From positions 6,070-62,440 of the forward strand of contig JAKAIF010000001.1 in the NCBI GenBank assembly GCA_021814445.1: a stretch of DNA of 56,371 nucleotides, in the 5' to 3' direction. Made by a program: the position numbers and the translations under genes. This document shows positions 1 to 56,371 of this stretch, piece after piece. Position 1 is the first letter of the stretch. Each line of letters begins with the position of its first letter. Source of the DNA: a bacterium. GTDB lineage: Bacteria; Patescibacteriota; Minisyncoccia; UBA6257; JAGOQP01. The notes beneath the pieces were generated by a model. That model ran no database searches, was not told the DNA's origin, and saw only the letters and a list, made by a program, of their open reading frames with translations.

Positions 1-1
1 G

Positions 2-232
2 ATTACTGTATATTCAACAACACACTGTCCGTATTGCAAATTAGCTAAGGACTACTTAGATCAAAAAGGCGCTTCATATAAAGAAGTGAACGTGCAAGAA
101 GATGATGAGGCGGCGGCAGAAATGATTCGTAAATCGGGCCAAATGGGGGTGCCAGTATTAGACATGGATGGAAAAATTATTGTGGGATTTGACCGTGGCG
201 CGATTGATGAGGCACTAGGGAAAAATATCTAA
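2..232 (+). CDS. glutaredoxin-like protein (NrdH/YruB type), 5'-truncated by window edge
   Basis: Frame is open from the window edge: ITVYSTTHCPYCKLAKDYL...GVPVLDMDGKIIVGFD. It has a CPYC redox motif and a thioredoxin-fold signature. TAA at 230-232. Not in the ORF track because it is partial. Confidence 0.75.
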   Translation: MTVYSTTHCPYCKLAKDYLDQKGASYKEVNVQEDDEAAAEMIRKSGQMGVPVLDMDGKIIVGFDRGAIDEALGKNI

Positions 233-316
233 TTTCCAATATCTAATATCCAATGATATAGTTATTGTGGATTCATTTTGGAAATTGGATATTAGAAATT
301 AATAATTGTATTTACT

Positions 317-784
317 ATGTTATCACTTGAAGAAATGATTGTGCGGTTTATCGTCGCACTTGCGATTGGATGCCTTATTGGTTTGGAGCGCGAATATATT
401 GGAAAGGAGGCGGGGATTCGTACTTCTATGCTTGTTTCGGGGGGAGCGGCTCTTTTTTCTTTAATTGCGCTTTCTCTGCCCTATGTGATTACACTTTCTC
501 CAGATGCGGTGCCTGATATTCTTGCACGCAACAGTGGATTTTTGAGTGTGATCGCAAATGTGGTGGTGGGCATCGGATTTCTAGGAGCGGGAATTATTAT
601 GAAACATGAAAATAGAGTGCATGGACTTACCACTGCGGCGGTGATTTGGGCAACAGCGGGAGTGGGCATTTTGATTGGTATTGGGTTGGTGTGGTTTGGG
701 GTTATTGCGGGAGCCCTCATTACCGCGCTCCTCTTCTTGTTAAAGGGATTTCGTGTTCAACCCGCCCCATCTGCGGAAAAATAA
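317..784 (+). CDS. MgtC/SapB family membrane protein
   Basis: 155 aa, multi-TM. N-terminal GLEREYIGKEAGIRTSMLV and later GLTTAAVIWATAGVG are typical of the MgtC family. Confidence 0.8.
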   Translation: MLSLEEMIVRFIVALAIGCLIGLEREYIGKEAGIRTSMLVSGGAALFSLIALSLPYVITLSPDAVPDILARNSGFLSVIANVVVGIGFLGAGIIMKHENRVHGLTTAAVIWATAGVGILIGIGLVWFGVIAGALITALLFLLKGFRVQPAPSAEK

Positions 785-805
785 ATAATTATTTACTATT
801 GTTCT

Positions 806-1717
806 ATGTATGATTTGATTATTGTGGGAGGGGGGCCTGCGGGCGTTGCCGCAGGAGTATACGCGGCGCGCAAGCGATTAAAAACTGCGCTTATTTCTCA
901 AGATATTGGGGGGCAGTCTATTAACTCTGGATCCATAGAAAATTTTATAGGAGTGGAAACCATGTCTGGTTTTGATTTTGCGCAACGATTAGAAAAACAA
1001 TTGCGCGCGCAATCAGATATTGAAATTATTCTTGGGCACACCGTTTCTGAAATTACTCCTCAGGAAGGAGGATATAGTATTCGCACGCATACCGGAAAAG
1101 TTTTTGAAACAAAAACAGTTTTGCTTGCTTTGGGAAGTTCGTATAAACGATTGGATATTCCTGGCGAGAAACAGTTTGAGGGGAAGGGAGTGTTTTATTG
1201 TTCTATTTGTGATGCGCCTCTTATGAAAGGAAAGGATGCGCTGGTGATCGGAGGGGGAAATAGTGGGCTTGAGGCGGTGCTGGATGTTATTCCGTATGCG
1301 CAACACGTCACACTTTTGAATAGATCTGAGGTATTACGAGGAGATCAGGTATATCAAGAAAAAATTGCGTCGTATCCACATGTTTCTATTCGTATGAATA
1401 CTGTGGTGACTGAATTTAGTGGTTCTACATTTTTGGAGCGCGCACATGTGCGCAACACTGTGACGGGACAGGAAGAAGATGTGGCTGTTTCTGGCGCATT
1501 TGTGGCGATTGGATATCAACCCAATACCACGCTGGTAAAAGATCTAGTGACTTTGAATGAACGGGGACAAATTGTGGTAGATCATAAGACTATGAAAACT
1601 TCTCGTGAGGGAATTTGGTCTGCGGGGGATTGTACAGATGGACTCTATCATCAAAACAACACTGCCGCAGGAGATGCGGTGAAGGCAGTGCTTAATATTC
1701 ATGAAAGTTTGAGGTAG
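806..1717 (+). CDS. trxB: thioredoxin-disulfide reductase family flavoprotein
   Basis: 303 aa. N-terminal FAD motif IVGGGPAGVAAGVYAAR, redox CSIC (CxxC) motif, second dinucleotide motif VIGGGNSGLEA, C-terminal GDC motif. Adjacent to the glutaredoxin-like gene. Confidence 0.7.
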   Translation: MYDLIIVGGGPAGVAAGVYAARKRLKTALISQDIGGQSINSGSIENFIGVETMSGFDFAQRLEKQLRAQSDIEIILGHTVSEITPQEGGYSIRTHTGKVFETKTVLLALGSSYKRLDIPGEKQFEGKGVFYCSICDAPLMKGKDALVIGGGNSGLEAVLDVIPYAQHVTLLNRSEVLRGDQVYQEKIASYPHVSIRMNTVVTEFSGSTFLERAHVRNTVTGQEEDVAVSGAFVAIGYQPNTTLVKDLVTLNERGQIVVDHKTMKTSREGIWSAGDCTDGLYHQNNTAAGDAVKAVLNIHESLR

Positions 1718-1749
1718 ATCTGTTTTTTTGAATTTGATTGAGTATTTTT

Positions 1750-1771
1750 AAACCCGCCTTTAGGCGGGTTT
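1750..1771 (+). terminator. stem-loop after the trxB-like gene
   Basis: aaacccgcc-ttta-ggcgggttt: GC-rich 9-bp stem flanked by A/T. Confidence 0.6.
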
Positions 1772-1829
1772 AAAGTGAATTTAAAATTAGCCTCGCATAT
1801 ACATATACTGATACTGAATACGCAAAATA

Positions 1830-1875
1830 CACAAAGCCAAAGTTTTTGACGATCGTCAAAAACTTTGGCTTTGTG
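1830..1875. repeat. perfect 46-nt palindrome, family 1 (core gccaaagtttttgacgatcgtcaaaaactttggc)
   Basis: cacaaagccaaagtttttgacgatcgtcaaaaactttggctttgtg is its own reverse complement. The same 34-nt core recurs at 14464..14497. Confidence 0.9.
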
Positions 1876-2024
1876 AAGAACTTTTATTTAATTTCTACTC
1901 TATACTTTTCTCCACTCTTTTTCTTGTTTTCTTATGTGGAATGATGGATGTGAGGTGTGGGTGCGGATTTAGATTTTGTGGGAGATACCGTTTCTATCTA
2001 TTTTTTGGTATACTGAATATATAT

Positions 2025-2378
2025 ATGGAGATGGTGCAACAAGTCGCTTTATATCTTGGAAAAACCTTTGTCTTTCGCATTGGCTTATTCTTTCGTCACT
2101 GGTATGTGGATGGATTTCTTGCTATCTACGGCACGTGGTTGCGATTTTTGCGTATGTGTGAGCGACGGCTGGCTATCCGTATTAATGTGCGATTTCTCTT
2201 TCAACCTTTATATCAAGAACGCAATATTGTGGGGTATGTGCTTGGGTTTTTATACCGTTTTATAAAAATATGCCTTGGGGGTATTTTGTATGTGATTACA
2301 GGTGTTTTTGCCTGTGGCGTTTATGTCGTATGGGCGGTTCTTCCAGTTCTCCTTTTGTATAGAGGAATTTTTGGATAA
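2025..2378 (+). CDS. hypothetical small membrane protein
   Basis: ORF-track frame 1941..2378. The ATG at 2025 follows an extended -10 (tggtatact, 2006-2014), so I trimmed to it. Hydrophobic C-terminus. Lies 8 nt upstream of the Clp-like gene. Confidence 0.45.
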   Translation: MEMVQQVALYLGKTFVFRIGLFFRHWYVDGFLAIYGTWLRFLRMCERRLAIRINVRFLFQPLYQERNIVGYVLGFLYRFIKICLGGILYVITGVFACGVYVVWAVLPVLLLYRGIFG

Positions 2379-2386
2379 TATCTTTT

Positions 2387-4951
2387 ATGAATATTTTTCA
2401 CCCAAAACAATTTTCATTTATTGATGCGTCTCAGTTTACGTTTCATCGTCGTCTCTTTTTGCTCTCGCCTCTCGCGCGTTCTTTCGTGCGTATCATTTCA
2501 AATATTTTTGTTATTGTGTGGGGTGGCGCAACGGTCGCGTTTTTGCTTTCCGATGTACCTCGTATTCAGTGGTTTGGGATGCTTCTGCTTTGTTTTTGTT
2601 TAGATTATCTTGTGCACATACGACGCGCACACTATACGCTTGATGAATTATACACAGGACGTGTGCCGCACCATAACGTGGCGCTCTGTATGAATCGTCG
2701 TACGTTGCGACTTGCGCTTGCGGCTCTTGAACGGACAGAAACGCGTGGAGGTGATCTCTGGTGTTGGCTTGCACATCAATTAACGACAACCCACCATCCG
2801 ATCCGAGTTATTATTGAACGACTGGATATTTCTTTTGATGAATTTGCGCATGAGCTTTCCAGTGAGTATGAAAAAACAAAAACAGACCAACCCATCAATC
2901 TTCCCACCCCTTCTCTCTCTCAAGAAGCATATCGTGCACAACTTGCCGAACGTATTGGGATGGTGTGTATGCAAGCGGCACAACTCGCGCGCGCTTTGAG
3001 TAAACCCATTATAGATGAGGAGGCTTTATTTGCCGCTCTTATGAATATGTCTCACCCCCGTATTACGAAGGTGCTTGATTTGTTCAGTATCACAGGGCCA
3101 GAGATTGCCGAAGCGGTTGCGTTTGGAGATTTTATTTCTCGCTCATCGGTTCCAGCTTCTTTGGGAGGATTTGCTCAGGCTCAATCGCGCACAAAATCTC
3201 ATAGGGTCAATCGTACGCTTACCTCGCGCCCGACGCCGACATTAGATGATTTTTCTGAAGACATTACTGAGCTTGTGCGCAGTGGCTTGGGAGGATTTCT
3301 TATTGGACATGATGATGAATATCATCGCATGATTGATATGCTCTCTGGATCTGCAAACCGCAACGTTCTCTTGGTTGGGGAACAGGGCGTGGGGAAGGAA
3401 ACATTGGTACATCATCTTGCGTTTGAAATTATTTCCGATACGGTCCCCGGATCTCTTTTTGATAGGCGTGTTGTTTCTCTCTCATTGAGTCAATTGATTG
3501 CGGGAGCTTCCGCGGAAGATATCTCGGGGCGCTTGGCTCGCGTTGCAGATGAAATTTTGCGGGCAGGAAATATTATCCTCTATATTTCCGATGTGCATGT
3601 GCTTGCACAACCACAGGCGGGAGGTGTGCTCTTAGCTGATATTCTTATGCCTATTTTACGCAACAATATCTTTCCGGTTATTGGATCTACTTATCCTCGC
3701 GAAGAGAAAGAATATATAGAGCCCAACACTGCTATTGCGGGACTGTTTCAAACGATTCGTGTGAATGAATTATCGGTTTCTGATACGGTACGTTTGTTGA
3801 GTTACACGACACTTCTTTTAGAAAAGAAGCATAGAGTTACTATATATTTTTCTGCAATTCGTCAGTCTGCAATATTGGCGGCAAAATATTTGCATGCAAA
3901 ACCTCTTCCTTCAAGTGCGCAAGAATTATTAGCTGAAGTTGTCTCCGGAGTATTACAACGAGGGGAGAAAGTTATCAAAGGCGCCGATGTTATTGCAACG
4001 GTGGAGCGACGGGTGCAAATACCTATTCATGCGGTTTCTGGATTAGAAGCAGAAAAGTTATTGCATTTGGAAGATGAAATTCATAAACAATTTATAGATC
4101 AAGAAGAGGCGGTAAAAGTGGTGTCTCAAGCATTACGCGCGTATCGGAGCGGACTTGCGCGAAAAGGAGGACCCATTGCCTCGTTTTTATTTGTGGGTCC
4201 CACAGGAGTAGGAAAAACGGAACTTTCTAAATTGCTTGCAAAAATTAATTTTGGTTCTGATTCATTAATGACTCGGTTTGATATGTCTGAATATCAACAG
4301 AAAGAATCTATTACGCGATTTATTGGTTCTTCTGATGGAAGTGTTTCTGGATCACTTACTGAAGCAGTGCTCACACATCCTTATAGTCTTATTTTGCTTG
4401 ATGAATTAGAAAAAGCGCATCCTGATATTTTGAATCTGTTCTTGCAGGTATTAGACGATGGACGTTTAACGGATTCATTGGGACGCACCGTGGATTTTCA
4501 AAACACTATTATTATTGCAACTTCAAATGCACACTCAGTCTTTATTCAAGAGCGAGTCCAAGCAGGGGAAACTGCGACACAATTTGGAGATGTATTAAAA
4601 AAGAAATTAACTGAATTATTTAAACCAGAATTTTTGAATCGTTTTTCTGATATTGTGGTGTTTCGTCCTCTTGCGCCAGAACATATTGAACAAATTGCTC
4701 GGCTCAATCTTGCCTCGTTACAGAAATTATTACAGGAAACCAATGGCATTCAAATGACCATAACTGATGCGGCGGTGCATCGGGTTGCTGAGCTTGGATA
4801 TGATCCTGCATTTGGTGCGCGCCCCCTACGAAAAGTTATTGATCAATCCCTCAAAGCAATATTTGCTCAAAAAATTCTTTCAAATGAAATACGCCGGGGC
4901 GCGGCTATTCGGGTGGATATTGATGCGCAGGGTGGTTTTATATTTGAATAG
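2387..4951 (+). CDS. Clp/Hsp100-family AAA+ ATPase with N-terminal transmembrane segment
   Basis: 854 aa. The second module has canonical FVGPTGVGKTELSKLLA and LILLDELEKAHPDILNLFLQVLDDGRLTD. The first module has GEQGVGKET and ILYISDVH in place of GxxGVGKT and DE. The N-terminus carries two hydrophobic helices. Confidence 0.8.
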   Translation: MNIFHPKQFSFIDASQFTFHRRLFLLSPLARSFVRIISNIFVIVWGGATVAFLLSDVPRIQWFGMLLLCFCLDYLVHIRRAHYTLDELYTGRVPHHNVALCMNRRTLRLALAALERTETRGGDLWCWLAHQLTTTHHPIRVIIERLDISFDEFAHELSSEYEKTKTDQPINLPTPSLSQEAYRAQLAERIGMVCMQAAQLARALSKPIIDEEALFAALMNMSHPRITKVLDLFSITGPEIAEAVAFGDFISRSSVPASLGGFAQAQSRTKSHRVNRTLTSRPTPTLDDFSEDITELVRSGLGGFLIGHDDEYHRMIDMLSGSANRNVLLVGEQGVGKETLVHHLAFEIISDTVPGSLFDRRVVSLSLSQLIAGASAEDISGRLARVADEILRAGNIILYISDVHVLAQPQAGGVLLADILMPILRNNIFPVIGSTYPREEKEYIEPNTAIAGLFQTIRVNELSVSDTVRLLSYTTLLLEKKHRVTIYFSAIRQSAILAAKYLHAKPLPSSAQELLAEVVSGVLQRGEKVIKGADVIATVERRVQIPIHAVSGLEAEKLLHLEDEIHKQFIDQEEAVKVVSQALRAYRSGLARKGGPIASFLFVGPTGVGKTELSKLLAKINFGSDSLMTRFDMSEYQQKESITRFIGSSDGSVSGSLTEAVLTHPYSLILLDELEKAHPDILNLFLQVLDDGRLTDSLGRTVDFQNTIIIATSNAHSVFIQERVQAGETATQFGDVLKKKLTELFKPEFLNRFSDIVVFRPLAPEHIEQIARLNLASLQKLLQETNGIQMTITDAAVHRVAELGYDPAFGARPLRKVIDQSLKAIFAQKILSNEIRRGAAIRVDIDAQGGFIFE

Positions 4952-5050
4952 TGATGCTTGTATGGTGAAAAGAAGAGAGATGCTCTGTATGTATGAGCAT
5001 CTTTTTTATATTTGAGCAGAACCATTTTTTATGGTACCCTCGTACTATAT

Positions 5051-5641
5051 ATGATGGTTCCGAATCACAAAGGTATCAAAGAAAAAACTCCTGTATCCCA
5101 CACCACGTCTCCTCGCGTTCAACGACGGGAGATTTCTTCTGGGGTTATTATTTATCGCCGTGTGAATAACGAGGCGCGATTTTTAGTGTTGTATCACGGA
5201 CGAAATCAGTGGGAAATTCCTCGGGGAAAAATAGAGGCAGAGGAGCGTAGTTTCATGGCGGCATTGCGAGAAACACGCGAAGAAACTGGTTTTACACGCG
5301 CTGATCTGCAATTTGTTGACTATTTTAAGGCGTATGAAAACTGGACGTTTATTAAGAATGGACAAAAAGTTTTCAAGACTATTATTTATTATCTTGCTGA
5401 AACAAAAAAGAAACATCCTCGTATTGAGCCAAGCTTTGAGGGATATGGCTGGTTTACCTATCGGGAAGCACTGCAGATATTTTTGGGTCCCAAAAACAAT
5501 GAAAATAGAAAAGTATTAAAACAAGCGCATGATTTTTTGGGAGCGAAAAATAAAGTCTCTCCGCGTATGCATCCAGCGCCAGCTCCTGCTCATGTTTCTC
5601 GTGCCACACATACTCCTCAAAAACATACCGAGGGGGTATAG
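5051..5641 (+). CDS. Nudix hydrolase
   Basis: Nudix box GKIEAEERSFMAALRETREETGF (Gx5Ex7REUxEExGU). The track ORF begins at TTG 5012; the in-frame ATG at 5051 is preferred. Confidence 0.8.
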   Translation: MMVPNHKGIKEKTPVSHTTSPRVQRREISSGVIIYRRVNNEARFLVLYHGRNQWEIPRGKIEAEERSFMAALRETREETGFTRADLQFVDYFKAYENWTFIKNGQKVFKTIIYYLAETKKKHPRIEPSFEGYGWFTYREALQIFLGPKNNENRKVLKQAHDFLGAKNKVSPRMHPAPAPAHVSRATHTPQKHTEGV

Positions 5642-5665
5642 GGAAAATTTCTCATTTATTATATT

Positions 5666-5692
5666 AAAAATCCCGCGATAGGCGGGATTTTA
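5666..5692. terminator. bidirectional stem-loop between the Nudix gene and rplT
   Basis: aaaaatcccgc-gata-ggcgggatttt, with A-run and T-run flanks, between convergent genes. Confidence 0.7.
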
Positions 5693-5708
5693 TTTTGATG
5701 TAAAAAAT

Positions 5709-6062
5709 TTATTTTGCTTGCATGGCTTTGTTATACACCATCTTGAACGCTTCGGGATGTTTTTGCGCAAGTTCAGCAAGAATCTTTCTATCAATAACAA
5801 TCTTTTGAGCTTTTAATGCGGCGATGAATTTGCTGTAGGTGCTTCCTTCTGCGCGTACTGCGGCATTAATACGTACTTGCCACAGGGTGCGATAGTTTCG
5901 CTTCTTCTCTTTGCGTCCACGCAACATGCGTGATTGCGCATGTAAGAGAGCTTCCTTTGCTGCTTTCTCTTTTGATTTGCGACCCCATTTATATCCTTTT
6001 GTTTTTTTGAGAACCGCCTCGCGCTTTTTATGAGCAATGGTTCCTCGTTTTACTCTGGTCAT
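5709..6062 (-). CDS. rplT: 50S ribosomal protein L20
   Basis: MTRVKRGTIAHKKRE...YRTLWQVRINAAVR is the classic bL20 sequence. Last gene of the infC-rpmI-rplT order. Confidence 0.95.
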   Translation of the reverse strand: MTRVKRGTIAHKKREAVLKKTKGYKWGRKSKEKAAKEALLHAQSRMLRGRKEKKRNYRTLWQVRINAAVRAEGSTYSKFIAALKAQKIVIDRKILAELAQKHPEAFKMVYNKAMQAK

Positions 6063-6100
6063 AGTGAATTAATTAGTGGTTAGTAACTAGTAATGAGTGT

Positions 6101-6283
6101 TTAGAGCGTTCCCGGTTTTGATTTTATGCGTCTGGTGATGTTTTTATCCGCTATAAAATTACCATCTTTACGACGTTGCTGGAGAGATGTCTTTTTTGCG
6201 CGGAAATGGCACTGTGCCATTTTGCGACGAAGCCCCTTTCCTGTTTTGGTGATTTTAAATCGTGTGGTGATTGATTTTTTCAT
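6101..6283 (-). CDS. rpmI: 50S ribosomal protein L35
   Basis: 60 aa, MKKSITTRFKITKTGKGLRRKMAQCHF, basic. Lies between infC and rplT. Confidence 0.9.
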   Translation of the reverse strand: MKKSITTRFKITKTGKGLRRKMAQCHFRAKKTSLQQRRKDGNFIADKNITRRIKSKPGTL

Positions 6284-6295
6284 TTTTCTAAATAG

Positions 6296-6805
6296 TTATT
6301 TATTCTTGATAACTTGCATCACGATGCCCCGGCCTCCTTTTTTGGGAGCAACACTTACTTTGTGTTCTGGGGTGATCATACTGACAAATAATCGTAATCG
6401 TTCAAATGCCCATGCCTCATTTGCTTTCTCACGTCCGCGGAGTGCGAGCATAATTTCAACTTTGTGGCCTTTTTCAAGGAATTCATCAACTTTTTTTGCC
6501 TTGATGCGCAAATCGTTTTCTGCGGCGCGATTGGTGATGCGGACTTGTTTCAAATCAGTTTGTTTCTGACTTGCATACTGCTTCTTATATTCCTTCTCTT
6601 GTTGATAACGGAATTTGTCATAGCTGATGAGTTTGGCGATGGGGGGATTGGTGGTCGCGGTGACCTCAATGAGATCTAATCCCTTTTCGCGCGCGAGTGC
6701 AAGCGCTTCCTCACGTGAAATCACGCCAATGTTTTGTCCTTGATCATCTATGACGCGCAGTTGGGTTGCCCGTATCTGCTCGTTGATGTTTACTCGTTTT
6801 ATAAT
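6296..6805 (-). CDS. infC: translation initiation factor IF-3 (probable non-AUG start)
   Basis: The track ORF starts at GTG 6724. The frame stays open upstream and encodes IIKRVNINEQIRATQLRVIDDQGQNIGV, the conserved IF-3 N-domain. There is no ATG or GTG in that extension, only ATA (6808, 6802) and ATT (6805). Confidence 0.85.
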   Translation of the reverse strand: MIKRVNINEQIRATQLRVIDDQGQNIGVISREEALALAREKGLDLIEVTATTNPPIAKLISYDKFRYQQEKEYKKQYASQKQTDLKQVRITNRAAENDLRIKAKKVDEFLEKGHKVEIMLALRGREKANEAWAFERLRLFVSMITPEHKVSVAPKKGGRGIVMQVIKNK

Positions 6806-6923
6806 TATATGTTTTGAACGTTACTTACCACAAAACAATAGCATTTTATGCGGATAAGTGTCAAATATAAAAAACCCACCCTGGAGAGGGCGGGATGGTT
6901 TAGAAAATTGTGGAACACGTTGT

Positions 6924-7388
6924 TCACGCGGCTATCTTTTGAGCTCCTCTTACAAATTCCAAGAGGCGAGCGAGCTCTTCTTGACTCAAGAAATGCTTAG
7001 AGTTTGATTTATTCACTAAATCACCCTCTAATCTCTTTGAAAATTCCAGTAGTTTTTTTGCGAGTGCTAATTTTATCGCGTCTTCTTCTGCAACGAAGAA
7101 GTTCTTGAACGTTTTTAACGCCCTTTCAAAAGAATCTTGTTGAAACATGATCTTTTCAAAATGCTTCAATTCAAGACTCAGCGCGATAGCGGCACTCTTA
7201 AAGAACGTGACCGCATGGCGAATATATTCTATATCCAATGCGATCATCCCCGGATCTAGCTCATACGCAATAACCTCACCGGAGAGGGATATGTTGAGAT
7301 ATTTCTCCAGTGTCTCCAGCATAGTGAGAAAACTAATGCCTTTCTTATCAAAATACTCTAGAGATGTTTCTCTTTCTACAAGTGCCAT
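6924..7388 (-). CDS. hypothetical protein (helical, Glu/Lys-rich)
   Basis: 154-aa ORF. A minus-strand stem-loop plus T-run lies downstream at about 6869-6900. No recognisable motif. Confidence 0.5.
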   Translation of the reverse strand: MALVERETSLEYFDKKGISFLTMLETLEKYLNISLSGEVIAYELDPGMIALDIEYIRHAVTFFKSAAIALSLELKHFEKIMFQQDSFERALKTFKNFFVAEEDAIKLALAKKLLEFSKRLEGDLVNKSNSKHFLSQEELARLLEFVRGAQKIAA

Positions 7389-7541
7389 AAAATGGTTTCC
7401 TTTCGTTTTTTTAAATTAGTTTAAATTTTCTAGTTATACAATAGCACATTTATATTGATATAGCAATACTTATGCTCTTGCGTTGTTTCTTCTCGTTCTA
7501 TTTTTCTTGTGGTGCGCTAAAAAATACGGTACTGTTATTGT

Positions 7542-7985
7542 ATGGAATCAATCCAAAACAGAAAGGCGCGCATGGAGTATGAAATCCTTGAAACGTATCA
7601 GGCGGGTTTAGTGTTGTCTGGGGGAGAGGTAAAAGCAATACGTGCGGGGAAGGCGTCGCTCCTTGGTTCCTATGTGAAGGTGTATGGGGGAGAGGCGTGG
7701 TTGGTGAATGCGCATATTGCGCCGTATCAGGAGAAAAATATGCATACTGAATATGATCCCTTGCGCGCGCGGAAACTGCTTCTTCAAAAAAAGGAGATAG
7801 GGGAATTGTTTGAAAAAACGAGAGAAAAAGGGTTTTCTCTGATACCCTTGCAAATACGTGAAAAAAGTGGTAGAATAAAAATTGAAGTAGCGTTGGCGCG
7901 TGGAAAGAAACAACGCGATAAACGCGAAACCATAAAAAAACGAGAAACAAAACGTGACATAGATCGTTTTACTAAGGGCAGATAA
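7542..7985 (+). CDS. smpB: SsrA-binding protein SmpB
   Basis: NRKARMEYEILETYQAGLVLSGGEVKAIR...DPLRARKLLLQKKEI. Immediately followed by tmRNA. Confidence 0.95.
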   Translation: MESIQNRKARMEYEILETYQAGLVLSGGEVKAIRAGKASLLGSYVKVYGGEAWLVNAHIAPYQEKNMHTEYDPLRARKLLLQKKEIGELFEKTREKGFSLIPLQIREKSGRIKIEVALARGKKQRDKRETIKKRETKRDIDRFTKGR

Positions 7986-8012
7986 ACGCTGTGGACATTG
8001 AGAATTATATAT

Positions 8013-8365
8013 GGGGGCGTACGCTTTGACAGGGGTGCGTTTTAGAAACTTGCATGCCAAGCTGATTGTCTTGTAAACCAATCAAACCAATAATTGCCAA
8101 ACCTATGGCTCTCGCGTTTGCCTAAGAACAAACACGGGTTACCTTTCCTTTTGTGAAAGGCATCGGCTCCTGACTTCTTATAGGGATTCCGCCGGTGTTA
8201 TATATAAGAATCGCCATGATTGATTGGTTTGTAGATCATGGCTAAATATTCAAACCAAACTATTGTTGCCTGTACTCCGTAGCTTTATGCGAAGGGGTAT
8301 CCAACTAAGCGTGTAGACGGTTTTTGAAACTATTCTTGGACGGGAGTTCAATCTCCCCGCCTCCA
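8013..8365 (+). ncRNA. ssrA: tmRNA (SsrA)
   Basis: The 5' end GGGGGCG pairs with the 3' CGCCUCC, including a G3:U wobble, and is followed by discriminator A. There is a T-arm-like gggag-ttcaat-ctccc. A candidate tag frame gcc aaa cct atg gct ctc gcg ttt gcc taa (8096-8125) reads AKPMALAFA. The length of about 353 nt and the position 27 nt after smpB both fit. CCA is not encoded. Confidence 0.85.
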
Positions 8366-8405
8366 CAAATATAAACCCCCGAAAGGGGGATTTATATTTG
8401 TGGAG
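8361..8405 (+). terminator. long stem-loop overlapping the tmRNA 3' end
   Basis: ctccacaaatataaaccccc-gaaa-gggggatttatatttgtggag: 20-bp stem with one bulged A. Confidence 0.6.
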
Positions 8406-8537
8406 AGGCGAGCACAACAACTGCTTGTTGTGCGTGGGAGGATTGAAGACCGCAGCGTTGTGCGACGAGCGAGGTGGCGAGGAGCACCGCGAGGGGCGGG
8501 CTGCGAGAAATTTTTCGGAAGAAAAATTTACTTGTAG

Positions 8538-8690
8538 CCAATCTCCCCGCCTTTATTATGGAATGAAGCGACAATGTGAAATCTCCCCGTATTTTGTGAC
8601 GGTGTGACGAGAGGCGAGACCAATCTCCCCGCCTAGTCTTTAAAGAACACGAAGTGCGATGTGAAATCTCCCCGTATTTTAATATATTGA
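8538..8690 (+). repeat. two tandem units of about 82 bp, each starting with a copy of the tmRNA 3' segment
   Basis: caatctccccgcct occurs at 8349-8362 (inside ssrA), 8539-8552 and 8621-8634. atgtgaaatctccccgtatttt occurs at 8574-8595 and 8659-8680. Confidence 0.75.
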
Positions 8691-8781
8691 CGTTGGTTTA
8701 TTTTAGTGTTATTGTTATTTTAGTAAATCAAAGCTAAACAAATTTCTTTTCATAACCATAACTAATAAGAAAGGTGACCAC

Positions 8782-9078
8782 ATGAAAAAAGTTTATGTGT
8801 TGCTTGTTATTTCTGAAAATCCAATAATTCCGCCGACACATATGGACGGTGTCCAGCATTTTATCCATGAAGAGTTGGAGCTTGGATACAAGGATGGGCC
8901 TCATGGAGGATGGGTTATTGCTAAAAATGTTCCAGATCACGGGCGTACGGATACAGGCTTTTTTGTTTCAGCGGGTGGATCAACTGTCTCCGCAGTTGTT
9001 CTTAATTGGTTGAAAACCTTGCTGGGAGATACTTTTGGTTATATTCCGTTCCGCGATAAGAAACAACGACAAAGCTGA
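8782..9078 (+). CDS. hypothetical protein
   Basis: 98-aa ORF with aaaggtga SD-like sequence upstream and a stem-loop (gagctggg-taacc-cccagctc, 9101-9121) plus T-run downstream. Confidence 0.5.
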   Translation: MKKVYVLLVISENPIIPPTHMDGVQHFIHEELELGYKDGPHGGWVIAKNVPDHGRTDTGFFVSAGGSTVSAVVLNWLKTLLGDTFGYIPFRDKKQRQS

Positions 9079-9218
9079 ATTTCATCACGGAGGATTTATG
9101 GAGCTGGGTAACCCCCAGCTCTTTTATTATGTCAAACTTGCTTTTTGCCGCCACTTGTTTCAGAGTATAGGCAGTAATATTGAAATAAATTAATTAAAAA
9201 TAAATAGAGAGGTATATT

Positions 9219-10301
9219 TTGGATGCACAATACAAGGCAGATGAACGCTACCTCAATCCTCAGTCTATTAATGTTCTTCCTCAAATGAGGAGAACGTTTG
9301 AAAAGATTGATGAACTTGCAGATAGCATCTTTCGGAATGGATTAATTCATCCTGTTACCGTCGCAGAACTCAGTTTAGACGAGACTCGGAAGTATGTTGA
9401 AATTATTAATACGGTCCATGAGTCTCATGTTGTTGTTGAGGATCTTGTTTGTTCGGATGGCTTATATCTTATTCTTGTTTCTGGTGAGCGACGCATGCGC
9501 GCGTATAGATTATTGCATACACGTGCTATTAGTGGCTTTGATTTTATTCGGTCAACCGTTTGCCCTCGGATGAATTTGGAAGATCTTATTGACCTTCAGG
9601 GGAGCGAAAATACAAACGACCCCGTGAAGCCCGAGGAAGAAGCGATCTTTTATCACCGGTATTATAGGTTTCTCCACGAAACAAAAAGTGGTATTACGGT
9701 TGCTGAATTTGCCCGAAAAGTGGGGCGAAGCTCGCAGGTTGTTACCACTGCGTTGCGTTTTGCAAAGCTTCCACAATATATCCAAGATTGTGTGTTCAAT
9801 AGAACACTACAATATGGTATTGCGTGTGAACTTGCGCGCCTCCAAGCTGCGGGTATTGAGGGGGAACTACTAAAGGATTGGTTTATTCGGTCCGCTCTAC
9901 ATACTCAGAATGTTGAAGCATTTCGGACAACGGTCAAAAAATATCTCACTGATCTACACAGTGGACAAACTTCTCTTGTGGATATGTTTGTCACAGAGTC
10001 GGAATCAGAGATGAGAAGAGAACAGCGTCGGAGAAGTATTGAAAAGAATACCTCTGATATGTTCTATGCTTCAAATGCATACTTCCTTCGCCTTCTCTAT
10101 TTGTTTGATCAAAACCTCATAGGCTTGGAAGATTCTCCATTTTCTATGAGTGGTCCCTTGGGTGTTTTTGAAAAACAAATTGAGTTGCTTAAAAAACTCT
10201 TGCCTCATTTGGATGCCCTCCTTAATATCACTGAAGCGCAGGAGGTCATTACTGAATCAGAGCAGCGTATTAAAAAGTTACAGAAACGTATCCATGTATA
10301 A
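9219..10301 (+). CDS. ParB/Srx-fold (ParB-like nuclease domain) protein, orphan
   Basis: 360 aa, TTG start 7 nt after gagagg. N-terminal SINVLPQMRRTF and LILVSGERRMRAY (GERR box), followed by an HTH-like ITVAEFARKVGRSSQVV. Confidence 0.7.
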   Translation: MDAQYKADERYLNPQSINVLPQMRRTFEKIDELADSIFRNGLIHPVTVAELSLDETRKYVEIINTVHESHVVVEDLVCSDGLYLILVSGERRMRAYRLLHTRAISGFDFIRSTVCPRMNLEDLIDLQGSENTNDPVKPEEEAIFYHRYYRFLHETKSGITVAEFARKVGRSSQVVTTALRFAKLPQYIQDCVFNRTLQYGIACELARLQAAGIEGELLKDWFIRSALHTQNVEAFRTTVKKYLTDLHSGQTSLVDMFVTESESEMRREQRRRSIEKNTSDMFYASNAYFLRLLYLFDQNLIGLEDSPFSMSGPLGVFEKQIELLKKLLPHLDALLNITEAQEVITESEQRIKKLQKRIHV

Positions 10302-10331
10302 TTTATTTATTTTTTGTATAAAGTTATTTTT

Positions 10332-10353
10332 AAGCCCGTCTTATCGCGGGCTT
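10332..10353 (+). terminator. stem-loop after the ParB-like gene
   Basis: aagcccg-tcttatcg-cgggctt followed by ttc ttt. Confidence 0.55.
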
Positions 10354-10480
10354 TTCTTTGTGTGCTGTTTTTAATCGTTGTTCTCCTGTGGATATCTATA
10401 CCTTGCTATTTTTATATTTTTGTGTTTAAATACTAATTGCTCACTTACATATTTTTATAAATAAAAAGAAAGGATTATCT

Positions 10481-10762
10481 ATGAGATTCAAGAATATGGA
10501 AGAGATTCTTCCATTTGTTTTAAAAAAATCTTTCAATACCGCCTCGTCACCCTCTGTGGTCTCGGCGATAACCCCTCACGGAATTATAGTTGGTTTTAAG
10601 GACATGTTTCCGTGGAGAGGTGCTGATTTTGATATTGCTATTACCACCGATGAATCTGCAGGAGTTGATTCTCGGCAGTTTATAGACCCTCTTATCTCTG
10701 GAAAACGAGTTGCTCTTTTTCCAGAAAGATCAAGAAGCCCTTTTATTTGGTTTTTGTTGTAG
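10481..10762 (+). CDS. hypothetical protein (weak)
   Basis: 93-aa ORF with aaagg upstream. A gcgcgaaatttcgcg hairpin plus T-run follows at about 10793-10817. No motif recognised. Confidence 0.3.
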   Translation: MRFKNMEEILPFVLKKSFNTASSPSVVSAITPHGIIVGFKDMFPWRGADFDIAITTDESAGVDSRQFIDPLISGKRVALFPERSRSPFIWFLL

Positions 10763-10860
10763 AGGGGGATATCTCTACTCTGTTTCTATTTGAGCGCGAA
10801 ATTTCGCGTTCTTTTTTTATAAAACTTCACATTTTGCCCTTTTTTCGCTATCTTATAAGA

Positions 10861-13800
10861 ATGCTTCGAAACGTTAAATCATTCAATCTCCCTGAGATAG
10901 AGGAAAAAGTGCTTGCACTCTGGAAAGAGCGTGGAATTTTTAAAAAGTCTATCACTCCTGCAAAGGGTAAAAAGGTAAAGCGGTTCAATTTTTGGGAAGG
11001 CCCTCCAACTGCGAATGGACGCCCGGGGATACACCATGTTCTTGCGCGAGTTTTTAAAGATGTTTTTGTTCGCTATAAGACGATGCAAGGCTTTGTGGTA
11101 CCTCGTAAGGCGGGATGGGATACCCATGGACTCCCTGTAGAACTACAAGTTGAAAAACAATTAGAACTTTCTTCTAAAAAAGATATTGAGGCGTATGGTA
11201 TCTCTGCTTTCAATCAAAAGTGCAGAGAATCGGCTGGAGTACATAAGTCTGAGTTTGAAAAATTAACTGAGCGTATTGGATTTTGGTTAGACATGGAGAA
11301 CCCCTATGTGACCTATCATAATAATTATATTGAGTCCTTGTGGTGGATTATTAAACAAATGTCTCTCAAGGGACTTCTCTACGAAGGACATAAGGTGGTG
11401 CCGTGGTGTCCGCGCTGTGGTACTGCGCTCTCCTCTCATGAAATCGCGCAAGGATATAAAACCGTAACTGATAAATCGGTATATATTAAATTCAAAATTC
11501 AGAATTCAAAATTCAAAAGCTCAAATCCGAAACTCAAAATAGGTGAAAATACTTATATTTTATCGTGGACAACGACTCCGTGGACGTTACCGGGGAACGT
11601 GGCTCTCGCAGTTGGGGAACACATTCTATATGATGCAATTCGCGTTGAGGGGAAGTCAGAAGTATATATTCTTGCCTCAGATTTAGTGCGCGCTGTTTTT
11701 CCTCATGAGCGCATTGAAACAGTCCACAAACATATTTTAGGAAAGGATCTTGTGGGCTTTTCATATGAACCATTGTTCCATATCTCAGAATTTAAAAAAT
11801 CAGAGACGGCGTATAAAATATATGCGGCGGATTTTGTGACCACGACCGATGGCACGGGAGTGGTGCATACCGCGGTCATGTATGGAGAAGACGATTATGA
11901 ACTTGGAAAGAAAATAAGACTTCCGCAGTATCATACCGTAGATGAAGCGGGAAAATTTATTGTAGGCGTTCCTGATCTTGCGGGACGTTTTGTAAAAAGT
12001 GGAGAAACAGAAAAAATTATTTTTGAGCATTTGCAAAAACATAATGCGCTTCTCGCGATTGTTCCGTATGAGCATGAATATCCCTATTGTTGGCGCTGTG
12101 GTACCCCATTGTTGTATTACGCACGCACGTCATGGTTTGTGGAGATGACGAAGCTCAAGAAAAAATTACTTGCTTCAAATGAAGAGGTAAATTGGATTCC
12201 GAGTCATATTAAGCAAGGACGTTTCGGTGAATGGTTGAAAGACGTAAAAGATTGGAATTTTTCTCGTGAACGTTATTGGGGTACGCCGCTTCCCGTATGG
12301 CGTTGCTCACAGTGCGCGCATACCCAGGTTATTGGATCTAAAGAAGAGTTGATTGCCACACAACCAAAACATATTACGAATTTTATTCTCATGCGTCATG
12401 GAGGATCGCTTCATAACGTGAAACGTATTACGAATGGGGATGTAAAGAAAAGTCTTCAATACCCACTTACTAAAAAGGGGGAGTTAGAAGTGAAACGTAC
12501 AGCTAAAAAATTAGCTCAAAAAGGTATTGATGTTATTCTCTGTTCTGATTTTTATCGCACGCATCAAACAGCCCAAATCGTTTCAGGTGTTATTGGAACG
12601 AAAATAATTATTGATAAACGATTAAGAGAAATTTCTTTTGGAGAACTTGAAGGGCAGTCAATTGATAGATATAACGCTCTCTTCTCTGACTATGAGGCAA
12701 AATTTATGAAGGCTCCAGAGGGGGGCGAAACTCTTTCCTCTGTGGCTCAACGAATGAATGAATTTACTCAAGATATTTTGAAAACCTATAAAGGTAAAAC
12801 GGTGTTAATAATTAGTCATGAAGATGCCTTGTGGATGCTTGAAGCTGTTCTTTCTGGGCGAAGTCAGGAAGAAAGTATTGCATTAAAGAAACAAGCAGAT
12901 GGTGGTTTTATAAAAACGGCCCAAACTATGTCTCGGGAATTTGTTTCGTTTCCTCGTAATGAACAAGGATTGGGAGATATGCATCGCCCGTATATTGATG
13001 TGATTACTTTTCCATGCGCGCAGTGTTCTGCTCCTATGTATCGGGTGAAGGAGGTTGTTGATGTGTGGTTTGATTCTGGATCTATGCCGCTTGCTCAAAA
13101 TCATTGGCCATTTGAGCAAACTCAAAAATTAAATTCAAAACTACAGAAATTAGAAAACTTTCCAGCGGATTATATTTCTGAAGCGGTGGATCAAACGCGA
13201 GGGTGGTTTTATACCTTACTTGCGGTTGCAACGGCGTTAGATCTCCCTACTCCCTACAAGAATGTTATTTGTCTTGGGCTTATTCATGATAAGAATGGAC
13301 AAAAGATGTCTAAATCAAAAGGAAATATTGTTGATCCGTGGGCTCTGATACAAAAGTACGGAGTGGATTCTATCCGATGGTATTTTTATACCGTAAATGC
13401 GCCAGGGGATGCAAAGAATTTTGATGAAAATGAAGTTGCACAAGCGTTCCGTCGTACGCTTATGGTTATATATAACTCATTTGCATTTTTGAAAATGTAT
13501 GGAGCAGATAAACGAAATCTTGCTTCCGTGCCCGCATCAGCACATATATTAGACAAATGGATTTTAGCGCGTCTTGCTATTCTTACCCGTGATGTTTCTG
13601 CTGCCATGGATGCATATGATATTACGAGAGCAACGAGCGCGATAGAATTATTTATTGATGATCTCTCTCGATGGTATATTCGTCGTTCACGTCGCCGATT
13701 CCAAAAACCAGAGAATAGCAAAGAATTACAAGAGGCTTCTCAGGTGCTTGCCTATACTCTCTTGCAATTTTCGAAGGTGCTCGCTCCCTTCACCCCATTT

Positions 13801-14421
13801 TTTGCTGAAAGTATCTATCAATCACTCAAAAAAGATCATACTTTTGCTAAAAAAGATTCTGTTCATTTAGAATCATTTCCGCTGTATCCCGTGAAGGCGT
13901 CTGATGAGGGTGTGGTTTCGGTTATGTCGTGGGCACGCGATATTGCGAGTGGGGTGCTTGCAAAACGAGCAGAACTACAATTAAAAGTCCGCCAGCCTCT
14001 TGCACGGCTGACGATTCAGGGGAAAAAACCACGCGGATCGTTTGTACAAGATATTATTGATATTATTTGTGATGAGGTAAATGTAAAAGAAATTGTTTTT
14101 TCTGCAGATCTTGCGGGGGGCGAAAAATTTGTTCTTGATACTACTATTACGCCCGAGTTAAAGACAGAAGGACTTTTGAGAGAACTGACTCGCGCAATAC
14201 AAGAGCTGCGACAAGATGCGGGCTATGTGCCAAAAGATACTATTATCTTGGCACTTGAGAGCACCTCTGATATTGAGTCTTTGGTTCGCACTCATGAGGC
14301 GTTTATTAAAAAAGAAGTGGGCGCGCGTGTGCTGACGATTGGAAAGATGGAAAAGTTTGATGTGGAAGTTGACACAAAATTAGATGGAAAACGTTTGTGG
14401 ATGGGAGCAAGAAGGAAATAA
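10861..14421 (+). CDS. ileS: isoleucyl-tRNA synthetase (type 2) carrying an inserted histidine-phosphatase-like domain
   Basis: FWEGPPTANGRPGIHHVLAR (HIGH region), WTTTPWTLPGN, KMSKSKGN and the DMHRPYID...CAQCSAPMYRVKEVVDVWFDSGSMP zinc motif. The track ORF starts at 10747, but that extension crosses a terminator-like hairpin, so ATG 10861 (MLRNVKSFNLPEIEEKVLALW) is preferred. Confidence 0.95.
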   Translation: MLRNVKSFNLPEIEEKVLALWKERGIFKKSITPAKGKKVKRFNFWEGPPTANGRPGIHHVLARVFKDVFVRYKTMQGFVVPRKAGWDTHGLPVELQVEKQLELSSKKDIEAYGISAFNQKCRESAGVHKSEFEKLTERIGFWLDMENPYVTYHNNYIESLWWIIKQMSLKGLLYEGHKVVPWCPRCGTALSSHEIAQGYKTVTDKSVYIKFKIQNSKFKSSNPKLKIGENTYILSWTTTPWTLPGNVALAVGEHILYDAIRVEGKSEVYILASDLVRAVFPHERIETVHKHILGKDLVGFSYEPLFHISEFKKSETAYKIYAADFVTTTDGTGVVHTAVMYGEDDYELGKKIRLPQYHTVDEAGKFIVGVPDLAGRFVKSGETEKIIFEHLQKHNALLAIVPYEHEYPYCWRCGTPLLYYARTSWFVEMTKLKKKLLASNEEVNWIPSHIKQGRFGEWLKDVKDWNFSRERYWGTPLPVWRCSQCAHTQVIGSKEELIATQPKHITNFILMRHGGSLHNVKRITNGDVKKSLQYPLTKKGELEVKRTAKKLAQKGIDVILCSDFYRTHQTAQIVSGVIGTKIIIDKRLREISFGELEGQSIDRYNALFSDYEAKFMKAPEGGETLSSVAQRMNEFTQDILKTYKGKTVLIISHEDALWMLEAVLSGRSQEESIALKKQADGGFIKTAQTMSREFVSFPRNEQGLGDMHRPYIDVITFPCAQCSAPMYRVKEVVDVWFDSGSMPLAQNHWPFEQTQKLNSKLQKLENFPADYISEAVDQTRGWFYTLLAVATALDLPTPYKNVICLGLIHDKNGQKMSKSKGNIVDPWALIQKYGVDSIRWYFYTVNAPGDAKNFDENEVAQAFRRTLMVIYNSFAFLKMYGADKRNLASVPASAHILDKWILARLAILTRDVSAAMDAYDITRATSAIELFIDDLSRWYIRRSRRRFQKPENSKELQEASQVLAYTLLQFSKVLAPFTPFFAESIYQSLKKDHTFAKKDSVHLESFPLYPVKASDEGVVSVMSWARDIASGVLAKRAELQLKVRQPLARLTIQGKKPRGSFVQDIIDIICDEVNVKEIVFSADLAGGEKFVLDTTITPELKTEGLLRELTRAIQELRQDAGYVPKDTIILALESTSDIESLVRTHEAFIKKEVGARVLTIGKMEKFDVEVDTKLDGKRLWMGARRK

Positions 14422-14463
14422 TTATTTTGGGGAAACTACACTATTTCAATCCAATTTACAGAA

Positions 14464-14497
14464 GCCAAAGTTTTTGACGATCGTCAAAAACTTTGGC
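14464..14497. repeat. family 1 palindrome, copy 2 (likely ileS terminator)
   Basis: gccaaagtttttgacgatcgtcaaaaactttggc is identical to the core at 1836-1869. Confidence 0.9.
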
Positions 14498-14661
14498 CTT
14501 TTGAATTTATTTTAGACAAACTGAAAAGATAAGAAACAACCTCTGTGCTCGTCGGAAGATTTTTGTTTTTCATGTGCACTAAAGATTGCTTGCAGAAAAA
14601 AATAAAATACGTCATACTGTATCCATAATCCTTGTCTCGTGAGGAAACAGGGATACTATAG

Positions 14662-14689
14662 AAAAAAGAGTGCATTCGCACTCTTTTTT
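14662..14689. terminator. bidirectional stem-loop upstream of secD
   Basis: aaaaaagagtgc-attc-gcactctttttt. Confidence 0.65.
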
Positions 14690-14741
14690 CTTTTTGTGTT
14701 TCTGTTGATTTTTTGTTCTTTTGTGATATGTTATTTTTAAT

Positions 14742-16013
14742 ATGAATAAACGAAATGCAGGATGGCTACTTGCCATTGTTGGAATTATTACGGTGCTGGG
14801 GGTCTTTTTTGTATATCCCGCTCCGTGGTCACAGTCTATAAGTTCATGGTCTCCTTGGAAGTTGGGATTGGATCTTGTGGGAGGGTCTCACTTAACGTAT
14901 AAGATTGACACCTCTGCTATTCAGGGTACCGCAATCTCCGATACGCTTGCGGGACTTCGCGATGTCATTGAGAAACGCGTGAACACTTTTGGAGTAAAAG
15001 AACCACAGGTTGCCATTTCTCAATCAAATGGAGAACAATTTCTCGTGATTGATCTTGCGGGTATCTCTGATGTCAATGAAGCCATTAAACAAATTGGACA
15101 GACACCCTTTTTGGATTTTAGAACCATCGGCGCGACAAACGCATCAGGAACTCCCGAGTGGATCCCTACTGAATTAAAGGGGCAATATATTAAAGCGGCC
15201 TCTCTTTCATTTAGTCAGCAAACCTCACAACCTCAAGTGCAGCTACAGTTTACGAGCGAGGGTGGAGATTTATTTGCGAAATTGACTGAGCAAAATATTG
15301 GAAAGCAGATTGGAATTTTCGTGGATAATAATTTAATTAGCGCGCCTGTGGTGAATGAAAAAATTCCTTCCGGGAACGCAGTTATTAATGGAAAGTTTAC
15401 TATTGATGAAGCTAAATCACTTGCGCAAAACATAAATGCGGGAGCATTGCCAGCGCCTATTACCCTTATCAATCAGCAAACCGTGGGGGCAAGTTTGGGT
15501 ATTGATTCATTAAATCGTTCCTTATTTGCGGGACTTATTGGAACAATTCTCGTGATGTTATTCATGGTGTTCTATTATCATTGGCGTGGATTTCTCGCGT
15601 GTATTGCATTAGTTATCTATATTGTGATTTCTCTTACCATCTTTAAATTATTTGTGACGATGTCATTGGCGGGTATCGCTGGGTTCCTTCTTTCTATCGG
15701 TATGGCAGTTGATGCGAATGTGCTTATCTTTGAACGCACCAAAGAAGAATTGCGCAGGGGATTGGATCCAACCGCCGCGATGCGTGAAGGATTTCGTCGT
15801 GCGTGGTCAGCCATTCGCGATTCAAATGTGAGTACTATTATTACGACACTTATTCTTTTCAACTTAACCTCTGGATTTGTGAAAGGACTCGCGCTTACGT
15901 TATTACTCGGAGTATTAGTGAGCATGTTTACCGCAATCACGGTCACTCGAAGTCTTATGACGCTCTTTTCAAGAAACGTGTCGACATCTCGTAATATAAA
16001 TAAAGCACAATAA
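14742..16013 (+). CDS. secD: protein translocase subunit SecD
   Basis: 423 aa. N-terminal TM, periplasmic domain, C-terminal six-TM block with GIAGFLLSIGMAVDANVLIFER. Followed 4 nt later by secF. Confidence 0.9.
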   Translation: MNKRNAGWLLAIVGIITVLGVFFVYPAPWSQSISSWSPWKLGLDLVGGSHLTYKIDTSAIQGTAISDTLAGLRDVIEKRVNTFGVKEPQVAISQSNGEQFLVIDLAGISDVNEAIKQIGQTPFLDFRTIGATNASGTPEWIPTELKGQYIKAASLSFSQQTSQPQVQLQFTSEGGDLFAKLTEQNIGKQIGIFVDNNLISAPVVNEKIPSGNAVINGKFTIDEAKSLAQNINAGALPAPITLINQQTVGASLGIDSLNRSLFAGLIGTILVMLFMVFYYHWRGFLACIALVIYIVISLTIFKLFVTMSLAGIAGFLLSIGMAVDANVLIFERTKEELRRGLDPTAAMREGFRRAWSAIRDSNVSTIITTLILFNLTSGFVKGLALTLLLGVLVSMFTAITVTRSLMTLFSRNVSTSRNINKAQ

Positions 16014-16017
16014 TACT

Positions 16018-16926
16018 ATGAACATTATTCGTTATAGAGGAATTTTTCTTTCTGTGTCGGCTCTCTTGGTTTTCGCAAGTATTGCTTGTTTATTGATTTT
16101 TGGATTTCGTCCTGCGATTGATTTTACCGGGGGAACGTTGTGGCAGGTACGCATCAGCAATCAATCACAAGCGGTGAGTGAACAAGGCATCCGCGACGTG
16201 CTTGCGAACACGGGGGGCGTAGAAAGCCCTGTGGTATATAAAGAACTTACTTCTGATTCGTTTTTGATAAAAACACAACCATTGAGTGAAGCGGATCATC
16301 AACGACTTTCTGGAGTTTTAAAAAATTCATTTTCTTCTGTTGAAGAGATGCAGTTTCAATCTATTGGTCCTACGATAGGGGAGCAGTTACGCTCTCGCGC
16401 CATCTGGGCGGGTATTCTTGTTCTCTTGGGTATCTCATTATATATCGCGTTTTCATTTCGTAAGATCTCTCATCCTGTTGCTTCATGGAAATATGGTATT
16501 GCAACGTTGATTGCATTATTTCATGATGCCATTATCCCTATGGGAATCTTGGCTATATTGGGAAAAACACATGGTATTGAAATTGATACAAACTTTGTGG
16601 TGGCAATTCTCGTGATCATTGGATTTTCGGTGCATGATACCATTGTGGTGTTTGATCGTATCCGCGAAAATCTCTTAGTGCATCGCGCAGGGAAGCAACC
16701 ATTTGATTTCACCGTAAACGAAAGTATTGTGCAAACCATGGCACGCTCTATTAATACTTCGTTAACGCTTGTTCTCATGTTGGTAGCCCTCCTTATCTTT
16801 GGACCAGCTAATTTGCGCGTATTTACTGGGGTTTTGCTTGTGGGTACTATCTTTGGAACCTACTCTTCTATCTTCATTGCGAGCCCCCTCTTGACTCTTT
16901 GGCATAAGTTTGATATAAAGAAATAG
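16018..16926 (+). CDS. secF: protein translocase subunit SecF
   Basis: 302 aa, IDFTGGT motif, FHDAIIPMGILA, GFSVHDTIVVFDRIREN. Confidence 0.9.
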   Translation: MNIIRYRGIFLSVSALLVFASIACLLIFGFRPAIDFTGGTLWQVRISNQSQAVSEQGIRDVLANTGGVESPVVYKELTSDSFLIKTQPLSEADHQRLSGVLKNSFSSVEEMQFQSIGPTIGEQLRSRAIWAGILVLLGISLYIAFSFRKISHPVASWKYGIATLIALFHDAIIPMGILAILGKTHGIEIDTNFVVAILVIIGFSVHDTIVVFDRIRENLLVHRAGKQPFDFTVNESIVQTMARSINTSLTLVLMLVALLIFGPANLRVFTGVLLVGTIFGTYSSIFIASPLLTLWHKFDIKK

Positions 16927-17013
16927 TCAAAACCTTGCAGGATACCCCGATAATGTGGTATACTATATGAACGGTATTGGTGATTATTATATATACTAAA
17001 CGTATTCAAAATT

Positions 17014-18042
17014 ATGACACTCAAAGTTTTATTAGATACAATTGTTTCTTCTCTTCCGAAGCGCCAAAAAGATATTGTGGTGCAGCGGTTTGGGTTGGGA
17101 TCAAATCAAGTACGCACGCTTGCGTATTTGGGAGAAAAATATGGCATTACTCGTGAACGGGTTCGCCAAATTGAGGCTGCGTCATTACGCACCTTATTAA
17201 AGGCAGCTCAAGAACAAAAAGAGATTCAAGATATTCTTAAAAAATCTTTGAGTCATATTACCTTATTAGGAGGCACGCGTCGCGCCGATTTTTTGGTTGA
17301 TGACTTGAGACTTGTTTTACAAGATAAAACGATTAGTGGTTCTTATATCACTTTACTGTTTTCTCTTTTTAAATCACCGCTCTATTTTCCTGAAACTGAT
17401 GAGTTATATGCGTTTTGGTATACCGATACAACTGCTTTGAAGGATGTGAAATCTTTTATACAAAAGATGGCACTCTTTCTTAAAAATAAAAAAGAAGCTC
17501 TTATTGAACGGAATGAATTTGATACCTTGTTTGCGCAAGTGACCAAACAACACAATGTGAAAGAATTTATTGCGTTAAACTTTCTCTTAAATTCAAAAGA
17601 ATTTCGTGTAAACCCCTATGGTAATTTTGGATTAACGAAGTGGCCCGAAATAACTCCAACCACGATTCGTGATAAAGCCTATCTTGTCTTAAAGAAGCGA
17701 AAGGCCCCCATGCATTTTCGTGAAATAGCTCAAGAAATTAATAAAGTGAAATTTGATGCAAAGAAAGCGCACCCACAAACCGTGCACAATGAACTTATTA
17801 AAGCGAGTGATCGTTTTGTGCTTGTGGGACGGGGATTATATTCTTTGCGTGAATTTGGTATTGAACCAGGAAATACGCGAGATGTCTTATTGCGTCTTTT
17901 GAAGAAGAATGGCCCTATGGGACTTGATAAATTAGTACAGCTGGTTTCACGTGAACGGGTGCTCAAACACAACACCATCTTTCTTAACTTACAAAATAAA
18001 AAGTTTTTCAAGAAAAATAACGGAAACTATCATCTTGCATAA
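17014..18042 (+). CDS. sigma-70 region-4-like HTH plus C-terminal HARE-HTH domain protein
   Basis: The N-terminus QKDIVVQRFGL...TLAYLGEKYGITRERVRQIEAASLRTL resembles sigma region 4. The C-terminus APMHFREIAQEI...PQTVHNELIKASDRFVLVGRGLYSLREFG resembles the HARE-HTH of the RNAP delta subunit. Confidence 0.65.
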   Translation: MTLKVLLDTIVSSLPKRQKDIVVQRFGLGSNQVRTLAYLGEKYGITRERVRQIEAASLRTLLKAAQEQKEIQDILKKSLSHITLLGGTRRADFLVDDLRLVLQDKTISGSYITLLFSLFKSPLYFPETDELYAFWYTDTTALKDVKSFIQKMALFLKNKKEALIERNEFDTLFAQVTKQHNVKEFIALNFLLNSKEFRVNPYGNFGLTKWPEITPTTIRDKAYLVLKKRKAPMHFREIAQEINKVKFDAKKAHPQTVHNELIKASDRFVLVGRGLYSLREFGIEPGNTRDVLLRLLKKNGPMGLDKLVQLVSRERVLKHNTIFLNLQNKKFFKKNNGNYHLA

Positions 18043-18152
18043 AGATGCTTGTGGCGCTCTCTTCTTTGAGTCTGCTCTGTTTATGGGGTGATATTTTGGT
18101 ATAAAAATGATAGTATTATCTTAATACGAATAATAAAGCTTATAGTACCAGC

Positions 18153-19373
18153 ATGGGTGGATTCTTAACTATTGCATTTGCGAGTTTTTATCAGACGCTC
18201 TCTACGGTTGCGTGGTTTATTGTTCCCATATTTTTTATTGCGCTTTTTTGGAAGGTGCGTTTGTTTTATATACGCAGTGAATTTTTAAAGAACGTAAAAT
18301 GGGAGATGCTTGAAGTTCGTTTTCCTGCGGATAATGTGCGCACTCCAAAATCTATGGAGCACGTCTTTACCACGCTCTATGGTATCTACTCATTTGGTAT
18401 TAAATCATTTGATAAATATTTAGATGGAAAGGTAGAACTGTGGATTTCTTTTGAAATCGTGGGACGCGCCGATGGTATTCATTTTTTCATTCGTCTTCCG
18501 ACTGCGCGACGTAATATGGTTGAGGCGGCTTTGTATGCGCAGTATCCAGAAGCTGAAATTACCCAAGGACATGATTACACCGCTGAGATGCCGTCTTTGC
18601 TTCCTAATGACGCGTACGATATTTTTGGTGCGGCCTTTGAATTAGCAAAAGAAAGCCCGTACCCTATTCGGACCTATGATTTTTTTGAAGAACGAAACGA
18701 TTTAAAAAATGAAAAAGGTATTGATCCGCTTTCTCCGCTCCTTGAAATTATGTCTAAGTTGAAAGGAGAAGAACAAATTTGGATTCAACTTTTGGTGAGT
18801 CCTGCGGGAAAACCAACGGGAGTTGATATTGTGAAAGATGCCGAGAAAGAAGTGAAGGATCTTTTGGAAAAGAAAGGAGTAAAAGCGAATGAGGCGGGTA
18901 TTTTAAATATGTCGGGCGTTTCTACAAATACGAAAGATGTTATCAAGGCCATTGAAAATAAGGTTTCAAAACATGTGTTTGAGATGACGATGCGGTTTAT
19001 TTATATTGATAAAAAAGATACTTTTGACGGTCAAAACTGGACAACCGTTATGGCGGCCTTTCAACAATTTAATACGCAGACCATGAATGCATTAAAGCCA
19101 ACCGCCATGCCATTCTACGCTGGAATTCCAGGAAAGATTTTCCCCTGGTATAAAAAATCAGTGGTGCTTTCTAAGAAGCGTATGATTTATGATTCATATG
19201 TGGCTCGTTATTTTGGCGTGTCTAATCGTATGGCTGATGAAAAAATGCCTGTATTAAATACTGAAGAGCTTGCCACCTTATTTCATGCACCTGCGAATGT
19301 GACGCGAGCCCCGCGTTTGCAAAAAATTGATTCACGCAGAGGTAGTCCTCCGCCCAATTTACCACTGGAATAG
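18153..19373 (+). CDS. hypothetical membrane-anchored protein (partner of the downstream ATPase)
   Basis: 406 aa with one N-terminal TM (VAWFIVPIFFIALFW). No motif recognised. 53 nt upstream of the P-loop ATPase. Confidence 0.55.
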   Translation: MGGFLTIAFASFYQTLSTVAWFIVPIFFIALFWKVRLFYIRSEFLKNVKWEMLEVRFPADNVRTPKSMEHVFTTLYGIYSFGIKSFDKYLDGKVELWISFEIVGRADGIHFFIRLPTARRNMVEAALYAQYPEAEITQGHDYTAEMPSLLPNDAYDIFGAAFELAKESPYPIRTYDFFEERNDLKNEKGIDPLSPLLEIMSKLKGEEQIWIQLLVSPAGKPTGVDIVKDAEKEVKDLLEKKGVKANEAGILNMSGVSTNTKDVIKAIENKVSKHVFEMTMRFIYIDKKDTFDGQNWTTVMAAFQQFNTQTMNALKPTAMPFYAGIPGKIFPWYKKSVVLSKKRMIYDSYVARYFGVSNRMADEKMPVLNTEELATLFHAPANVTRAPRLQKIDSRRGSPPPNLPLE

Positions 19374-19426
19374 TCGTGTCGCGCGCATGAACGTGCTACT
19401 ATATATTTTTGAAGTAGAAATTTATT

Positions 19427-20947
19427 ATGGCAGACAATGTATTGTATTTAGGAAAAACAAATTTTCGTAATCAAGAACGTACGTTTGGTATTAAACTCGC
19501 CGACCGTCGTCAGCATACGTATATTATTGGTAAGTCAGGAACGGGGAAAAGTACCTTACTTTTGAACATGGTGATTTCCGATGTGAAGGCAGGACATGGG
19601 GTGTGCTTTGTGGATCCGCATGGAGAAACCGCAGAAGAAATTTTACACTTTATTCCTGAGGAGCGTGTGGATGATGTTATTTATATTAACCCCGCAGATA
19701 TTAATTTTCCTGTTGCCTTTAATCCGTTAGAGCGGGTTGATTTTGATATGCGTCATTTGGTTGCTTCGGGACTCATGTCGGTATTTAAGAAAATCTGGCC
19801 TGATGCGTGGTCTGCACGTATGGAATATATTTTAAATAACACCCTGTTGGCGCTTTTGGAATACCCTGGCTCAACGTTGTTGGGGGTTATGAAGATGTAT
19901 TCTGATAAAGAATTTCGTCGTAAGATTGTGAATGACCTGCAAGACCCGAGCGTGCGATCGTTTTGGGTTGATGAGTTTGCGAAATATACACAGAAATTGG
20001 AAACTGAGGGAGTCGCGGCTATTCAAAATAAAATTGGACAATTTGTTACCAATCCGCTTATTCGCAGTATTATTGGACAAGTAAAATCTTCTTTTGATTT
20101 TCGCCAAGCGATGGATGATGGCAAAATTATTATTGTAAATTTGTCTAAGGGAAAGATTGGAGAAGACAACTCTAACTTATTGGGAGCGATGCTTATTACA
20201 AAATTACAGTTAGCCGCCATGTCTCGGGTGGATATTCCCATGTCGCAACGTAAAGATTTCTTTTTGTATGTGGATGAGTTCCAAAACTTTGCAACTGAAT
20301 CATTTGCCACTATTTTATCTGAGGCGCGGAAGTATCGTCTTTCGCTTATTGTGGCGCACCAATATATTGCGCAATTGGAACAAGAAAAAAACACGAAAGT
20401 TCGCGATGCTATTTTTGGTAACGTGGGAACTATGATTGCGTTTCGTGTGGGAGCTGATGATGCTGAGTTTTTGGAAAAAGAATTTTTTGAAGAATTTTTG
20501 GCGAGCGATTTTGTGAACCTGCCGAATGCCCATATTTACGCACGTATTATGGTGGATGGTGTTTCCTCTCGTCCTTTTTCTGCAAAGACGCTTCCGCCGC
20601 CGCCCTTGCCTGTGCCATCTCTTTTTGATACCATCCTCCAGTCTTCACGGTCTAAGTATTCTATTGCGCGAGAGATTGTTGATGAGAAGATTCGCGCTGA
20701 CTATTATGGCGCTGAGGGAGATAAGGCGCATGATATGGTTGCTCGTCGCGACGAACGTTCCTTGCACGAAGTGCTTAAAAAGGAATTACCCGCTACAATG
20801 CAGAGAAAACACGAACATGAGCACACCCCCTCTACTCAAAAAGAAAGAAAGCCTATTGAAGAACGCATGAACGTGGATGCATTGAAAGATATTATTCGAA
20901 CCTCGTTGCGTCAAAAACCAAATGAAGAAGGGGAGAAAAAAGAATAA
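19427..20947 (+). CDS. TraD/VirD4/HerA-like P-loop ATPase (type IV coupling-protein-like)
   Basis: 506 aa. Walker A IIGKSGTGKSTLLLNM, VCFVDPHGE, Walker B FFLYVDEFQNFAT, LSLIVAHQYIAQL. This architecture resembles FtsK/HerA-superfamily coupling ATPases but lacks a TM segment. Confidence 0.7.
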   Translation: MADNVLYLGKTNFRNQERTFGIKLADRRQHTYIIGKSGTGKSTLLLNMVISDVKAGHGVCFVDPHGETAEEILHFIPEERVDDVIYINPADINFPVAFNPLERVDFDMRHLVASGLMSVFKKIWPDAWSARMEYILNNTLLALLEYPGSTLLGVMKMYSDKEFRRKIVNDLQDPSVRSFWVDEFAKYTQKLETEGVAAIQNKIGQFVTNPLIRSIIGQVKSSFDFRQAMDDGKIIIVNLSKGKIGEDNSNLLGAMLITKLQLAAMSRVDIPMSQRKDFFLYVDEFQNFATESFATILSEARKYRLSLIVAHQYIAQLEQEKNTKVRDAIFGNVGTMIAFRVGADDAEFLEKEFFEEFLASDFVNLPNAHIYARIMVDGVSSRPFSAKTLPPPPLPVPSLFDTILQSSRSKYSIAREIVDEKIRADYYGAEGDKAHDMVARRDERSLHEVLKKELPATMQRKHEHEHTPSTQKERKPIEERMNVDALKDIIRTSLRQKPNEEGEKKE

Positions 20948-20988
20948 CGCATGGTATATAAAAATTAGTAATTAGAAAATTTTTAGAT

Positions 20989-21555
20989 ATGTTGGCATAT
21001 AATGAAGTAAGAAAAGGACATGTGATTGTCTATGAGGGATCGGCGTATGAAATTTTATCCGCGGATTTTTTGCGCATGCAACAACGCAAGCCAGTTATGA
21101 AGGTAAAAATGCGTGAGTTGGCGAGTGGAAAAGTAAAAGAAACCTCGTTTCAATCTAGTGATGAATTTGAAGAGGCTGAATTAGATCGTATTCCGTCTAC
21201 TTTTTTGTATAAAGGAAAGGGAGAATTTTGGTTTTGTGAAAAAGGAAATCCCAAAAATAGATTTATGCTTCCTGAGACTGACCTTGGTTTATCGGCTCAG
21301 TTTTTGAAACCGAATAGCGAAGTGACCACGGTGAAATTTGGAGAAAAAATTATTGGGGTACAGCTTCCTATTAAAATGGAATTTTTGGTGACTGAAGCTC
21401 CCCCCGCTATAAAGGGAAATACTGCGCAGGGAGGAAATAAACAAGTAGTATTGGAAACAGGAGCGATGGTGAACACCCCCATGTTTGTGAATGAAGGAGA
21501 TGTGATACGCGTGAATACGGAAACAGGAGAATATGTAGAACGGGTGCAGAAGTAG
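20989..21555 (+). CDS. efp: elongation factor P
   Basis: 188 aa. Colinear with EF-P throughout (KGHVIVYEGSAYEIL..., GNTAQGGNKQVVLETGAMVNTPMFVNEGDVIRVNTETGEYVERV). Confidence 0.95.
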   Translation: MLAYNEVRKGHVIVYEGSAYEILSADFLRMQQRKPVMKVKMRELASGKVKETSFQSSDEFEEAELDRIPSTFLYKGKGEFWFCEKGNPKNRFMLPETDLGLSAQFLKPNSEVTTVKFGEKIIGVQLPIKMEFLVTEAPPAIKGNTAQGGNKQVVLETGAMVNTPMFVNEGDVIRVNTETGEYVERVQK

Positions 21556-21560
21556 TAATT

Positions 21561-21593
21561 AGCTCGCCTCGCTGGACGCGAGTCGAAGCGGGT
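21561..21593. repeat. family 3 repeat (agctcgcctcgct...cgaagcggg), copy A
   Basis: Related copies at 36826..36856 (same orientation) and 36005..36035 (inverted). All three lie just after stop codons. Confidence 0.7.
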
Positions 21594-21668
21594 GACTAGG
21601 GGCTAGGGGCTAGGGGATAGTTTAGAGAGAATATAAAAACAGCATCAGAAATGAGCTGTTTTTATATA

Positions 21669-21698
21669 TTGACTTTATGGTATTTCGTGTGTTATAAT
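21669..21698 (+). promoter_or_regulatory. sigma-70-like promoter
   Basis: TTGACT, 18 nt, (TGt)TATAAT. Preceded by the stem-loop aaaaacagc...gctgttttt (21635-21663). Confidence 0.55.
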
Positions 21699-21819
21699 AT
21701 AGTCAGCAAACTACAAGTAAATACTTGAGAATGCAGTGGTTTCTGAGCAAGCGCTTAGATACATCGTATTGATGGCCACAACTCCATGCCCATGAAACGG
21801 CTGAAAAAAGGAGAATAAG

Positions 21820-22404
21820 ATGGAAGAGTTAAAAGAAAAAGCGACAAAATTAAGAGAGGTTATTTTTAACCATCTTTCAGAAATACCATTTTCTGAGTAT
21901 GAGCGGTATGAGAAGTATGTAATTAATGAAGTGCAGTTAAATTTTTATCGTAAAATAGCTGATGCAAAAAATGGGAATCTTTTAGATGACTATTGTGTGG
22001 TACAGTATGTTATTGATCTTACCCTTCAGATTATTGCAACACGATTACACGCTATTTTCCATAGAGACCAAGTTTTTCTAAGAGAAAAATTCTCTGAATC
22101 GTTCGGGAAAAAAGCAAAATTAGGGAATTCTTCTAGAGAATACCTTGTTCATTATCTCATTGGGAAAAGAAATGAATTAAGCTCTGAAGTGGAGTCGTTA
22201 AAGCAAAAATTTAATGAGATTATTTCCCTTGCAGGGGAAATAGGGTTTCAAGTTTTTGATGAAGAAGAGTTTCGGTATGACTGGTATTATTCTCTAGCAC
22301 TTTCTCTTCCAGAGACTTACAGCTTTTTTCAGAGAGAGGGCATTCCAAGTTTATTTTTGTCATCATTCGCTGTTAATGATAATGATGGTGGTGATGGCGA
22401 TTAA
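21820..22404 (+). CDS. hypothetical protein
   Basis: 194-aa ORF with a strong SD (aaggag) 8 nt upstream. Acidic C-terminus NDNDGGDGD. No motif recognised. Confidence 0.5.
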   Translation: MEELKEKATKLREVIFNHLSEIPFSEYERYEKYVINEVQLNFYRKIADAKNGNLLDDYCVVQYVIDLTLQIIATRLHAIFHRDQVFLREKFSESFGKKAKLGNSSREYLVHYLIGKRNELSSEVESLKQKFNEIISLAGEIGFQVFDEEEFRYDWYYSLALSLPETYSFFQREGIPSLFLSSFAVNDNDGGDGD

Positions 22405-22478
22405 ATTAAGTTGTGTCTGAATTGGGCCGTCCATGTGGGCGGCTTTTTTTCATGTAAAAATTCTGGTATGGTCAGTAT

Positions 22479-23780
22479 ATGGATTCTCATATTTTAAAAA
22501 CCGCAAAACATATTCACTTCATTGGTATTGGGGGGATTGGGGTGTCTGCAATTGCGCGGAAGTTTTTATTAGAAAAGAAAGAAATTACTGGATCAGATGC
22601 GGTTATTTCGCCACTAGTGAAAGATTTAGAGAAATTGGGGGCGCGAGTATGGCAAGGACATTCCGCGTCTCATATATCCAAACAGGTTGAGGCGGTGGTT
22701 TATACTAAGGCGGTAGAAGATAGCAATCCAGAATTAGTGCGGGCGCGCGCATTGGGAATTCCCACGGTGACCTATTCGCAGGCGCTGGGAATTATTTCGG
22801 CAGATATGTATACCATTGCGGTTGCGGGATCTCATGGAAAGACAACTACTACAGGAATGATTGCGTGGGGACTTCTTCAGGCAAAGAAAGATCCTACGGT
22901 TATCGTGGGGAGTCTATTGAAGGACATTCCTACTAATTTTATTGCGGGGAAGAGCGCTTATTTTGTAGTTGAAGCGTGTGAATATGGAAGATCATTTTTG
23001 GATTTAAATCCTCGTATTGCGGTAATTACTAATATAGATAATGATCATTTAGATTATTACAAAACAAAAGCAAATCTTATTAAGGCATTTATCGCATTCG
23101 CGCAGAAGGTTCCTCACGATGGTTATTTAATTACAAATCTTAAAGACCCCGATTGTGCTCGTGTGGCAGGGGCCGTGTCGTGTCACGTGATTGATTATAG
23201 TTCTATTATTGCGCCACAGGATGCAAAACTTATTGGTGAGCACAATAAGATGAATATGCGTGTCGCGTTTTCGGTTCTCAAAACAATTCATGTCCCCAAA
23301 GGAACTATTTATAAAGCACTATCTTCTTTTTCTGGAACTGCGCGCCGGTTAGAATACAAAGGAGTCACCAGAAAAGGGATGATGGTGTATGAGGATTATG
23401 CGCATCATCCAACGGAGATTGCGGCGACGTTACGCGCTGTTCATGAGCATTTTATTGATAAAAAAATTGTATGTGTATTTCAACCGCATTTATATTCTCG
23501 CACGAAGCTTTTGTTTAAAGATTTTGTAAAGCAATTAGTATCTCCCGATATAGTGTATATACTTCCTATTTATGCGGCGCGGGAGAAAAAAGATCCAGCA
23601 ATTTCATCTCAAAAATTAGTGAAAGCACTTTCGGTGAAACGAAAAGGAAAAGAAACAATATATGTTCCGTCATATGAGAAAGCGATTTCTCTAGTACGTC
23701 GTTATAATGATACGCGGACGCTTTTATTGACCATGGGAGCGGGGGAGGCGTATAAAATTGGTGATGAATTATTAAAATGA
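22479..23780 (+). CDS. murC: UDP-N-acetylmuramate--L-alanine ligase
   Basis: IHFIGIGGIGVSAIA N-terminal Rossmann motif, AVAGSHGKTTTTGMIA P-loop, DYAHHPTEI. Ends in TGA. Confidence 0.9.
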   Translation: MDSHILKTAKHIHFIGIGGIGVSAIARKFLLEKKEITGSDAVISPLVKDLEKLGARVWQGHSASHISKQVEAVVYTKAVEDSNPELVRARALGIPTVTYSQALGIISADMYTIAVAGSHGKTTTTGMIAWGLLQAKKDPTVIVGSLLKDIPTNFIAGKSAYFVVEACEYGRSFLDLNPRIAVITNIDNDHLDYYKTKANLIKAFIAFAQKVPHDGYLITNLKDPDCARVAGAVSCHVIDYSSIIAPQDAKLIGEHNKMNMRVAFSVLKTIHVPKGTIYKALSSFSGTARRLEYKGVTRKGMMVYEDYAHHPTEIAATLRAVHEHFIDKKIVCVFQPHLYSRTKLLFKDFVKQLVSPDIVYILPIYAAREKKDPAISSQKLVKALSVKRKGKETIYVPSYEKAISLVRRYNDTRTLLLTMGAGEAYKIGDELLK

Positions 23781-23794
23781 TTTTTTGTTTTTCT

Positions 23795-23828
23795 TCCATT
23801 CGCCAATTCGCGCGAATTGGCGAATGGA
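23795..23828. repeat. family 2 palindrome (ccattcgccaattcgcgcgaattggcgaatgg), copy 1
   Basis: Perfect palindrome just after the murC stop. The same sequence recurs at 39285..39316 and 39653..39682. Confidence 0.9.
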
Positions 23829-23853
23829 GTGACTTTATTTTTTAGTTATTCGT

Positions 23854-24966
23854 ATGTTTTTATTAAAGCGGAGAAAACTTAAAATTTGTGTGGCGTTATC
23901 GGGCGGAGTAGATTCGTCGGTTGCGGCGTATCTGCTTAAAAAACAAGGGCACGATGTGTTTGGTATTTTTGTGCGCGGATATAATGTAGATGGATGCCAA
24001 GATAGAGAGGCGCATGATGCGCGACGTGTGGCTGATACGTTGGGTATACCGTTTTATGTATTAGATTTTGAGCAAGAATATTATGATCGGGTGGTGCGCT
24101 ATTTGTTAGATGGGTATGCGCAGGGAATTACGCCCAATCCTGATGTGGTGTGTAATTCAGAAATAAAATTTGGACTTTTATATGATGCGGCGATGAAATT
24201 GGGAGCTGACGTGGTGGCGAGTGGACACTACTCTCGCATAGCGAGAGAATTTCTAATTTCTAATTTCCAATTTCCAATTAAATTCAAATATGGATTGCGA
24301 GCGGGAAAGGATGATAATAAAGATCAGTCATATTTTTTGTGGCAGATTCCTCGTGAGCGATTTTCTAAAATATTATTTCCTATCGGGGGTCTTAAAAAAC
24401 CTCGTGTACGCGCGCTTGCAAAAAAAGCTGGTTTATTTACGGCGATTAAAAAAGATTCGCAGGGTGTTTGTTTTCTAGGGAAATTTTCTTTTGTTGATTT
24501 TCTTAAAAAACACATTCCCTATGGTCCTGGAGAGGTGCTTGATGTTACTGGTAAAAAGGTGGGTACGCATGATGGTGTTTTGTTGTATACCCTGGGTCAA
24601 CGACATGGATTCATAAATACTGCAGGGCATGAACTATTCGTGGTAAAACGCGACATTATTTCAAACACACTTATCGTTGCTCCTGAGGGAGATTCATCTC
24701 TCTCAACTACTGTATTTTATGCGCGACAAACGAATTTTCTTGATTCTCGTTTTGAAACTGCGCTACGAGAGGGAAAAGAAGTGACCGTTCTTGCTCGGGT
24801 GAGATATCGCCAGCCATTATTTCAAGCACGTGTATTTTTTAAAGATGGTGTGTTAACTATTCATCCCTCACGTACGTATAAGCTATTTCCTACAGCCGGT
24901 CAGTCGGTGGTGTTTTATAACAGAAAGGGGGTTGTTCTGGGGGGAGGGGTGATTGTGGAGAAATAA
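23854..24966 (+). CDS. mnmA: tRNA-specific 2-thiouridylase MnmA
   Basis: VALSGGVDSSVAAYLL PP-loop, NPDVVCNSEIKF, KDQSYFL, KKDSQGVCFLG. Confidence 0.9.
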   Translation: MFLLKRRKLKICVALSGGVDSSVAAYLLKKQGHDVFGIFVRGYNVDGCQDREAHDARRVADTLGIPFYVLDFEQEYYDRVVRYLLDGYAQGITPNPDVVCNSEIKFGLLYDAAMKLGADVVASGHYSRIAREFLISNFQFPIKFKYGLRAGKDDNKDQSYFLWQIPRERFSKILFPIGGLKKPRVRALAKKAGLFTAIKKDSQGVCFLGKFSFVDFLKKHIPYGPGEVLDVTGKKVGTHDGVLLYTLGQRHGFINTAGHELFVVKRDIISNTLIVAPEGDSSLSTTVFYARQTNFLDSRFETALREGKEVTVLARVRYRQPLFQARVFFKDGVLTIHPSRTYKLFPTAGQSVVFYNRKGVVLGGGVIVEK

Positions 24967-25019
24967 TATAAAAGACTCTTTTGTTTTGAGTTTTTTGTTT
25001 TACGTTGTATCTTGTGTGT

Positions 25020-26099
25020 ATGCGTATCTTGGCTATTGAAACGAGTTGTGATGAGACCTCTTTTGCAGTTGTTTCTATTGAGGAACACGCTGGATTTCCT
25101 GTGGTTATGGTTGAAAAAAACATCGTGGCATCACAAATAGCGCTTCATGCTCCCTTTGGGGGTGTGGTTCCTATGCTTGCAAAACGAGAGCATATTAAAA
25201 ATCTTCCTATTTTATGGAAGGAGATGCAGAAAATACCAGAAGTACGAGATAAAAAAATAGATCTTTTGGCGGTGACGGTTGGGCCTGGGCTTGAGCCGGC
25301 ATTATGGACGGGAATACAATTTGCGCAAGAGATCCATAAAGATTTTTTTGAAGAAAAAATTCATTTGGTGGGGGTAAATCACTTAGAGGGACACCTCTAC
25401 AGTTTCTTGCTAACTGAAAACAAAAAACCAAAAACTGAAAATATGTTTCCGATGATTTCTTTGGTGGTAAGCGGAGGACATACAATCTTGGGTGTTTTGG
25501 AATCACTTACGAAATATACAAAATTGGGAGAAACACTTGATGATGCGGTGGGAGAGTCGTTTGATAAAGTGGCACGGCTTCTTGATTTGCCGTATCCTGG
25601 GGGTCCTCTTATTGAGCAACTTGCGAAGGAGGGAAACGCTCAGGCAATTGCGCTGCCACACCCCATGATACATCAGAAGAATTATAATTTTAGTTATGCA
25701 GGATTGAAGACAGCAGTACTCTATTATCTAAAATCACAAGGCGTGATATCTCAAAATTTTTCTCCGCGCGCGGTTGCGAAAAAAGCGAAAATATCAGAAC
25801 AATTACAGAAAGATCTTTCCGCGTCGTTTCAAGATGCGGCATTTGCTCCGATTGTTGCAAAAACTTCTCGTGTGGTTCAAGAGTATGGTGCTCGGAGTGT
25901 GTGTGTTGGGGGAGGGGTGGCGGCTAATAAAAAACTTCCCGAGTTACTCAAAGAGAAGCTTGGAGATGTTTCAGTCGTTGTTCCTCCATTCGCATATTGT
26001 CAGGATAATGCGGCAATGATTGCGGTGGCGGGATATATGCGATACATCTCAAAGAAGAAGCCGTATCCTATTAAAGCCGATGGAACGATGAGTATATAA
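25020..26099 (+). CDS. tsaD: tRNA N6-adenosine threonylcarbamoyltransferase TsaD (Kae1/Gcp family)
   Basis: MRILAIETSCDETS, NHLEGHL, VSGGHT, GGGVAAN. The track ORF begins at TTG 25005; ATG 25020 is preferred. Confidence 0.9.
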   Translation: MRILAIETSCDETSFAVVSIEEHAGFPVVMVEKNIVASQIALHAPFGGVVPMLAKREHIKNLPILWKEMQKIPEVRDKKIDLLAVTVGPGLEPALWTGIQFAQEIHKDFFEEKIHLVGVNHLEGHLYSFLLTENKKPKTENMFPMISLVVSGGHTILGVLESLTKYTKLGETLDDAVGESFDKVARLLDLPYPGGPLIEQLAKEGNAQAIALPHPMIHQKNYNFSYAGLKTAVLYYLKSQGVISQNFSPRAVAKKAKISEQLQKDLSASFQDAAFAPIVAKTSRVVQEYGARSVCVGGGVAANKKLPELLKEKLGDVSVVVPPFAYCQDNAAMIAVAGYMRYISKKKPYPIKADGTMSI

Positions 26100-26237
26100 C
26101 GTTAATTTCTATTAATTCAAAATTAAAAGGTCAAATGTCAAAAATTAAAGTCAAAAGTCGATAAGTTTAAGAATTCTATTTTTGAGTTTTTAATTTCAAT
26201 TTTGCCTTTTGGATTTTGATTTTTAACTTTTTGTATC

Positions 26238-27317
26238 ATGTCTCTACTTAAAACACTCACCCGAAATATTGATTGGAAATTATGGGCCGCTCTCGGTCTT
26301 CTTCTGGGATCTGGGCTTCTTTCTCTGATGAGTTCTCGTCCCGAGCTTTTTTATAAACAGGTGTTGTGGATTGTGATTGGATGCGCGTTTGTGGTTTTGT
26401 TTACTTTTTTGGATTTTCGTTCGTTCTTTAGTCACAGTAGTGTCAGTAATATTTTTTATACGTTAACTCTCGGTCTTTTGCTTATTACGTTTTTCTTTGC
26501 GCCCAGTATCAATGGAAATCGCGCGTGGTTGCTCGTGGGTCCATTTCAGTTTCAACCATCAGAGCTTGCGAAATTGGCGCTTATCTGTGTGCTTGCGGTA
26601 TTTTTTGCAAAGCGACACGTGGGTATCGCGCGATGGAAAATTATTATTGGATCGTTTTTGTATGCGCTTATTCCCGCTCTTATTATTGCCGCGCAACCTG
26701 ACATGGGATCGGCTCTTATGGTGTTGGGTATTTGGCTCGGCTTCCTCTTTATCTCTGGGATTCCTCTAAAAAGACTTGCAGTTGCGGGAATATTTTTTCT
26801 CCTTGCTTTTATTATTTTGTGGACGTCCGTTTTTAAGGAGTATCAGAAGGATCGTATTATTGGATTATTTTCTCCTCAACAAGATCCCTTGGGAGCAAAT
26901 TATAATGTGATTCAATCAAAAATTGCGCTTGGTTCCGGTGGTCTTTTTGGACAAGGGTTTCGGCAGGGGACACAAACGCAGTTGGGATTTTTGCCTGAAG
27001 CCCAAACTGATTTTATTTTTGCCGCGATTACTGAAGAAGGGGGGCTTGTGGGAGCGGGTGTGGTGCTTGTGGCGTTTGTGTGGCTTATGACGCGGTTGTT
27101 GCGTATGGGAATGTTGGTTGAAGGAAATGTTGCAAAACTGCTTACCTTAGGAACGGCTGTATTATTCTTCATACAATTTGTTTGCAATGTTGGCTCGGTT
27201 ATTGGTATCATCCCTGTTATTGGAGTTACGTTTCCGTTCGTGAGTTATGGAGGATCTAGTATGCTTGTGAATCTAATACTCATTGGGTTGGTGCAGTCGT
27301 TTTATGTGAAAAAGTAA
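26238..27317 (+). CDS. FtsW/RodA/SpoVE (SEDS) family peptidoglycan polymerase
   Basis: 359 aa, polytopic. FQPSELAKL, QPDMGSAL, PEAQTDFIFAAITEEGG, PFVSYGGSS. Confidence 0.85.
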   Translation: MSLLKTLTRNIDWKLWAALGLLLGSGLLSLMSSRPELFYKQVLWIVIGCAFVVLFTFLDFRSFFSHSSVSNIFYTLTLGLLLITFFFAPSINGNRAWLLVGPFQFQPSELAKLALICVLAVFFAKRHVGIARWKIIIGSFLYALIPALIIAAQPDMGSALMVLGIWLGFLFISGIPLKRLAVAGIFFLLAFIILWTSVFKEYQKDRIIGLFSPQQDPLGANYNVIQSKIALGSGGLFGQGFRQGTQTQLGFLPEAQTDFIFAAITEEGGLVGAGVVLVAFVWLMTRLLRMGMLVEGNVAKLLTLGTAVLFFIQFVCNVGSVIGIIPVIGVTFPFVSYGGSSMLVNLILIGLVQSFYVKK

Positions 27318-27413
27318 TTAGAGAAGTAATAAGGGATTAGGGGATAGTGATTTGTATCCTCAGACTTGATATTTACTTACTACTTACTACTCACTACTAA
27401 ATACTCATTTCAT

Positions 27414-28406
27414 ATGTTTTCTCGTCGTTTCATTATTATTGCAATTATCTTTATCGTTTTGGTAGGAGGCACGGTTGCTGTTTTGGCTCGCGCCACAAGT
27501 CCTGTTTCTTTAGCTCACCCAGTTATATTTGAGGTCGCTTCGGGAGATGGGGTGTGGAAAATAGCGCAAGGATTATCTGCTCGTCACATCATTCTTTCTC
27601 CTCTGTGGTTTTCAATACAGACATTTTTTTCTGGAAATTTTAGTGACTTTAAACCGGGGCTTTATGAGATTTCATCAACTTCTTTTAAAGATTTAATTCA
27701 TATTTTGTCGCTTGGTCCTCAAGAAGTTAGGGTGACTATTGTTCCCGGTATGACGTTGCAAGATATAGATATTCTTTTTTCTCAGAAAGGCATTATCCCC
27801 GCTCACTCATTGCTCTCTGTTATGCCAACGGTATTGCGGTCAGCATGTTCTCCGTGTACGTACGCAGAGAATTTAGAGGGGCTTCTTACTCCTGACACTT
27901 ATCAATTTTATCGTGGAAGTACTCCACAAACTGTTTTACAAACCATTGCTGAGAATTCTGAAAAAGCGCTCCGTGTTGCGACTGAGGGGAAGTCGTATAC
28001 TGATCGCGAATTATACAACAAAATTATTGTGGCATCGTTGCTTGAAAAAGAAGTACAAAGTTATGCAGACAAACAAGTGGTGGCAGGAATTATTTATAAA
28101 CGTATTGCGTTAGGTATGCCTCTTCAAATTGATGCATCTGTTTTATATGGAGCGTGTCTTCGTGCGGTGGGGGAATGCGCGCTTACGAGAGAAGATTTCA
28201 AAAAAGATGGTTTATTTAATACCTATACCCGCAAGGGGCTTCCTCCCACCCCCATCGCAAGCCCCTCTCTAGATTCTTTGCGTGCCGCATTTCATCCACA
28301 ATCTAGTCCATATTTATATTACCTCTCTGATTCTGTGACAGGAACAACTTATTTTAGTAAGACGTTTGATGAACATGATACAAAGCGGGGAGTATATCTT
28401 CGATAA
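27414..28406 (+). CDS. mltG: endolytic murein transglycosylase MltG (YceG-like)
   Basis: N-terminal TM anchor; ASLLEKEV, LQIDASVLYG, YNTYTRKGLPPTPIASPS. ATG 27414 preferred over the track TTG 27366. Confidence 0.85.
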   Translation: MFSRRFIIIAIIFIVLVGGTVAVLARATSPVSLAHPVIFEVASGDGVWKIAQGLSARHIILSPLWFSIQTFFSGNFSDFKPGLYEISSTSFKDLIHILSLGPQEVRVTIVPGMTLQDIDILFSQKGIIPAHSLLSVMPTVLRSACSPCTYAENLEGLLTPDTYQFYRGSTPQTVLQTIAENSEKALRVATEGKSYTDRELYNKIIVASLLEKEVQSYADKQVVAGIIYKRIALGMPLQIDASVLYGACLRAVGECALTREDFKKDGLFNTYTRKGLPPTPIASPSLDSLRAAFHPQSSPYLYYLSDSVTGTTYFSKTFDEHDTKRGVYLR

Positions 28407-28434
28407 CCCTGCATCTCTTTTTTATTTTCCATAT

Positions 28435-28454
28435 TTTTTCACGATCGTGAAAAA
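28435..28454. repeat. palindrome tttttcacgatcgtgaaaaa (compensated variant of the family 1 core)
   Basis: Differs from tttttgacgatcgtcaaaaa by a paired G/C swap. Lies just after the mltG stop. Confidence 0.5.
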
Positions 28455-28692
28455 GGGTGAAAAAGAGCATGAGGGAGGAAAGTGCACAAGTTATCCCCAT
28501 GTCAATATTGACTCGGTGTATGGGATATGTAATTATACAGGTGATGCAATTCTCTATCGTATTTCAATGCCCTGCAACGGGCAGGGAAATCCAGCGTAAA
28601 TTGCGCCACCTACATTATTAATATGAACAATATTGATGCCCTTTGAGGAGAAGGGGGTCTTTTATTGTCGTTTTTAACCCACATAGAACCCT

Positions 28693-31600
28693 ATGCATAC
28701 GTTACGTGTTAAGTCGTTTTCTAAGCATTTTGGTGATTTTGCCAAGCGCCCCTATATGGCAGAGATCCAAAATAATTCGTGGAAGTGGTTTGTTGATCAT
28801 GGTATTAAAGAGTTGTTTGCCGAAGTGTCTCCTATTAAAGATTACACCGGCAAAGAGTATGAATTGTTTTTTGAAGGATATTCCTTTGATGAACCAAAGT
28901 TTTCTGAAGAAGAGTCGTGGCAAAGAGGGTCTACCTATGAAGCCGCATTGCGTGCGAAGGTTCGTTTAGTGCATCTCCCCTCAAAACGAGAGATGACACA
29001 AGATGTATATTTGGGTGATTATCCAGTCATGACTGACCGAGGTACGTTTGTGCTGAATGGAGTTGAGCGTGTGGTAGTTTCTCAGTTTATTCGTTCCGCA
29101 GGGGTAAACTTCACGGCGCGAGGTATTAAAGGAAAAAAGTATTTTGGTGCAAAAATCATTCCTGATCGTGGTAGTTGGATGGAGTTTGAAACTGACGCGA
29201 ATGGGTCTATTGAAGTAAAAATTGATAAACATCGTAAAGTGCCGTGCACCTCATTGTTGCGCGTATTTGGCATGGCGACCGATGAAGAAATTAAAAAAGT
29301 ATTTGCAGGGGTGGATACGGGTGTCGTGAAATATATTGAATCCACTCTCAAAAAAGATGTCGCGCACGACGTGGATGCGTCGTATATTGAAATGTATAAA
29401 CGGTTGCGCCCCGGAGATTTGGCGAGTGTAGATAACGCAAAAGGACTTATTGATGGCATGTTTCAACGTTCCGATCGTTTCAGTTTGTCTGAAGTGGGAC
29501 GATACAAATTCAATCAACGATTACAAATTTCAGAAAAGGAAAAAGTGACTACACAATTAGTTCGCTTAGAAGATCTCGTGCTTATTATTAAAGAGATTAT
29601 TCGTTTAAATAATGAACCGAAAGCGATGCCGGATGATATTGATAGTTTATCAAATCGTCGGGTGCGAAGCGTGGGAGAATTATTGCAGGGGCGTATGCGC
29701 GTAGGGTTTGCTCGTATGCGTCGTATTATTCAAGATCGTATGTCTACGACTGAATCAGCGATGTTGACTCCGATGCAACTTATTAACCCGAAGCCGCTCT
29801 CTTCTGTGGTGCGTGAATTTCTCGTATCATCTCAGCTTTCTCAGTTCATGGATCAAATCAATCCATTGGCTGAATTAGAGCATAAACGTCGTTTGTCGGC
29901 GTTGGGACCCGGAGGATTAACGCGCGAACGTGCAGGTTTTGAAGTGCGCGATGTACACACTTCTCACTATGGACGTGTCTGTCCTATTGAAACTCCTGAA
30001 GGACAAAACATTGGACTTATTGTTCACTTGTCTACCTTTGCGCGTGTGAATAGACTTGGATTTTTAGAAACACCGTATGTGCGCATTAAACATGGTGTGG
30101 TAACTGAGGAGGTGGTATATATGGACGCCGCCGAAGAAACAAAATATAAAATTGCTGAAGGAGGAACTGAAATAGATGCGCATCGTAAAATTAAACATGA
30201 AGATGTAGAGGCGCGTATTAATGGAGAGCCGGGTATGTGTACGCGTGATGAAGTTGATTTTATGGATGTCTCTCCCACACAGGTGGTAAGCTCCGCAACA
30301 AATATTATTCCGTTTTTGGAACATGATGACGCGAACCGCGCGCTCATGGGTTCAAACATGCAACGTCAAGCCGTGCCATCAGTGCGCCCTCAAATGCCGC
30401 TCGTGGGTACAGGGTTTGAAGATGTGGTAGCACATGATTCAGGACGTGTGGTGCTTGCTCCCGAAGACGGAGAAATTTCTAAAGTAGATGGTCAAACCAT
30501 TACCATGAAAGGAAAGAGCGGCACGATCCATTCTTATGAGATGAAAAAGTTTCGTCGCTCCAACCAATACACGACTATCAATCAAAAACCAATTTTACTT
30601 CCTGGAGAAAAAGTAAAGAAAGGGGAAGTGATTGCGGATGGACCATCCACTGATCATGGAACCTTAGCATTAGGGCAAAATTTGCTCGTCGCATTCTTGC
30701 CATTCTTTGGAGGAAACTTTGAAGACGCGATTGTGCTTTCAGAGCGTGTGGTGCAACACGATCGTTTTACGTCTATTTATATTGAAGATTTTGCGTGCGA
30801 TGTGCGTGATACAAAATTAGGACCAGAAGTAACTACCTCAGATATTCCAAACGTTTCAGAAGATAAATTACGCAACCTTGATGAAGAAGGAGTGGTGCGT
30901 ATTGGTGCAGAAGTGCGTGCGGGAGATATTCTTGTAGGTAAAATTTCACCAAAAGGAGAAACGGAACTTACCTCAGAAGAAAAATTACTTCGCTCTATCT
31001 TTGGAGAAAAAGCACGTGACGTGAAAGATACCTCACTCTATATGCCTCATGGAAAATCAGGACGCGTAGTGGGAATTAAAGTATTTTCACGTGAACGCGG
31101 AGATAAATTAGATCCTGGGGTTATTAAAAAGATTCAGGTTGAAGTTGCGCAATTACGTAAAGTACGCGCAGGAGATAAACTTGCCGGACGTCATGGAAAC
31201 AAAGGAGTTATCTCGCGTATTCGCGCAGTAGAAGATATGCCGTATTTAGCCGATGGAACTCCTGTTGATATTGTATTAAATCCGTTAGGAGTTGCATCTC
31301 GTATGAACTTAGGACAAGTGTTGGAAACGCACTTGGGTCTTGCCGCGCATAAGCTTGGATATCGTGTGGTGACTCCTGTGTTTACTGGAGCAACCGAAGA
31401 AGATATTAAAAAAGAATTGCAAACAGCCGGATATCCTGAAAATGGAAAAATGGTTGTGTATGATGGACAAACAGGGAAGCGATTTGATCAAGACGTGACG
31501 GTGGGATATATCTACATGTTGAAATTAAATCACTTAGTAGAGGATAAGATTCACATGCGTTCTATTGGACCATACTCATTGGTGACACAACAGCCATTGG

Positions 31601-31866
31601 GAGGAAAAGCGCAATTTGGAGGACAGCGTTTTGGAGAAATGGAAGTGTGGGCGCTTGAAGGATATGGCGCCGCGCATACGTTACAAGAAATGCTTACTAT
31701 AAAATCGGACGACGTGTTGGGACGCGCCGCCGCATTTGAATCAATCGTCAAGGGCGAACCCATTCGGGCATCAAACAATCCGTCCGCGTTTAATGTACTC
31801 ACGAACGAAATCAACGCGCTTGGATTTAAGATTGAACCGGTTAAAAAAGATGATATTAACGAATAA
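28693..31866 (+). CDS. rpoB: DNA-directed RNA polymerase subunit beta
   Basis: 1057 aa; [59 protein letters not shown]. Confidence 0.97.
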
Positions 31867-31877
31867 TTTCTCCACCT

Positions 31878-34800
31878 ATGTCTACATTTTTTGATTTTGA
31901 TTATATTCGGTTAAAAATTCCTTCTCCTGAAGAAGTAGTTGCTTCATCGTTTGGAGAGGTGACAAAACCAGAAACGATAAACTATCGTACCCAACGCCCA
32001 GAAAAAGATGGATTGTTTTCTGAACGTATCTTCGGTCCCACAAAAGATTACAAATGTTATTGCGGTAAGTTTAAAGGATTGCGATACAAAGGAACAACGT
32101 GTGATAAATGCGGTGTGGAAGTTACTCGCGCGATTGTGCGTCGTGAACGCATGGGACACATTAAACTTGCGGCTCCTGTGGCTCACATTTGGTTCTTAAA
32201 AACAGGCAACTCAAAAATTGGTATTTTCTTTGATGCGCCGATTAGCAAATTAGAAAAGGTGGTATATTATGCGGCCTATATTGTGACTTCGGTACATGAA
32301 GATCGTCGCTTAGAAGCAATTGAAAACCTCAAGACTGAATTTAAGAGTAGAAAGAAAGAGAACGAAGGAGAGGCTCTTGAACAGATGGAAAAATCGTATG
32401 CAACGATTCGCGATTTTCTCATGGGGCTTAAGGTGGGAACTGTTATTAATGAATTAGAATATTTTGATTTCTCTCGCAAGTTGGGAGATGTGTTTGAAGC
32501 GGGTACGGGAGCTGAGGCTATTCGCAAAATTTTGGAAAAGATAAATTTGAAGAAAGAAATTGCGGAAACCGAAAAAGCGGTAGAGCGATTGGGTAAGAAA
32601 TCAGATAATATTATTGAAAAGAAATTATTACATCGCTTGCGAGTGCTTACGTCATTCCATAAAAATGGTATTCGTCCTGAATGGATGGTGATGACCGTAC
32701 TTCCGGTGCTTCCTCCTGATTTGCGTCCTATGGTTGCGTTGGATGGAAACCGATTTGCAAGTTCTGACTTAAACGATTTATATCGTCGGGTTATCAACCG
32801 CAATAACCGATTAGAAAAATTGGTTGAATTGCGTGCGCCAGAAATTATTGTGACAAATGAAAAACGTATGTTGCAAGAAGCAGTAGATGCTTTAATTGAT
32901 AACACCACTCGATTTGGACGCCAACAAATGTCTTCACAAAATCGTCCCTTGAAATCTCTTGCTGATATTTTGAAAGGAAAGCAAGGACGATTCCGTCAAA
33001 ACTTATTAGGAAAGCGGGTAGATTATTCAGGACGTTCCGTTATTGTGGTGGGACAAGATTTGAAATTGAATGAATGTGGTCTTCCAAAAAAGATGGCGTT
33101 GGAATTATTTAAACCATTTATTATCAATCAACTTTTGGACCGGGGCATGGCGCATAACATTAAAAATGCGAGCCGTCTTATTGAACAGGGAATTCCAGAA
33201 GTGTGGGAAATTTTAGAAGAAGTTATTCAGAATAAAGCGGTGTTACTAAACCGCGCGCCGACCTTGCACCGATTGGGTATTCAAGCATTTAAGCCCGTAT
33301 TGATTGAAGATTTAGCTATTCGTATTCCGCCTATGGTCTGTAGCGCGTTTAACGCGGACTTTGACGGTGACCAAATGGCGGTGCATGTGCCTCTTTCGAA
33401 AGAGGCTCAAAACGAAGCATGGGACAGAATGCTTGCTTCAAAAAATATTATTCGTCCTTCAAATGGAGAACCAGTTGCGACTCCTTCATTGGATATCGTG
33501 TTGGGTTGTTATTATCTTACCAAGGTGGTGGGCGAAGCGGATAATGAACACATTCATCGTTTTTCTGATGAAGCAGAAGCGCTTATGGCTCTTGAATTTG
33601 GTGTGGTCCGTATCAACGAACCGGTGCTGATTCCTTCCTTATGTGCTGATCAAACTTCAGTAGGACGTCTTATTTTCAACTCTATTATTCCTGAGGCGCT
33701 CGGCTATGTGAATGATCTGATGAATAAGAAAAATTTGCAGAAACTGGTGGCGCGCTATGTGGATGTGCTTGGATTAGATACCGCATGGGAATTTTTGGAC
33801 GCTATTAAAGTGCTTGGATTTAGATATGCCGCATTATCAGGTACCACCTGGAGCACCTTTGATTTGCGTATTCCTGCCGAGAAAGAAGCTATTGTGGCAA
33901 AAGCGCGCAAACAAGTTCGCGCTATTGAGCAGCAATATGAAGAAGGATTCTTTGACGCAGATGAAAAGAAAGCACGTGCCATTCAAATTTGGAATGGCGC
34001 AAAAGAAGAGGTTGCGGCAACGGCTCCTCATGCGCTTATTGAGCAAGGAGAAAATCCTATTTTCAACATTATTGATTCAGGATCTCGTGGTTCATGGGCT
34101 CAAACAAACCAAATGATTGGTATGAAAGGACTTCTTACGAATCCGCAAGGAGATACGATTGAGCTTCCTGTTATTTCTTCATACAAAGAAGGACTTTCAG
34201 TGTTGGAATTCTTTATCAACACACACGGAGCGCGTAAAGGACTTACTGATACCGCGTTGAAAACTGCGGAAGCAGGATACATGACTCGTAAAATGGTGGA
34301 TGTGTGTCAGGATATTACGATTAATAAAGACGATTGTCATACGAGTGACGGAGTTACCATAGAGCGCGCAGTGGGTGCGGAGTATGGATTTGCGTTTAAT
34401 GTGCGTCTCTTTGGACGAACACTTGCTCGTGATGTGAAGGAAGGAAATAAAATTATTGCACGCGAAGGACAAATAGTTGATCGTGTGGTCGGAGAAGCAA
34501 TCTTGAAATCAGCCGTGAGTGAAGTAGTGGTGCGCTCGCCGATTACGTGTCGTTCTTTATACGGCGTATGCTCTAAATGCTATGGGCTTGATTTAGGAAG
34601 ACTTCGCCCCATTCATACCGGAGAAGCGATTGGTATTATTGCGGCGCAATCCATTGGAGAACCAGGAACACAGCTAACGCTTCGTACCTTCCACTCGGGA
34701 GGAGTTGCGGAAAAAGATATTACCTCGGGACTTCCTCGTATTCAAGAAATTTTTGAGGCTCGTGCGCCAAAAGGACGAGCGGCTCTTGCAAAGGAAGATG

Positions 34801-35501
34801 GGGTAATTGAAGAAATTGAAGATCGTCACGTTGCTCGTATTATTAAGTTGCGTAGCACGACTCGCGCAAAAGGGAAAAAAGCGCAAGAAAAAATTGCTGA
34901 ATATCAGGTGCCGTGGAATGCAACCATCTTTTTCTCAGTAGGAGATAAAGTAGAGAAGGGAACTCCCTTGCACGAAGGAAGTATTGATTTGAAAGAATTA
35001 TTTGTTTTGAAAGGAAAAGAAGCAGTTGAGAAATACGTGATCAATGAAGTACAGAAAATTTATGTGTCAAATGGAAGTATTATTAGCGACAAGCATATTG
35101 AAGTCATTGTAAAACAAATGTTCTCTCGTGTGCTTATTAAAGAAACAGGAGATAGTAATTTTGTCCGGGGACAAATTATTGAGAAGGCTCGTTTCCTTGA
35201 GGTAAATCGCACGCTTCACACCAAAGGAAAGATTCCTGCAAAAGCGCGTCAATTATTGTTGGGTATTACCCGCGCCGCGCTTACAACCGAAAGCTTCCTC
35301 TCCGCCGCCTCATTCCAAGAAACTGCTCGTGTGTTAGTGAACGCTGCTTCTGAATGTAAGATTGATAAATTGCGGGGATTGAAGGAAAACGTTATTATTG
35401 GACGATTTATTCCTGCGGGAACGGGTTTGGAAACTGATGCGCAAAGAGATGTTCGTGTTGCAAAAGAGTCGTCAGTAAGTACTTCTTCAGAGGAAGAGTA
35501 A
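31878..35501 (+). CDS. rpoC: DNA-directed RNA polymerase subunit beta'
   Basis: 1207 aa. Zn finger [23 protein letters not shown], catalytic [20 protein letters not shown]. Confidence 0.97.
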
Positions 35502-35541
35502 AAAATCAGGAATAAGAAGGACTTGAAATACTAACATTTTT

Positions 35542-35991
35542 ATGATACTGTCTAAAACACCTATGGATCAAAATGAAGACAAAAAAGAATACGAATTATC
35601 TTTTCTCTTAAGAAATGAAGAGGGAATTGCGGCATTACAGGGTATGCTCACCAAATTTGGATGTGTTCCTACCTCACAAAGCGAGATAAAACGCATTGTG
35701 CTTGCCTATCCTATTAAGAAAGAAACAAGCGCATTGTTTGGGTATGTCTATTTTATGGCAACTCCTGAGCATATGAAAGAATTTACTCATGAATTACGCT
35801 TGGAATCTCACGTACTTCGCTTCTTATTGATTAATAAACCAATCAAACGCGAGTTTGTTTCTGCGAGCGAGGGTTCTCCTCGTCGTGGCGCACCTGAAGT
35901 TTCTGAAAAGGAGGGGGTTTCCGAGGAAAAACCATCTCACGCGGTTACGAATGAAGATTTAGAAAAGAAGCTTGAGGAGATACTCAATTAA
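35542..35991 (+). CDS. rpsF: 30S ribosomal protein S6 (with acidic C-terminal extension)
   Basis: YELSFLLRNEE...IKRIVLAYPIKKE...GYVYFMATPE...LRFLLI, in the rpsF-ssb-rpsR order. The start could alternatively be ATG 35563. Confidence 0.85.
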   Translation: MILSKTPMDQNEDKKEYELSFLLRNEEGIAALQGMLTKFGCVPTSQSEIKRIVLAYPIKKETSALFGYVYFMATPEHMKEFTHELRLESHVLRFLLINKPIKREFVSASEGSPRRGAPEVSEKEGVSEEKPSHAVTNEDLEKKLEEILN

Positions 35992-36004
35992 AAAAATTTA
36001 ATTT

Positions 36005-36035
36005 CCCCGCTTCGACTCATGCGAAGCGAGGCGAG
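36005..36035. repeat. family 3 repeat, inverted copy (ccccgcttcgactcatgcgaagcgaggcgag)
   Basis: Its reverse complement aligns with the copies at 21561 and 36826. It forms a stem of about 10 bp, cgcttcg...cgaagcg. Confidence 0.7.
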
Positions 36036-36065
36036 TAATTTTTAAATAAATTTTGCAATATTATT

Positions 36066-36560
36066 ATGAATCTCAACAAAGTATTTATCATTGGCCGAGT
36101 CACTTCTGATGTATCATTAAAAGCGACCGCGACCAATCAGCCTGTTTCTAATTTTTCGGTTGCAACAAACCGTGTATGGAAAGATAAAGCTGGTGCTAAA
36201 CAAGAGAGTACCGAGTTTCATAATGTGGTGGTGTGGGGACGACAAGCAGAAATTGCAAGTCAATTCCTTACCAAAGGAGCTATGGTCATGATTGAGGGAC
36301 GATTACAGACACGCAGTTGGAAAGATACCAACGAGCAGAATCATAAAATCACTGAGATTGTGTGTGAAAATATCCAGCTAGGACCACGCGCAGGCGGAGC
36401 ACCAGGAGGCGGGGGATCGTCATACACTCCACGCGCCGCATCTCCGAAACCAAAAGGAACTGCTGTGGATGCGATTGATACCATGGGAGATTTAGAAGAA
36501 AATATCCCAGAAATCTCATTAGATGAAGCAGAAATAAAACCAGAAGATTTACCATTTTAA
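36066..36560 (+). CDS. ssb: single-stranded DNA-binding protein
   Basis: OB-fold MNLNKVFIIGRVTSD...TEFHNVVVWGRQAE...IEGRLQTRSW, Gly-rich linker, acidic DLPF tip. Confidence 0.92.
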   Translation: MNLNKVFIIGRVTSDVSLKATATNQPVSNFSVATNRVWKDKAGAKQESTEFHNVVVWGRQAEIASQFLTKGAMVMIEGRLQTRSWKDTNEQNHKITEIVCENIQLGPRAGGAPGGGGSSYTPRAASPKPKGTAVDAIDTMGDLEENIPEISLDEAEIKPEDLPF

Positions 36561-36579
36561 TTAATATACATATACACAG

Positions 36580-36813
36580 ATGGCATTTAATACAAATTCA
36601 AAAAATAATTCAGCGAGACAGTGCTTTTTCTGCTCACAGAATTTAAAAGAAATTGATTATAAAGATACACTTTTATTAAAGCGGTTTATTTCTGGACAAG
36701 GAAAAATTGTTGATCCTCAGCATACTGCAACCTGTTCAAAACATCAGCGTCGTTTGGCGCAAGCAATTAAGCGCGCTCGCTATCTTTCACTTTTGTCATT
36801 TGTGAAAAAATAA
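36580..36813 (+). CDS. rpsR: 30S ribosomal protein S18
   Basis: [27 protein letters not shown]....[21 protein letters not shown]. Confidence 0.92.
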
Positions 36814-36825
36814 AGAATAGTAACT

Positions 36826-36856
36826 AGCTCGCCTCGCTGAAGTTGTGGCGAAGCGG
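36826..36856. repeat. family 3 repeat, copy B
   Basis: agctcgcctcgctgaagttgtggcgaagcggg. Followed by the bidirectional stem-loop aaaaaatatcccc-gta-ggggatatttttt at about 36868-36895. Confidence 0.7.
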
Positions 36857-36906
36857 GCAATTAGTAAAAAAATATCCCGTAGGGGATATTTTTTGTGTAT
36901 GGAAAT

Positions 36907-37473
36907 TTAAAGTTTTTCTATAATTTCTAATGCGAGAGGGAGTTCGCGGACATTTTCGTCTGCCCATATGTGTCCATAATTTTCTACGATGTGTGTTTCT
37001 GCTCCTAAGCTTTTTTCAAATATTGTTTTGTTTTCTGCGAGAGGCACGTAGGGGTCATTATCTGAAAGAATGGCGTATATATTTTGTGCGTGAGTTTTTA
37101 TTTTTGCAAAATCAATGGGTGTGGTCAGCCACGGTTCTGCAATTTCTTTTTCTTCTTCTGTCTCTAGTTCGTTGAGTGTGAACCATCCTGCAACACAGAG
37201 TATTGCTCTCAACATTGTTTTCTCCGGAGGTGTTTCTAGATATCGCAGTATGGTCTGGCACCCGATACTATGACCAATCAGAATCGTTTCTGGTGTTAGC
37301 TGTATGTTCTTAGTGAGGAAGGGGATCCACTCTCGTATGGTGGGGTAATCTGGGTTGGGCATCTGGAGAATATGTACTTCGTATCCTCGTTTTTCTAACT
37401 TTTGTTTGAGTCATGGAAACCATGCTTGCTCGGGTGATTCACTCCATCCGTGGATAAAATATGCGCGTTTCAT
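36907..37473 (-). pseudogene. YdeN/RBBP9-like serine hydrolase interrupted by an in-frame TGA (pseudogene or recoded)
   Basis: The minus-strand frame reads MKRAYFIHGWSESPEQAWFP*LKQKLEKRGYEVHILQMPNPDYPT...ILIGHSIGCQ (GHSxG nucleophile). The TGA lies at 37411-37413 (plus strand tca). The track only reports the part after the stop (36907..37362). Confidence 0.75.
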
Positions 37474-37488
37474 GGGTATAATTATAGT

Positions 37489-38190
37489 TTATTTTATAAA
37501 TGTGTATTTTTTCCTTTTTTCTTTTTTTACGTGTTGTATTAATTCTTCTGCAAGCTTTCTCTTCCTTAATAATGTTGGAAGATTCTTTTTATAATAAATC
37601 CACCTAAGAAGTTGGATTGATTCGTGTTTACCGAATTTAATCCCCCAAATAGGAACGCAGTTTTTATTTTTTGGTTTTGCGCAAACAACAGCTCCACTTA
37701 TTGGTGATAATTCTTTTATTTTCTTGTGTAGCCAGAGGATGTGTTCTTTGCTCGCAGATATAAATCTAACAAATACACGATAATTTGTGTATACTCTTCC
37801 TTTATATGTCTCGCGTTTATCAATGTAAGTCTGGATATTTCCATCGCCATCCAAGTGTCCACGCAAAAAATCTTTAAAGAATCTGTTTGGAATTTCTATC
37901 GCTCCGATGGTGTATGTTTTTGCTGGGAACAACCCTATTTTTAAAAGCCAATTGTAGAACTGAACATTTCCAAACTGAACTCGGTACCCCCTGTCATTTT
38001 CAGTTGAACCTATTTTATTAGTAAGATTTAAACAGTATTTAAATGTTTCTAGGAGTTGAGGATCGGATGACCTCATATTAATATGTCTTCCGTCTTTTGA
38101 TAAGTTTCCATCGGTCACTAAAAGACCGACGATGTATGCGAGTTGTGGCGACCATACAAAATTCCTTGTGGGTAATTTTGTTCTTGCCAT
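37489..38190 (-). mobile_element. free-standing LAGLIDADG homing endonuclease (double-motif)
   Basis: Two dodecapeptide motifs, LAYIVGLLVTDGNLSKDG and FLRGHLDGDGNI. The track ORF (to 38229) overlaps the tRNA 3' end; ATG 38190 (MARTKLPTRNF) is preferred. Confidence 0.85.
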
Positions 38191-38202
38191 AATATTATTC
38201 TG

Positions 38203-38286
38203 TGCCCGAGGCCGGACTCGAACCGGCAAGGTCTTGCGACCATAACATTTTGAGTGTTACGTGGTTACCAATTTCACCACCCGGGC
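38203..38286 (-). tRNA. tRNA-Leu (anticodon CAA), class II with long variable arm
   Basis: The minus strand reads GCCCGGG-TG-GTGAAATTGGTAACCAC-G-TAACA-CTCAAAA-TGTTA-TGGTCGCAAGACCTT-GCCGG-TTCGAGT-CCGGC-CTCGGGC-A. The cloverleaf folds by eye. CCA is not encoded. Confidence 0.9.
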
Positions 38287-38429
38287 AAATATCTAATAAC
38301 GAATTGATACTAACAAGTTTTTACGCTAAAATCAATTGACGAGTGGAGAGTCATTAGTTGCTAGTCGTTAGATATTTTTCGCTATCACATACTCATTACT
38401 CATGACTACATACTAAACACTAATTTTTT

Positions 38430-39206
38430 ATGGCTCGTGTTATTGCCGTTACTAATCAAAAAGGAGGAGTAGGAAAAACGACCACCTCGGTTAATTTGGC
38501 TGCTTATTTAGCGTCTATGGGGCGACGGGTTTTACTCATTGATTTTGATCCACAAGCAAATGCATCATCGGGCTTAGGAGTCCCGACTCATTTAATTACT
38601 GAAAGCATATATCACGTGTTGATGGGACAGATGCCCCATGATCAAGTGGTGCGTCGCACAACCCTTCCCAATCTGCATATTATTCCCGCGAATCAAGATT
38701 TATCTGGGGCGGCAGTTGAGTTGATGCAAGTTCCCGATCGTGAATCAATGTTAAAGAATGTGGTGAATCGCTTACGTCATCACTATCACTATATCATTAT
38801 TGATTTGCCGCCGAGTTTAAGCTTGCTTACTATTAATGGACTTGTAGCGGCAGATGAAGTGCTCATTCCTATTCAGGCAGAATATTACAGCTTAGAAGGA
38901 CTCGGACAATTATTAGGCACGATTGATTTGATAAATAAAAATTTAAATGCTCGCGTGAAGGTGTGTGGTGCTTTGTTAACCATGTACAATAAGCGAGAGA
39001 CGCTCAGTAGGGAAGTTGCAAAGGAAGTGCGGCGGCATTTTCCGTATCATGTGTTTGAATCAGAAATCCCGCGCGCCATCGCGCTTGCTGAGGCACCGAG
39101 TTTTGCAAAACCGGTAGTCTTATTTGATCCGCATTCTTCGGGTGCTCGCGCGTATGAATTATTGGCACGTGAGGTGATTGCGCAGGAACCGCAAGCCACA
39201 ATGTAA
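38430..39206 (+). CDS. parA: chromosome partitioning ATPase ParA/Soj
   Basis: ARVIAVTNQKGGVGKTTTSVNLAAYLA deviant Walker A, IIIDLPPSL, and further ParA-like sequence to the C-terminus. Confidence 0.92.
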   Translation: MARVIAVTNQKGGVGKTTTSVNLAAYLASMGRRVLLIDFDPQANASSGLGVPTHLITESIYHVLMGQMPHDQVVRRTTLPNLHIIPANQDLSGAAVELMQVPDRESMLKNVVNRLRHHYHYIIIDLPPSLSLLTINGLVAADEVLIPIQAEYYSLEGLGQLLGTIDLINKNLNARVKVCGALLTMYNKRETLSREVAKEVRRHFPYHVFESEIPRAIALAEAPSFAKPVVLFDPHSSGARAYELLAREVIAQEPQATM

Positions 39207-39284
39207 TTGTGGCTAATATCAAACTACATATATCAAACTATAAACAAAGCAGATAGATAGACTTCGGAAATATTCATAAGATGC

Positions 39285-39316
39285 CCATTCGCCAATTCGC
39301 GCGAATTGGCGAATGG
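39285..39316. repeat. family 2 palindrome, copy 2
   Basis: ccattcgccaattcgcgcgaattggcgaatgg followed by ttgg, as in copy 3. Confidence 0.9.
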
Positions 39317-39357
39317 TTGGGGACAATATATAATTTTATTTTTTTATCTATAAAAAT

Positions 39358-39645
39358 ATGATTATACATACAAAACGCTGGGTTCAAATATTTAAGTTAT
39401 TTGCAAATGTAAATCGTGTAAAGATTATTATATTATTGCAACAAAAAGGGTCTCCGTTGAATGTGACTGATATTTCTGATGATCTTAATATTTCTCTCAA
39501 ATCCACCTCTAAACATTTGATTATGTTGGATCGGCTTGATGTCATAAATGGAGAGGGGAAGTCTGGGCATGTATTTTATATGTTAAATCCAAATATGCCC
39601 GCCGATATTAAGCAAGCGATATCCTTATTTATAAAGCCAAAGTAA
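39358..39645 (+). CDS. ArsR/SmtB-like winged-helix transcriptional regulator
   Basis: 95 aa. LFANVNRVKIIILLQQKGSPLNVTDISDDLNISLKSTSKHLIMLDRLDVI fits the ArsR HTH pattern. Confidence 0.6.
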   Translation: MIIHTKRWVQIFKLFANVNRVKIIILLQQKGSPLNVTDISDDLNISLKSTSKHLIMLDRLDVINGEGKSGHVFYMLNPNMPADIKQAISLFIKPK

Positions 39646-39652
39646 TATTTAT

Positions 39653-39682
39653 CATTCGCCAATTCGCGCGAATTGGCGAATG
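39653..39682. repeat. family 2 palindrome, copy 3
   Basis: cattcgccaattcgcgcgaattggcgaatg followed by gttgg. Confidence 0.9.
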
Positions 39683-39788
39683 GTTGGTTTGCGGATACTT
39701 ATGGATATTAGTGGATATTATATGTATATGATCTGTGTGTTGATATTATAATTTGGATATTGGAGCGTGGTGCTTTATACTATACCCT

Positions 39789-41072
39789 ATGGGATTGGAA
39801 TCATTAATACCAAATAAGAACAATCAACAACCGCAACAAAATGGCGGTTTTATTCGTGATGTCACGCGAGATGACATTGATGAATTAGATATTGAAGAAA
39901 CACGCTATACCGTGCGCCGCGAACGAGATGATTTGGGTGTATTGAGTTCTCTGCTTGCGGGAACTTCTCATCCCACACGAGAACCCTCTCCGTTTCAACA
40001 AACGCAGTCACCCTATGCGGCGCCACACTATCCAGCGTACAATGAACCACACACCACACACCACACACCACGTGCATATCAAGAACCACCTGTACGTGAG
40101 ACGTATCGTGAAACAGAATCTTTTGATCAACCTGTACGTGAAGAGTGGTCCGAAACACAAAGACCACCGATTCATTCACAACCTACATCTTCACCGTCTG
40201 CGATGGTACGAGAATCATTTGTGAGTCCCAAACAAAAAACCGAACATGAGATTCCCATGTTAGCGGGACCTATTTTTCAAGTGGAGGTGGGGAAGATTCA
40301 AGATAATCCCTATCAACCTCGCAAAGAATATGATGCCACTGCGCTTGATGAGCTCGCGGCGTCCATTCGTGAATTTGGTGTTATGCAGCCATTGGTGGTA
40401 ACGCGTATGAATGAGGAAACCGAAGATGGTCTTCGTACTACGTATCAATTAATCGCGGGGCATCGCCGCTTGATGGCGTCAAAGAAAGTGGGACTCAAAA
40501 CAGTCCCGGTGGTTATTCGGAGTGCTCTCAAACGTGGTGATGCGCTTGAGATGGCTATTGTAGAAAATATTCAGCGACAAGATTTAAACGTAGTAGAGAC
40601 CGCTCGCGCATACGCGCGACTCTCTGATGAATTTGGACTGACGCAACGAGAGATTGCGGCGCGATTGGGGAAGAGTAGGGAATCTATTGCGAATACCTTG
40701 CGTTTGCTTTCACTGCCCACACATATGCAAGATGCTGTTTCCGCGGGAAACATAAATGAAAGTCATGCGCGCATTTTGATGCAGATTCAAGATCCGATAC
40801 AACAACAAAAAATGTTTGATCAAATTGTTCGCGAGGGACTCAGTGTGCGTGATGTAAAACGAGTGTTGTCTCATGCAACGCCTCATGCGCATACCACACA
40901 TCAATCCGTCAATCCTGCTATGAAATCGTTAGAGCAAGATATTTCTGATGTGGTGGGTGCTCCCGTACATATTGAACTCTCAGATAAAGGAGGAAAAATT
41001 GTGATTCATTTTTATTCACCTGAAGAAGTGCAGGGGATTGCGCAAAGAATTAGGAAGGAACAGCAGTACTGA
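39789..41072 (+). CDS. parB: chromosome partitioning protein ParB/Spo0J with long low-complexity N-terminal spacer
   Basis: Starts MGLESLIPNK. ParB boxes include LIAGHRRLMASKKVGL and VPVVIR, and there is an HTH LTQREIAARLGKSRESIANTLRLL. About 170 aa of Pro/Glu/Thr/His-rich sequence precede the ParB domain. The track start TTG 39753 is less likely. Confidence 0.9.
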   Translation: MGLESLIPNKNNQQPQQNGGFIRDVTRDDIDELDIEETRYTVRRERDDLGVLSSLLAGTSHPTREPSPFQQTQSPYAAPHYPAYNEPHTTHHTPRAYQEPPVRETYRETESFDQPVREEWSETQRPPIHSQPTSSPSAMVRESFVSPKQKTEHEIPMLAGPIFQVEVGKIQDNPYQPRKEYDATALDELAASIREFGVMQPLVVTRMNEETEDGLRTTYQLIAGHRRLMASKKVGLKTVPVVIRSALKRGDALEMAIVENIQRQDLNVVETARAYARLSDEFGLTQREIAARLGKSRESIANTLRLLSLPTHMQDAVSAGNINESHARILMQIQDPIQQQKMFDQIVREGLSVRDVKRVLSHATPHAHTTHQSVNPAMKSLEQDISDVVGAPVHIELSDKGGKIVIHFYSPEEVQGIAQRIRKEQQY

Positions 41073-41112
41073 AAATTAGAGGGTTAGTTAATAGAGGTGA
41101 GGGGATAGGTAA

Positions 41113-41214
41113 CTGTGCATAACTTATATGACACACCATAAAAAACAGCCAATGAGGCTGTTTCGTTTTGGGGTTGACGTAGGCGCTTGTATATTTTGTT
41201 ATATTATATATAAT
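41113..41214 (+). repeat. family 4 intergenic module (conserved box + terminator stem-loop + promoter), copy A
   Basis: ctgtgcataacttatatgacacaccataaaaaacagccaatgaggctgttt...ggggttgacg...tataat. Related copies at 43366, 49590, 52445 and partly at 21635. Confidence 0.8.
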
Positions 41215-41269
41215 CAAGTCGTGGGTTAGTTCCCACAAGAGCTCTTCAAAACTAAATACTGAGGTATTT

Positions 41270-41443
41270 ATGGCCGTTCAAAAACACAAGGTCACCGCAG
41301 GAGCTAGAATTTTGAAATCAATTAAAACAGAGGTTGCTTTACAAAAGAAGAAAACACAGGCCTCTGGGAAGAATATGATTTCAGATTGTAGTGAATTAAA
41401 CTGCAGTACCTATTGTTCCGATCACCAAGACGCGGGTAATTGA
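41270..41443 (+). CDS. candidate RiPP precursor peptide (57 aa, below the ORF-track cutoff)
   Basis: The ATG lies 5 nt after gagg, downstream of the copy A promoter. The peptide is MAVQKHKVTAGARILKSIKTEVALQKKKTQASGKNMISDCSELNCSTYCSDHQDAGN: a Lys-rich leader and a C-terminal core with three Cys-Ser pairs. It ends 123 nt upstream of the radical SAM/SPASM gene. Confidence 0.5.
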   Translation: MAVQKHKVTAGARILKSIKTEVALQKKKTQASGKNMISDCSELNCSTYCSDHQDAGN

Positions 41444-41566
41444 TTTGATGTCTTGGTATTAGGGGATTTAGCCGCTTCTACGATTTACTGTGGGGGCGGC
41501 AAACCTTATTCAATTTTATTTGAAAATTAAAATGTAATAAATAATAAACTAGGAGATATTAAAGAA

Positions 41567-42652
41567 ATGAGAGAGAAAATAACGGTCATGATTTTACCAG
41601 TCGGGTTGTCGTGTTTGTTGGATTGTTCCTATTGTTATCATGGTGGAAAGGAATCATTTGGTTGTAAGTCAAGGATTCAAATCATACCAGATTATATTCT
41701 AAAAAAGGTGGTATACGATAGCGTCCAATTGGCAAAGAATATTGATTTTCTATCACACGGAGGAGAGCCTCTTCTTGCTGGGCTGCCTTATTTTAAAAAA
41801 CTCGTTGGTTTTCAGGAGCGGATTGATTTCAATGGAATCATCCGTAATATAATTCAGACTAATGCGGTTCTGCTTGATAAAAATAAGGTTCAGTTTTTTT
41901 CGAAAATGGGTTTTATTCTTAGCACAAGCGTGGATGGTTCAAAAAGGTTACATGATGCAAATAGACATTTTTCTAACGGTGGGGGTAGTTATAACCTTGT
42001 AAAATTAGGAGTGAAACTCTGGCGTTCTGTGGAAGAGGGTAAAAATCTCATTGGAGCAGTTACTCTTATAACAAGTACCAACGTTGATTATCCGGAGGAG
42101 GTCTTTAATGGATTGAAGAAGTGTGGTGTTACCAGTTGTGCCCTTCATTTTTGTTCTCAGAATGAAAGCGGTTCTATAACCAATATCCCCGAAGACTTTA
42201 AAACATTAGATTTCTTGAAGAAATTTTTTGATTTATGGTTTGAGAAAGATGATCCGAAGTTTCCAATAAGAAATTTTAGGAACATTCTAAGGGTTTTGTG
42301 TGGTGGAACTACTTTAGACTGTGCTTCTACGGTTGGTGGTTGTTCTGGATTTATAGCCGTTGATCAAGGTGGAGATGTTTATCCGTGTCATAGATTCGTC
42401 GGCAATCCTGATTTTAAGATAGGAAATATACTTGAGAAATCTCTCCGGGAGATATATGAGGATGGTGCTGATCTTTACGCGCGGATCTCTAAGCTTCATG
42501 AGTCTTGTTCTTCTTGTGAATTTTTAAATATGTGTGGTGGGGGATGTTCGTATGAAAAATATGTTGTCTGTGGGGATTTTGGTGGTGTTCCCCCAGAATG
42601 TAAAATAAAGAAAGAATTATTTCTTTATATTAGAGACAAAGTATCTTTTTAA
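41567..42652 (+). CDS. radical SAM enzyme with C-terminal SPASM domain (peptide maturase / anSME-like)
   Basis: 361 aa. CLLDCSYC (Cx3Cx2C) near the N-terminus, HGGEPLL, and the SPASM signature CSGFIAVDQGGDVYPC...CSSCEFLNMCGGGC (Cx2Cx5Cx3C) plus further Cys residues. aggag SD 8 nt upstream. Confidence 0.9.
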   Translation: MREKITVMILPVGLSCLLDCSYCYHGGKESFGCKSRIQIIPDYILKKVVYDSVQLAKNIDFLSHGGEPLLAGLPYFKKLVGFQERIDFNGIIRNIIQTNAVLLDKNKVQFFSKMGFILSTSVDGSKRLHDANRHFSNGGGSYNLVKLGVKLWRSVEEGKNLIGAVTLITSTNVDYPEEVFNGLKKCGVTSCALHFCSQNESGSITNIPEDFKTLDFLKKFFDLWFEKDDPKFPIRNFRNILRVLCGGTTLDCASTVGGCSGFIAVDQGGDVYPCHRFVGNPDFKIGNILEKSLREIYEDGADLYARISKLHESCSSCEFLNMCGGGCSYEKYVVCGDFGGVPPECKIKKELFLYIRDKVSF

Positions 42653-42656
42653 AACT

Positions 42657-42685
42657 AAAAAAAGAGACTTAGGTCTCTTTTTTTT
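42657..42685. terminator. bidirectional stem-loop between the convergent rSAM and methyltransferase genes
   Basis: aaaaaaagagac-ttag-gtctcttttttt. Confidence 0.75.
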
Positions 42686-43274
42686 GAGCTACTATTTGTA
42701 CAATGTAATGACTGTGTGGATCTGGATATCCTTGGTGTCCTTTATCTTTTACCTCATTTTCTTCACAGGCGAGAATGTTCCATTCATTAAACCCACTCTT
42801 TAATTCTTCTGGTGTAAAAAATGAGAAGAACCCACCATCTTTTTTCTGAAATGAACCCTTCTCAATTTCTTGTGATGTCTCCTTTAATTTATAGAACATA
42901 GCATCATTTGGAGTGAATAAGGATATTACTATGATCCCGTCTTTTAGTGTGGATTCTTTTATTCTTTCTATGATAGAGAAAGCCTTTGATTTTTGTAAGA
43001 AACAGAGAGAGTGAAGGGCGAGGACCATTGAATATTTATTTTCTTTGAAATTAAAATTTTGTATATCTTCTCTTTGTGCGGATAGATTTAAGTTTTCTTC
43101 TTGGGCAGTTTTTGAGAGGTTTTGTATTACCTGCTCTTTTGTATCTATGGCAATTACTTTAAAACCATTTCGCGCAAGAAATAAAGATTCATTTCCGACC
43201 CCACATCCAAGATCAAGGGCGGTTCCTTTTGGTAGGGTGCTAATATATTTTTTGATAAACTCGCGAGCGCTCAT
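42669..43274 (-). CDS. class I SAM-dependent methyltransferase (TehB-like)
   Basis: 201 aa. ALDLGCGVGNESLFLARNGFKVIAID (motif I plus acidic loop). Convergent with the rSAM gene. Confidence 0.8.
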   Translation of the reverse strand: MSAREFIKKYISTLPKGTALDLGCGVGNESLFLARNGFKVIAIDTKEQVIQNLSKTAQEENLNLSAQREDIQNFNFKENKYSMVLALHSLCFLQKSKAFSIIERIKESTLKDGIIVISLFTPNDAMFYKLKETSQEIEKGSFQKKDGGFFSFFTPEELKSGFNEWNILACEENEVKDKGHQGYPDPHSHYIVQIVAQKKET

Positions 43275-43365
43275 GATTCTTTATTTTTTATAATATGAAA
43301 CAGTATATCTTAGATGGGAAGCTAATGAAATAGACGTTTTAATTGCAACCACTATTGATGGCCCT

Positions 43366-43467
43366 CTGTGCATAACTTATACGACACACTATAAAAAACA
43401 GCCAATGAGGTTATTTCATTTTGGGGTTGACATTGGTTCTTGCATATTTTCTAGCATGTTTTATACT
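43366..43467 (+). repeat. family 4 intergenic module, copy B (stem degenerate)
   Basis: ctgtgcataacttatacgacacactataaaaaacagccaatgaggttattt...ggggttgaca...tatact. Confidence 0.8.
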
Positions 43468-43526
43468 AATAAAGTAGTAAAAAATTCTCTAATATTAGAA
43501 CTTTCACAACAAAATAGAGGCAGAAG

Positions 43527-43895
43527 ATGAAAAAGAGATCTGTGGTTTTACTAGTAGTGTGTATAATTATAGCATTGGGGGCATCTTTCGTTTTATTGAA
43601 TAAGACGGTGGTTAAACAGAAAGAAGTTTCAGTTGAACGATTTGTGAACATACGGTCGGGCGATTTCGTTAGATATCTTGGGTCTTGGTGCCAAGTGACT
43701 CGGACAAATCAAGGAACCATCACGTTTAAGTATAATTCTGTCCCAGTTCCCTTCATCGCCCATAATATGACTAGTAACGTTCCTGTTCCCGATGAACTCG
43801 CAGGTAATCTTGGAATTGATTCTGTTGTTTATAGGGCAACAAATCATATTGTCTGGGATTCTCTTGTACTCCACTATCATTCACACGATCAGTAA
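43527..43895 (+). CDS. hypothetical protein with N-terminal signal/anchor
   Basis: 122 aa, MKKRSVVLLVVCIIIALGASFVLL. Followed by a perfect 30-nt palindrome. Confidence 0.5.
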   Translation: MKKRSVVLLVVCIIIALGASFVLLNKTVVKQKEVSVERFVNIRSGDFVRYLGSWCQVTRTNQGTITFKYNSVPVPFIAHNMTSNVPVPDELAGNLGIDSVVYRATNHIVWDSLVLHYHSHDQ

Positions 43896-43914
43896 GTAGC
43901 TTATTTATAGTTTG

Positions 43915-43944
43915 GGACGTCTATTATAATTATAATAGACGTCC
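43915..43944. terminator. perfect 30-nt palindrome
   Basis: ggacgtctattataattataatagacgtcc. Confidence 0.65.
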
Positions 43945-44095
43945 TAATTTTTGTACTCTAAATCATTGTAATTTTCTAATGTCTATTGTACACTTACACG
44001 AATGTGTAGGACTGTCTGTCCTATATTGACTTACTTGTTAATTTATGCTATTCCTAAATTAGTTATTTTACGTAAATTAAATAGGAGACAAATCA

Positions 44096-45796
44096 ATGAA
44101 TAGGAAAATTTTTATTGGTCTTGCGTGGCCATATGCAAATGGGAGTTTGCATCTAGGTCACATATCAGCGTTTATAGGAGCTGATGTCCTTGCACGATAT
44201 TATCGTCTTATTGGTGATCAGGTTTTGTTGGTTTCTGGAAGTGATTGTTATGGTACCCCCATTGCCGTTGAAGCAGCTGAAACGGGCATCAAACCATCCG
44301 ATATTGCGAATAAATATCACGAAGAATTCAAAAAAAATCTTATTGAAGGTTTGGATTTTTCATATGATATTTATACTCGCACCACAACTGATCAGCATAC
44401 CAAAGTTGTGCAAGAGTTTTTTCTTGAGTTATATAATAAAGGACTCTTGTATACCAAAACCGAAAATGCTCTATATTCACCATTACTTAAAAGATTCCTT
44501 CCTGATCGTTTTGTAGAGGGAACATGTCCAAAATGCAGTTATGAGAGTGCTCGCGGCGATCAATGTGATAACTGTGGTTCTCTTCTTGATTCTCTTGAGT
44601 TGAAAAACCCTCGGATCAATCCAAAAATTCTAAAAAGAGAAGGGGTATTGAACGACCAAGATCTTTATCTAGAAGTAAGACAATCTGAGCATTTTTATCT
44701 GAAGCTTACCGCTCTACAGGGAATATTAGAGAAGTGGGTTGAAAAAACAAGCGGGCCATGGCGTTCAAATGCGCGGAGTTTTGCAAAAGGTTTCTTAAAA
44801 CAAGGACTTCATGATCGTGCTATTACACGCGATACCGATTGGGGAGTTCCAATTCCTCTTCCGGGATATGATTCAAAACGAATCTATGTTTGGTTTGAGG
44901 CGGTTATAGGATATTTGTCCGCATCCAAGTTATGGGCGGAGCAACAAGGGAGTCCTGATGCCTGGAAGGAATTTTGGCAAAATGAAAATGCTATACATTA
45001 TTATGTACACGGAAAAGACAATATTCCCTTCCATACTATCATTTGGCCAGCTCTTCTGTTTGCAAAAGAGGATCTCCATCTTCCTGATTTTATTATTTCA
45101 TCGGAATACCTTAATCTTGAAGGAAGGCAATTCTCTAAAAGTAGGGGGTGGGCGGTGTGGCTCCCAGATTTTTTGAAGGAATTTGACGCGGAGACCCTTA
45201 GATATTTTCTGATAGTAAATGGTCCAGAGACTAGCGATGCGAGTTTTTCATGGTCAGAATATGCTCAAGCGGTGAACTCAGAGCTTATTGGAACATTTGG
45301 AAATCTTGTAAATAGAATTCTTTCTTTTACTGGAACACATTTTCCTGCTGGAGTTCGTTTTGTAGAATCTCTTGACAAAGATTCTATAGAACTTCTTCAG
45401 TTGGCGCAAAATGCCTTTCCTTTGGTTGGAGGGCTAATCGAAAAGGGTAAATTTCGTCCTGCTCTGAAAGCAATATTAGATGTTGCTGATCATGGAAATC
45501 GTTTTATTCACAACAAAGAACCGTGGAAAAAGATAAAAGATGAAACGAAGAGAGATGGGGTTGAGACTGATCTTGCGGTAGCTATCCAACTAGTTCGTGT
45601 ACTCGCTATACTCATACACCCATTTTTACCAAGAACAGCGGAGAAAATCTATAATTATTTGGATCCTGTAATACAAAACCCAACATGGATATATCCAGAG
45701 CCGAATCAAATTCAAAGAGTTGTTCAACCTTCACTTTTATTCAGTAAGATTGACGAAAAGAAGATAGAAGAACAACGTTCGAAGCTAACGGGTTAA
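44096..45796 (+). CDS. metG: methionyl-tRNA synthetase (short form, no C-terminal tRNA-binding domain)
   Basis: 566 aa. WPYANGSLHLGH (HIGH), Zn knuckle CPKCSYESARGDQCDNCGS, QFSKSRG (KMSKS). aggag SD upstream. Confidence 0.9.
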   Translation: MNRKIFIGLAWPYANGSLHLGHISAFIGADVLARYYRLIGDQVLLVSGSDCYGTPIAVEAAETGIKPSDIANKYHEEFKKNLIEGLDFSYDIYTRTTTDQHTKVVQEFFLELYNKGLLYTKTENALYSPLLKRFLPDRFVEGTCPKCSYESARGDQCDNCGSLLDSLELKNPRINPKILKREGVLNDQDLYLEVRQSEHFYLKLTALQGILEKWVEKTSGPWRSNARSFAKGFLKQGLHDRAITRDTDWGVPIPLPGYDSKRIYVWFEAVIGYLSASKLWAEQQGSPDAWKEFWQNENAIHYYVHGKDNIPFHTIIWPALLFAKEDLHLPDFIISSEYLNLEGRQFSKSRGWAVWLPDFLKEFDAETLRYFLIVNGPETSDASFSWSEYAQAVNSELIGTFGNLVNRILSFTGTHFPAGVRFVESLDKDSIELLQLAQNAFPLVGGLIEKGKFRPALKAILDVADHGNRFIHNKEPWKKIKDETKRDGVETDLAVAIQLVRVLAILIHPFLPRTAEKIYNYLDPVIQNPTWIYPEPNQIQRVVQPSLLFSKIDEKKIEEQRSKLTG

Positions 45797-45836
45797 AACT
45801 GATTTTGAAACAGTGTCTGTGAAAATATTAGTTATT

Positions 45837-45864
45837 CCGGGGTCTTACTATTGTAAGACCCCGG
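45837..45864 (+). terminator. rho-independent terminator after metG
   Basis: ccggggtcttac-tatt-gtaagaccccgg followed by ttttt. Confidence 0.8.
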
Positions 45865-45898
45865 TTTTTGATATACTTAATTTAATTAGTATAAATTC

Positions 45899-47362
45899 AT
45901 GGTGCTTAATAACAAGAATAAAAATAGTGCGAAGAGACTCTTTTCAGAAGCCATTGATATTGGTATTGGTTTTAAGCTACAAGATGCTGTCTCAAAAAAA
46001 CATATAACCGATGAAGATATTGAAAGAATTATTTGTAATCTTCCTCATGCAGGTATATCGGTTAAAAATATTTTGCGTGATTTTAAAAAAGATATCCTGC
46101 CATTCTGTACCAATTTTAGTAGTAGAAACTTTTTAGGGTTTCCTGATGCAGGAAATTCTATTGCTGCGCTTGAGGGAGGGATCTTGTCTGATTTTTTGCA
46201 ACAAAATCTTATAAATCAAAGTTTCTGTGCGCCAGCGGCAACATTCGTTGAGATAGCAGTTCTCCAATGGCTTCGTGAAATTGTAGGATATAAAAAACAG
46301 AAACCAAAAGACATTTGGGAGGTTGGGGGAATTATAACTCCCGGTGGTACAGTTAGTAACTCGGTTGCGATGATGCTCGCGCGCGAGAATAAAGAACCCG
46401 GGACTCTTGAAAGGGGTGTTGTGGATCCCAAATCGTATCAAGTAATTGTTCCAAAAGGGATTGGTCATTATAGTGTGAAAAGTGGACAGATGTGGATTGG
46501 GTGCGGTAATAATTTACTTGAAGTAGAAACAAACGATTTTCGTTATGATTTGAAAAAATTAAAACATACCTTATTGGAAAATAAAGGAAAAATCATGGCC
46601 CTTGTGGCATATGCGGGGGATAGCAGGACTATGACAGTTGACAATCTTAATGCTATTGCAGATCTTGTACATGCCATAGATCCAAAGATTTGGTTACATG
46701 CTGATGCTTGTCACGGATTTAGTTTAGGCTTTAGTCAAAAATTGCGATACAAGATAAAAGGAATTGAAAAGTTTGATAGTATATCAATGGATCCACATAA
46801 AGTTATGCTGGTTCCATATACACTAAGTGTTCTTCTAGTAAAGAATTCCGAAAATATGAAGAAAATAACTAGTATGTCTGATCTTATTATGCAGGAACAA
46901 TTTGCGTTTGGTCAGATCACGCCATTTCTTGGTAGTAAACCGTGGAGTTCTCTTAAATTGTGGTTTATGATGAAGAATTTTGGGAAAAAGGGGCTTGATG
47001 AATTAATCACTAAACGTCATAATCTTGCAGTATATCTTGCAGACAAATTAGGAAAAGATTCTGACTTTAAAGTCTTAAATCGTGTAGAAATAAACTCGGT
47101 AGCGTTTTTTTACACCGGTGTGGATAAGTCACAAATTGATGAGATAAATTATGTGAATAAAGAAATACATAAGAAAATTCTAAATGAGGGGAAATTTCAT
47201 CTCCACCAATTTAGTATTCCTGACATTGGTTTATTTAAGAAAGGAGATGTTGTATATCCACTTCGTTTTATGTGCGGTAATCCAAACGTTACTACGAAAA
47301 ATATTGATGATATGGTTGAATATATTCGATCAATAGGAAGAAAGATAAAACGTAGAAAATAG
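45899..47362 (+). CDS. PLP-dependent group II amino-acid decarboxylase
   Basis: 487 aa. GGTVSNSVAMMLAR, HADACHG, SMDPHKVMLVPY (PLP lysine in the DPHK motif). Confidence 0.85.
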   Translation: MVLNNKNKNSAKRLFSEAIDIGIGFKLQDAVSKKHITDEDIERIICNLPHAGISVKNILRDFKKDILPFCTNFSSRNFLGFPDAGNSIAALEGGILSDFLQQNLINQSFCAPAATFVEIAVLQWLREIVGYKKQKPKDIWEVGGIITPGGTVSNSVAMMLARENKEPGTLERGVVDPKSYQVIVPKGIGHYSVKSGQMWIGCGNNLLEVETNDFRYDLKKLKHTLLENKGKIMALVAYAGDSRTMTVDNLNAIADLVHAIDPKIWLHADACHGFSLGFSQKLRYKIKGIEKFDSISMDPHKVMLVPYTLSVLLVKNSENMKKITSMSDLIMQEQFAFGQITPFLGSKPWSSLKLWFMMKNFGKKGLDELITKRHNLAVYLADKLGKDSDFKVLNRVEINSVAFFYTGVDKSQIDEINYVNKEIHKKILNEGKFHLHQFSIPDIGLFKKGDVVYPLRFMCGNPNVTTKNIDDMVEYIRSIGRKIKRRK

Positions 47363-47363
47363 T

Positions 47364-48023
47364 ATGAATATAAAAACCAGCATTTTTAGAGAAATAACTT
47401 CTTTTTCTAAAGAACACCTGCGCCATCTTGATCATTTTATTCTCGTTTATGGTTCATATGCCTCTGGGCATTATTGTGACACATCCGACATTGATGTTTT
47501 TATTATTGTGGAAAAATATAACAGTAAAGATTTTACTAGATCTTTAAATTTTCTAACCGACTTGCATGATCGTTATAATTTAAAGATCGATAATGAAGTT
47601 CCATATGTCAATAAACTTATTGTGTCATACAAAGATGTGATGCGCGCTATCGCGTTAGATCCTTTTATCTATAAAGAAGAAAAGTATTATATTCCCCCAA
47701 TAAGGAAATCAAAAAAGTTTCTCTCGTCTCAAGAAATTCGTTGGAGACTTATCTTAAACGCCCTAACATCTCCTCACTTGTTTATCTACGGAAATAAAAA
47801 GAAATATCTTTCATTTAAAAATGACATGGAAAAATCAATAGTGAGGCTTGCTCTTGGGCTCGTGGGGACACAAAAACCAACCATAAACAACTTAATAAAG
47901 ATACTCCTTACCAGTACACATGGAGAAAGGGGGGAGATGTATTTGGGGTATAAAAAAGAAAGAAAAGAAGTTGTGGAATATCTAAAAAACCTCATAGAGA
48001 GGAATTCCGCGCTCCCTATATAA
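47364..48023 (+). CDS. nucleotidyltransferase-domain protein (Pol-beta superfamily)
   Basis: 219 aa, GSYASGHYCDTSDIDVFIIV (GSx9-10SDxD). Starts 1 nt after the decarboxylase stop. Confidence 0.7.
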   Translation: MNIKTSIFREITSFSKEHLRHLDHFILVYGSYASGHYCDTSDIDVFIIVEKYNSKDFTRSLNFLTDLHDRYNLKIDNEVPYVNKLIVSYKDVMRAIALDPFIYKEEKYYIPPIRKSKKFLSSQEIRWRLILNALTSPHLFIYGNKKKYLSFKNDMEKSIVRLALGLVGTQKPTINNLIKILLTSTHGERGEMYLGYKKERKEVVEYLKNLIERNSALPI

Positions 48024-48032
48024 TATATAGAC

Positions 48033-49046
48033 ATGCTTGATTTTTCGACAAACACAAATTCATTAGGACCACCGCATTCTCTTATCCGTGTTCTTCGAGA
48101 GAATGTATTTGATGTGAGTGCATACCCTGATTATAAAAACAAGAAGATCCTCTCCGCTTGTGGGAAGTTTTTTGATGTTTCGTTCAAAAACATTGGATTG
48201 GGTACGGGGTCCACACAGATACTCTTTAATATTCCCAAAATGTTACAATATAAACGCGCAGTCATTATTGTGCCTACATTCTGGGAATATGCAAATTTCA
48301 ATTTATTATTTAAGAGAAGAATAAAAAAGATTGATTTACTTGAGAAAGATAACTTTGAACCAAATTATGAAGTTATTCAAAAAACCATAAGGAGTGGTGA
48401 TTGTGTTTTTATTTGTAATGTCAATAATCCTACCTCATCTATATATATAAAGCATAAGTTATTAGCTCTTATAAAGGGTAATTCTCATGTTCAATTTGTT
48501 ATTGACGAAACATATTTATTGTTTAGGAGCAACTATGCACGACAGAGTGTTGTCAAATATGTGCAAAAACAAAAGAATCTTCATGTTGTTACGTCTCTCT
48601 CAAAACTCTTTGCTATTCCTGGAATGCGAGTTGGAATTTTTATCTCTAATAGAAAAATCATAGAGCTGTATAATAAATTGTTTTATATTCCTTATTCAAT
48701 TAACTCCTATTCTTCGGCATCACTTATTGATTTGTTGAGTGATGATGTGTTTGTTAGAGAAACGAGAAATTTTTATGACGTAGAACGAAAAAGATTATAT
48801 GAAATTATAAATAAGAAACTATCGCGTCGTCTCAAATGTATTGAGCCGCATGGTAATTTCATTTTTGTTCGTATATTAACCTCACAAACAAGCCAGGACA
48901 TAGAAACTTGTCTGAAGAGAAGGGGAATTATTATTCGTGGAGGCCACGAGTTACTTGGGGTAACGAATAAATGGTTTCGATTTTCTATCGGGAAAAAGAA
49001 GGATAATAACAGATTTATTCGTGAGTTAAATAAGGTGGTTCATTGA
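48033..49046 (+). CDS. class I/II aminotransferase-fold enzyme, HisC/CobD-like (aminotransferase or phospho-amino-acid decarboxylase)
   Basis: 337 aa. CNVNNPTSS (NPxNPTG-like), IDETYLLF, SLSKLFAIPGMRVG (SxSK PLP lysine). Confidence 0.8.
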   Translation: MLDFSTNTNSLGPPHSLIRVLRENVFDVSAYPDYKNKKILSACGKFFDVSFKNIGLGTGSTQILFNIPKMLQYKRAVIIVPTFWEYANFNLLFKRRIKKIDLLEKDNFEPNYEVIQKTIRSGDCVFICNVNNPTSSIYIKHKLLALIKGNSHVQFVIDETYLLFRSNYARQSVVKYVQKQKNLHVVTSLSKLFAIPGMRVGIFISNRKIIELYNKLFYIPYSINSYSSASLIDLLSDDVFVRETRNFYDVERKRLYEIINKKLSRRLKCIEPHGNFIFVRILTSQTSQDIETCLKRRGIIIRGGHELLGVTNKWFRFSIGKKKDNNRFIRELNKVVH

Positions 49047-49275
49047 TTAAATCTGTATGGTTGAATCGAGAATCGGACACGTTACTGATCCTGGCATGAT
49101 CAAGCTTGGACAAGCTAGAAAAGATGCGAACGAAAGTTCAAATTATTCTGGCGACAGTGGTAAATAGTCTTTTGATCGTGTTCTTAAAGGGGGCGTCTAG
49201 CCCCTCCTATTATGAAGTTGAAATGATATAATGTTGTTACTTTTTATTTAAAGACAATTAAAACACATTAAGAAT

Positions 49276-49527
49276 ATGAGTCATATATTTAATATAGATG
49301 CATATTACGAAAATAACGCTAAAATAGAGGGTTGGCAGAAGGAAGAATTTGCACGCGCGGTTCAAAAAGTTGAAGAAAAATCACTTGATGACTTGCGTAA
49401 CTTAGCTAGAAAAGTTGGGAATCCAGCTGATATAAGTTTTTTCGAGAGCGCTCCTGATGAACAATTGGTTTTGTATTTATTCAGTGATGTGGGTAAGGAT
49501 AAACTTATGCGAGAACTTGGAGAATAA
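49276..49527 (+). CDS. hypothetical small protein
   Basis: 83-aa ORF, acidic, no motif. Confidence 0.4.
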   Translation: MSHIFNIDAYYENNAKIEGWQKEEFARAVQKVEEKSLDDLRNLARKVGNPADISFFESAPDEQLVLYLFSDVGKDKLMRELGE

Positions 49528-49589
49528 ACAAATTCAATATAGGATTCTTTAATTTTGTCCTCTAATTTTCTTTGGATAAAAATAATCAT

Positions 49590-49701
49590 CTGTGCATAAC
49601 TTATACGATACCCTATAAAAAACAGCCAATAGGGCTGTTTTTTGGGGGAGGGGAGGCGCTTGACAACTTGCTAATTTGGTGAATATGGGGTATACTATAA
49701 T
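49590..49701 (+). repeat. family 4 intergenic module, copy C
   Basis: ctgtgcataacttatacgataccctataaaaaacagccaatagggctgtttttt...aggcgcttgaca...TTGCTA-17-TATACT. Confidence 0.8.
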
Positions 49702-49808
49702 CAGTTACTTTTATAAAGGAAATTATAAAATAAAATATAGATTCGGATTTCTGAAACACAGAACATCTGAGCATAAAGTTTTTAAAAATAAAAGCACGGA
49801 GGTGCACA

Positions 49809-50714
49809 ATGAAACGCAAAATCTTTTCTTTCGTTACCCTCCTGCTTATCGCATATATTCTTCCTGCAGGAGTTTTTTCACAGTCTGGATCTTTGGTCCA
49901 GAACTTTACCGCCAGGTGGATCAACAAGGTTCCTTGGCTGTCGTATACCAATAGCGCCCAGGCAGAATTTAGCACCCGCGTGGATACCTGTTCACAATTA
50001 GGATGCTATATTCGTATTTTAGAACAGAAAGATATTCCCGGTGTAGATAATGGTGCATTCTTTTATTGGATCGCGGATCCCCAGGAGGTACTTCCTGTTC
50101 CCGATTCTGTAGAGATTATCTCAAAATGGATATCTAAGAATCCTCAGAATCTCCCGCTTGTTCGTCTTCAAGTTGAATTACTTCAGAAGACATTTGGAGG
50201 GGGGTATTTCAGTGAACATAAAGACATTGACTCTACATGGAATACTTATGTATGGAAGATTACCGATACCTATCGCAGGGTTCCATCATTTGAAGGATTT
50301 GCGGTCGGAGTTATTATTGGTCAATCTACGGTTTCAATGAAGGCGGTAGTGGCTATTAAAACCATAAAGCTTTGGAAGAATGGGGTTTGCTACTATCAAT
50401 ATTCATTCTCTGGGACAACCACCGTTGCTGTTGAGACCCCGACCATTCCTGCTAGTTTTACTCTCTCCCAGAATTATCCCAACCCGTTTAATCCTACTAC
50501 CACCATTAAGTATCAAGTCGCAAGTCGCGAGCACATTAGGCTTACGGTCTATGACTTACTTGGTAGGGAGGTTGCGATACTCGTAGACGAAGAAAAGTTC
50601 ACCGGCACTTATGAAGCAAGATTTAATGCTTCTACCCTTGCCAGCGGTACGTATATCTATCGTTTGCAGGCGGGACACCAGGTTCTTACTCGTAAGATGC
50701 TATTAATTAAATAG
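49809..50714 (+). CDS. secreted protein with T9SS (Por) type A C-terminal sorting domain
   Basis: The signal peptide is MKRKIFSFVTLLLIAYILPAGVFSQ. The C-terminus LSQNYPNPFNPTTTIKYQV...LTVYDLLGREVAILVDE...GTYEARFNAS.LASGTYIYRLQAG...TRKMLLIK matches the Por_Secre_tail pattern. A strong ggaggtg SD lies upstream. Confidence 0.8.
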   Translation: MKRKIFSFVTLLLIAYILPAGVFSQSGSLVQNFTARWINKVPWLSYTNSAQAEFSTRVDTCSQLGCYIRILEQKDIPGVDNGAFFYWIADPQEVLPVPDSVEIISKWISKNPQNLPLVRLQVELLQKTFGGGYFSEHKDIDSTWNTYVWKITDTYRRVPSFEGFAVGVIIGQSTVSMKAVVAIKTIKLWKNGVCYYQYSFSGTTTVAVETPTIPASFTLSQNYPNPFNPTTTIKYQVASREHIRLTVYDLLGREVAILVDEEKFTGTYEARFNASTLASGTYIYRLQAGHQVLTRKMLLIK

Positions 50715-50790
50715 TTATTTTATAATTTTCTTTTTACCCCATACTCGATTCGTAGAATTGTAGTGTGTGGATTACTGTTCTTTTGCAGAC

Positions 50791-50819
50791 AAAAAGCCCC
50801 GCTCGTTCGGGGCTTTTTT
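50791..50819 (+). terminator. rho-independent terminator
   Basis: aaaaagccccg-ctcgtt-cggggctttttt. Confidence 0.8.
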
Positions 50820-50901
50820 GTTATGTAACTATATGGGGGATACTTCGTTTGTATAAGTAAGCACATTTTAGTCAAAAAATCCCAAAAAGGAGGTGAGAAC
50901 A

Positions 50902-51099
50902 ATGGGATGGTTTACTAGTAAAGAACATATAACAAAAGGGGATGACAAATACAAAAATACGTTAGGTCCAACACACACCGATACGTATCATGTAGATAGC
51001 AATGGAAAGCGAGATCAACCACACAGCAGTGATTTCAAAATATCGGGACCTAAAATTGAGAAATCAAACGTGGTTCGTGATGTTCTCCCTAAAAAATAA
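50902..51099 (+). CDS. hypothetical small basic protein
   Basis: The ATG lies 8 nt after aaggagg. 65 aa (the track frame starts at GTG 50893). Confidence 0.45.
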   Translation: MGWFTSKEHITKGDDKYKNTLGPTHTDTYHVDSNGKRDQPHSSDFKISGPKIEKSNVVRDVLPKK

Positions 51100-51155
51100 T
51101 TGTATCCTCTTAAAGAGCCGAGCATCTCATAAAACTGCTCAATAATTTTATTTAT

Positions 51156-51437
51156 ATGCGTATTCATAAAACAGCAGAGCATATTTCCTCACCCGATTTG
51201 ATTTGGACGAAAGATGAGCGAAATAAATTAGAAAAAGATATTTTGAGTCTCCACGACGATCAGATAGGTGCGCTTGCAAAAATACTAGTCGGTTTTCGTG
51301 ATGAAGATATTTTAGATATTGTGCGAGATATAAGAGAAAATGGAGTAGAATCGGGGCACCTATCTATTTTACTTGAAGAGGCAGATTCTAAAGAACAGGC
51401 GTATTGGTGGGTTGGTTATTTTAAGTCGTCTCAGTAA
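51156..51437 (+). CDS. hypothetical small protein
   Basis: 93-aa acidic ORF, no motif. Confidence 0.4.
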   Translation: MRIHKTAEHISSPDLIWTKDERNKLEKDILSLHDDQIGALAKILVGFRDEDILDIVRDIRENGVESGHLSILLEEADSKEQAYWWVGYFKSSQ

Positions 51438-51552
51438 ATTTAAGTGATCATTTGTTGGAAACTGGAAATTAAACCGCTCACAAAACGGTTTTATTGTTAT
51501 CCACTCCTATTGTTTTTTGTTCTGTGATATACTGTGGTCAAATAAAAATTAT

Positions 51553-52416
51553 ATGTACAAACGCATTTTACTATCATTACTTTTAATTGTCGGAATTTTG
51601 GGATTTATCTCGCTAACCCATGCGCGACCTATTGAGAGTGTGGGAGTTACTCCTAGTCAGCAAACGCTGTCTTACTCATTGGTTCCTGTGTATCAAAATG
51701 GAGTGCAGGTGGGGACTACGAAGGCTTACTCGGGCTCTATTCTTGTAACCGCTGAGAACCCGCAAGAGAGAAATCTTTGTGTAACAGTTCCTTCTACCGT
51801 TTCTCTCGGGGGGTATACATTTCCTGTCGCGGGACGCAGTATCAGCGGGAATGCACAATGGGCTGGCAACGACAGAATTTGTGGAAATGGAAATTTCCAA
51901 GTTACTATTTCTATTAATGTGAAATCAACGACGGGTTCAGCGCTGGATTATGGGACGTATACATACCCCATAACTTCAGATTCTCCAGGATACGGAAATC
52001 TTTCTGCAGATCTTATAATTCCACGCATTGCGTATTCAGTAACCAGTGTTGCGGTTGTACAGTACAGTGGTGATGTGTATGACGCCACTAATTGTAATGT
52101 TTCTCAAGCGTCAGATCTTTCTGGTACACGTTATGAGGCGGGAGATTATAGAATGTGCAGAATTCTCCCCGTAAATAACAGAAATGGTTCTATTTTTATA
52201 CAAGGTGGTCCTGTGGGTGAAGTCGGATCATTTATTGTTGATGATATTTTATCTGAACATACGTGGTATGCTCCTCGTGAATATAAAAAGATTCTTAAAA
52301 CCATAACTCCGCAATTGTTGCAGGGGGTGGCGCGTGAGACTTTTGATTGGAACAAGATGAATTTGTTTGTGTTTAGTAATAAAAAACCCCTTCTTCGTTT
52401 TTTATCTGTCACATAG
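51553..52416 (+). CDS. hypothetical secreted protein
   Basis: ATG 51553 gives MYKRILLSLLLIVGILGFISLTHA, a signal peptide. The mature part is rich in beta-strand-type residues. The track start is TTG 51517. Confidence 0.55.
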   Translation: MYKRILLSLLLIVGILGFISLTHARPIESVGVTPSQQTLSYSLVPVYQNGVQVGTTKAYSGSILVTAENPQERNLCVTVPSTVSLGGYTFPVAGRSISGNAQWAGNDRICGNGNFQVTISINVKSTTGSALDYGTYTYPITSDSPGYGNLSADLIIPRIAYSVTSVAVVQYSGDVYDATNCNVSQASDLSGTRYEAGDYRMCRILPVNNRNGSIFIQGGPVGEVGSFIVDDILSEHTWYAPREYKKILKTITPQLLQGVARETFDWNKMNLFVFSNKKPLLRFLSVT

Positions 52417-52444
52417 TTTTGTTCATCTCTGTGTATTGTGTGTT

Positions 52445-52504
52445 AAAAACCAGCCAATAAGGCTGTTTTTGAGTATTTACAAGTATATTATTATGTGATA
52501 TAAT
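52445..52504 (+). repeat. family 4 module, short copy D (terminator stem plus promoter)
   Basis: aaaaaccagcc-aataa-ggctgttttt, then TTTACA-17-TATAAT (52476-52504). Confidence 0.7.
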
Positions 52505-52559
52505 CTAATCAGTAAAATTGATAATTTAATATTAAAAAATAAAAAAGAAGAGGTTTTCA

Positions 52560-54389
52560 GTGAAAAAAGAAAGATTTGTTATCGTCAAATGGATTTGGAA
52601 TATCTATCATCCATTTAGAAAGAATGTGCTTGTTATCTTTTTCTTTATAGCGTTATCTGAGGGATTGAATCTTTTATCTCCGGTTATCTATGGAAATGTT
52701 ATCAACTCATTCTTTGCCCATAATTCTTTGCAAACAACGTTATTTCTTGTGGGACTATCTTTTCTCTTGTATGCGTTGAATGCAATAGTTGGCCAGCTTG
52801 ATACTTTGTATGAATTGAAACATTTTGACTACAATGTACAGCAGCATGTTTCCAATTATGTCCTTGAGAGGAATCTGTCATTCTCAATGGGACAGCACAT
52901 CTCGTCTCATTCTGGGGTAAAGCAGTCCATTATAAACAGAGGTGAACATTCACTTACATCGCTCGCTTTTATGTTTTCTTTTGATGTTGTTCCTGGGTTT
53001 TTACAAATTTTATTCATTGTAATCATGATTCTTTGTACCGATATATTGATCGGACTTGTTGTCTTACTGGGAGTGATCCTGTTTTTTATTTTTACCCTCC
53101 GTATTAATAAGATCTTTAATCCTAAGGTGAGCAAGATACAAACGTTATGGCAGAAAAATGGTAAATTACAACATGAATTTACTAACAATGTTTCACTCAT
53201 TCAGTCCCACGCACAAGAACCAAGGGTTCTTCGTGAATATGGCACAAGTTTAAGTGGCGTTGGTAGATTTGGAAGAAAGCTCTGGGGGAAACATTCTGTT
53301 TTTACATTTTCCCGCTCTTTTGTTTCTATTATAACTCGTGTGGTCATCATGATTATTGGGGTTATATACGTATATAATAGAGTATATCTTCCTGGATATC
53401 TGCTTGTCCTTTTTTCGTGGTCTGCCCAAACATTTAATATATTATCTCGGTTTGGAAGAATGCATAGGCAGATTACTGAGATGTATGGTTCTGTTAAAAA
53501 ATTGTACACCCTCTGCTCACTTGAGCCCGAGATAAAGATTGTAGAAAACCCTGTTCGTCCTGAGAGATTTTTTGGAAACATAGAGTTTAAAAATGTTTCA
53601 TTCTCATATCCACAGAGAAGCTCCCAACTGTTTGATGACGAAAAAGAAACAAGAATCAAACATGGTAATAAAAAACATCCTCAAGGCGAGGTAAAAGAAA
53701 CTCTCCATAATGTGAGTTTTTCTATAACTCATGGGCAGACCGTTGCTTTTGTTGGTTCATCTGGTGCGGGAAAAACAACTGTTGCGAATTTATTACTACG
53801 CGCATTTGATCCTACGCAAGGTCAAATTATCATAGATGGTAATGACATGAGAGTGTTAGACCTAAAATATTATCGTAAACATGTTGGGCTTGTTGAACAG
53901 AGTGTTTCTTTGTTTGATAATACCTTGAGATATAACATCCTTTTTGGTCTCAATGGAGAGGCTCAATGTGTTACCGAAGAACAACTCATGGCTGTTGCTC
54001 ACACGTCTTGTGTGGACAAATTCTTTGATAAATTAGAAAAGGGATTTGACACATACATTGGAGAGCGAGGAGTATGGCTTTCTGGTGGAGAACGACAACG
54101 TGTTGGTATTGCTCGTGCTCTAGCTAAAAATCCAGAGATTATGATTTTTGACGAAGCGACTTCAAGCTTGGATTCTCAAAACGAGTCAATTATTAGAGAG
54201 TCCATAAACAAAGCTTCTGTTGGCAGAACGACTATTATTATAGCGCATAGACTTTCTACGGTGAAAGACGCCGATAAGATATTCGTGTTTGATCAAGGAA
54301 AAATTGTAGGAGAGGGTACTCACCGATCTCTTCTTGAGACTTGTATTCAATACCAAAACTTGGTACAGAAACAAGTGTATTCGTTTTAG
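52560..54389 (+). CDS. ABC exporter, fused permease/ATPase (MsbA-like type I exporter)
   Basis: 609 aa, GTG start. Six-TM N-terminal half. GSSGAGKTT Walker A, LSGGERQRVGIARAL signature, IMIFDEATSSLD Walker B, IIAHRLST. Confidence 0.9.
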   Translation: MKKERFVIVKWIWNIYHPFRKNVLVIFFFIALSEGLNLLSPVIYGNVINSFFAHNSLQTTLFLVGLSFLLYALNAIVGQLDTLYELKHFDYNVQQHVSNYVLERNLSFSMGQHISSHSGVKQSIINRGEHSLTSLAFMFSFDVVPGFLQILFIVIMILCTDILIGLVVLLGVILFFIFTLRINKIFNPKVSKIQTLWQKNGKLQHEFTNNVSLIQSHAQEPRVLREYGTSLSGVGRFGRKLWGKHSVFTFSRSFVSIITRVVIMIIGVIYVYNRVYLPGYLLVLFSWSAQTFNILSRFGRMHRQITEMYGSVKKLYTLCSLEPEIKIVENPVRPERFFGNIEFKNVSFSYPQRSSQLFDDEKETRIKHGNKKHPQGEVKETLHNVSFSITHGQTVAFVGSSGAGKTTVANLLLRAFDPTQGQIIIDGNDMRVLDLKYYRKHVGLVEQSVSLFDNTLRYNILFGLNGEAQCVTEEQLMAVAHTSCVDKFFDKLEKGFDTYIGERGVWLSGGERQRVGIARALAKNPEIMIFDEATSSLDSQNESIIRESINKASVGRTTIIIAHRLSTVKDADKIFVFDQGKIVGEGTHRSLLETCIQYQNLVQKQVYSF

Positions 54390-54399
54390 TTCTTGTGAT

Positions 54400-54423
54400 A
54401 GAGCGGGCATGCGTGCCCGCTCT
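54400..54423 (+). terminator. rho-independent terminator after the ABC exporter
   Basis: agagcgggca-tgcg-tgcccgctct followed by ttttt. Confidence 0.8.
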
Positions 54424-54582
54424 TTTTGTTATCTGCTTATGTGATTTATATATTAAAATGAGTTATTTGTAGTTGGTGACCATTAGGAGCTAGTAGAGGA
54501 TTAAGGTGTCTATATTATATATATTACGCAGAGCGTTGTTTTTGTGGCTTGACTGATTATTAAATTATTATATTATAGATAC

Positions 54583-55125
54583 ATGCCTTATTCATCCGAT
54601 GTTTTTGATGATTATGTAAGCAAACTCTTAATTAAATGGAGATTTTTCTCTTATCTTGATATTGGGATTGGAGCGGGAAAATATGGGAAAATGATTAAAT
54701 CTTTGAATGAGGGAGCAAATGTTACTGGAATTGAATTGGTGCCCGAATACATAGAAAAATTTAATCTGCACTTATTTTATAACGTTATAATTCAAGATGA
54801 TGTATCAAGTATTATTTATGGTAATCAAAATACTACATATGATGTTGTGATCATGGGAGATGTTATAGAGCATCTTACTAAATCAGATGGCGTGAACCTT
54901 ATCCATTTTTTAATATATAGATGCAAAAAGATAATTATTACGTTTCCAGAAAAATACATACAATACGAAGTGGGGGCGAAAAAATCAGAGTCGCATAGGT
55001 CTGTTTGGGGGGCAGAAGACTTTAGACGATTCAATTTCAAACACAAAAGAATTGGTTATATGCACCTGTTTATTATTAATGGTTTTTTGAACGACAAAAG
55101 ATCAATTATAAAACCGAATGGATAA
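54583..55125 (+). CDS. class I SAM-dependent methyltransferase
   Basis: 180 aa; YLDIGIGAGKYG (motif I), DVVIMGDVIEHL. Confidence 0.7.
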   Translation: MPYSSDVFDDYVSKLLIKWRFFSYLDIGIGAGKYGKMIKSLNEGANVTGIELVPEYIEKFNLHLFYNVIIQDDVSSIIYGNQNTTYDVVIMGDVIEHLTKSDGVNLIHFLIYRCKKIIITFPEKYIQYEVGAKKSESHRSVWGAEDFRRFNFKHKRIGYMHLFIINGFLNDKRSIIKPNG

Positions 55126-55951
55126 TAAAATTATGAATATAAAAATTGGTGCTGCGATAATGGCAAGAAACGCCGAATTTTTTATAGAAGCCGCAATTTC
55201 TTCTTTGTCTTGGGTTGATGGTGTATATCTTTATGACGACAATTCCATTGACCGCACCGTTAATATCGCAAGGAATGCAGCGACTGTGTTTTTCGTCGTG
55301 GATGAAAGTAAAGACATTGATTCTGTTTTTAGAAGAGGGGAAAAAAATGTAAGAAATCATATTATTCAAAGAGCCTTTAGCTTGCTCAAGTGTGATGTTT
55401 TGATCTTGCTTGATAGCGATGAATTACTCTGTTCAAATTTAAAGCCAATTATTTATGATGTGTTTTCGGATCCAAAAATAGATTCACTGTGTTTTTCTAT
55501 TTGGCATCTATATAGCCTCAATAAGTATCTCCATTTTTGGGAAACTCATATGAATGGAGTCTATATGATAGATCCTCATATTAGAGTTATTAGACAGAAT
55601 AAAAAATTTGAAAATAATTTTCCTGATGGGAGTCATCCTTTTATAAGGACTACAGATTTTACGAGATGTATTCATGGCTCATATCACTATCATTTGAAAT
55701 ATTTCCGTGAGAGTCCTTATCCGAATTATGCATTAAATTTTTTGCCAAAATATCCATCTGCAATTGATGTCGCTCCATATCTGAGAAGGCTTCCCGCCCC
55801 ACTTCCAGAGGACATCAGAGCAAATATACAACGAATTGATTGGAACCATTCTTCTCGCATAGATACAGATTATTACAAAAGTTATAAGCGCGAGAGAATA
55901 TTATTAACTTCGGATCAAGTCAATATACACCCTCGCGATATTCATAATTAA
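55118..55951 (+). CDS. family 2 glycosyltransferase
   Basis: 277 aa. IGAAIMARNAEFFIEAAISSL...YLYDDNSIDRT, LDSDE (DxD). Overlaps the methyltransferase stop by 8 nt. Confidence 0.75.
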   Translation: MDNKIMNIKIGAAIMARNAEFFIEAAISSLSWVDGVYLYDDNSIDRTVNIARNAATVFFVVDESKDIDSVFRRGEKNVRNHIIQRAFSLLKCDVLILLDSDELLCSNLKPIIYDVFSDPKIDSLCFSIWHLYSLNKYLHFWETHMNGVYMIDPHIRVIRQNKKFENNFPDGSHPFIRTTDFTRCIHGSYHYHLKYFRESPYPNYALNFLPKYPSAIDVAPYLRRLPAPLPEDIRANIQRIDWNHSSRIDTDYYKSYKRERILLTSDQVNIHPRDIHN

Positions 55952-55963
55952 ACAACCTACAAT

Positions 55964-56371
55964 ATGTTAGATATCAACAAAGACATTCTTCTTTTTTATC
56001 GTAAACATGAGCACGATTTTCCAAATAAAGATTTTAATAGATCTGTTTCTGGTTTTTTGGCGTGGTATGAACTATTGGTAGATGCTTTAATTAATAATGG
56101 GTTTGTAGTGCATGAAAATAATTTTGATCTTGCCCGCCTAAATCCAGAGTATCCAATTGGATTAGTTGGAACTCCACCAGCCCTGAAAAATTGGGACTTA
56201 CCGAACCCCACGATTCTGGGACCAAGTATGTATGATCATCCCCGTTTGAACCAGGACCTAATGAAAGACGATCGTTTTAAAATATATTTATTTACTTGTA
56301 ATTGGCTTAAAGACGTCTTTTTCCCTTTTTATGGTGAAAAATGTGCTTTGTGGTATGCGGGTATTGACAGT
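55964..56371 (+). CDS. hypothetical protein, 3'-truncated by window edge (possibly glycan-related)
   Basis: Frame is open from ATG 55964 to the window end: MLDINKDILLFYRKHEHDFPNKDF...CALWYAGIDS. Not in the ORF track because no stop is reached. Confidence 0.5.
   Translation, partial: MLDINKDILLFYRKHEHDFPNKDFNRSVSGFLAWYELLVDALINNGFVVHENNFDLARLNPEYPIGLVGTPPALKNWDLPNPTILGPSMYDHPRLNQDLMKDDRFKIYLFTCNWLKDVFFPFYGEKCALWYAGIDS

What the first reader, a model, noticed from the sequence alone, without database searches (positions are those of the whole stretch)
12370..12975. Complete histidine-phosphatase (PGAM-family) domain inserted in-frame inside IleRS
Type 2 IleRS normally has only about 10-20 residues between the ...WRCSQCAHTQVIGSKEEL element and DMHRPYID...VWFDSGSMP. 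Here about 200 aa are inserted, colinear with branch-1 histidine phosphatases (GpmB/CobC-like). The matching motifs are LMRHGGSLHN (RHG catalytic His), PLTKKGELE, CSDFYRTHQTAQIV (second Arg), LREISFGELEGQ (Glu), PEGGETL and LIISHEDAL (second His). All catalytic positions appear intact and the reading frame is uninterrupted. I am not aware of a phosphatase domain fused inside an aminoacyl-tRNA synthetase. It could act on a nucleotide by-product such as Ap4A or pppGpp-like species, or on a tRNA end or a phosphorylated substrate. It could also be a regulatory module.
Basis: partly seen in the sequence, partly recalled or inferred. Interest (0 to 1): 0.72.

Follow-up and report, generated by a model that had tools for sequence, protein, structure and literature searches.

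The report
Phosphatase domain nested inside IleRS
An essential translation enzyme (isoleucyl-tRNA synthetase) of a tiny candidate-phyla bacterium carries a complete, apparently active phosphatase inside one of its surface loops; in related species the same phosphatase is a separate gene right next to the synthetase gene, so the two probably work together in a way nobody has described.

Summary
Window 12352-12975 (208 codons) is an in-frame, complete branch-1 histidine phosphatase domain (Pfam His_Phos_1, E 7.8e-34). It sits in the zinc-binding CP3 subdomain of an otherwise normal type-2 IleRS (10861-14421). It is not a chimera: the 120 best homologues and 74 of the 80 best loci from one-genome-per-species contigs (Parcubacteria group) have the same architecture.

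The catalytic residues R512, H513, R566 and H653 are invariant and E590 is E/D. The insert as a whole is only 38% identical across the family.

New context:
- In related genomes the phosphatase is a free 187-198 aa gene packed between argS and an insert-less ileS.
- In fused genomes that slot is empty (argS-ileS[insert]).
- Other lineages carry the domain at three other IleRS loops, in two to four copies, all with intact catalytic residues.
- A separate iPGM in a fused genome, and scores far below every curated cut-off, argue against a glycolytic mutase, CobC, PspA or SixA.

Most likely it is an active PhoE-like phosphomonoesterase that works with IleRS. Its substrate is unknown. No paper describing it was found. 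I rate it a new variant of a known kind, with high interest.

The parts
10861..14421 (+). ileS gene: type-2 isoleucyl-tRNA synthetase with a nested phosphatase, 1186 aa plus stop. The ORF is open from TTG 10747, but the homologues start at ATG 10861.
   Evidence: TIGR00392 881 bits vs cut-off 621; Foldseek 8C8W E 6e-90; 7D5C TM 0.88
11026..11037 (+). Class I signature motif in its non-canonical form, GIHH (G56-H59).
   Evidence: G56, H58, H59 invariant in the family; the G/AXHH form is described in PMC10485003
10861..12351 (+). IleRS N-terminal part: first half of the Rossmann fold, CP core, CP1 editing domain, CP2, and the first half of CP3 ending in ...VIGSKEEL.
   Evidence: domain names from PMC7191050
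12304..12315 (+). First CxxC of the CP3 zinc knuckle (C482-S-Q-C485). It aligns with T. thermophilus C461/C464.
12352..12975 (+). Inserted histidine phosphatase domain with its two short linkers (aa 498-705). The Pfam match is aa 509-671, i.e. 12385-12873.
12394..12402 (+). RHG motif: R512, the nucleophile H513, and G514.
   Evidence: (R and H 120/120, G 114/120)
12556..12558 (+). R566, the second phosphate-binding arginine.
   Evidence: (120/120)
12628..12630 (+). E590, the predicted proton donor (aligns with the Glu of REI in PhoE).
   Evidence: (117 E, 3 D)
12817..12819 (+). H653, the second catalytic histidine.
   Evidence: (120/120)
13015..13026 (+). Second CxxC of the CP3 zinc knuckle (C719-A-Q-C722). 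It aligns with T. thermophilus C502/C504.
12976..14418 (+). IleRS C-terminal part: the rest of CP3 (DMHRPYID...), second half of the Rossmann fold, KMSKS (13303-13317), stem-contact fold, anticodon-binding domain and the DUF5915 C-terminal domains.

Best explanation
What is shown. Window 12352-12975 encodes a complete, well-folding branch-1 histidine phosphatase of the short PhoE/GpgP/PspA/CobC type. It is nested between the two CxxC halves of the zinc-binding CP3 subdomain of a full, otherwise normal type-2 IleRS. It corresponds in position to a small phosphatase gene (called hpd here) that in related Parcubacteria lies in a tightly packed argS-hpd-ileS operon. In this lineage the free gene is gone and the domain sits inside IleRS. 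Catalytic residues are kept under strong purifying selection in every copy.

What is inferred about chemistry. The domain works by the standard family mechanism. His513 attacks a terminal phosphate held by R512, R566 and H653. E590 protonates the leaving group. The phospho-histidine intermediate is then hydrolysed.

What is inferred about biology. The phosphatase is a functional partner of IleRS rather than a passenger (about 0.65). My committed guess for the target is a nucleotide-type phosphoester or terminal phosphoanhydride made or met at the aminoacylation site, such as a nucleotide by-product (about 0.3). A phosphorylated tRNA end is next (about 0.2), then a phospho-protein such as the synthetase itself (about 0.1). 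The substrate is not established by anything done here.
For: Domain identity and integrity:
- Pfam E 7.8e-34.
- Closest solved sequence is PhoE, 1EBB/1H2E, E 7e-16.
- The insert-only AF2 model has pLDDT 90.3. Foldseek gives TM 0.70-0.77 to GpgP, PhoE, PspA, A. aeolicus HFP and CobC.
- The full-length model has pLDDT 88.8 and pTM 0.80, with the insert and both linkers at 88-96.

Selection:
- R512, H513, R566, E623 and H653 are 120/120 and E590 is 117 E / 3 D, while the insert is 38% identical on average against 58% for the IleRS body. Insert length stays within 201-219 aa.

Not an artefact:
- All 120 best homologues carry PF00133 plus PF00300.
- 74 of the 80 best loci from one-genome-per-species contigs have the insert at the same site.

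Coupling to ileS:
- The free relatives lie between argS and an insert-less ileS, with gaps of -7 to 24 nt to ileS: L001, L007, L008, L009.
- L004 and L006 also show argS-hpd.
- All 6 free loci among the 80 species loci follow argS and adjoin ileS.
- Fused genome L011 has argS directly followed by ileS[insert], with no free gene.
- 29 of 54 fused loci with enough upstream sequence keep argS upstream.

Repeated fusion:
- The domain occurs at four different IleRS loops (s1, s1b, s2, s3), in tandem and in 2-4 copies. Every complete aligned copy keeps the catalytic Arg-His, second Arg, Glu and second His, with single substitutions only at the neighbouring Gly, Asn or GES positions. The s2+s3 form is on six contigs of up to 1.06 Mb.

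Charge:
- Free forms are strongly basic: median +9.4 net charges per 100 aa (n=204), against +4.3 for related ArgRS, +2.0 for the IleRS body and +2.5 for the fused insert. Over the same 196 columns the free form is +16.3 and the fused form +4.4.
Against: - No experiment or structure here shows any substrate.
- The nearest characterised relatives are all small-molecule metabolic phosphatases with no link to translation.
- CP3 is a peripheral, variable subdomain (PMC7191050) and is named only once in the yeast IleRS-tRNA paper, as one of the connective peptides, so its position alone does not point at the tRNA or the active site.
- I could not read model coordinates, so the distance from His513 to the synthetic or editing site is unknown.
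- Gene order in streamlined genomes can be conserved without shared function, and adjacency itself may make insertion into ileS mechanically easy.
- One free relative sits away from ileS (L005) and one is acidic (P0142, pI 5.2).
- The ArgRS-phosphatase fusion seems to be a single case.
- The window itself has no argS within 56 kb.
Confidence: 0.62

Rival explanations
1. Passenger enzyme. The domain is an ordinary housekeeping small-molecule phosphatase (sugar phosphate, cofactor precursor or nucleotide salvage) with no functional tie to IleRS. It rode in the highly expressed argS-ileS operon. Because it lay immediately upstream, it was repeatedly recombined into tolerant IleRS loops during genome streamlining.
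For: - All close structural and sequence neighbours are metabolic phosphatases.
- CP3 is variable and peripheral.
- The site-2 loop is the only low-confidence stretch of the model, i.e. a permissive loop.
- Several copies per protein would simply raise dosage.
- The ArgRS fusion looks like a one-off read-through of neighbouring genes.
- CPR genomes are tightly packed.
Against: - 80 of 80 species-level loci have the gene in or next to ileS, across lineages whose ArgRS is only 41-49% identical.
- At least four independent internal insertion sites have been kept with intact catalysis.
- The marked basic charge of the free form, lost on fusion, is not expected for a plain metabolic enzyme.
Confidence: 0.27
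2. tRNA-end healing. The phosphatase removes a 2'- or 3'-terminal phosphate (or pyrophosphate) from tRNA so that IleRS can charge it. The free form binds tRNA by its own positive charge. The fused form borrows IleRS's tRNA binding. This is a sub-case of the functional-partner reading.
For: - The free form has charge like the RNA-binding neighbours SmpB and IF3, and this is lost in the fused form.
- The extra positive charge is concentrated in the post-RHG loop, the cap and the C-terminal part, around the pocket.
- Exclusive association with tRNA-handling enzymes.
- The one isolated free copy lies 3.5 kb from RtcB and TGT, on the other strand.
Against: - To my knowledge no branch-1 histidine phosphatase is known to act on RNA ends.
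- CP3 is named only once in the yeast IleRS-tRNA paper, in a list of connective peptides.
- Two to four copies on one IleRS make little sense for this job.
- It is unclear why only IleRS would need it.
- One free member is acidic.
Confidence: 0.2
3. The insert is the cell's cofactor-dependent phosphoglycerate mutase (glycolysis), fused to IleRS for economy.
For: The best NCBIfam match of the insert is the short archaeal dPGM model (NF038349, 92 bits).
Against: - The score is far below cut-off: 92 vs 225; pgm_1 33 vs 82. The free relatives fall short as well.
- dPGM structures align only over the N-terminal half by sequence (3PGM, aa 10-106).
- The position after the catalytic Glu is I-S-F-G, not the R-H-Y-G of dPGM (my knowledge of E. 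coli GpmA).
- A fused-type genome (L011) encodes a separate iPGM (PF01676 + PF06415) about 6 kb away.
Confidence: 0.03
4. Non-catalytic role. The domain is a structural, tRNA-binding or allosteric sensor module (for example binding a phospho-metabolite to tune IleRS), and the active-site residues are kept only for ligand binding.
For: The linkers are confidently modelled, which suggests a fixed orientation on CP3. Yeast TFIIIC tau55 carries a histidine phosphatase domain that is apparently not needed for its host complex's function (PMC10781861).
Against: The nucleophile, both arginines, the second histidine and the acid are invariant (E590 as E/D) across sequences only about 35-40% identical. 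This holds for the free gene and for all complete extra copies. That is the signature of retained catalysis.
Confidence: 0.05
5. Assembly chimera or mis-joined reads created the apparent insertion.
For: None found.
Against: - The same architecture is found in 120/120 best homologues from NCBI, JGI, ENA and Logan and in 74 species-representative genomes, including a complete chromosome, CP179887.1.
- The identical protein is on 4 contigs.
- There is no break in composition.
Confidence: 0.01

Closest known systems
PhoE (YhfR) of Geobacillus stearothermophilus, broad-specificity branch-1 histidine phosphatase (PDB 1EBB, 1H2E)
   Same: Best solved sequence match (E 7e-16, colinear over about 157 aa). 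Same RHG, R, E and H catalytic set, similar size and a short cap. Foldseek TM 0.75.
   Different: PhoE is a free-standing cytosolic enzyme with no link to a synthetase. Identity is only about 28-33%. The N-x-Y motif before RHG and the conserved PLW after the catalytic His are specific to the Parcubacteria group.
Short small-molecule histidine phosphatases: GpgP Rv2419c (4PZ9), PspA (4IJ5), Aquifex aeolicus HFP for riboflavin synthesis (9MMH; PMC12051542), CobC (6NRU, 6E4B)
   Same: Same fold and size (TM 0.69-0.77) and the same catalytic residues.
   Different: Each has a defined metabolic substrate. The insert misses the curated cut-off of every such family (CobC 83 vs 163, PspA 65 vs 350). 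None of them is embedded in another enzyme.
Type-2 IleRS (T. thermophilus 1ILE; P. megaterium IleRS2 8C8U-8C8W; yeast 7D5C, 8WND)
   Same: Full colinearity outside the insert. Shared features are the editing domain, KMSKS, the zinc-binding CP3 as in T. thermophilus, the DUF5915 C-terminus, and the non-canonical GXHH signature motif known from some IleRS2.
   Different: No described IleRS has an enzyme domain in CP3; about 10 residues occupy that place. Two recent IleRS evolution papers do not mention such an insert.
IleRS with an N-acetyltransferase domain (NCBIfam NF040702, ileS_w_GNAT)
   Same: A precedent for an IleRS that carries a second enzyme domain (it is listed).
   Different: Different domain (GNAT). 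The window protein scores 305 vs a cut-off of 1999, so it is not a member. I did not examine where the GNAT domain sits.
Other histidine phosphatase fusions: bifunctional RNase H/acid phosphatase (NF005567), mycobacterial MutT1 Nudix + histidine phosphatase (NF052459), yeast TFIIIC tau55
   Same: A branch-1 histidine phosphatase domain joined to a nucleic-acid or nucleotide enzyme. MutT1 is named an 8-oxo-(d)GTP phosphatase (family name), and from my own knowledge its phosphatase domain removes the terminal phosphate of 8-oxo-(d)GDP, so a nucleotide anhydride substrate has precedent. Tau55 belongs to tRNA gene transcription.
   Different: Those are end-to-end fusions, not nested insertions. 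Scores are below cut-off (90 vs 326; 28 vs 475). The partner enzymes are different.

Membership tests
Histidine phosphatase superfamily, branch 1 (Pfam PF00300) | Profile match above the curated gathering score | tested here: met
   117.5 bits vs 21.7, E 7.8e-34, profile positions 2-165 of 194
Histidine phosphatase superfamily, branch 1 (Pfam PF00300) | Catalytic core: RHG with nucleophilic His, second Arg, second His, acidic proton donor | tested here: met
   R512-H513-G514, R566, E590 and H653 are present, aligned to those of PhoE, and invariant in 120 relatives apart from E590 (117 E, 3 D) and G514 (114/120)
Histidine phosphatase superfamily, branch 1 (Pfam PF00300) | Alpha/beta phosphoglycerate-mutase-like fold | tested here: met
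   AF2 pLDDT 90.3, pTM 0.87; Foldseek TM 0.70-0.77 to GpgP, PhoE, PspA and CobC
Histidine phosphatase superfamily, branch 1 (Pfam PF00300) | Phosphatase or mutase activity through a phospho-histidine intermediate | not testable with these tools
   Needs an enzyme assay with the H513A control
Cofactor-dependent phosphoglycerate mutase (GpmA; archaeal dPGM NF038349; TIGR01258) | Score above the equivalog/subfamily cut-off, and dPGM substrate-binding residues | tested here: not met
   NF038349 92 vs 225; TIGR01258 33 vs 82. Yeast dPGM aligns over aa 10-106 only. A separate iPGM is present in a fused genome.
Alpha-ribazole phosphatase CobC (TIGR03162, NF011580) | Score above the equivalog cut-off | tested here: not met
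   83 vs 163; 61 vs 250; free relatives 95-99 vs 163
Phosphoserine phosphatase PspA (NF045917), GpmB (NF002901), SixA (TIGR00249) | Score above the equivalog cut-off | tested here: not met
   65 vs 350; 78 vs 261; 32 vs 74.5
Isoleucyl-tRNA synthetase (TIGR00392 equivalog), type 2 | Equivalog score; signature motif and KMSKS; CP1 editing domain; type-2 C-terminus | tested here: met
   881 bits vs 621. GIHH at aa 56-59 and KMSKS at aa 815-819. The T-rich WTTTPWTLPGN motif and the editing-domain match to 1WK8. DUF5915. Foldseek matches 8C8W, 7D5C and 1ILE.
Isoleucyl-tRNA synthetase (TIGR00392 equivalog), type 2 | Isoleucine activation and tRNA-Ile charging | not testable with these tools
   Needs aminoacylation assays. 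No second ileS was seen in the 56-kb window.
Mupirocin-resistance IleRS MupA/MupB (NF000257/NF000258) | Score above the exception-model cut-off | tested here: not met
   764 and 798 vs 1900
IleRS with GNAT domain (NF040702) | Score above the cut-off; presence of a GNAT domain | tested here: not met
   305 vs 1999; no GNAT Pfam hit

The most novel reading that the evidence does not exclude
Parcubacteria possess a so far unknown phosphatase step that is built into tRNA charging. It would be an IleRS-coupled enzyme that restores chargeable tRNA (removing a terminal 2'/3'-phosphate or pyrophosphate) or reverses a phosphorylation that blocks the synthetase. It would be important enough to be kept next to or inside ileS in hundreds of species and to be inserted independently at several loops.
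Probability: 0.25. Interest if true: 0.9.

Novelty: new variant of a known kind. Interest (0 to 1): 0.72.

Why it matters
Aminoacyl-tRNA synthetases often gain editing, tRNA-binding or signalling domains. A complete, catalytically conserved phosphatase nested in the catalytic body of one has not been described in any paper I could find.

The case comes with an unusually clean evolutionary series:
- free gene between argS and ileS;
- domain inside CP3;
- domain in other loops;
- several copies on one IleRS.

This makes it a natural experiment in how one enzyme becomes embedded in another. It also gives strong guilt-by-association evidence that a phosphatase activity is tied to isoleucine charging in a very large uncultured bacterial group.

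If the substrate turns out to be tRNA, the synthetase itself or a reaction by-product, that would add a new accessory step to translation. If it is an unrelated metabolite, it is still a clear example of gene-order-driven domain nesting in streamlined genomes. Either outcome can be tested directly with recombinant proteins.

Tried and rejected
- **Assembly chimera.** Rejected because the architecture recurs.
- **Glycolytic dPGM.** Rejected.
- **A second, independent aaRS fusion as support.** P0245 is ArgRS with a C-terminal His_Phos. A search with its junction region found no other such protein. The joint reads ...APEHM|FNNSYFF..., as expected for loss of a stop between neighbouring genes. I therefore treat it as a one-off and give it little weight.
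- **Genome scan with a mixed free/fused alignment (A2).** It failed for lack of a conserved stretch. A3 worked.
- **Defence-system link.** PADLOC gave nothing for the insert and only a marginal, probably chance hit for P0142.
- **Regulatory leader.** Rfam found no T-box or other element upstream of ileS.
- **Recent horizontal origin.** There is no GC break. GC3 of the insert is lower than that of the body (0.255 vs 0.351), but the insert is ancient in the clade.
- **Geometry.** I wanted the distance from His513 to the synthetic and editing sites, and to know whether sites s1, s1b, s2 and s3 cluster in space. The tools return no coordinates, so this could not be done.
- **Literature.** Nine searches and two IleRS evolution papers gave no description of the fusion.
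- **NJ tree of IleRS bodies.** It is too star-like and has no support values. I use it only as a hint that free and fused states are interleaved.
Full report
**1. The observation**

The ORF at 10747-14421 (+) encodes an isoleucyl-tRNA synthetase. Homologues, and an identical database protein of 1186 aa, start at ATG 10861.

NCBIfam's ileS equivalog scores 881 bits against a cut-off of 621, but in two stretches. Pfam places His_Phos_1 (PF00300) at aa 509-671 with E 7.8e-34.

Three insert-less references set the borders:
- T. thermophilus IleRS (1ILE) aligns to aa 2-503 and 706-1030. Its own residues 482 and 489 flank the gap.
- P. megaterium IleRS2 aligns up to aa 497 and from aa 706 (its own residues 474 and 487).
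- An insert-less Parcubacteria IleRS maps by tblastn to window 10888-12351 and 12976-14358.

The insert is therefore window 12352-12975, 208 codons replacing about 9-13 residues. Base composition shows no break.

**2. Where it sits in IleRS**

The flanks are CSQC (aa 482-485) and CAQC (aa 719-722). They align with C461/C464 and C502/C504 of T. thermophilus IleRS, its second zinc site. All four cysteines are invariant or nearly so in the family.

This is the CP3 subdomain. It is a peripheral connective peptide between CP2 and the second half of the Rossmann fold. Its topology differs among IleRSs, and it binds zinc in T. thermophilus (PMC7191050).

The rest of the enzyme is complete:
- signature motif, here in the non-canonical GIHH form known from some IleRS2 (PMC10485003);
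- editing domain;
- KMSKS;
- anticodon-binding domain;
- type-2 C-terminus.

A full-length AlphaFold2 model built on a 54-sequence alignment has mean pLDDT 88.8 and pTM 0.80. The insert and both linkers score 88-96. The model matches type-2 and eukaryote-like IleRS structures: 8C8W at E 6e-90, and TM 0.88 to 7D5C.

**3. What the insert is**

By sequence, the closest solved protein is PhoE of G. stearothermophilus (E 7e-16). Next come the A. aeolicus riboflavin-pathway phosphatase, PspA and CobC.

An insert-only model (pLDDT 90.3) matches GpgP Rv2419c, PhoE, PspA, HFP and CobC at TM 0.70-0.77.

No curated NCBIfam equivalog is reached:

| Family | Score | Cut-off |
|---|---|---|
| dPGM_arch | 92 | 225 |
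| CobC | 83 | 163 |
| GpmB | 78 | 261 |
| PspA | 65 | 350 |
| SixA | 32 | 74.5 |

The free-standing relatives also fall short of every cut-off. The insert is a member of the superfamily, of the short phosphatase type, but of no characterised family.

**4. It is conserved and under selection**

All 120 best homologues (50-82% identical; NCBI, JGI, ENA and Logan; named Paceibacterota, Minisyncoccia, Wolfebacteria, Jorgensenbacteria) carry both domains.

Across them R512, H513, R566, E623 and H653 are invariant, and E590 is E in 117 and D in 3. Mean identity of the insert is only 38%, against 58% for the IleRS body. Insert length stays within 201-219 aa.

A scan of one-genome-per-species contigs found at least 491 relatives. 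Of the best 80 loci, 74 have the domain in ileS at this same site. They come from Campbell-, Sung-, Nomura-, Wolfe-, Jorgensen-, Nealson-, Kaiser- and Colwellbacteria and others, and include a complete 689-kb chromosome. Wolfebacteria (fused form) and Staskawiczbacteria (free form) both belong to the Parcubacteria group.

An assembly artefact is excluded.

**5. The key context: a relocated operon gene**

A search of 1.84 billion representative proteins with the insert alone gave 1301 hits at E <= 1e-10. The best 150 are a mix of fused IleRSs and free proteins of 170-220 aa at 32-42% identity.

The free genes sit in a conserved triad, argS-hpd-ileS, where ileS is insert-less (931-957 aa):
- L001, L007, L008 and L009, with gaps from hpd to ileS of 1, 4, -7 and 24 nt.
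- L004 has argS-hpd with ileS convergent. L006 has argS-hpd overlapping.
- All six free loci among the 80 species loci follow argS and adjoin ileS.
- One exception was seen, L005.

In a fused genome (L011, a 729-kb scaffold) the order is smpB | argS-ileS[insert], with no free gene between them. Of 54 fused loci with enough upstream sequence, 29 keep argS upstream.

So the insert corresponds in position to the free gene and has moved into ileS. In the present window argS is not within 56 kb, and there is no second His_Phos.

**6. Other insertion sites and extra copies**

Motif landmarks and domain mapping show the same domain family at other places in IleRS:
- **s1b:** between D-L-H-K-H and D-x-W-F-E-S-G.
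- **s2:** between WFESG and FPAEF/DQTRGWF. In the window protein this is the only segment with pLDDT below 50.
- **s3:** about 80 residues after KMSKS.

| Protein | Architecture |
|---|---|
| P0229 | s2 alone |
| P0173, P0222 | s2 + s3, with an intact, uninterrupted CP3 |
| P0182 | s1 + s3 |
| P0181 | two copies at CP3 (s1/s1b) |
| P0144 | s1b + s2 + s3 |
| P0197 | four copies (short contig; treat with care) |

The s2+s3 form occurs in six proteins of one 90% cluster, on contigs of up to 1.06 Mb. Every complete aligned copy keeps R-H-(G/A)-N-R-E-E-H apart from single substitutions at the Asn or GES positions. Copies are 35-45% identical to each other and to free forms, so they are old.

These multi-copy forms live in higher-GC genomes (0.48-0.53) with SLH proteins, RelA/SpoT and purA nearby, and without argS next door.

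An ArgRS with a C-terminal copy (P0245) exists but appears unique. Its junction looks like loss of a stop between neighbours.

**7. Clues to function**

- A fused-type genome encodes a separate cofactor-independent PGM. Together with the failed family tests, this removes the glycolytic mutase reading.
- Free forms are unusually basic: median +9.4 net charges per 100 aa, with 77% above +5 (n=204). Related ArgRS is +4.3, the IleRS body +2.0 and the fused insert +2.5.
- Over the same 196 profile columns the free form carries +16.3 and the fused form +4.4. The surplus lies mostly in the loop after RHG, the cap and the C-terminal part.
- This charge pattern fits a protein that must find a polyanion (tRNA, ribosome or a polyphosphate-like ligand) on its own, and no longer needs to once tethered. 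It is not universal: P0142 has pI 5.2.
- No defence-system or RNA-leader signal was found.

**8. Interpretation**

*Shown:*
- A real, complete, conserved phosphatase domain is nested in CP3 of a complete IleRS.
- It corresponds in position to a free gene that is almost always next to ileS.
- Insertion has recurred at several loops, with catalysis retained.

*Inferred:*
- The domain is catalytically active by the standard phospho-histidine mechanism.
- It works with IleRS (about 0.65). The main rival is a passenger metabolic phosphatase that was nested because it lay next door (about 0.27).
- Within the partnership reading I rank the targets as follows:
  - a nucleotide-type by-product or contaminant of the aminoacylation site (about 0.3). 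Family precedent for nucleotide-like substrates comes from CobC and the MutT1 phosphatase domain, and several diverged copies make sense for small substrates;
  - a phosphorylated tRNA end (about 0.2);
  - a phosphoprotein, such as a modified KMSKS loop (about 0.1).
- None of these targets is tested.

**9. Novelty**

Nine literature searches and two recent papers on IleRS evolution gave no mention of this architecture. Databases label the proteins only as 'isoleucine--tRNA ligase' or 'class I tRNA ligase family protein'.

NCBIfam lists an IleRS with a GNAT domain, so a second enzyme on IleRS has precedent. I therefore rate this a new variant of a known kind, namely an aaRS with an accessory enzyme domain. 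It is unusual in three respects: it is nested in the catalytic body, it recurs at several sites, and it can be traced to an adjacent operon gene.

Noticed in passing
window 11026-11037: The IleRS signature motif is GIHH, the non-canonical G/AXHH form (first and third positions swapped). In bacterial IleRS2 this form gives mupirocin hyper-resistance (PMC10485003). G56, H58 and H59 are invariant across the fused family.
   Followed up: partly
window 8013-8368 (+): A tmRNA gene (Rfam 126 bits; ARAGORN tag peptide AKPMALAFA) lies about 2.5 kb upstream of ileS. In related loci smpB lies just upstream of argS-ileS.
   Followed up: no
window 37489-38286 (-): An ORF with a LAGLIDADG-like domain (246 aa, 37489-38229) overlaps by about 27 nt the 3' part of a tRNA-Leu(CAA) gene (38202-38286) on the same strand. 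This may be a homing-endonuclease remnant or an intron-related arrangement.
   Followed up: no
window 10302-10860: There is a roughly 560-nt gap between the ParB-like gene and the likely ileS start. It contains a 93-aa ORF (10481-10762), and the ileS frame is open from TTG 10747. No Rfam element (for example a T-box) was found there.
   Followed up: partly
window 9219-10301 and 38430-41072: There are two ParB-type genes. One is a divergent ParB-like protein directly upstream of ileS (weak ParB_N, HTH_ParB). The other is a canonical parA-parB pair 28 kb away.
   Followed up: no
window 5012-5641; L011 353-826: A NUDIX hydrolase gene lies a few kb upstream of ileS in the window, and also upstream of argS-ileS in L011. 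Mycobacterial MutT1 combines Nudix and histidine phosphatase domains, so a Nudix-phosphatase pairing may be worth testing.
   Followed up: no
window 12352-12975 vs rest of ileS: GC3 of the insert is 0.255 against 0.351 for the IleRS body (GC 0.373 vs 0.416). This is a modest difference in codon composition within one gene.
   Followed up: no
window 19427-20947: A type IV secretion coupling-protein-like ATPase (T4SS-DNA_transf, TrwB_AAD_bind) sits among housekeeping genes.
   Followed up: no
L004 2682-5609 (-): An insert-less ileS next to argS-hpd is split into two ORFs (412 and 554 aa) with a 24-nt gap, at the PHC-WRC zinc motif after the editing domain. It is either a true split gene or a frameshift.
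   Followed up: partly
L003 6001-8070: An ArgRS with a C-terminal histidine phosphatase domain (689 aa, P0245), with junction ...APEHM|FNNSYFFLRHGE. No second example was found, so it is probably a read-through fusion of the neighbouring argS and hpd genes.
   Followed up: yes
L010 6001-10260; L092 5001-9407; L093 1932-6191: IleRS genes of 1419-1468 aa carry two phosphatase domains (sites s2+s3, two copies at CP3, or s1+s3). They lie in genomes of GC 0.48-0.53 with SLH-domain proteins, a long RelA/SpoT, purA and DAHP synthase. The lineage looks different from typical Parcubacteria; its taxonomy was not resolved.
   Followed up: partly
L008 9716-10567: bAvd and reverse-transcriptase genes (a diversity-generating retroelement) lie just downstream of the argS-hpd-ileS operon.
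   Followed up: no
L005 348-2719: The one free phosphatase gene found away from ileS lies 2.3-3.5 kb from RtcB (RNA 3'-phosphate ligase) and TGT genes on the opposite strand.
   Followed up: no

Follow-up and report, generated by a model that had tools for sequence, protein, structure and literature searches.

Introduction

Anaerobic sulfatase maturases (anSMEs) modify a Cys or Ser residue of a peptide chain; the sulfatase motif is C-[TSAC]-P-x-R, and Asp277 of the enzyme is the proposed catalytic base. MftC is a founding member of the SPASM enzymes (PMC6231123). In the thioether synthases CteB, PapB and Tte1186, the Aux I cluster has an open site to which the Cys of the substrate binds (PMC6231123, PMC10177961). 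The defining feature of the triceptides is a crosslink of the aromatic1-X2-X3 type (PMC11499958). According to the title of PDB entry 9GM3, the triceptide synthase ChlB was crystallized with the leader of its own precursor.

The window described here (the whole stretch of DNA analyzed, 56,371 nucleotides) contains a small ORF, a gene for a radical SAM (rSAM)/SPASM enzyme and a methyltransferase gene, which very likely form a genuine three-gene cassette for an enzyme-modified ribosomal peptide (RiPP type). All evidence on the cassette is comparative and comes from sequences and models; it suggests a real family of such peptides in ultra-small bacteria of the Patescibacteria (CPR), a new rSAM-RiPP family that is apparently restricted to them and in which the trio is inherited as a unit across many genomes.

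Features of the locus

Coordinates refer to the window, with the strand in brackets.

41113..41212 (+): 100-nt repeated intergenic module, upstream copy; three direct copies
41261..41264 (+): Shine-Dalgarno-like GAGG, 5 bases before the precursor ATG, read from the sequence
41270..41443 (+): precursor peptide gene, 57 aa; ORF call, homologues upstream of rSAM genes
41306..41335 (+): leader motif R13-I-L-K-S-I-K-T-E-V22; alignment of 30 distinct precursors
41411..41431 (+): core Y48-C49-S50-D51-H52-Q53-D54; same alignment
41471..41500 (+): 12-bp stem-loop, then U-rich tract, between precursor stop and rSAM ribosome-binding site
41567..42652 (+): putative radical SAM/SPASM peptide maturase, 361 aa, no RRE domain; Pfam Radical_SAM and SPASM
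42656..42686 (no strand): bidirectional terminator-like hairpin AGAGAC-TTAG-GTCTCT with A-run and T-run, read from the sequence
42669..43274 (-): TehB-like class I SAM-dependent methyltransferase, 201 aa; Pfam TehB, 5.3e-21
43366..43465 (+): 100-nt module, second copy, bracketing the cassette together with the first

The original prediction of a candidate RiPP locus had named these three genes, all of which were found, and it had put up for checking whether rSAM orthologues keep the small ORF beside them. Each of the 39 orthologue loci with upstream sequence has a precursor homologue, complete with leader motif and C-terminal core, immediately before the rSAM gene and in the same orientation, although the enzymes are only 34-54% identical and the flanking genes unrelated; the prediction is supported in this respect. 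The family profile, built from the same ORFs that it finds (these were first chosen by independent criteria), gave exactly one match directly upstream of the rSAM gene in each of the 39 loci, and a single match in the whole 56-kb window, while about 40 loci of distantly related rSAM enzymes gave no match, so the small ORF is more than a chance reading frame. As had been noted, no protease or exporter was present among the called neighbors (35.5 to 50.7 kb of the window). None lies elsewhere in the 56-kb window either, which, in view of the maturation and export that a RiPP would need, is a point against the cassette reading. No transporter was found in the window or in the sister loci.

The region between precursor and enzyme (41441-41570) folds with -33.8 kcal/mol (z = -4.75). 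Most of the 28 further loci that were folded have a comparable G+C-rich hairpin, of unrelated sequence, at the corresponding position, and z was below -2 in 21 of 29 loci (window included). This hairpin is likely an attenuator or a transcript-stabilizing element that would set the precursor-to-enzyme ratio. The convergent rSAM and methyltransferase genes had been said to share a bidirectional terminator, and a terminator-like hairpin (AGAGAC-TTAG-GTCTCT, 42663-42678) is indeed seen in their 16-nt gap, with the methyltransferase stop codon in its loop; a consensus terminator scan with a minimum of 3 G-C pairs did not call the hairpin at 42656..42686. The 100-nt module occurs in three direct copies (at 41113, 43366 and 49590), the upstream one with an A-run/ACAGCC-loop-GGCTGT/T-run hairpin followed by TTGACG, and may be a terminator/promoter unit. 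The earlier claim that it supplies the promoter of the small ORF is weaker: the repeated module is real, but no consensus promoter was called at the upstream copy in a sigma-70 scan, and TTGAC(G/A) is present in only two of the three copies.

Precursor peptide

The small ORF has its own Shine-Dalgarno-like sequence and encodes exactly the 57 residues originally quoted. It had been called unannotated, which is not universally the case, as a 57-residue product is called there in three near-identical public contigs. The leader comprises approximately residues 1-36 and the core residues 37-57 (ISDCSELNCSTYCSDHQDAGN). Alignment of 30 distinct precursors gave the leader pattern [KR]-I-[ILV]-x-x-I-[KR]-x-E-V with a near-invariant Glu21, and this motif is the putative recognition element for the rSAM enzyme. 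The sole near-invariant core residue is Cys49 (codon 41414-41416), which is kept in 29 of the 30 precursors, usually within Tyr-Cys, and is presumed to be the focus of modification; Tyr before it and [HWY]-x-[DE] after it are frequent. The remaining member (L048) has a core without Cys and carries Ser-Ser at the place of Cys49. The three Cys-Ser pairs with Asp/Asn spacing that had been noted are present in the window peptide but are lineage-specific and not a conserved feature. More distant relatives (31-33% identical) have cores with Y-G-D repeats (L091) or with Y-G-D/W-F-N (L093).

A phmmer search of 1.8 billion representative proteins with the precursor returned two matches, both to family members. 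NCBIfam models gave no match to the ten peptides tested, nor did Pfam to the window peptide. No description of the peptide family was found in the literature searched, and the family is apparently undescribed. Where a source is named in the data examined, the cassette family was found only in Patescibacteria (CPR); the nearest named MetRS homologues and the four rSAM homologues with an informative taxon were assigned to Patescibacteria, Parcubacteria, Paceibacterota or Berkelbacteria.

Radical SAM/SPASM enzyme

The rSAM gene starts 123 nt downstream of the precursor ORF, with AGGAG at 41551-41555. The predicted cluster motifs were present and complete. C16, C20 and C23 of the RS cluster motif C16-x3-C20-x2-C23 are at least 90% conserved among 44 orthologues, and the eight Cys residues of the SPASM region (C314-x2-C317-x5-C323-x3-C327 plus C252, C259, C274 and C345) are invariant in them, with C252/C259/C274/C327 as the ligand set of Aux I and C314/C317/C323/C345 as that of Aux II. 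The first motif begins at residue 16, in line with the predicted absence of an RRE-sized N-terminal extension, and no extra domain of that size is apparent: the AF2 model (pLDDT 94.4) is matched over its full length by 9GM3 (TM 0.85/0.82), which together with the crystallization of ChlB with its leader would be a precedent for leader recognition without an RRE.

The enzyme is nearest to anSME in sequence and fold. The best NCBIfam matches were anSME (208 bits against a cut-off of 349 bits) and DynA (189 bits), all below the cut-offs and, for anSME, below the curated cut-offs of all three models. The closest PDB sequence was anSMEcpe (profile E-value 1.7e-70), which scored 241 bits with the family profile as compared to 130 bits for the next PDB entry, and Foldseek gave TM values of 0.83-0.85 to anSMEcpe and ChlB. 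The position aligned with anSME Asp277, the residue after the Aux I ligand Cys276, is His or Asn.

Methyltransferase and partner genes

The predicted convergent methyltransferase was recovered as TehB-like, with TehB 3M70 as its nearest PDB entry (5e-13). By sequence it is generic, and its tie to the peptide is adjacency. The partner genes split cleanly by core type: the methyltransferase adjoins the rSAM gene in every YC[STAI]-type locus whose flanks are long enough. It never does so in the C[DE]WHD-type loci, where a gene for an HExxH protein or a transglutaminase-like (transglutaminase-core) protein takes its place. Because of this constant adjacency within one core type, the methyltransferase appears to be a true cassette partner and third conserved gene, and presumably a tailoring enzyme for the peptide. 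The statement that a dedicated protease is missing applies to the window but not to the sister loci, where the HExxH and transglutaminase-like proteins are candidate proteases; these candidate leader peptidases fit a secreted and an intracellular product equally.

Alternative identities of the genes

E. coli bL32 starts with MAVQQNKPT and has 57 aa, and the MAVQKHKVT N-terminus and length of the window peptide resemble it, so that the ORF might be a divergent bL32 or another housekeeping mini-protein placed beside the rSAM gene by coincidence. That reading has a negligible probability: the ORF moves with the rSAM gene through unrelated neighborhoods, and the other members start quite differently, their resemblance being confined to the leader motif inside the peptide and the core at its C-terminus. 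The comparison with bL32 called for by the original prediction gave no score (no Pfam or NCBIfam match at E<=1, no BLASTP alignment to E. coli bL32), and bL32 was rejected as the identity. The MAVQKHKVT start is absent from other family members. It is likewise very improbable that the enzyme is an ordinary anaerobic sulfatase maturase for a sulfatase elsewhere in the genome and the upstream ORF irrelevant, as might be read from the best HMM, PDB and fold matches, all to anSME, and from one public record that labels an orthologue 'anaerobic sulfatase maturase'. Placement in the anSME clade, with a sulfatase partner elsewhere, had been named as the outcome that would speak for this reading; the enzyme resembles anSME, yet it misses the curated cut-offs, has His or Asn in place of Asp277 and is paired with a peptide. 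No sulfatase signature was present in any window ORF of at least 150 aa, and in about 50 orthologue loci no sulfatase-like gene recurs as a neighbor and none of the called genes shown belongs to a Sulfatase Pfam family; the peptide is always present in them and a sulfatase never adjacent.

Predicted maturation and bond chemistry

For the three-gene RiPP cassette the following steps are proposed. The 57-aa precursor would be translated from its own ribosome-binding site, and the hairpin after its stop probably lets only part of the transcription reach the enzyme gene. The RRE-less rSAM/SPASM enzyme would recognize the leader helix R-I-L-K-S-I-K-T-E-V, cleave SAM and take an H atom from a side-chain carbon in the core Y48-C49-S-D-H-Q-D; the second electron would pass to the two fully Cys-ligated auxiliary clusters, giving a two-electron-oxidized product. 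The TehB-like methyltransferase would then methylate the peptide, and the leader might be removed by another protease at the window locus and, at the sister loci, by the HExxH or transglutaminase-like proteins.

The bond formed can be stated only as a conjecture. Chemistry centered on Cys49, with thioether formation and beta-carbon oxidation taken together, has about an even chance. Within it, a small ring closed by a thioether between Cys49 and a residue nearby is a tentative proposal; the thioether-type product originally suggested is weakened because four Cys residues ligate Aux I, which matches anSME and differs from CteB, PapB and Tte1186, and because aromatic-x-Asp motifs recur in the cores. 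An anSME-like oxidation, in which H abstraction at the beta-carbon of Cys49 (Ser in some members) would yield a thioaldehyde or formylglycine-type product, is rather unlikely. It would agree with the nearest family by sequence, with the size, RRE absence and eight auxiliary-cluster Cys residues common to both enzymes, with Cys as the single near-invariant core residue, with the small residue (S/T/A) that follows it, similar to the sulfatase motif, in cores linked to the methyltransferase, and with the Ser-Ser of L048, which parallels Cys-type and Ser-type sulfatases; the product could be hydrolyzed, condense within the peptide or, perhaps, be captured by the TehB-like methyltransferase in the form of an S-methyl enethiol. 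Asn at the Asp277 position cannot serve as a base, however, no Pro/Ala-x-Arg follows the Cys, the equivalog cut-off is missed, the Ser variant is known from the single locus L048, and we know of no precedent for formylglycine in a leader-dependent RiPP, which counts against such chemistry.

Possible, if doubtful, is an aromatic-to-beta-carbon crosslink of the triceptide/dynobactin kind on Y-C-S and/or H-Q-D, with the enzyme joining the ring of Tyr48 and/or His52 to the beta-carbon two residues on (Ser50, Asp54) and Cys49 either taking no part or binding metal in the product. Every family core has at least one aromatic-x-[S/D/E] triplet by the Cys (Y-C-S, H-H-D, W-H-D or H-Q-D), the Y-G-D and W-F-N cores of the more distant relatives fit as well, DynA is the second-best NCBIfam match, ChlB equals anSME as a structural match, and the RRE-less architecture with fully ligated auxiliary clusters suits an electron-sink role. 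The best E-values of GrrM/OscB, DarW and AmcB (and DarE and YhhB) are 2.9e-52 to 2.3e-44, as compared to 2.2e-47 for PapB, and are noted as lying within about three orders of magnitude of the latter. Such a crosslink would leave the near-invariant Cys unexplained; five YCSES-type cores have no [HWY]-x-[DE] and three C[DE]WHD cores no aromatic residue before the Cys, every cyclophane family HMM stays far under its cut-off, and ChlB has CxxCx5Cx3S, with Ser at the place of C327 (one aligned SPASM stretch; profile positions 243-303 unaligned). Some other chemistry altogether has a small share of the probability.

Role of the product

It may be speculated that the His/Asp/Cys-rich mature end makes the product a metal-binding or signaling peptide rather than a classical bacteriocin. 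An intracellular, non-secreted cofactor or metal chaperone derived from the peptide, similar to PQQ, mycofactocin or the crosslinked subunit QhpC, is a tentative suggestion that would be compatible with RiPP biosynthesis by the three genes and would account for the lack of genes for export and immunity. The cassette is compact, accompanied by no transporter and widely kept in apparently very small genomes, the conserved end is rich in residues of the metal-binding or redox type (His, Asp, Cys, Tyr), and SPASM enzymes make such cofactors, PqqE being among the PDB matches and the QhpD maturase among the NCBIfam matches. Against this, neither a partner dehydrogenase nor any other enzyme that would use a cofactor occurs with the cassette, and the cores differ much from one lineage to another, a pattern more usual among RiPP natural products than among cofactors.

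Comparison with known systems

The mycofactocin and PQQ systems (MftA/MftC/MftM; PqqA/PqqE) also combine a small precursor with a SPASM enzyme, in mycofactocin together with a methyltransferase. Their enzymes belong to different subfamilies (with the cassette-family profile, PqqE scores only 28 bits), and the cassette differs in having no MftB/PqqD-type RRE chaperone, no partner redox enzymes and much more variable cores. The ranthipeptide, SCIFF and sactipeptide synthases (PapB, Tte1186, CteB PDB 5WGG) and QhpD are rSAM/SPASM enzymes that modify Cys-containing cores; the CX3D motif of PapA is similar in its C-x3-D spacing to the C[DE]WHD-type cores, and CteB has the Y-P-C-H-[RQ]-F segment after an Aux I ligand in common with the cassette enzyme. 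Unlike them, the cassette enzyme has no N-terminal RRE. It differs from the thioether synthases in its four instead of three Cys ligands of Aux I, with no obvious open iron for a thiolate (PMC10177961), in HMM scores of at most 131 bits against cut-offs of 340-453, and in the one family member without a core Cys.

The triceptide/cyclophane synthases (ChlB, XyeB, GrrM/OscB, YhhB, AmcB, FxsB) and DynA are RRE-less rSAM/SPASM enzymes that read the leader directly. ChlB matches the cassette-enzyme model in full length, DynA E-values go down to 7.9e-77 in orthologues, and aromatic-x-[D/E/S] triplets occur in the cassette cores and in those of the more distant relatives. The cut-offs of these families are missed widely, ChlB differs in an Aux I ligand (Ser at the fourth Cys of CxxCx5Cx3C), the near-invariant Cys found here is not required there, and the dynobactin core WNSNVHSYRF (PMC10125368) is unrelated to the cassette cores.

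The system nearest in sequence is that of anSMEcpe/AtsB (PDB 4K36-4K39; TIGR03942), which is also the joint-best fold match (TM 0.83-0.84) and likewise has about 360 aa, no RRE, the same eight auxiliary-cluster Cys residues and both clusters fully ligated (PMC6231123). Apart from its low score and the change at Asp277, the cassette enzyme is set off from anSME by a substrate that would be a dedicated leader-bearing mini-peptide without C/S-x-P/A-x-R and by its partner, which is never a sulfatase and instead is a methyltransferase or a putative protease.

Organization of the locus

The precursor, maturase and tailoring-enzyme genes form a co-inherited trio with a leader/core architecture in the encoded peptide. 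They probably represent a new family within a known kind, the radical SAM (rSAM)/SPASM-modified ribosomal peptides, from a lineage in which such systems are rarely reported, and with partners that are unusually cleanly partitioned. A small precursor, an rSAM/SPASM enzyme and a convergent methyltransferase had been described in the original prediction, and these features were confirmed at the locus.

Features of the cassette (window positions)
five bases 5' of the precursor ATG, + strand: Shine-Dalgarno-like GAGG, read from the sequence
41270..41443, + strand: precursor gene, called as an ORF, encoding the 57-aa peptide MAVQKHKVTAGARILKSIKTEVALQKKKTQASGKNMISDCSELNCSTYCSDHQDAGN
41567..42652, + strand: rSAM/SPASM gene, 361 aa, start 123 nt 3' of the precursor gene, Pfam Radical_SAM and SPASM
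42669..43274, - strand: TehB-like class I methyltransferase gene, 201 aa, converging on the rSAM gene

The gap of 16 nt between the rSAM and methyltransferase genes lies inside a hairpin (A-run/AGAGAC-TTAG-GTCTCT/T-run) that reaches over the stop codon of the methyltransferase gene. Upstream neighbours of the cassette are genes for S6, SSB, a serine hydrolase, a LAGLIDADG ORF, ParA, an ArsR-type HTH protein and ParB; downstream neighbours encode a 122-aa membrane-anchored protein, MetRS, a PLP decarboxylase, a nucleotidyltransferase and an aminotransferase. These surrounding genes are housekeeping or unrelated, and neither a protease nor an exporter was found among the called neighbours, as the original prediction had stated. 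A compositional anomaly that would point to foreign origin was sought, and the G+C content of the cassette (approximately 34-37% vs 39.6% for the window) is not distinctive. The cassette was 99.9% identical in contigs of three other public assemblies, where a 57-residue product is called at the precursor position. The nearest named homologues of MetRS were from Patescibacteria or Paceibacterota (57-68% identity), and the named rSAM orthologues from Patescibacteria, Parcubacteria and Berkelbacteria.

Several other genes of the window were recorded in passing. The LAGLIDADG-domain ORF (37489..38229, - strand) adjoins tRNA-Leu(CAA) (38202..38286, same strand) with a 28-nt overlap as called, and 37489-38286 may hold a free-standing homing endonuclease beside a tRNA gene. 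ParB (39753-41072, + strand) carries a low-complexity, His/Pro/Gln/Thr-rich N-terminal extension of approximately 170 aa before the ParB_N domain. The PLP-dependent decarboxylase, nucleotidyltransferase and class I/II aminotransferase follow in a row just 3' of MetRS (45899-49046, + strand), possibly as a small operon for modifying amines or amino acids. At 49809-50714 (+ strand), this Patescibacteria window encodes a protein with a Por_Secre_tail domain (type IX secretion C-terminal sorting).

The precursor family

Orthologues of the rSAM enzyme (43 clusters, 36-54% identity) were collected, with DNA taken from three long contigs and recovered by scanning metagenomes with A1, the alignment of the enzyme. 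The loci came from groundwater and lake samples, among them the Hainich H43/H51 assemblies. A contig search with the single rSAM protein listed relatives that were 22-27% identical and from other phyla. Precursors were located in a first pass by two independent criteria, a Cys-rich tail or the listing of every upstream reading frame, and under both, every locus with upstream sequence had a short ORF immediately 5' of the rSAM gene in the same orientation. A profile from A2, the alignment of 30 distinct precursor peptides, gave exactly one match per locus in 39/39 orthologue loci with upstream sequence (E values 1e-8 to 1e-21), one match in the 56-kb window and none in approximately 40 loci of distant rSAM relatives. 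The proposal of a candidate RiPP locus was thereby upheld by the orthologue comparison. Since the flanking genes vary by locus (GatC/amidase, D-Ala-D-Ala ligase/histidine kinase, AspRS, ParB/MetRS, a PKS fragment), the precursor-rSAM pair moves as a unit. Relatives of the precursor numbered two among 1.8 billion representative proteins, the profile recovered twelve from 5.8 billion predicted proteins, and the gene appears to be seldom called by annotation.

Identity of the small ORF as ribosomal protein bL32 (PF01783), which would have counted against the original prediction, was rejected. The window peptide, the sole peptide run against Pfam, gave nothing at E<=1; NCBIfam yielded no model at E<=10 for any of ten precursor peptides; BLASTP did not align the peptide to bL32 of E. 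coli, and the A2 family alignment likewise speaks against this identity.

The precursors are bipartite: the leader is conserved, and the core varies more but keeps a (Y)C. The leader pattern in A2 is [KR]-I-[ILV]-x-x-I-[KR]-x-E-V (R13..V22 in the window peptide), with Glu21 near-invariant. In the core, Cys49 is the sole near-invariant residue (29/30), mostly preceded by Tyr and often followed by [HWY]-[HQES]-[DE]. The three Cys-Ser pairs regarded initially as the key feature of the core did not generalize, as the upstream pairs (C40, C45) are confined to a sub-lineage. Type A cores, including that of the window peptide, read ...Y-C-[S/T/A/I]... and end in CSES or run on as D-H-H-D-A-D-H; type B cores read ...[Y/H/D/E]-C-[D/E]-W-H-D.... 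The precursor of one orthologue locus, L048 (2167-2400), combines the usual leader (KLLKVVEKEV) with a Cys-less core, MYFSSGHHDWDAHH..., M-Y-F-S-S-G-H-H-D-W-D, and, as a natural replacement of Cys by Ser, is informative about the chemistry. The same locus has a transglutaminase-like protein and lacks the methyltransferase.

Among more distant relatives, those whose enzymes are 31-33% identical resemble the family in the leader but differ in the core, with Y-G-D repeats in locus L091 and Y-G-D/W-F-N-C in L093. The rSAM relatives of loci L056-L090 are 25-30% identical; three of them for which ORFs were listed (L058, L062, L073) look like another family because the enzymes are of 458-466 aa with N-terminal extensions. 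At L035 (1355-3094) the rSAM match begins at residue 162, right after an ORF judged by eye from its sequence to be transposase-like, and an insertion element appears to interrupt this cassette.

Partner genes

The methyltransferase adjoins the rSAM gene in all type A loci with enough flank (n=30), convergent and downstream in 29 and upstream in one, and occurs in none of the type B loci. Type B loci have instead a convergent HExxH protein of 275-334 aa or a small transglutaminase-core protein. An additional partner was found in three type A loci, namely an HExxH protein in L012 and a transglutaminase-like protein in L001 and L041; neither kind of partner was detected in the window by tblastn.

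The methyltransferase scored 75, 74 and 87 bits against TIGR00477, PRK11207 and PRK12335 (cut-offs 219.5, 218 and 303), and the TehB models align only to its N-terminal, SAM-binding half; by these similarities it is best described as TehB-like, not TehB.

HExxH proteins (HEMVHL, HEAIHL, HEIIHA; 275-334 aa) were noted at L030, L033/34, L037-40, L042-45, L050, L053, L092 and L012, and neither Pfam nor NCBIfam gave an assignment for them. Hydroxylases of the alpha-ketoglutarate HExxH type accompany ChlB-type systems (PMC12636437). An identity of the HExxH partner as such a hydroxylase, like ChlH, was rejected, as no NCBIfam hydroxylase family was found and the region around the motif has weak SprT or flagellinolysin-like similarity. 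The protein is therefore called a putative metallopeptidase, with no family assigned. We read the HExxH and transglutaminase-like proteins of the sister loci as candidate leader peptidases.

Two related CPR cassettes have other biosynthetic genes in their vicinity: a YcaO-domain protein lies approximately 2 kb downstream at L091 (6038-7098), and a large PKS-type ORF (Acyl_transf_1/KR/PKS_DH) with a phosphopantetheinyl transferase lies near the cassette at L097 (5475-5608).

Repeats and RNA signals

Between the precursor stop codon and the rSAM ribosome-binding site, a 12-bp stem-loop (41471-41500) precedes a U-rich tract. Folding of 41441-41570 gave a z-score of -4.75, and z was below -2 in 21/29 folds of the precursor-rSAM gap, including that of the window; of the 28 other loci that were folded, most have at this position a G+C-rich hairpin whose sequence is unrelated. 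Bacteriocin and RiPP operons often have a hairpin after the structural gene, and the one found here fits a read-through attenuator or stabilizer.

A 100-nt intergenic module is present in three direct copies (41113-41212, 43366-43465 and 49590-49689), two of which flank the cassette. The + strand genes just 3' of the copies are those of the precursor, the 122-aa membrane-anchored protein and the Por_Secre_tail protein, respectively. The invariant first half of the module contains a terminator-like hairpin (A-run/ACAGCC-loop-GGCTGT/T-run), and the second half contains TTGAC(G/A) in 2/3 copies. Rfam gave no family for the module at gathering threshold, and a sigma-70 promoter, sought in the copy upstream of the precursor, was not called.

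Two further repeats were seen in the window. One of 53 nt (1834-1886 and 14462-14514), centred on the 38-nt perfect palindrome AAGCCAAAGTTTTTGACGATCGTCAAAAACTTTGGCTT, probably functions either in protein binding or as a shared bidirectional terminator. Another of 47 nt (21553-21599 and 36818-36864; 79% identity; TAGTAATTAGCTCGCCTCGC...GAAGCGGGTGACTAG) contains a G+C-rich inverted repeat, and its copies sit in the stretches after ORFs ending at 21555 and 36560.

The rSAM enzyme

The enzyme matched PF04055 and PF13186 in Pfam and TIGR04085 with 63 bits (cut-off 27). The cluster motif C16-x3-C20-x2-C23 is at least 90% conserved in 44 orthologues, in all of which C252, C259, C274, C314, C317, C323, C327 and C345 are invariant. 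The NCBIfam family models ranked anSME (208 bits) and DynA (189 bits) ahead of PapB, GrrM/OscB, DarW, AmcB, YhhB, SCIFF and QhpD, with all matches below the curated cut-offs and the same order across the 44 orthologues. Among PDB sequences, anSMEcpe was closest (E = 1.7e-70); next came the triceptide synthase ChlB, which was crystallized with the leader of its substrate according to the title of the PDB entry, and the thioether synthase CteB. The AlphaFold model (pLDDT 94.4) matched anSMEcpe with a TM-score of 0.83-0.84 and ChlB with 0.85/0.82, whereas CteB fits less well because of its extra RRE domain. The enzyme has a competent three-cluster fold. Around the third Aux I ligand the family reads GD[VI]YxC[HN]R[FY], with C274-H275 in the window enzyme.

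Proposed pathway and significance

Guided by the leader, the rSAM enzyme would bind the precursor and abstract a hydrogen atom within the (Y)C(S)xHxD core; the auxiliary clusters would take up electrons, giving a two-electron oxidation, the partner methyltransferase would methylate the peptide, and the leader would be removed. Because the mature end is rich in His, Asp, Cys and Tyr and an exporter is absent, a metal-binding or intracellular role of the product is plausible.

CPR/Patescibacteria genomes are tiny, and surveys that mine genomes usually list few biosynthetic clusters in them, or none. No description of this CPR family was found in the literature searched, which does not prove it unpublished. 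Two surveys that touch on Patescibacteria mention no or few biosynthetic clusters (PMC11613949, PMC8692599). A compact precursor-maturase-tailoring cassette is kept across many divergent CPR lineages, and the cost of doing so in tiny genomes implies that it has a real function. That the family escaped notice is probably because the precursor appears to be seldom called and the enzyme is automatically named 'anaerobic sulfatase maturase'. It offers an easily testable enzyme-substrate pair between anSME, cyclophane and thioether synthases, which helps to learn what sets the SPASM bond type, and a natural experiment in which the core type tracks the partner enzyme perfectly (methyltransferase vs HExxH or transglutaminase-like). 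It is also a possible handle on CPR metal handling or host communication, and would matter more if the chemistry proves new or a physiological role in CPR is shown.

A bolder reading, which we hold to be rather improbable, is that of an anSME-derived CPR family with a modification of no known precedent at the near-invariant Tyr-Cys, the peptide serving the cell in its physiology, in metal handling or in interaction with the host, and not as an antibiotic. The modification could then be Cys beta-carbon oxidation with enethiol capture by the methyltransferase, or a Tyr-Cys or His-Asp crosslink, and its product could be a small His/Asp/Cys-rich metal-binding or redox peptide of minimal-genome episymbionts.

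Comparison with known systems

As in anSME, the eight invariant cysteines would provide two fully Cys-ligated auxiliary [4Fe-4S] clusters, and neither enzyme has an RRE. The Aux II cysteines align to residues 317/320/326/348 of anSMEcpe, which we take to be its Aux II ligands. Where anSME has C276-D277, the window enzyme has C274-H275, and the family has His or Asn, not the Asp, which is reportedly catalytic in the structure of anSMEcpe. C252, C259, C274 and C327 are the counterparts of the anSME Aux I ligands Cys255/261/276/330 (PMC6231123). The scores of 208, 146 and 136 bits miss the cut-offs of TIGR03942, PRK13758 and PRK13745 (349, 441 and 484), a sulfatase signature was absent from window ORFs of at least 150 aa and a sulfatase-like gene from the conserved neighbours of the orthologue loci, and the partner is always a peptide. 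On these data from the window and the orthologue loci, a canonical anSME serving a sulfatase was therefore rejected, in line with the original prediction. An anSME-like oxidation of the Cys or Ser beta-carbon would suit the closest homology, the eight-Cys SPASM domain and the Ser variant L048, and the TehB-like methyltransferase could, as a speculation of our own, trap the enethiol; the loss of Asp277, replaced by Asn in some members, speaks against this chemistry, which we hold to be rather improbable.

The near-invariant Cys and the C-x3-D spacing of type B cores would accord with a thioether from Cys49. The latter recalls the CX3D spacing of ranthipeptides but is not uniform, the window core having C-S-D and C-x4-D and one member being Cys-less. 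His occupies the anSME Asp277 position in CteB as in our enzyme. In CteB, PapB and Tte1186, three ligands hold Aux I, which leaves an iron open where the Cys or Sec of the substrate binds (PMC10177961; PMC6231123). In the rSAM enzyme, by contrast, this site is closed by an invariant fourth ligand, C252, opposite which CteB has Arg (hmmsearch alignment), and the scores are 131 bits vs 340 for PapB (NF047865) and 107 vs 425 for ScfB (TIGR03974). With the Cys-less L048, this leaves the thioether proposed originally without support, and we consider such a bond possible but doubtful. An aromatic-to-beta-carbon crosslink, which we regard as about as probable as the thioether, would instead use the triceptide motif Aromatic1-X2-X3: Y-C-S and H-Q-D of the window core are candidate crosslink motifs, at least one aromatic-x-[D/E/S] triplet occurs in every family core, relatives have the Y-G-D repeats, and the enzyme resembles DynA and ChlB. 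It leaves the near-invariance of the Cys unexplained, however. Some other chemistry altogether seems improbable.

Against models of the triceptide and 3-CyFE group (XyeB, GrrM/OscB, FxsB, YhhB, AmcB) the enzyme scored 120 vs 310, 103 vs 445, 94 vs 425 and 89 vs 370 bits, and in the part of the SPASM region aligned ChlB reads CxxCx5Cx3S, with Ser in place of the Aux I ligand C327. The score for DynA (NF041298) was 189 bits vs a cut-off of 450, and the dynobactin core WNSNVHSYRF (PMC10125368) is unrelated to the family cores. By its Aux I ligands, the His/Asn at Asp277 and the Cys at the position of the ChlB Ser, the rSAM enzyme has an anSME-like scaffold, yet is neither a canonical anSME nor a typical thioether or triceptide synthase.
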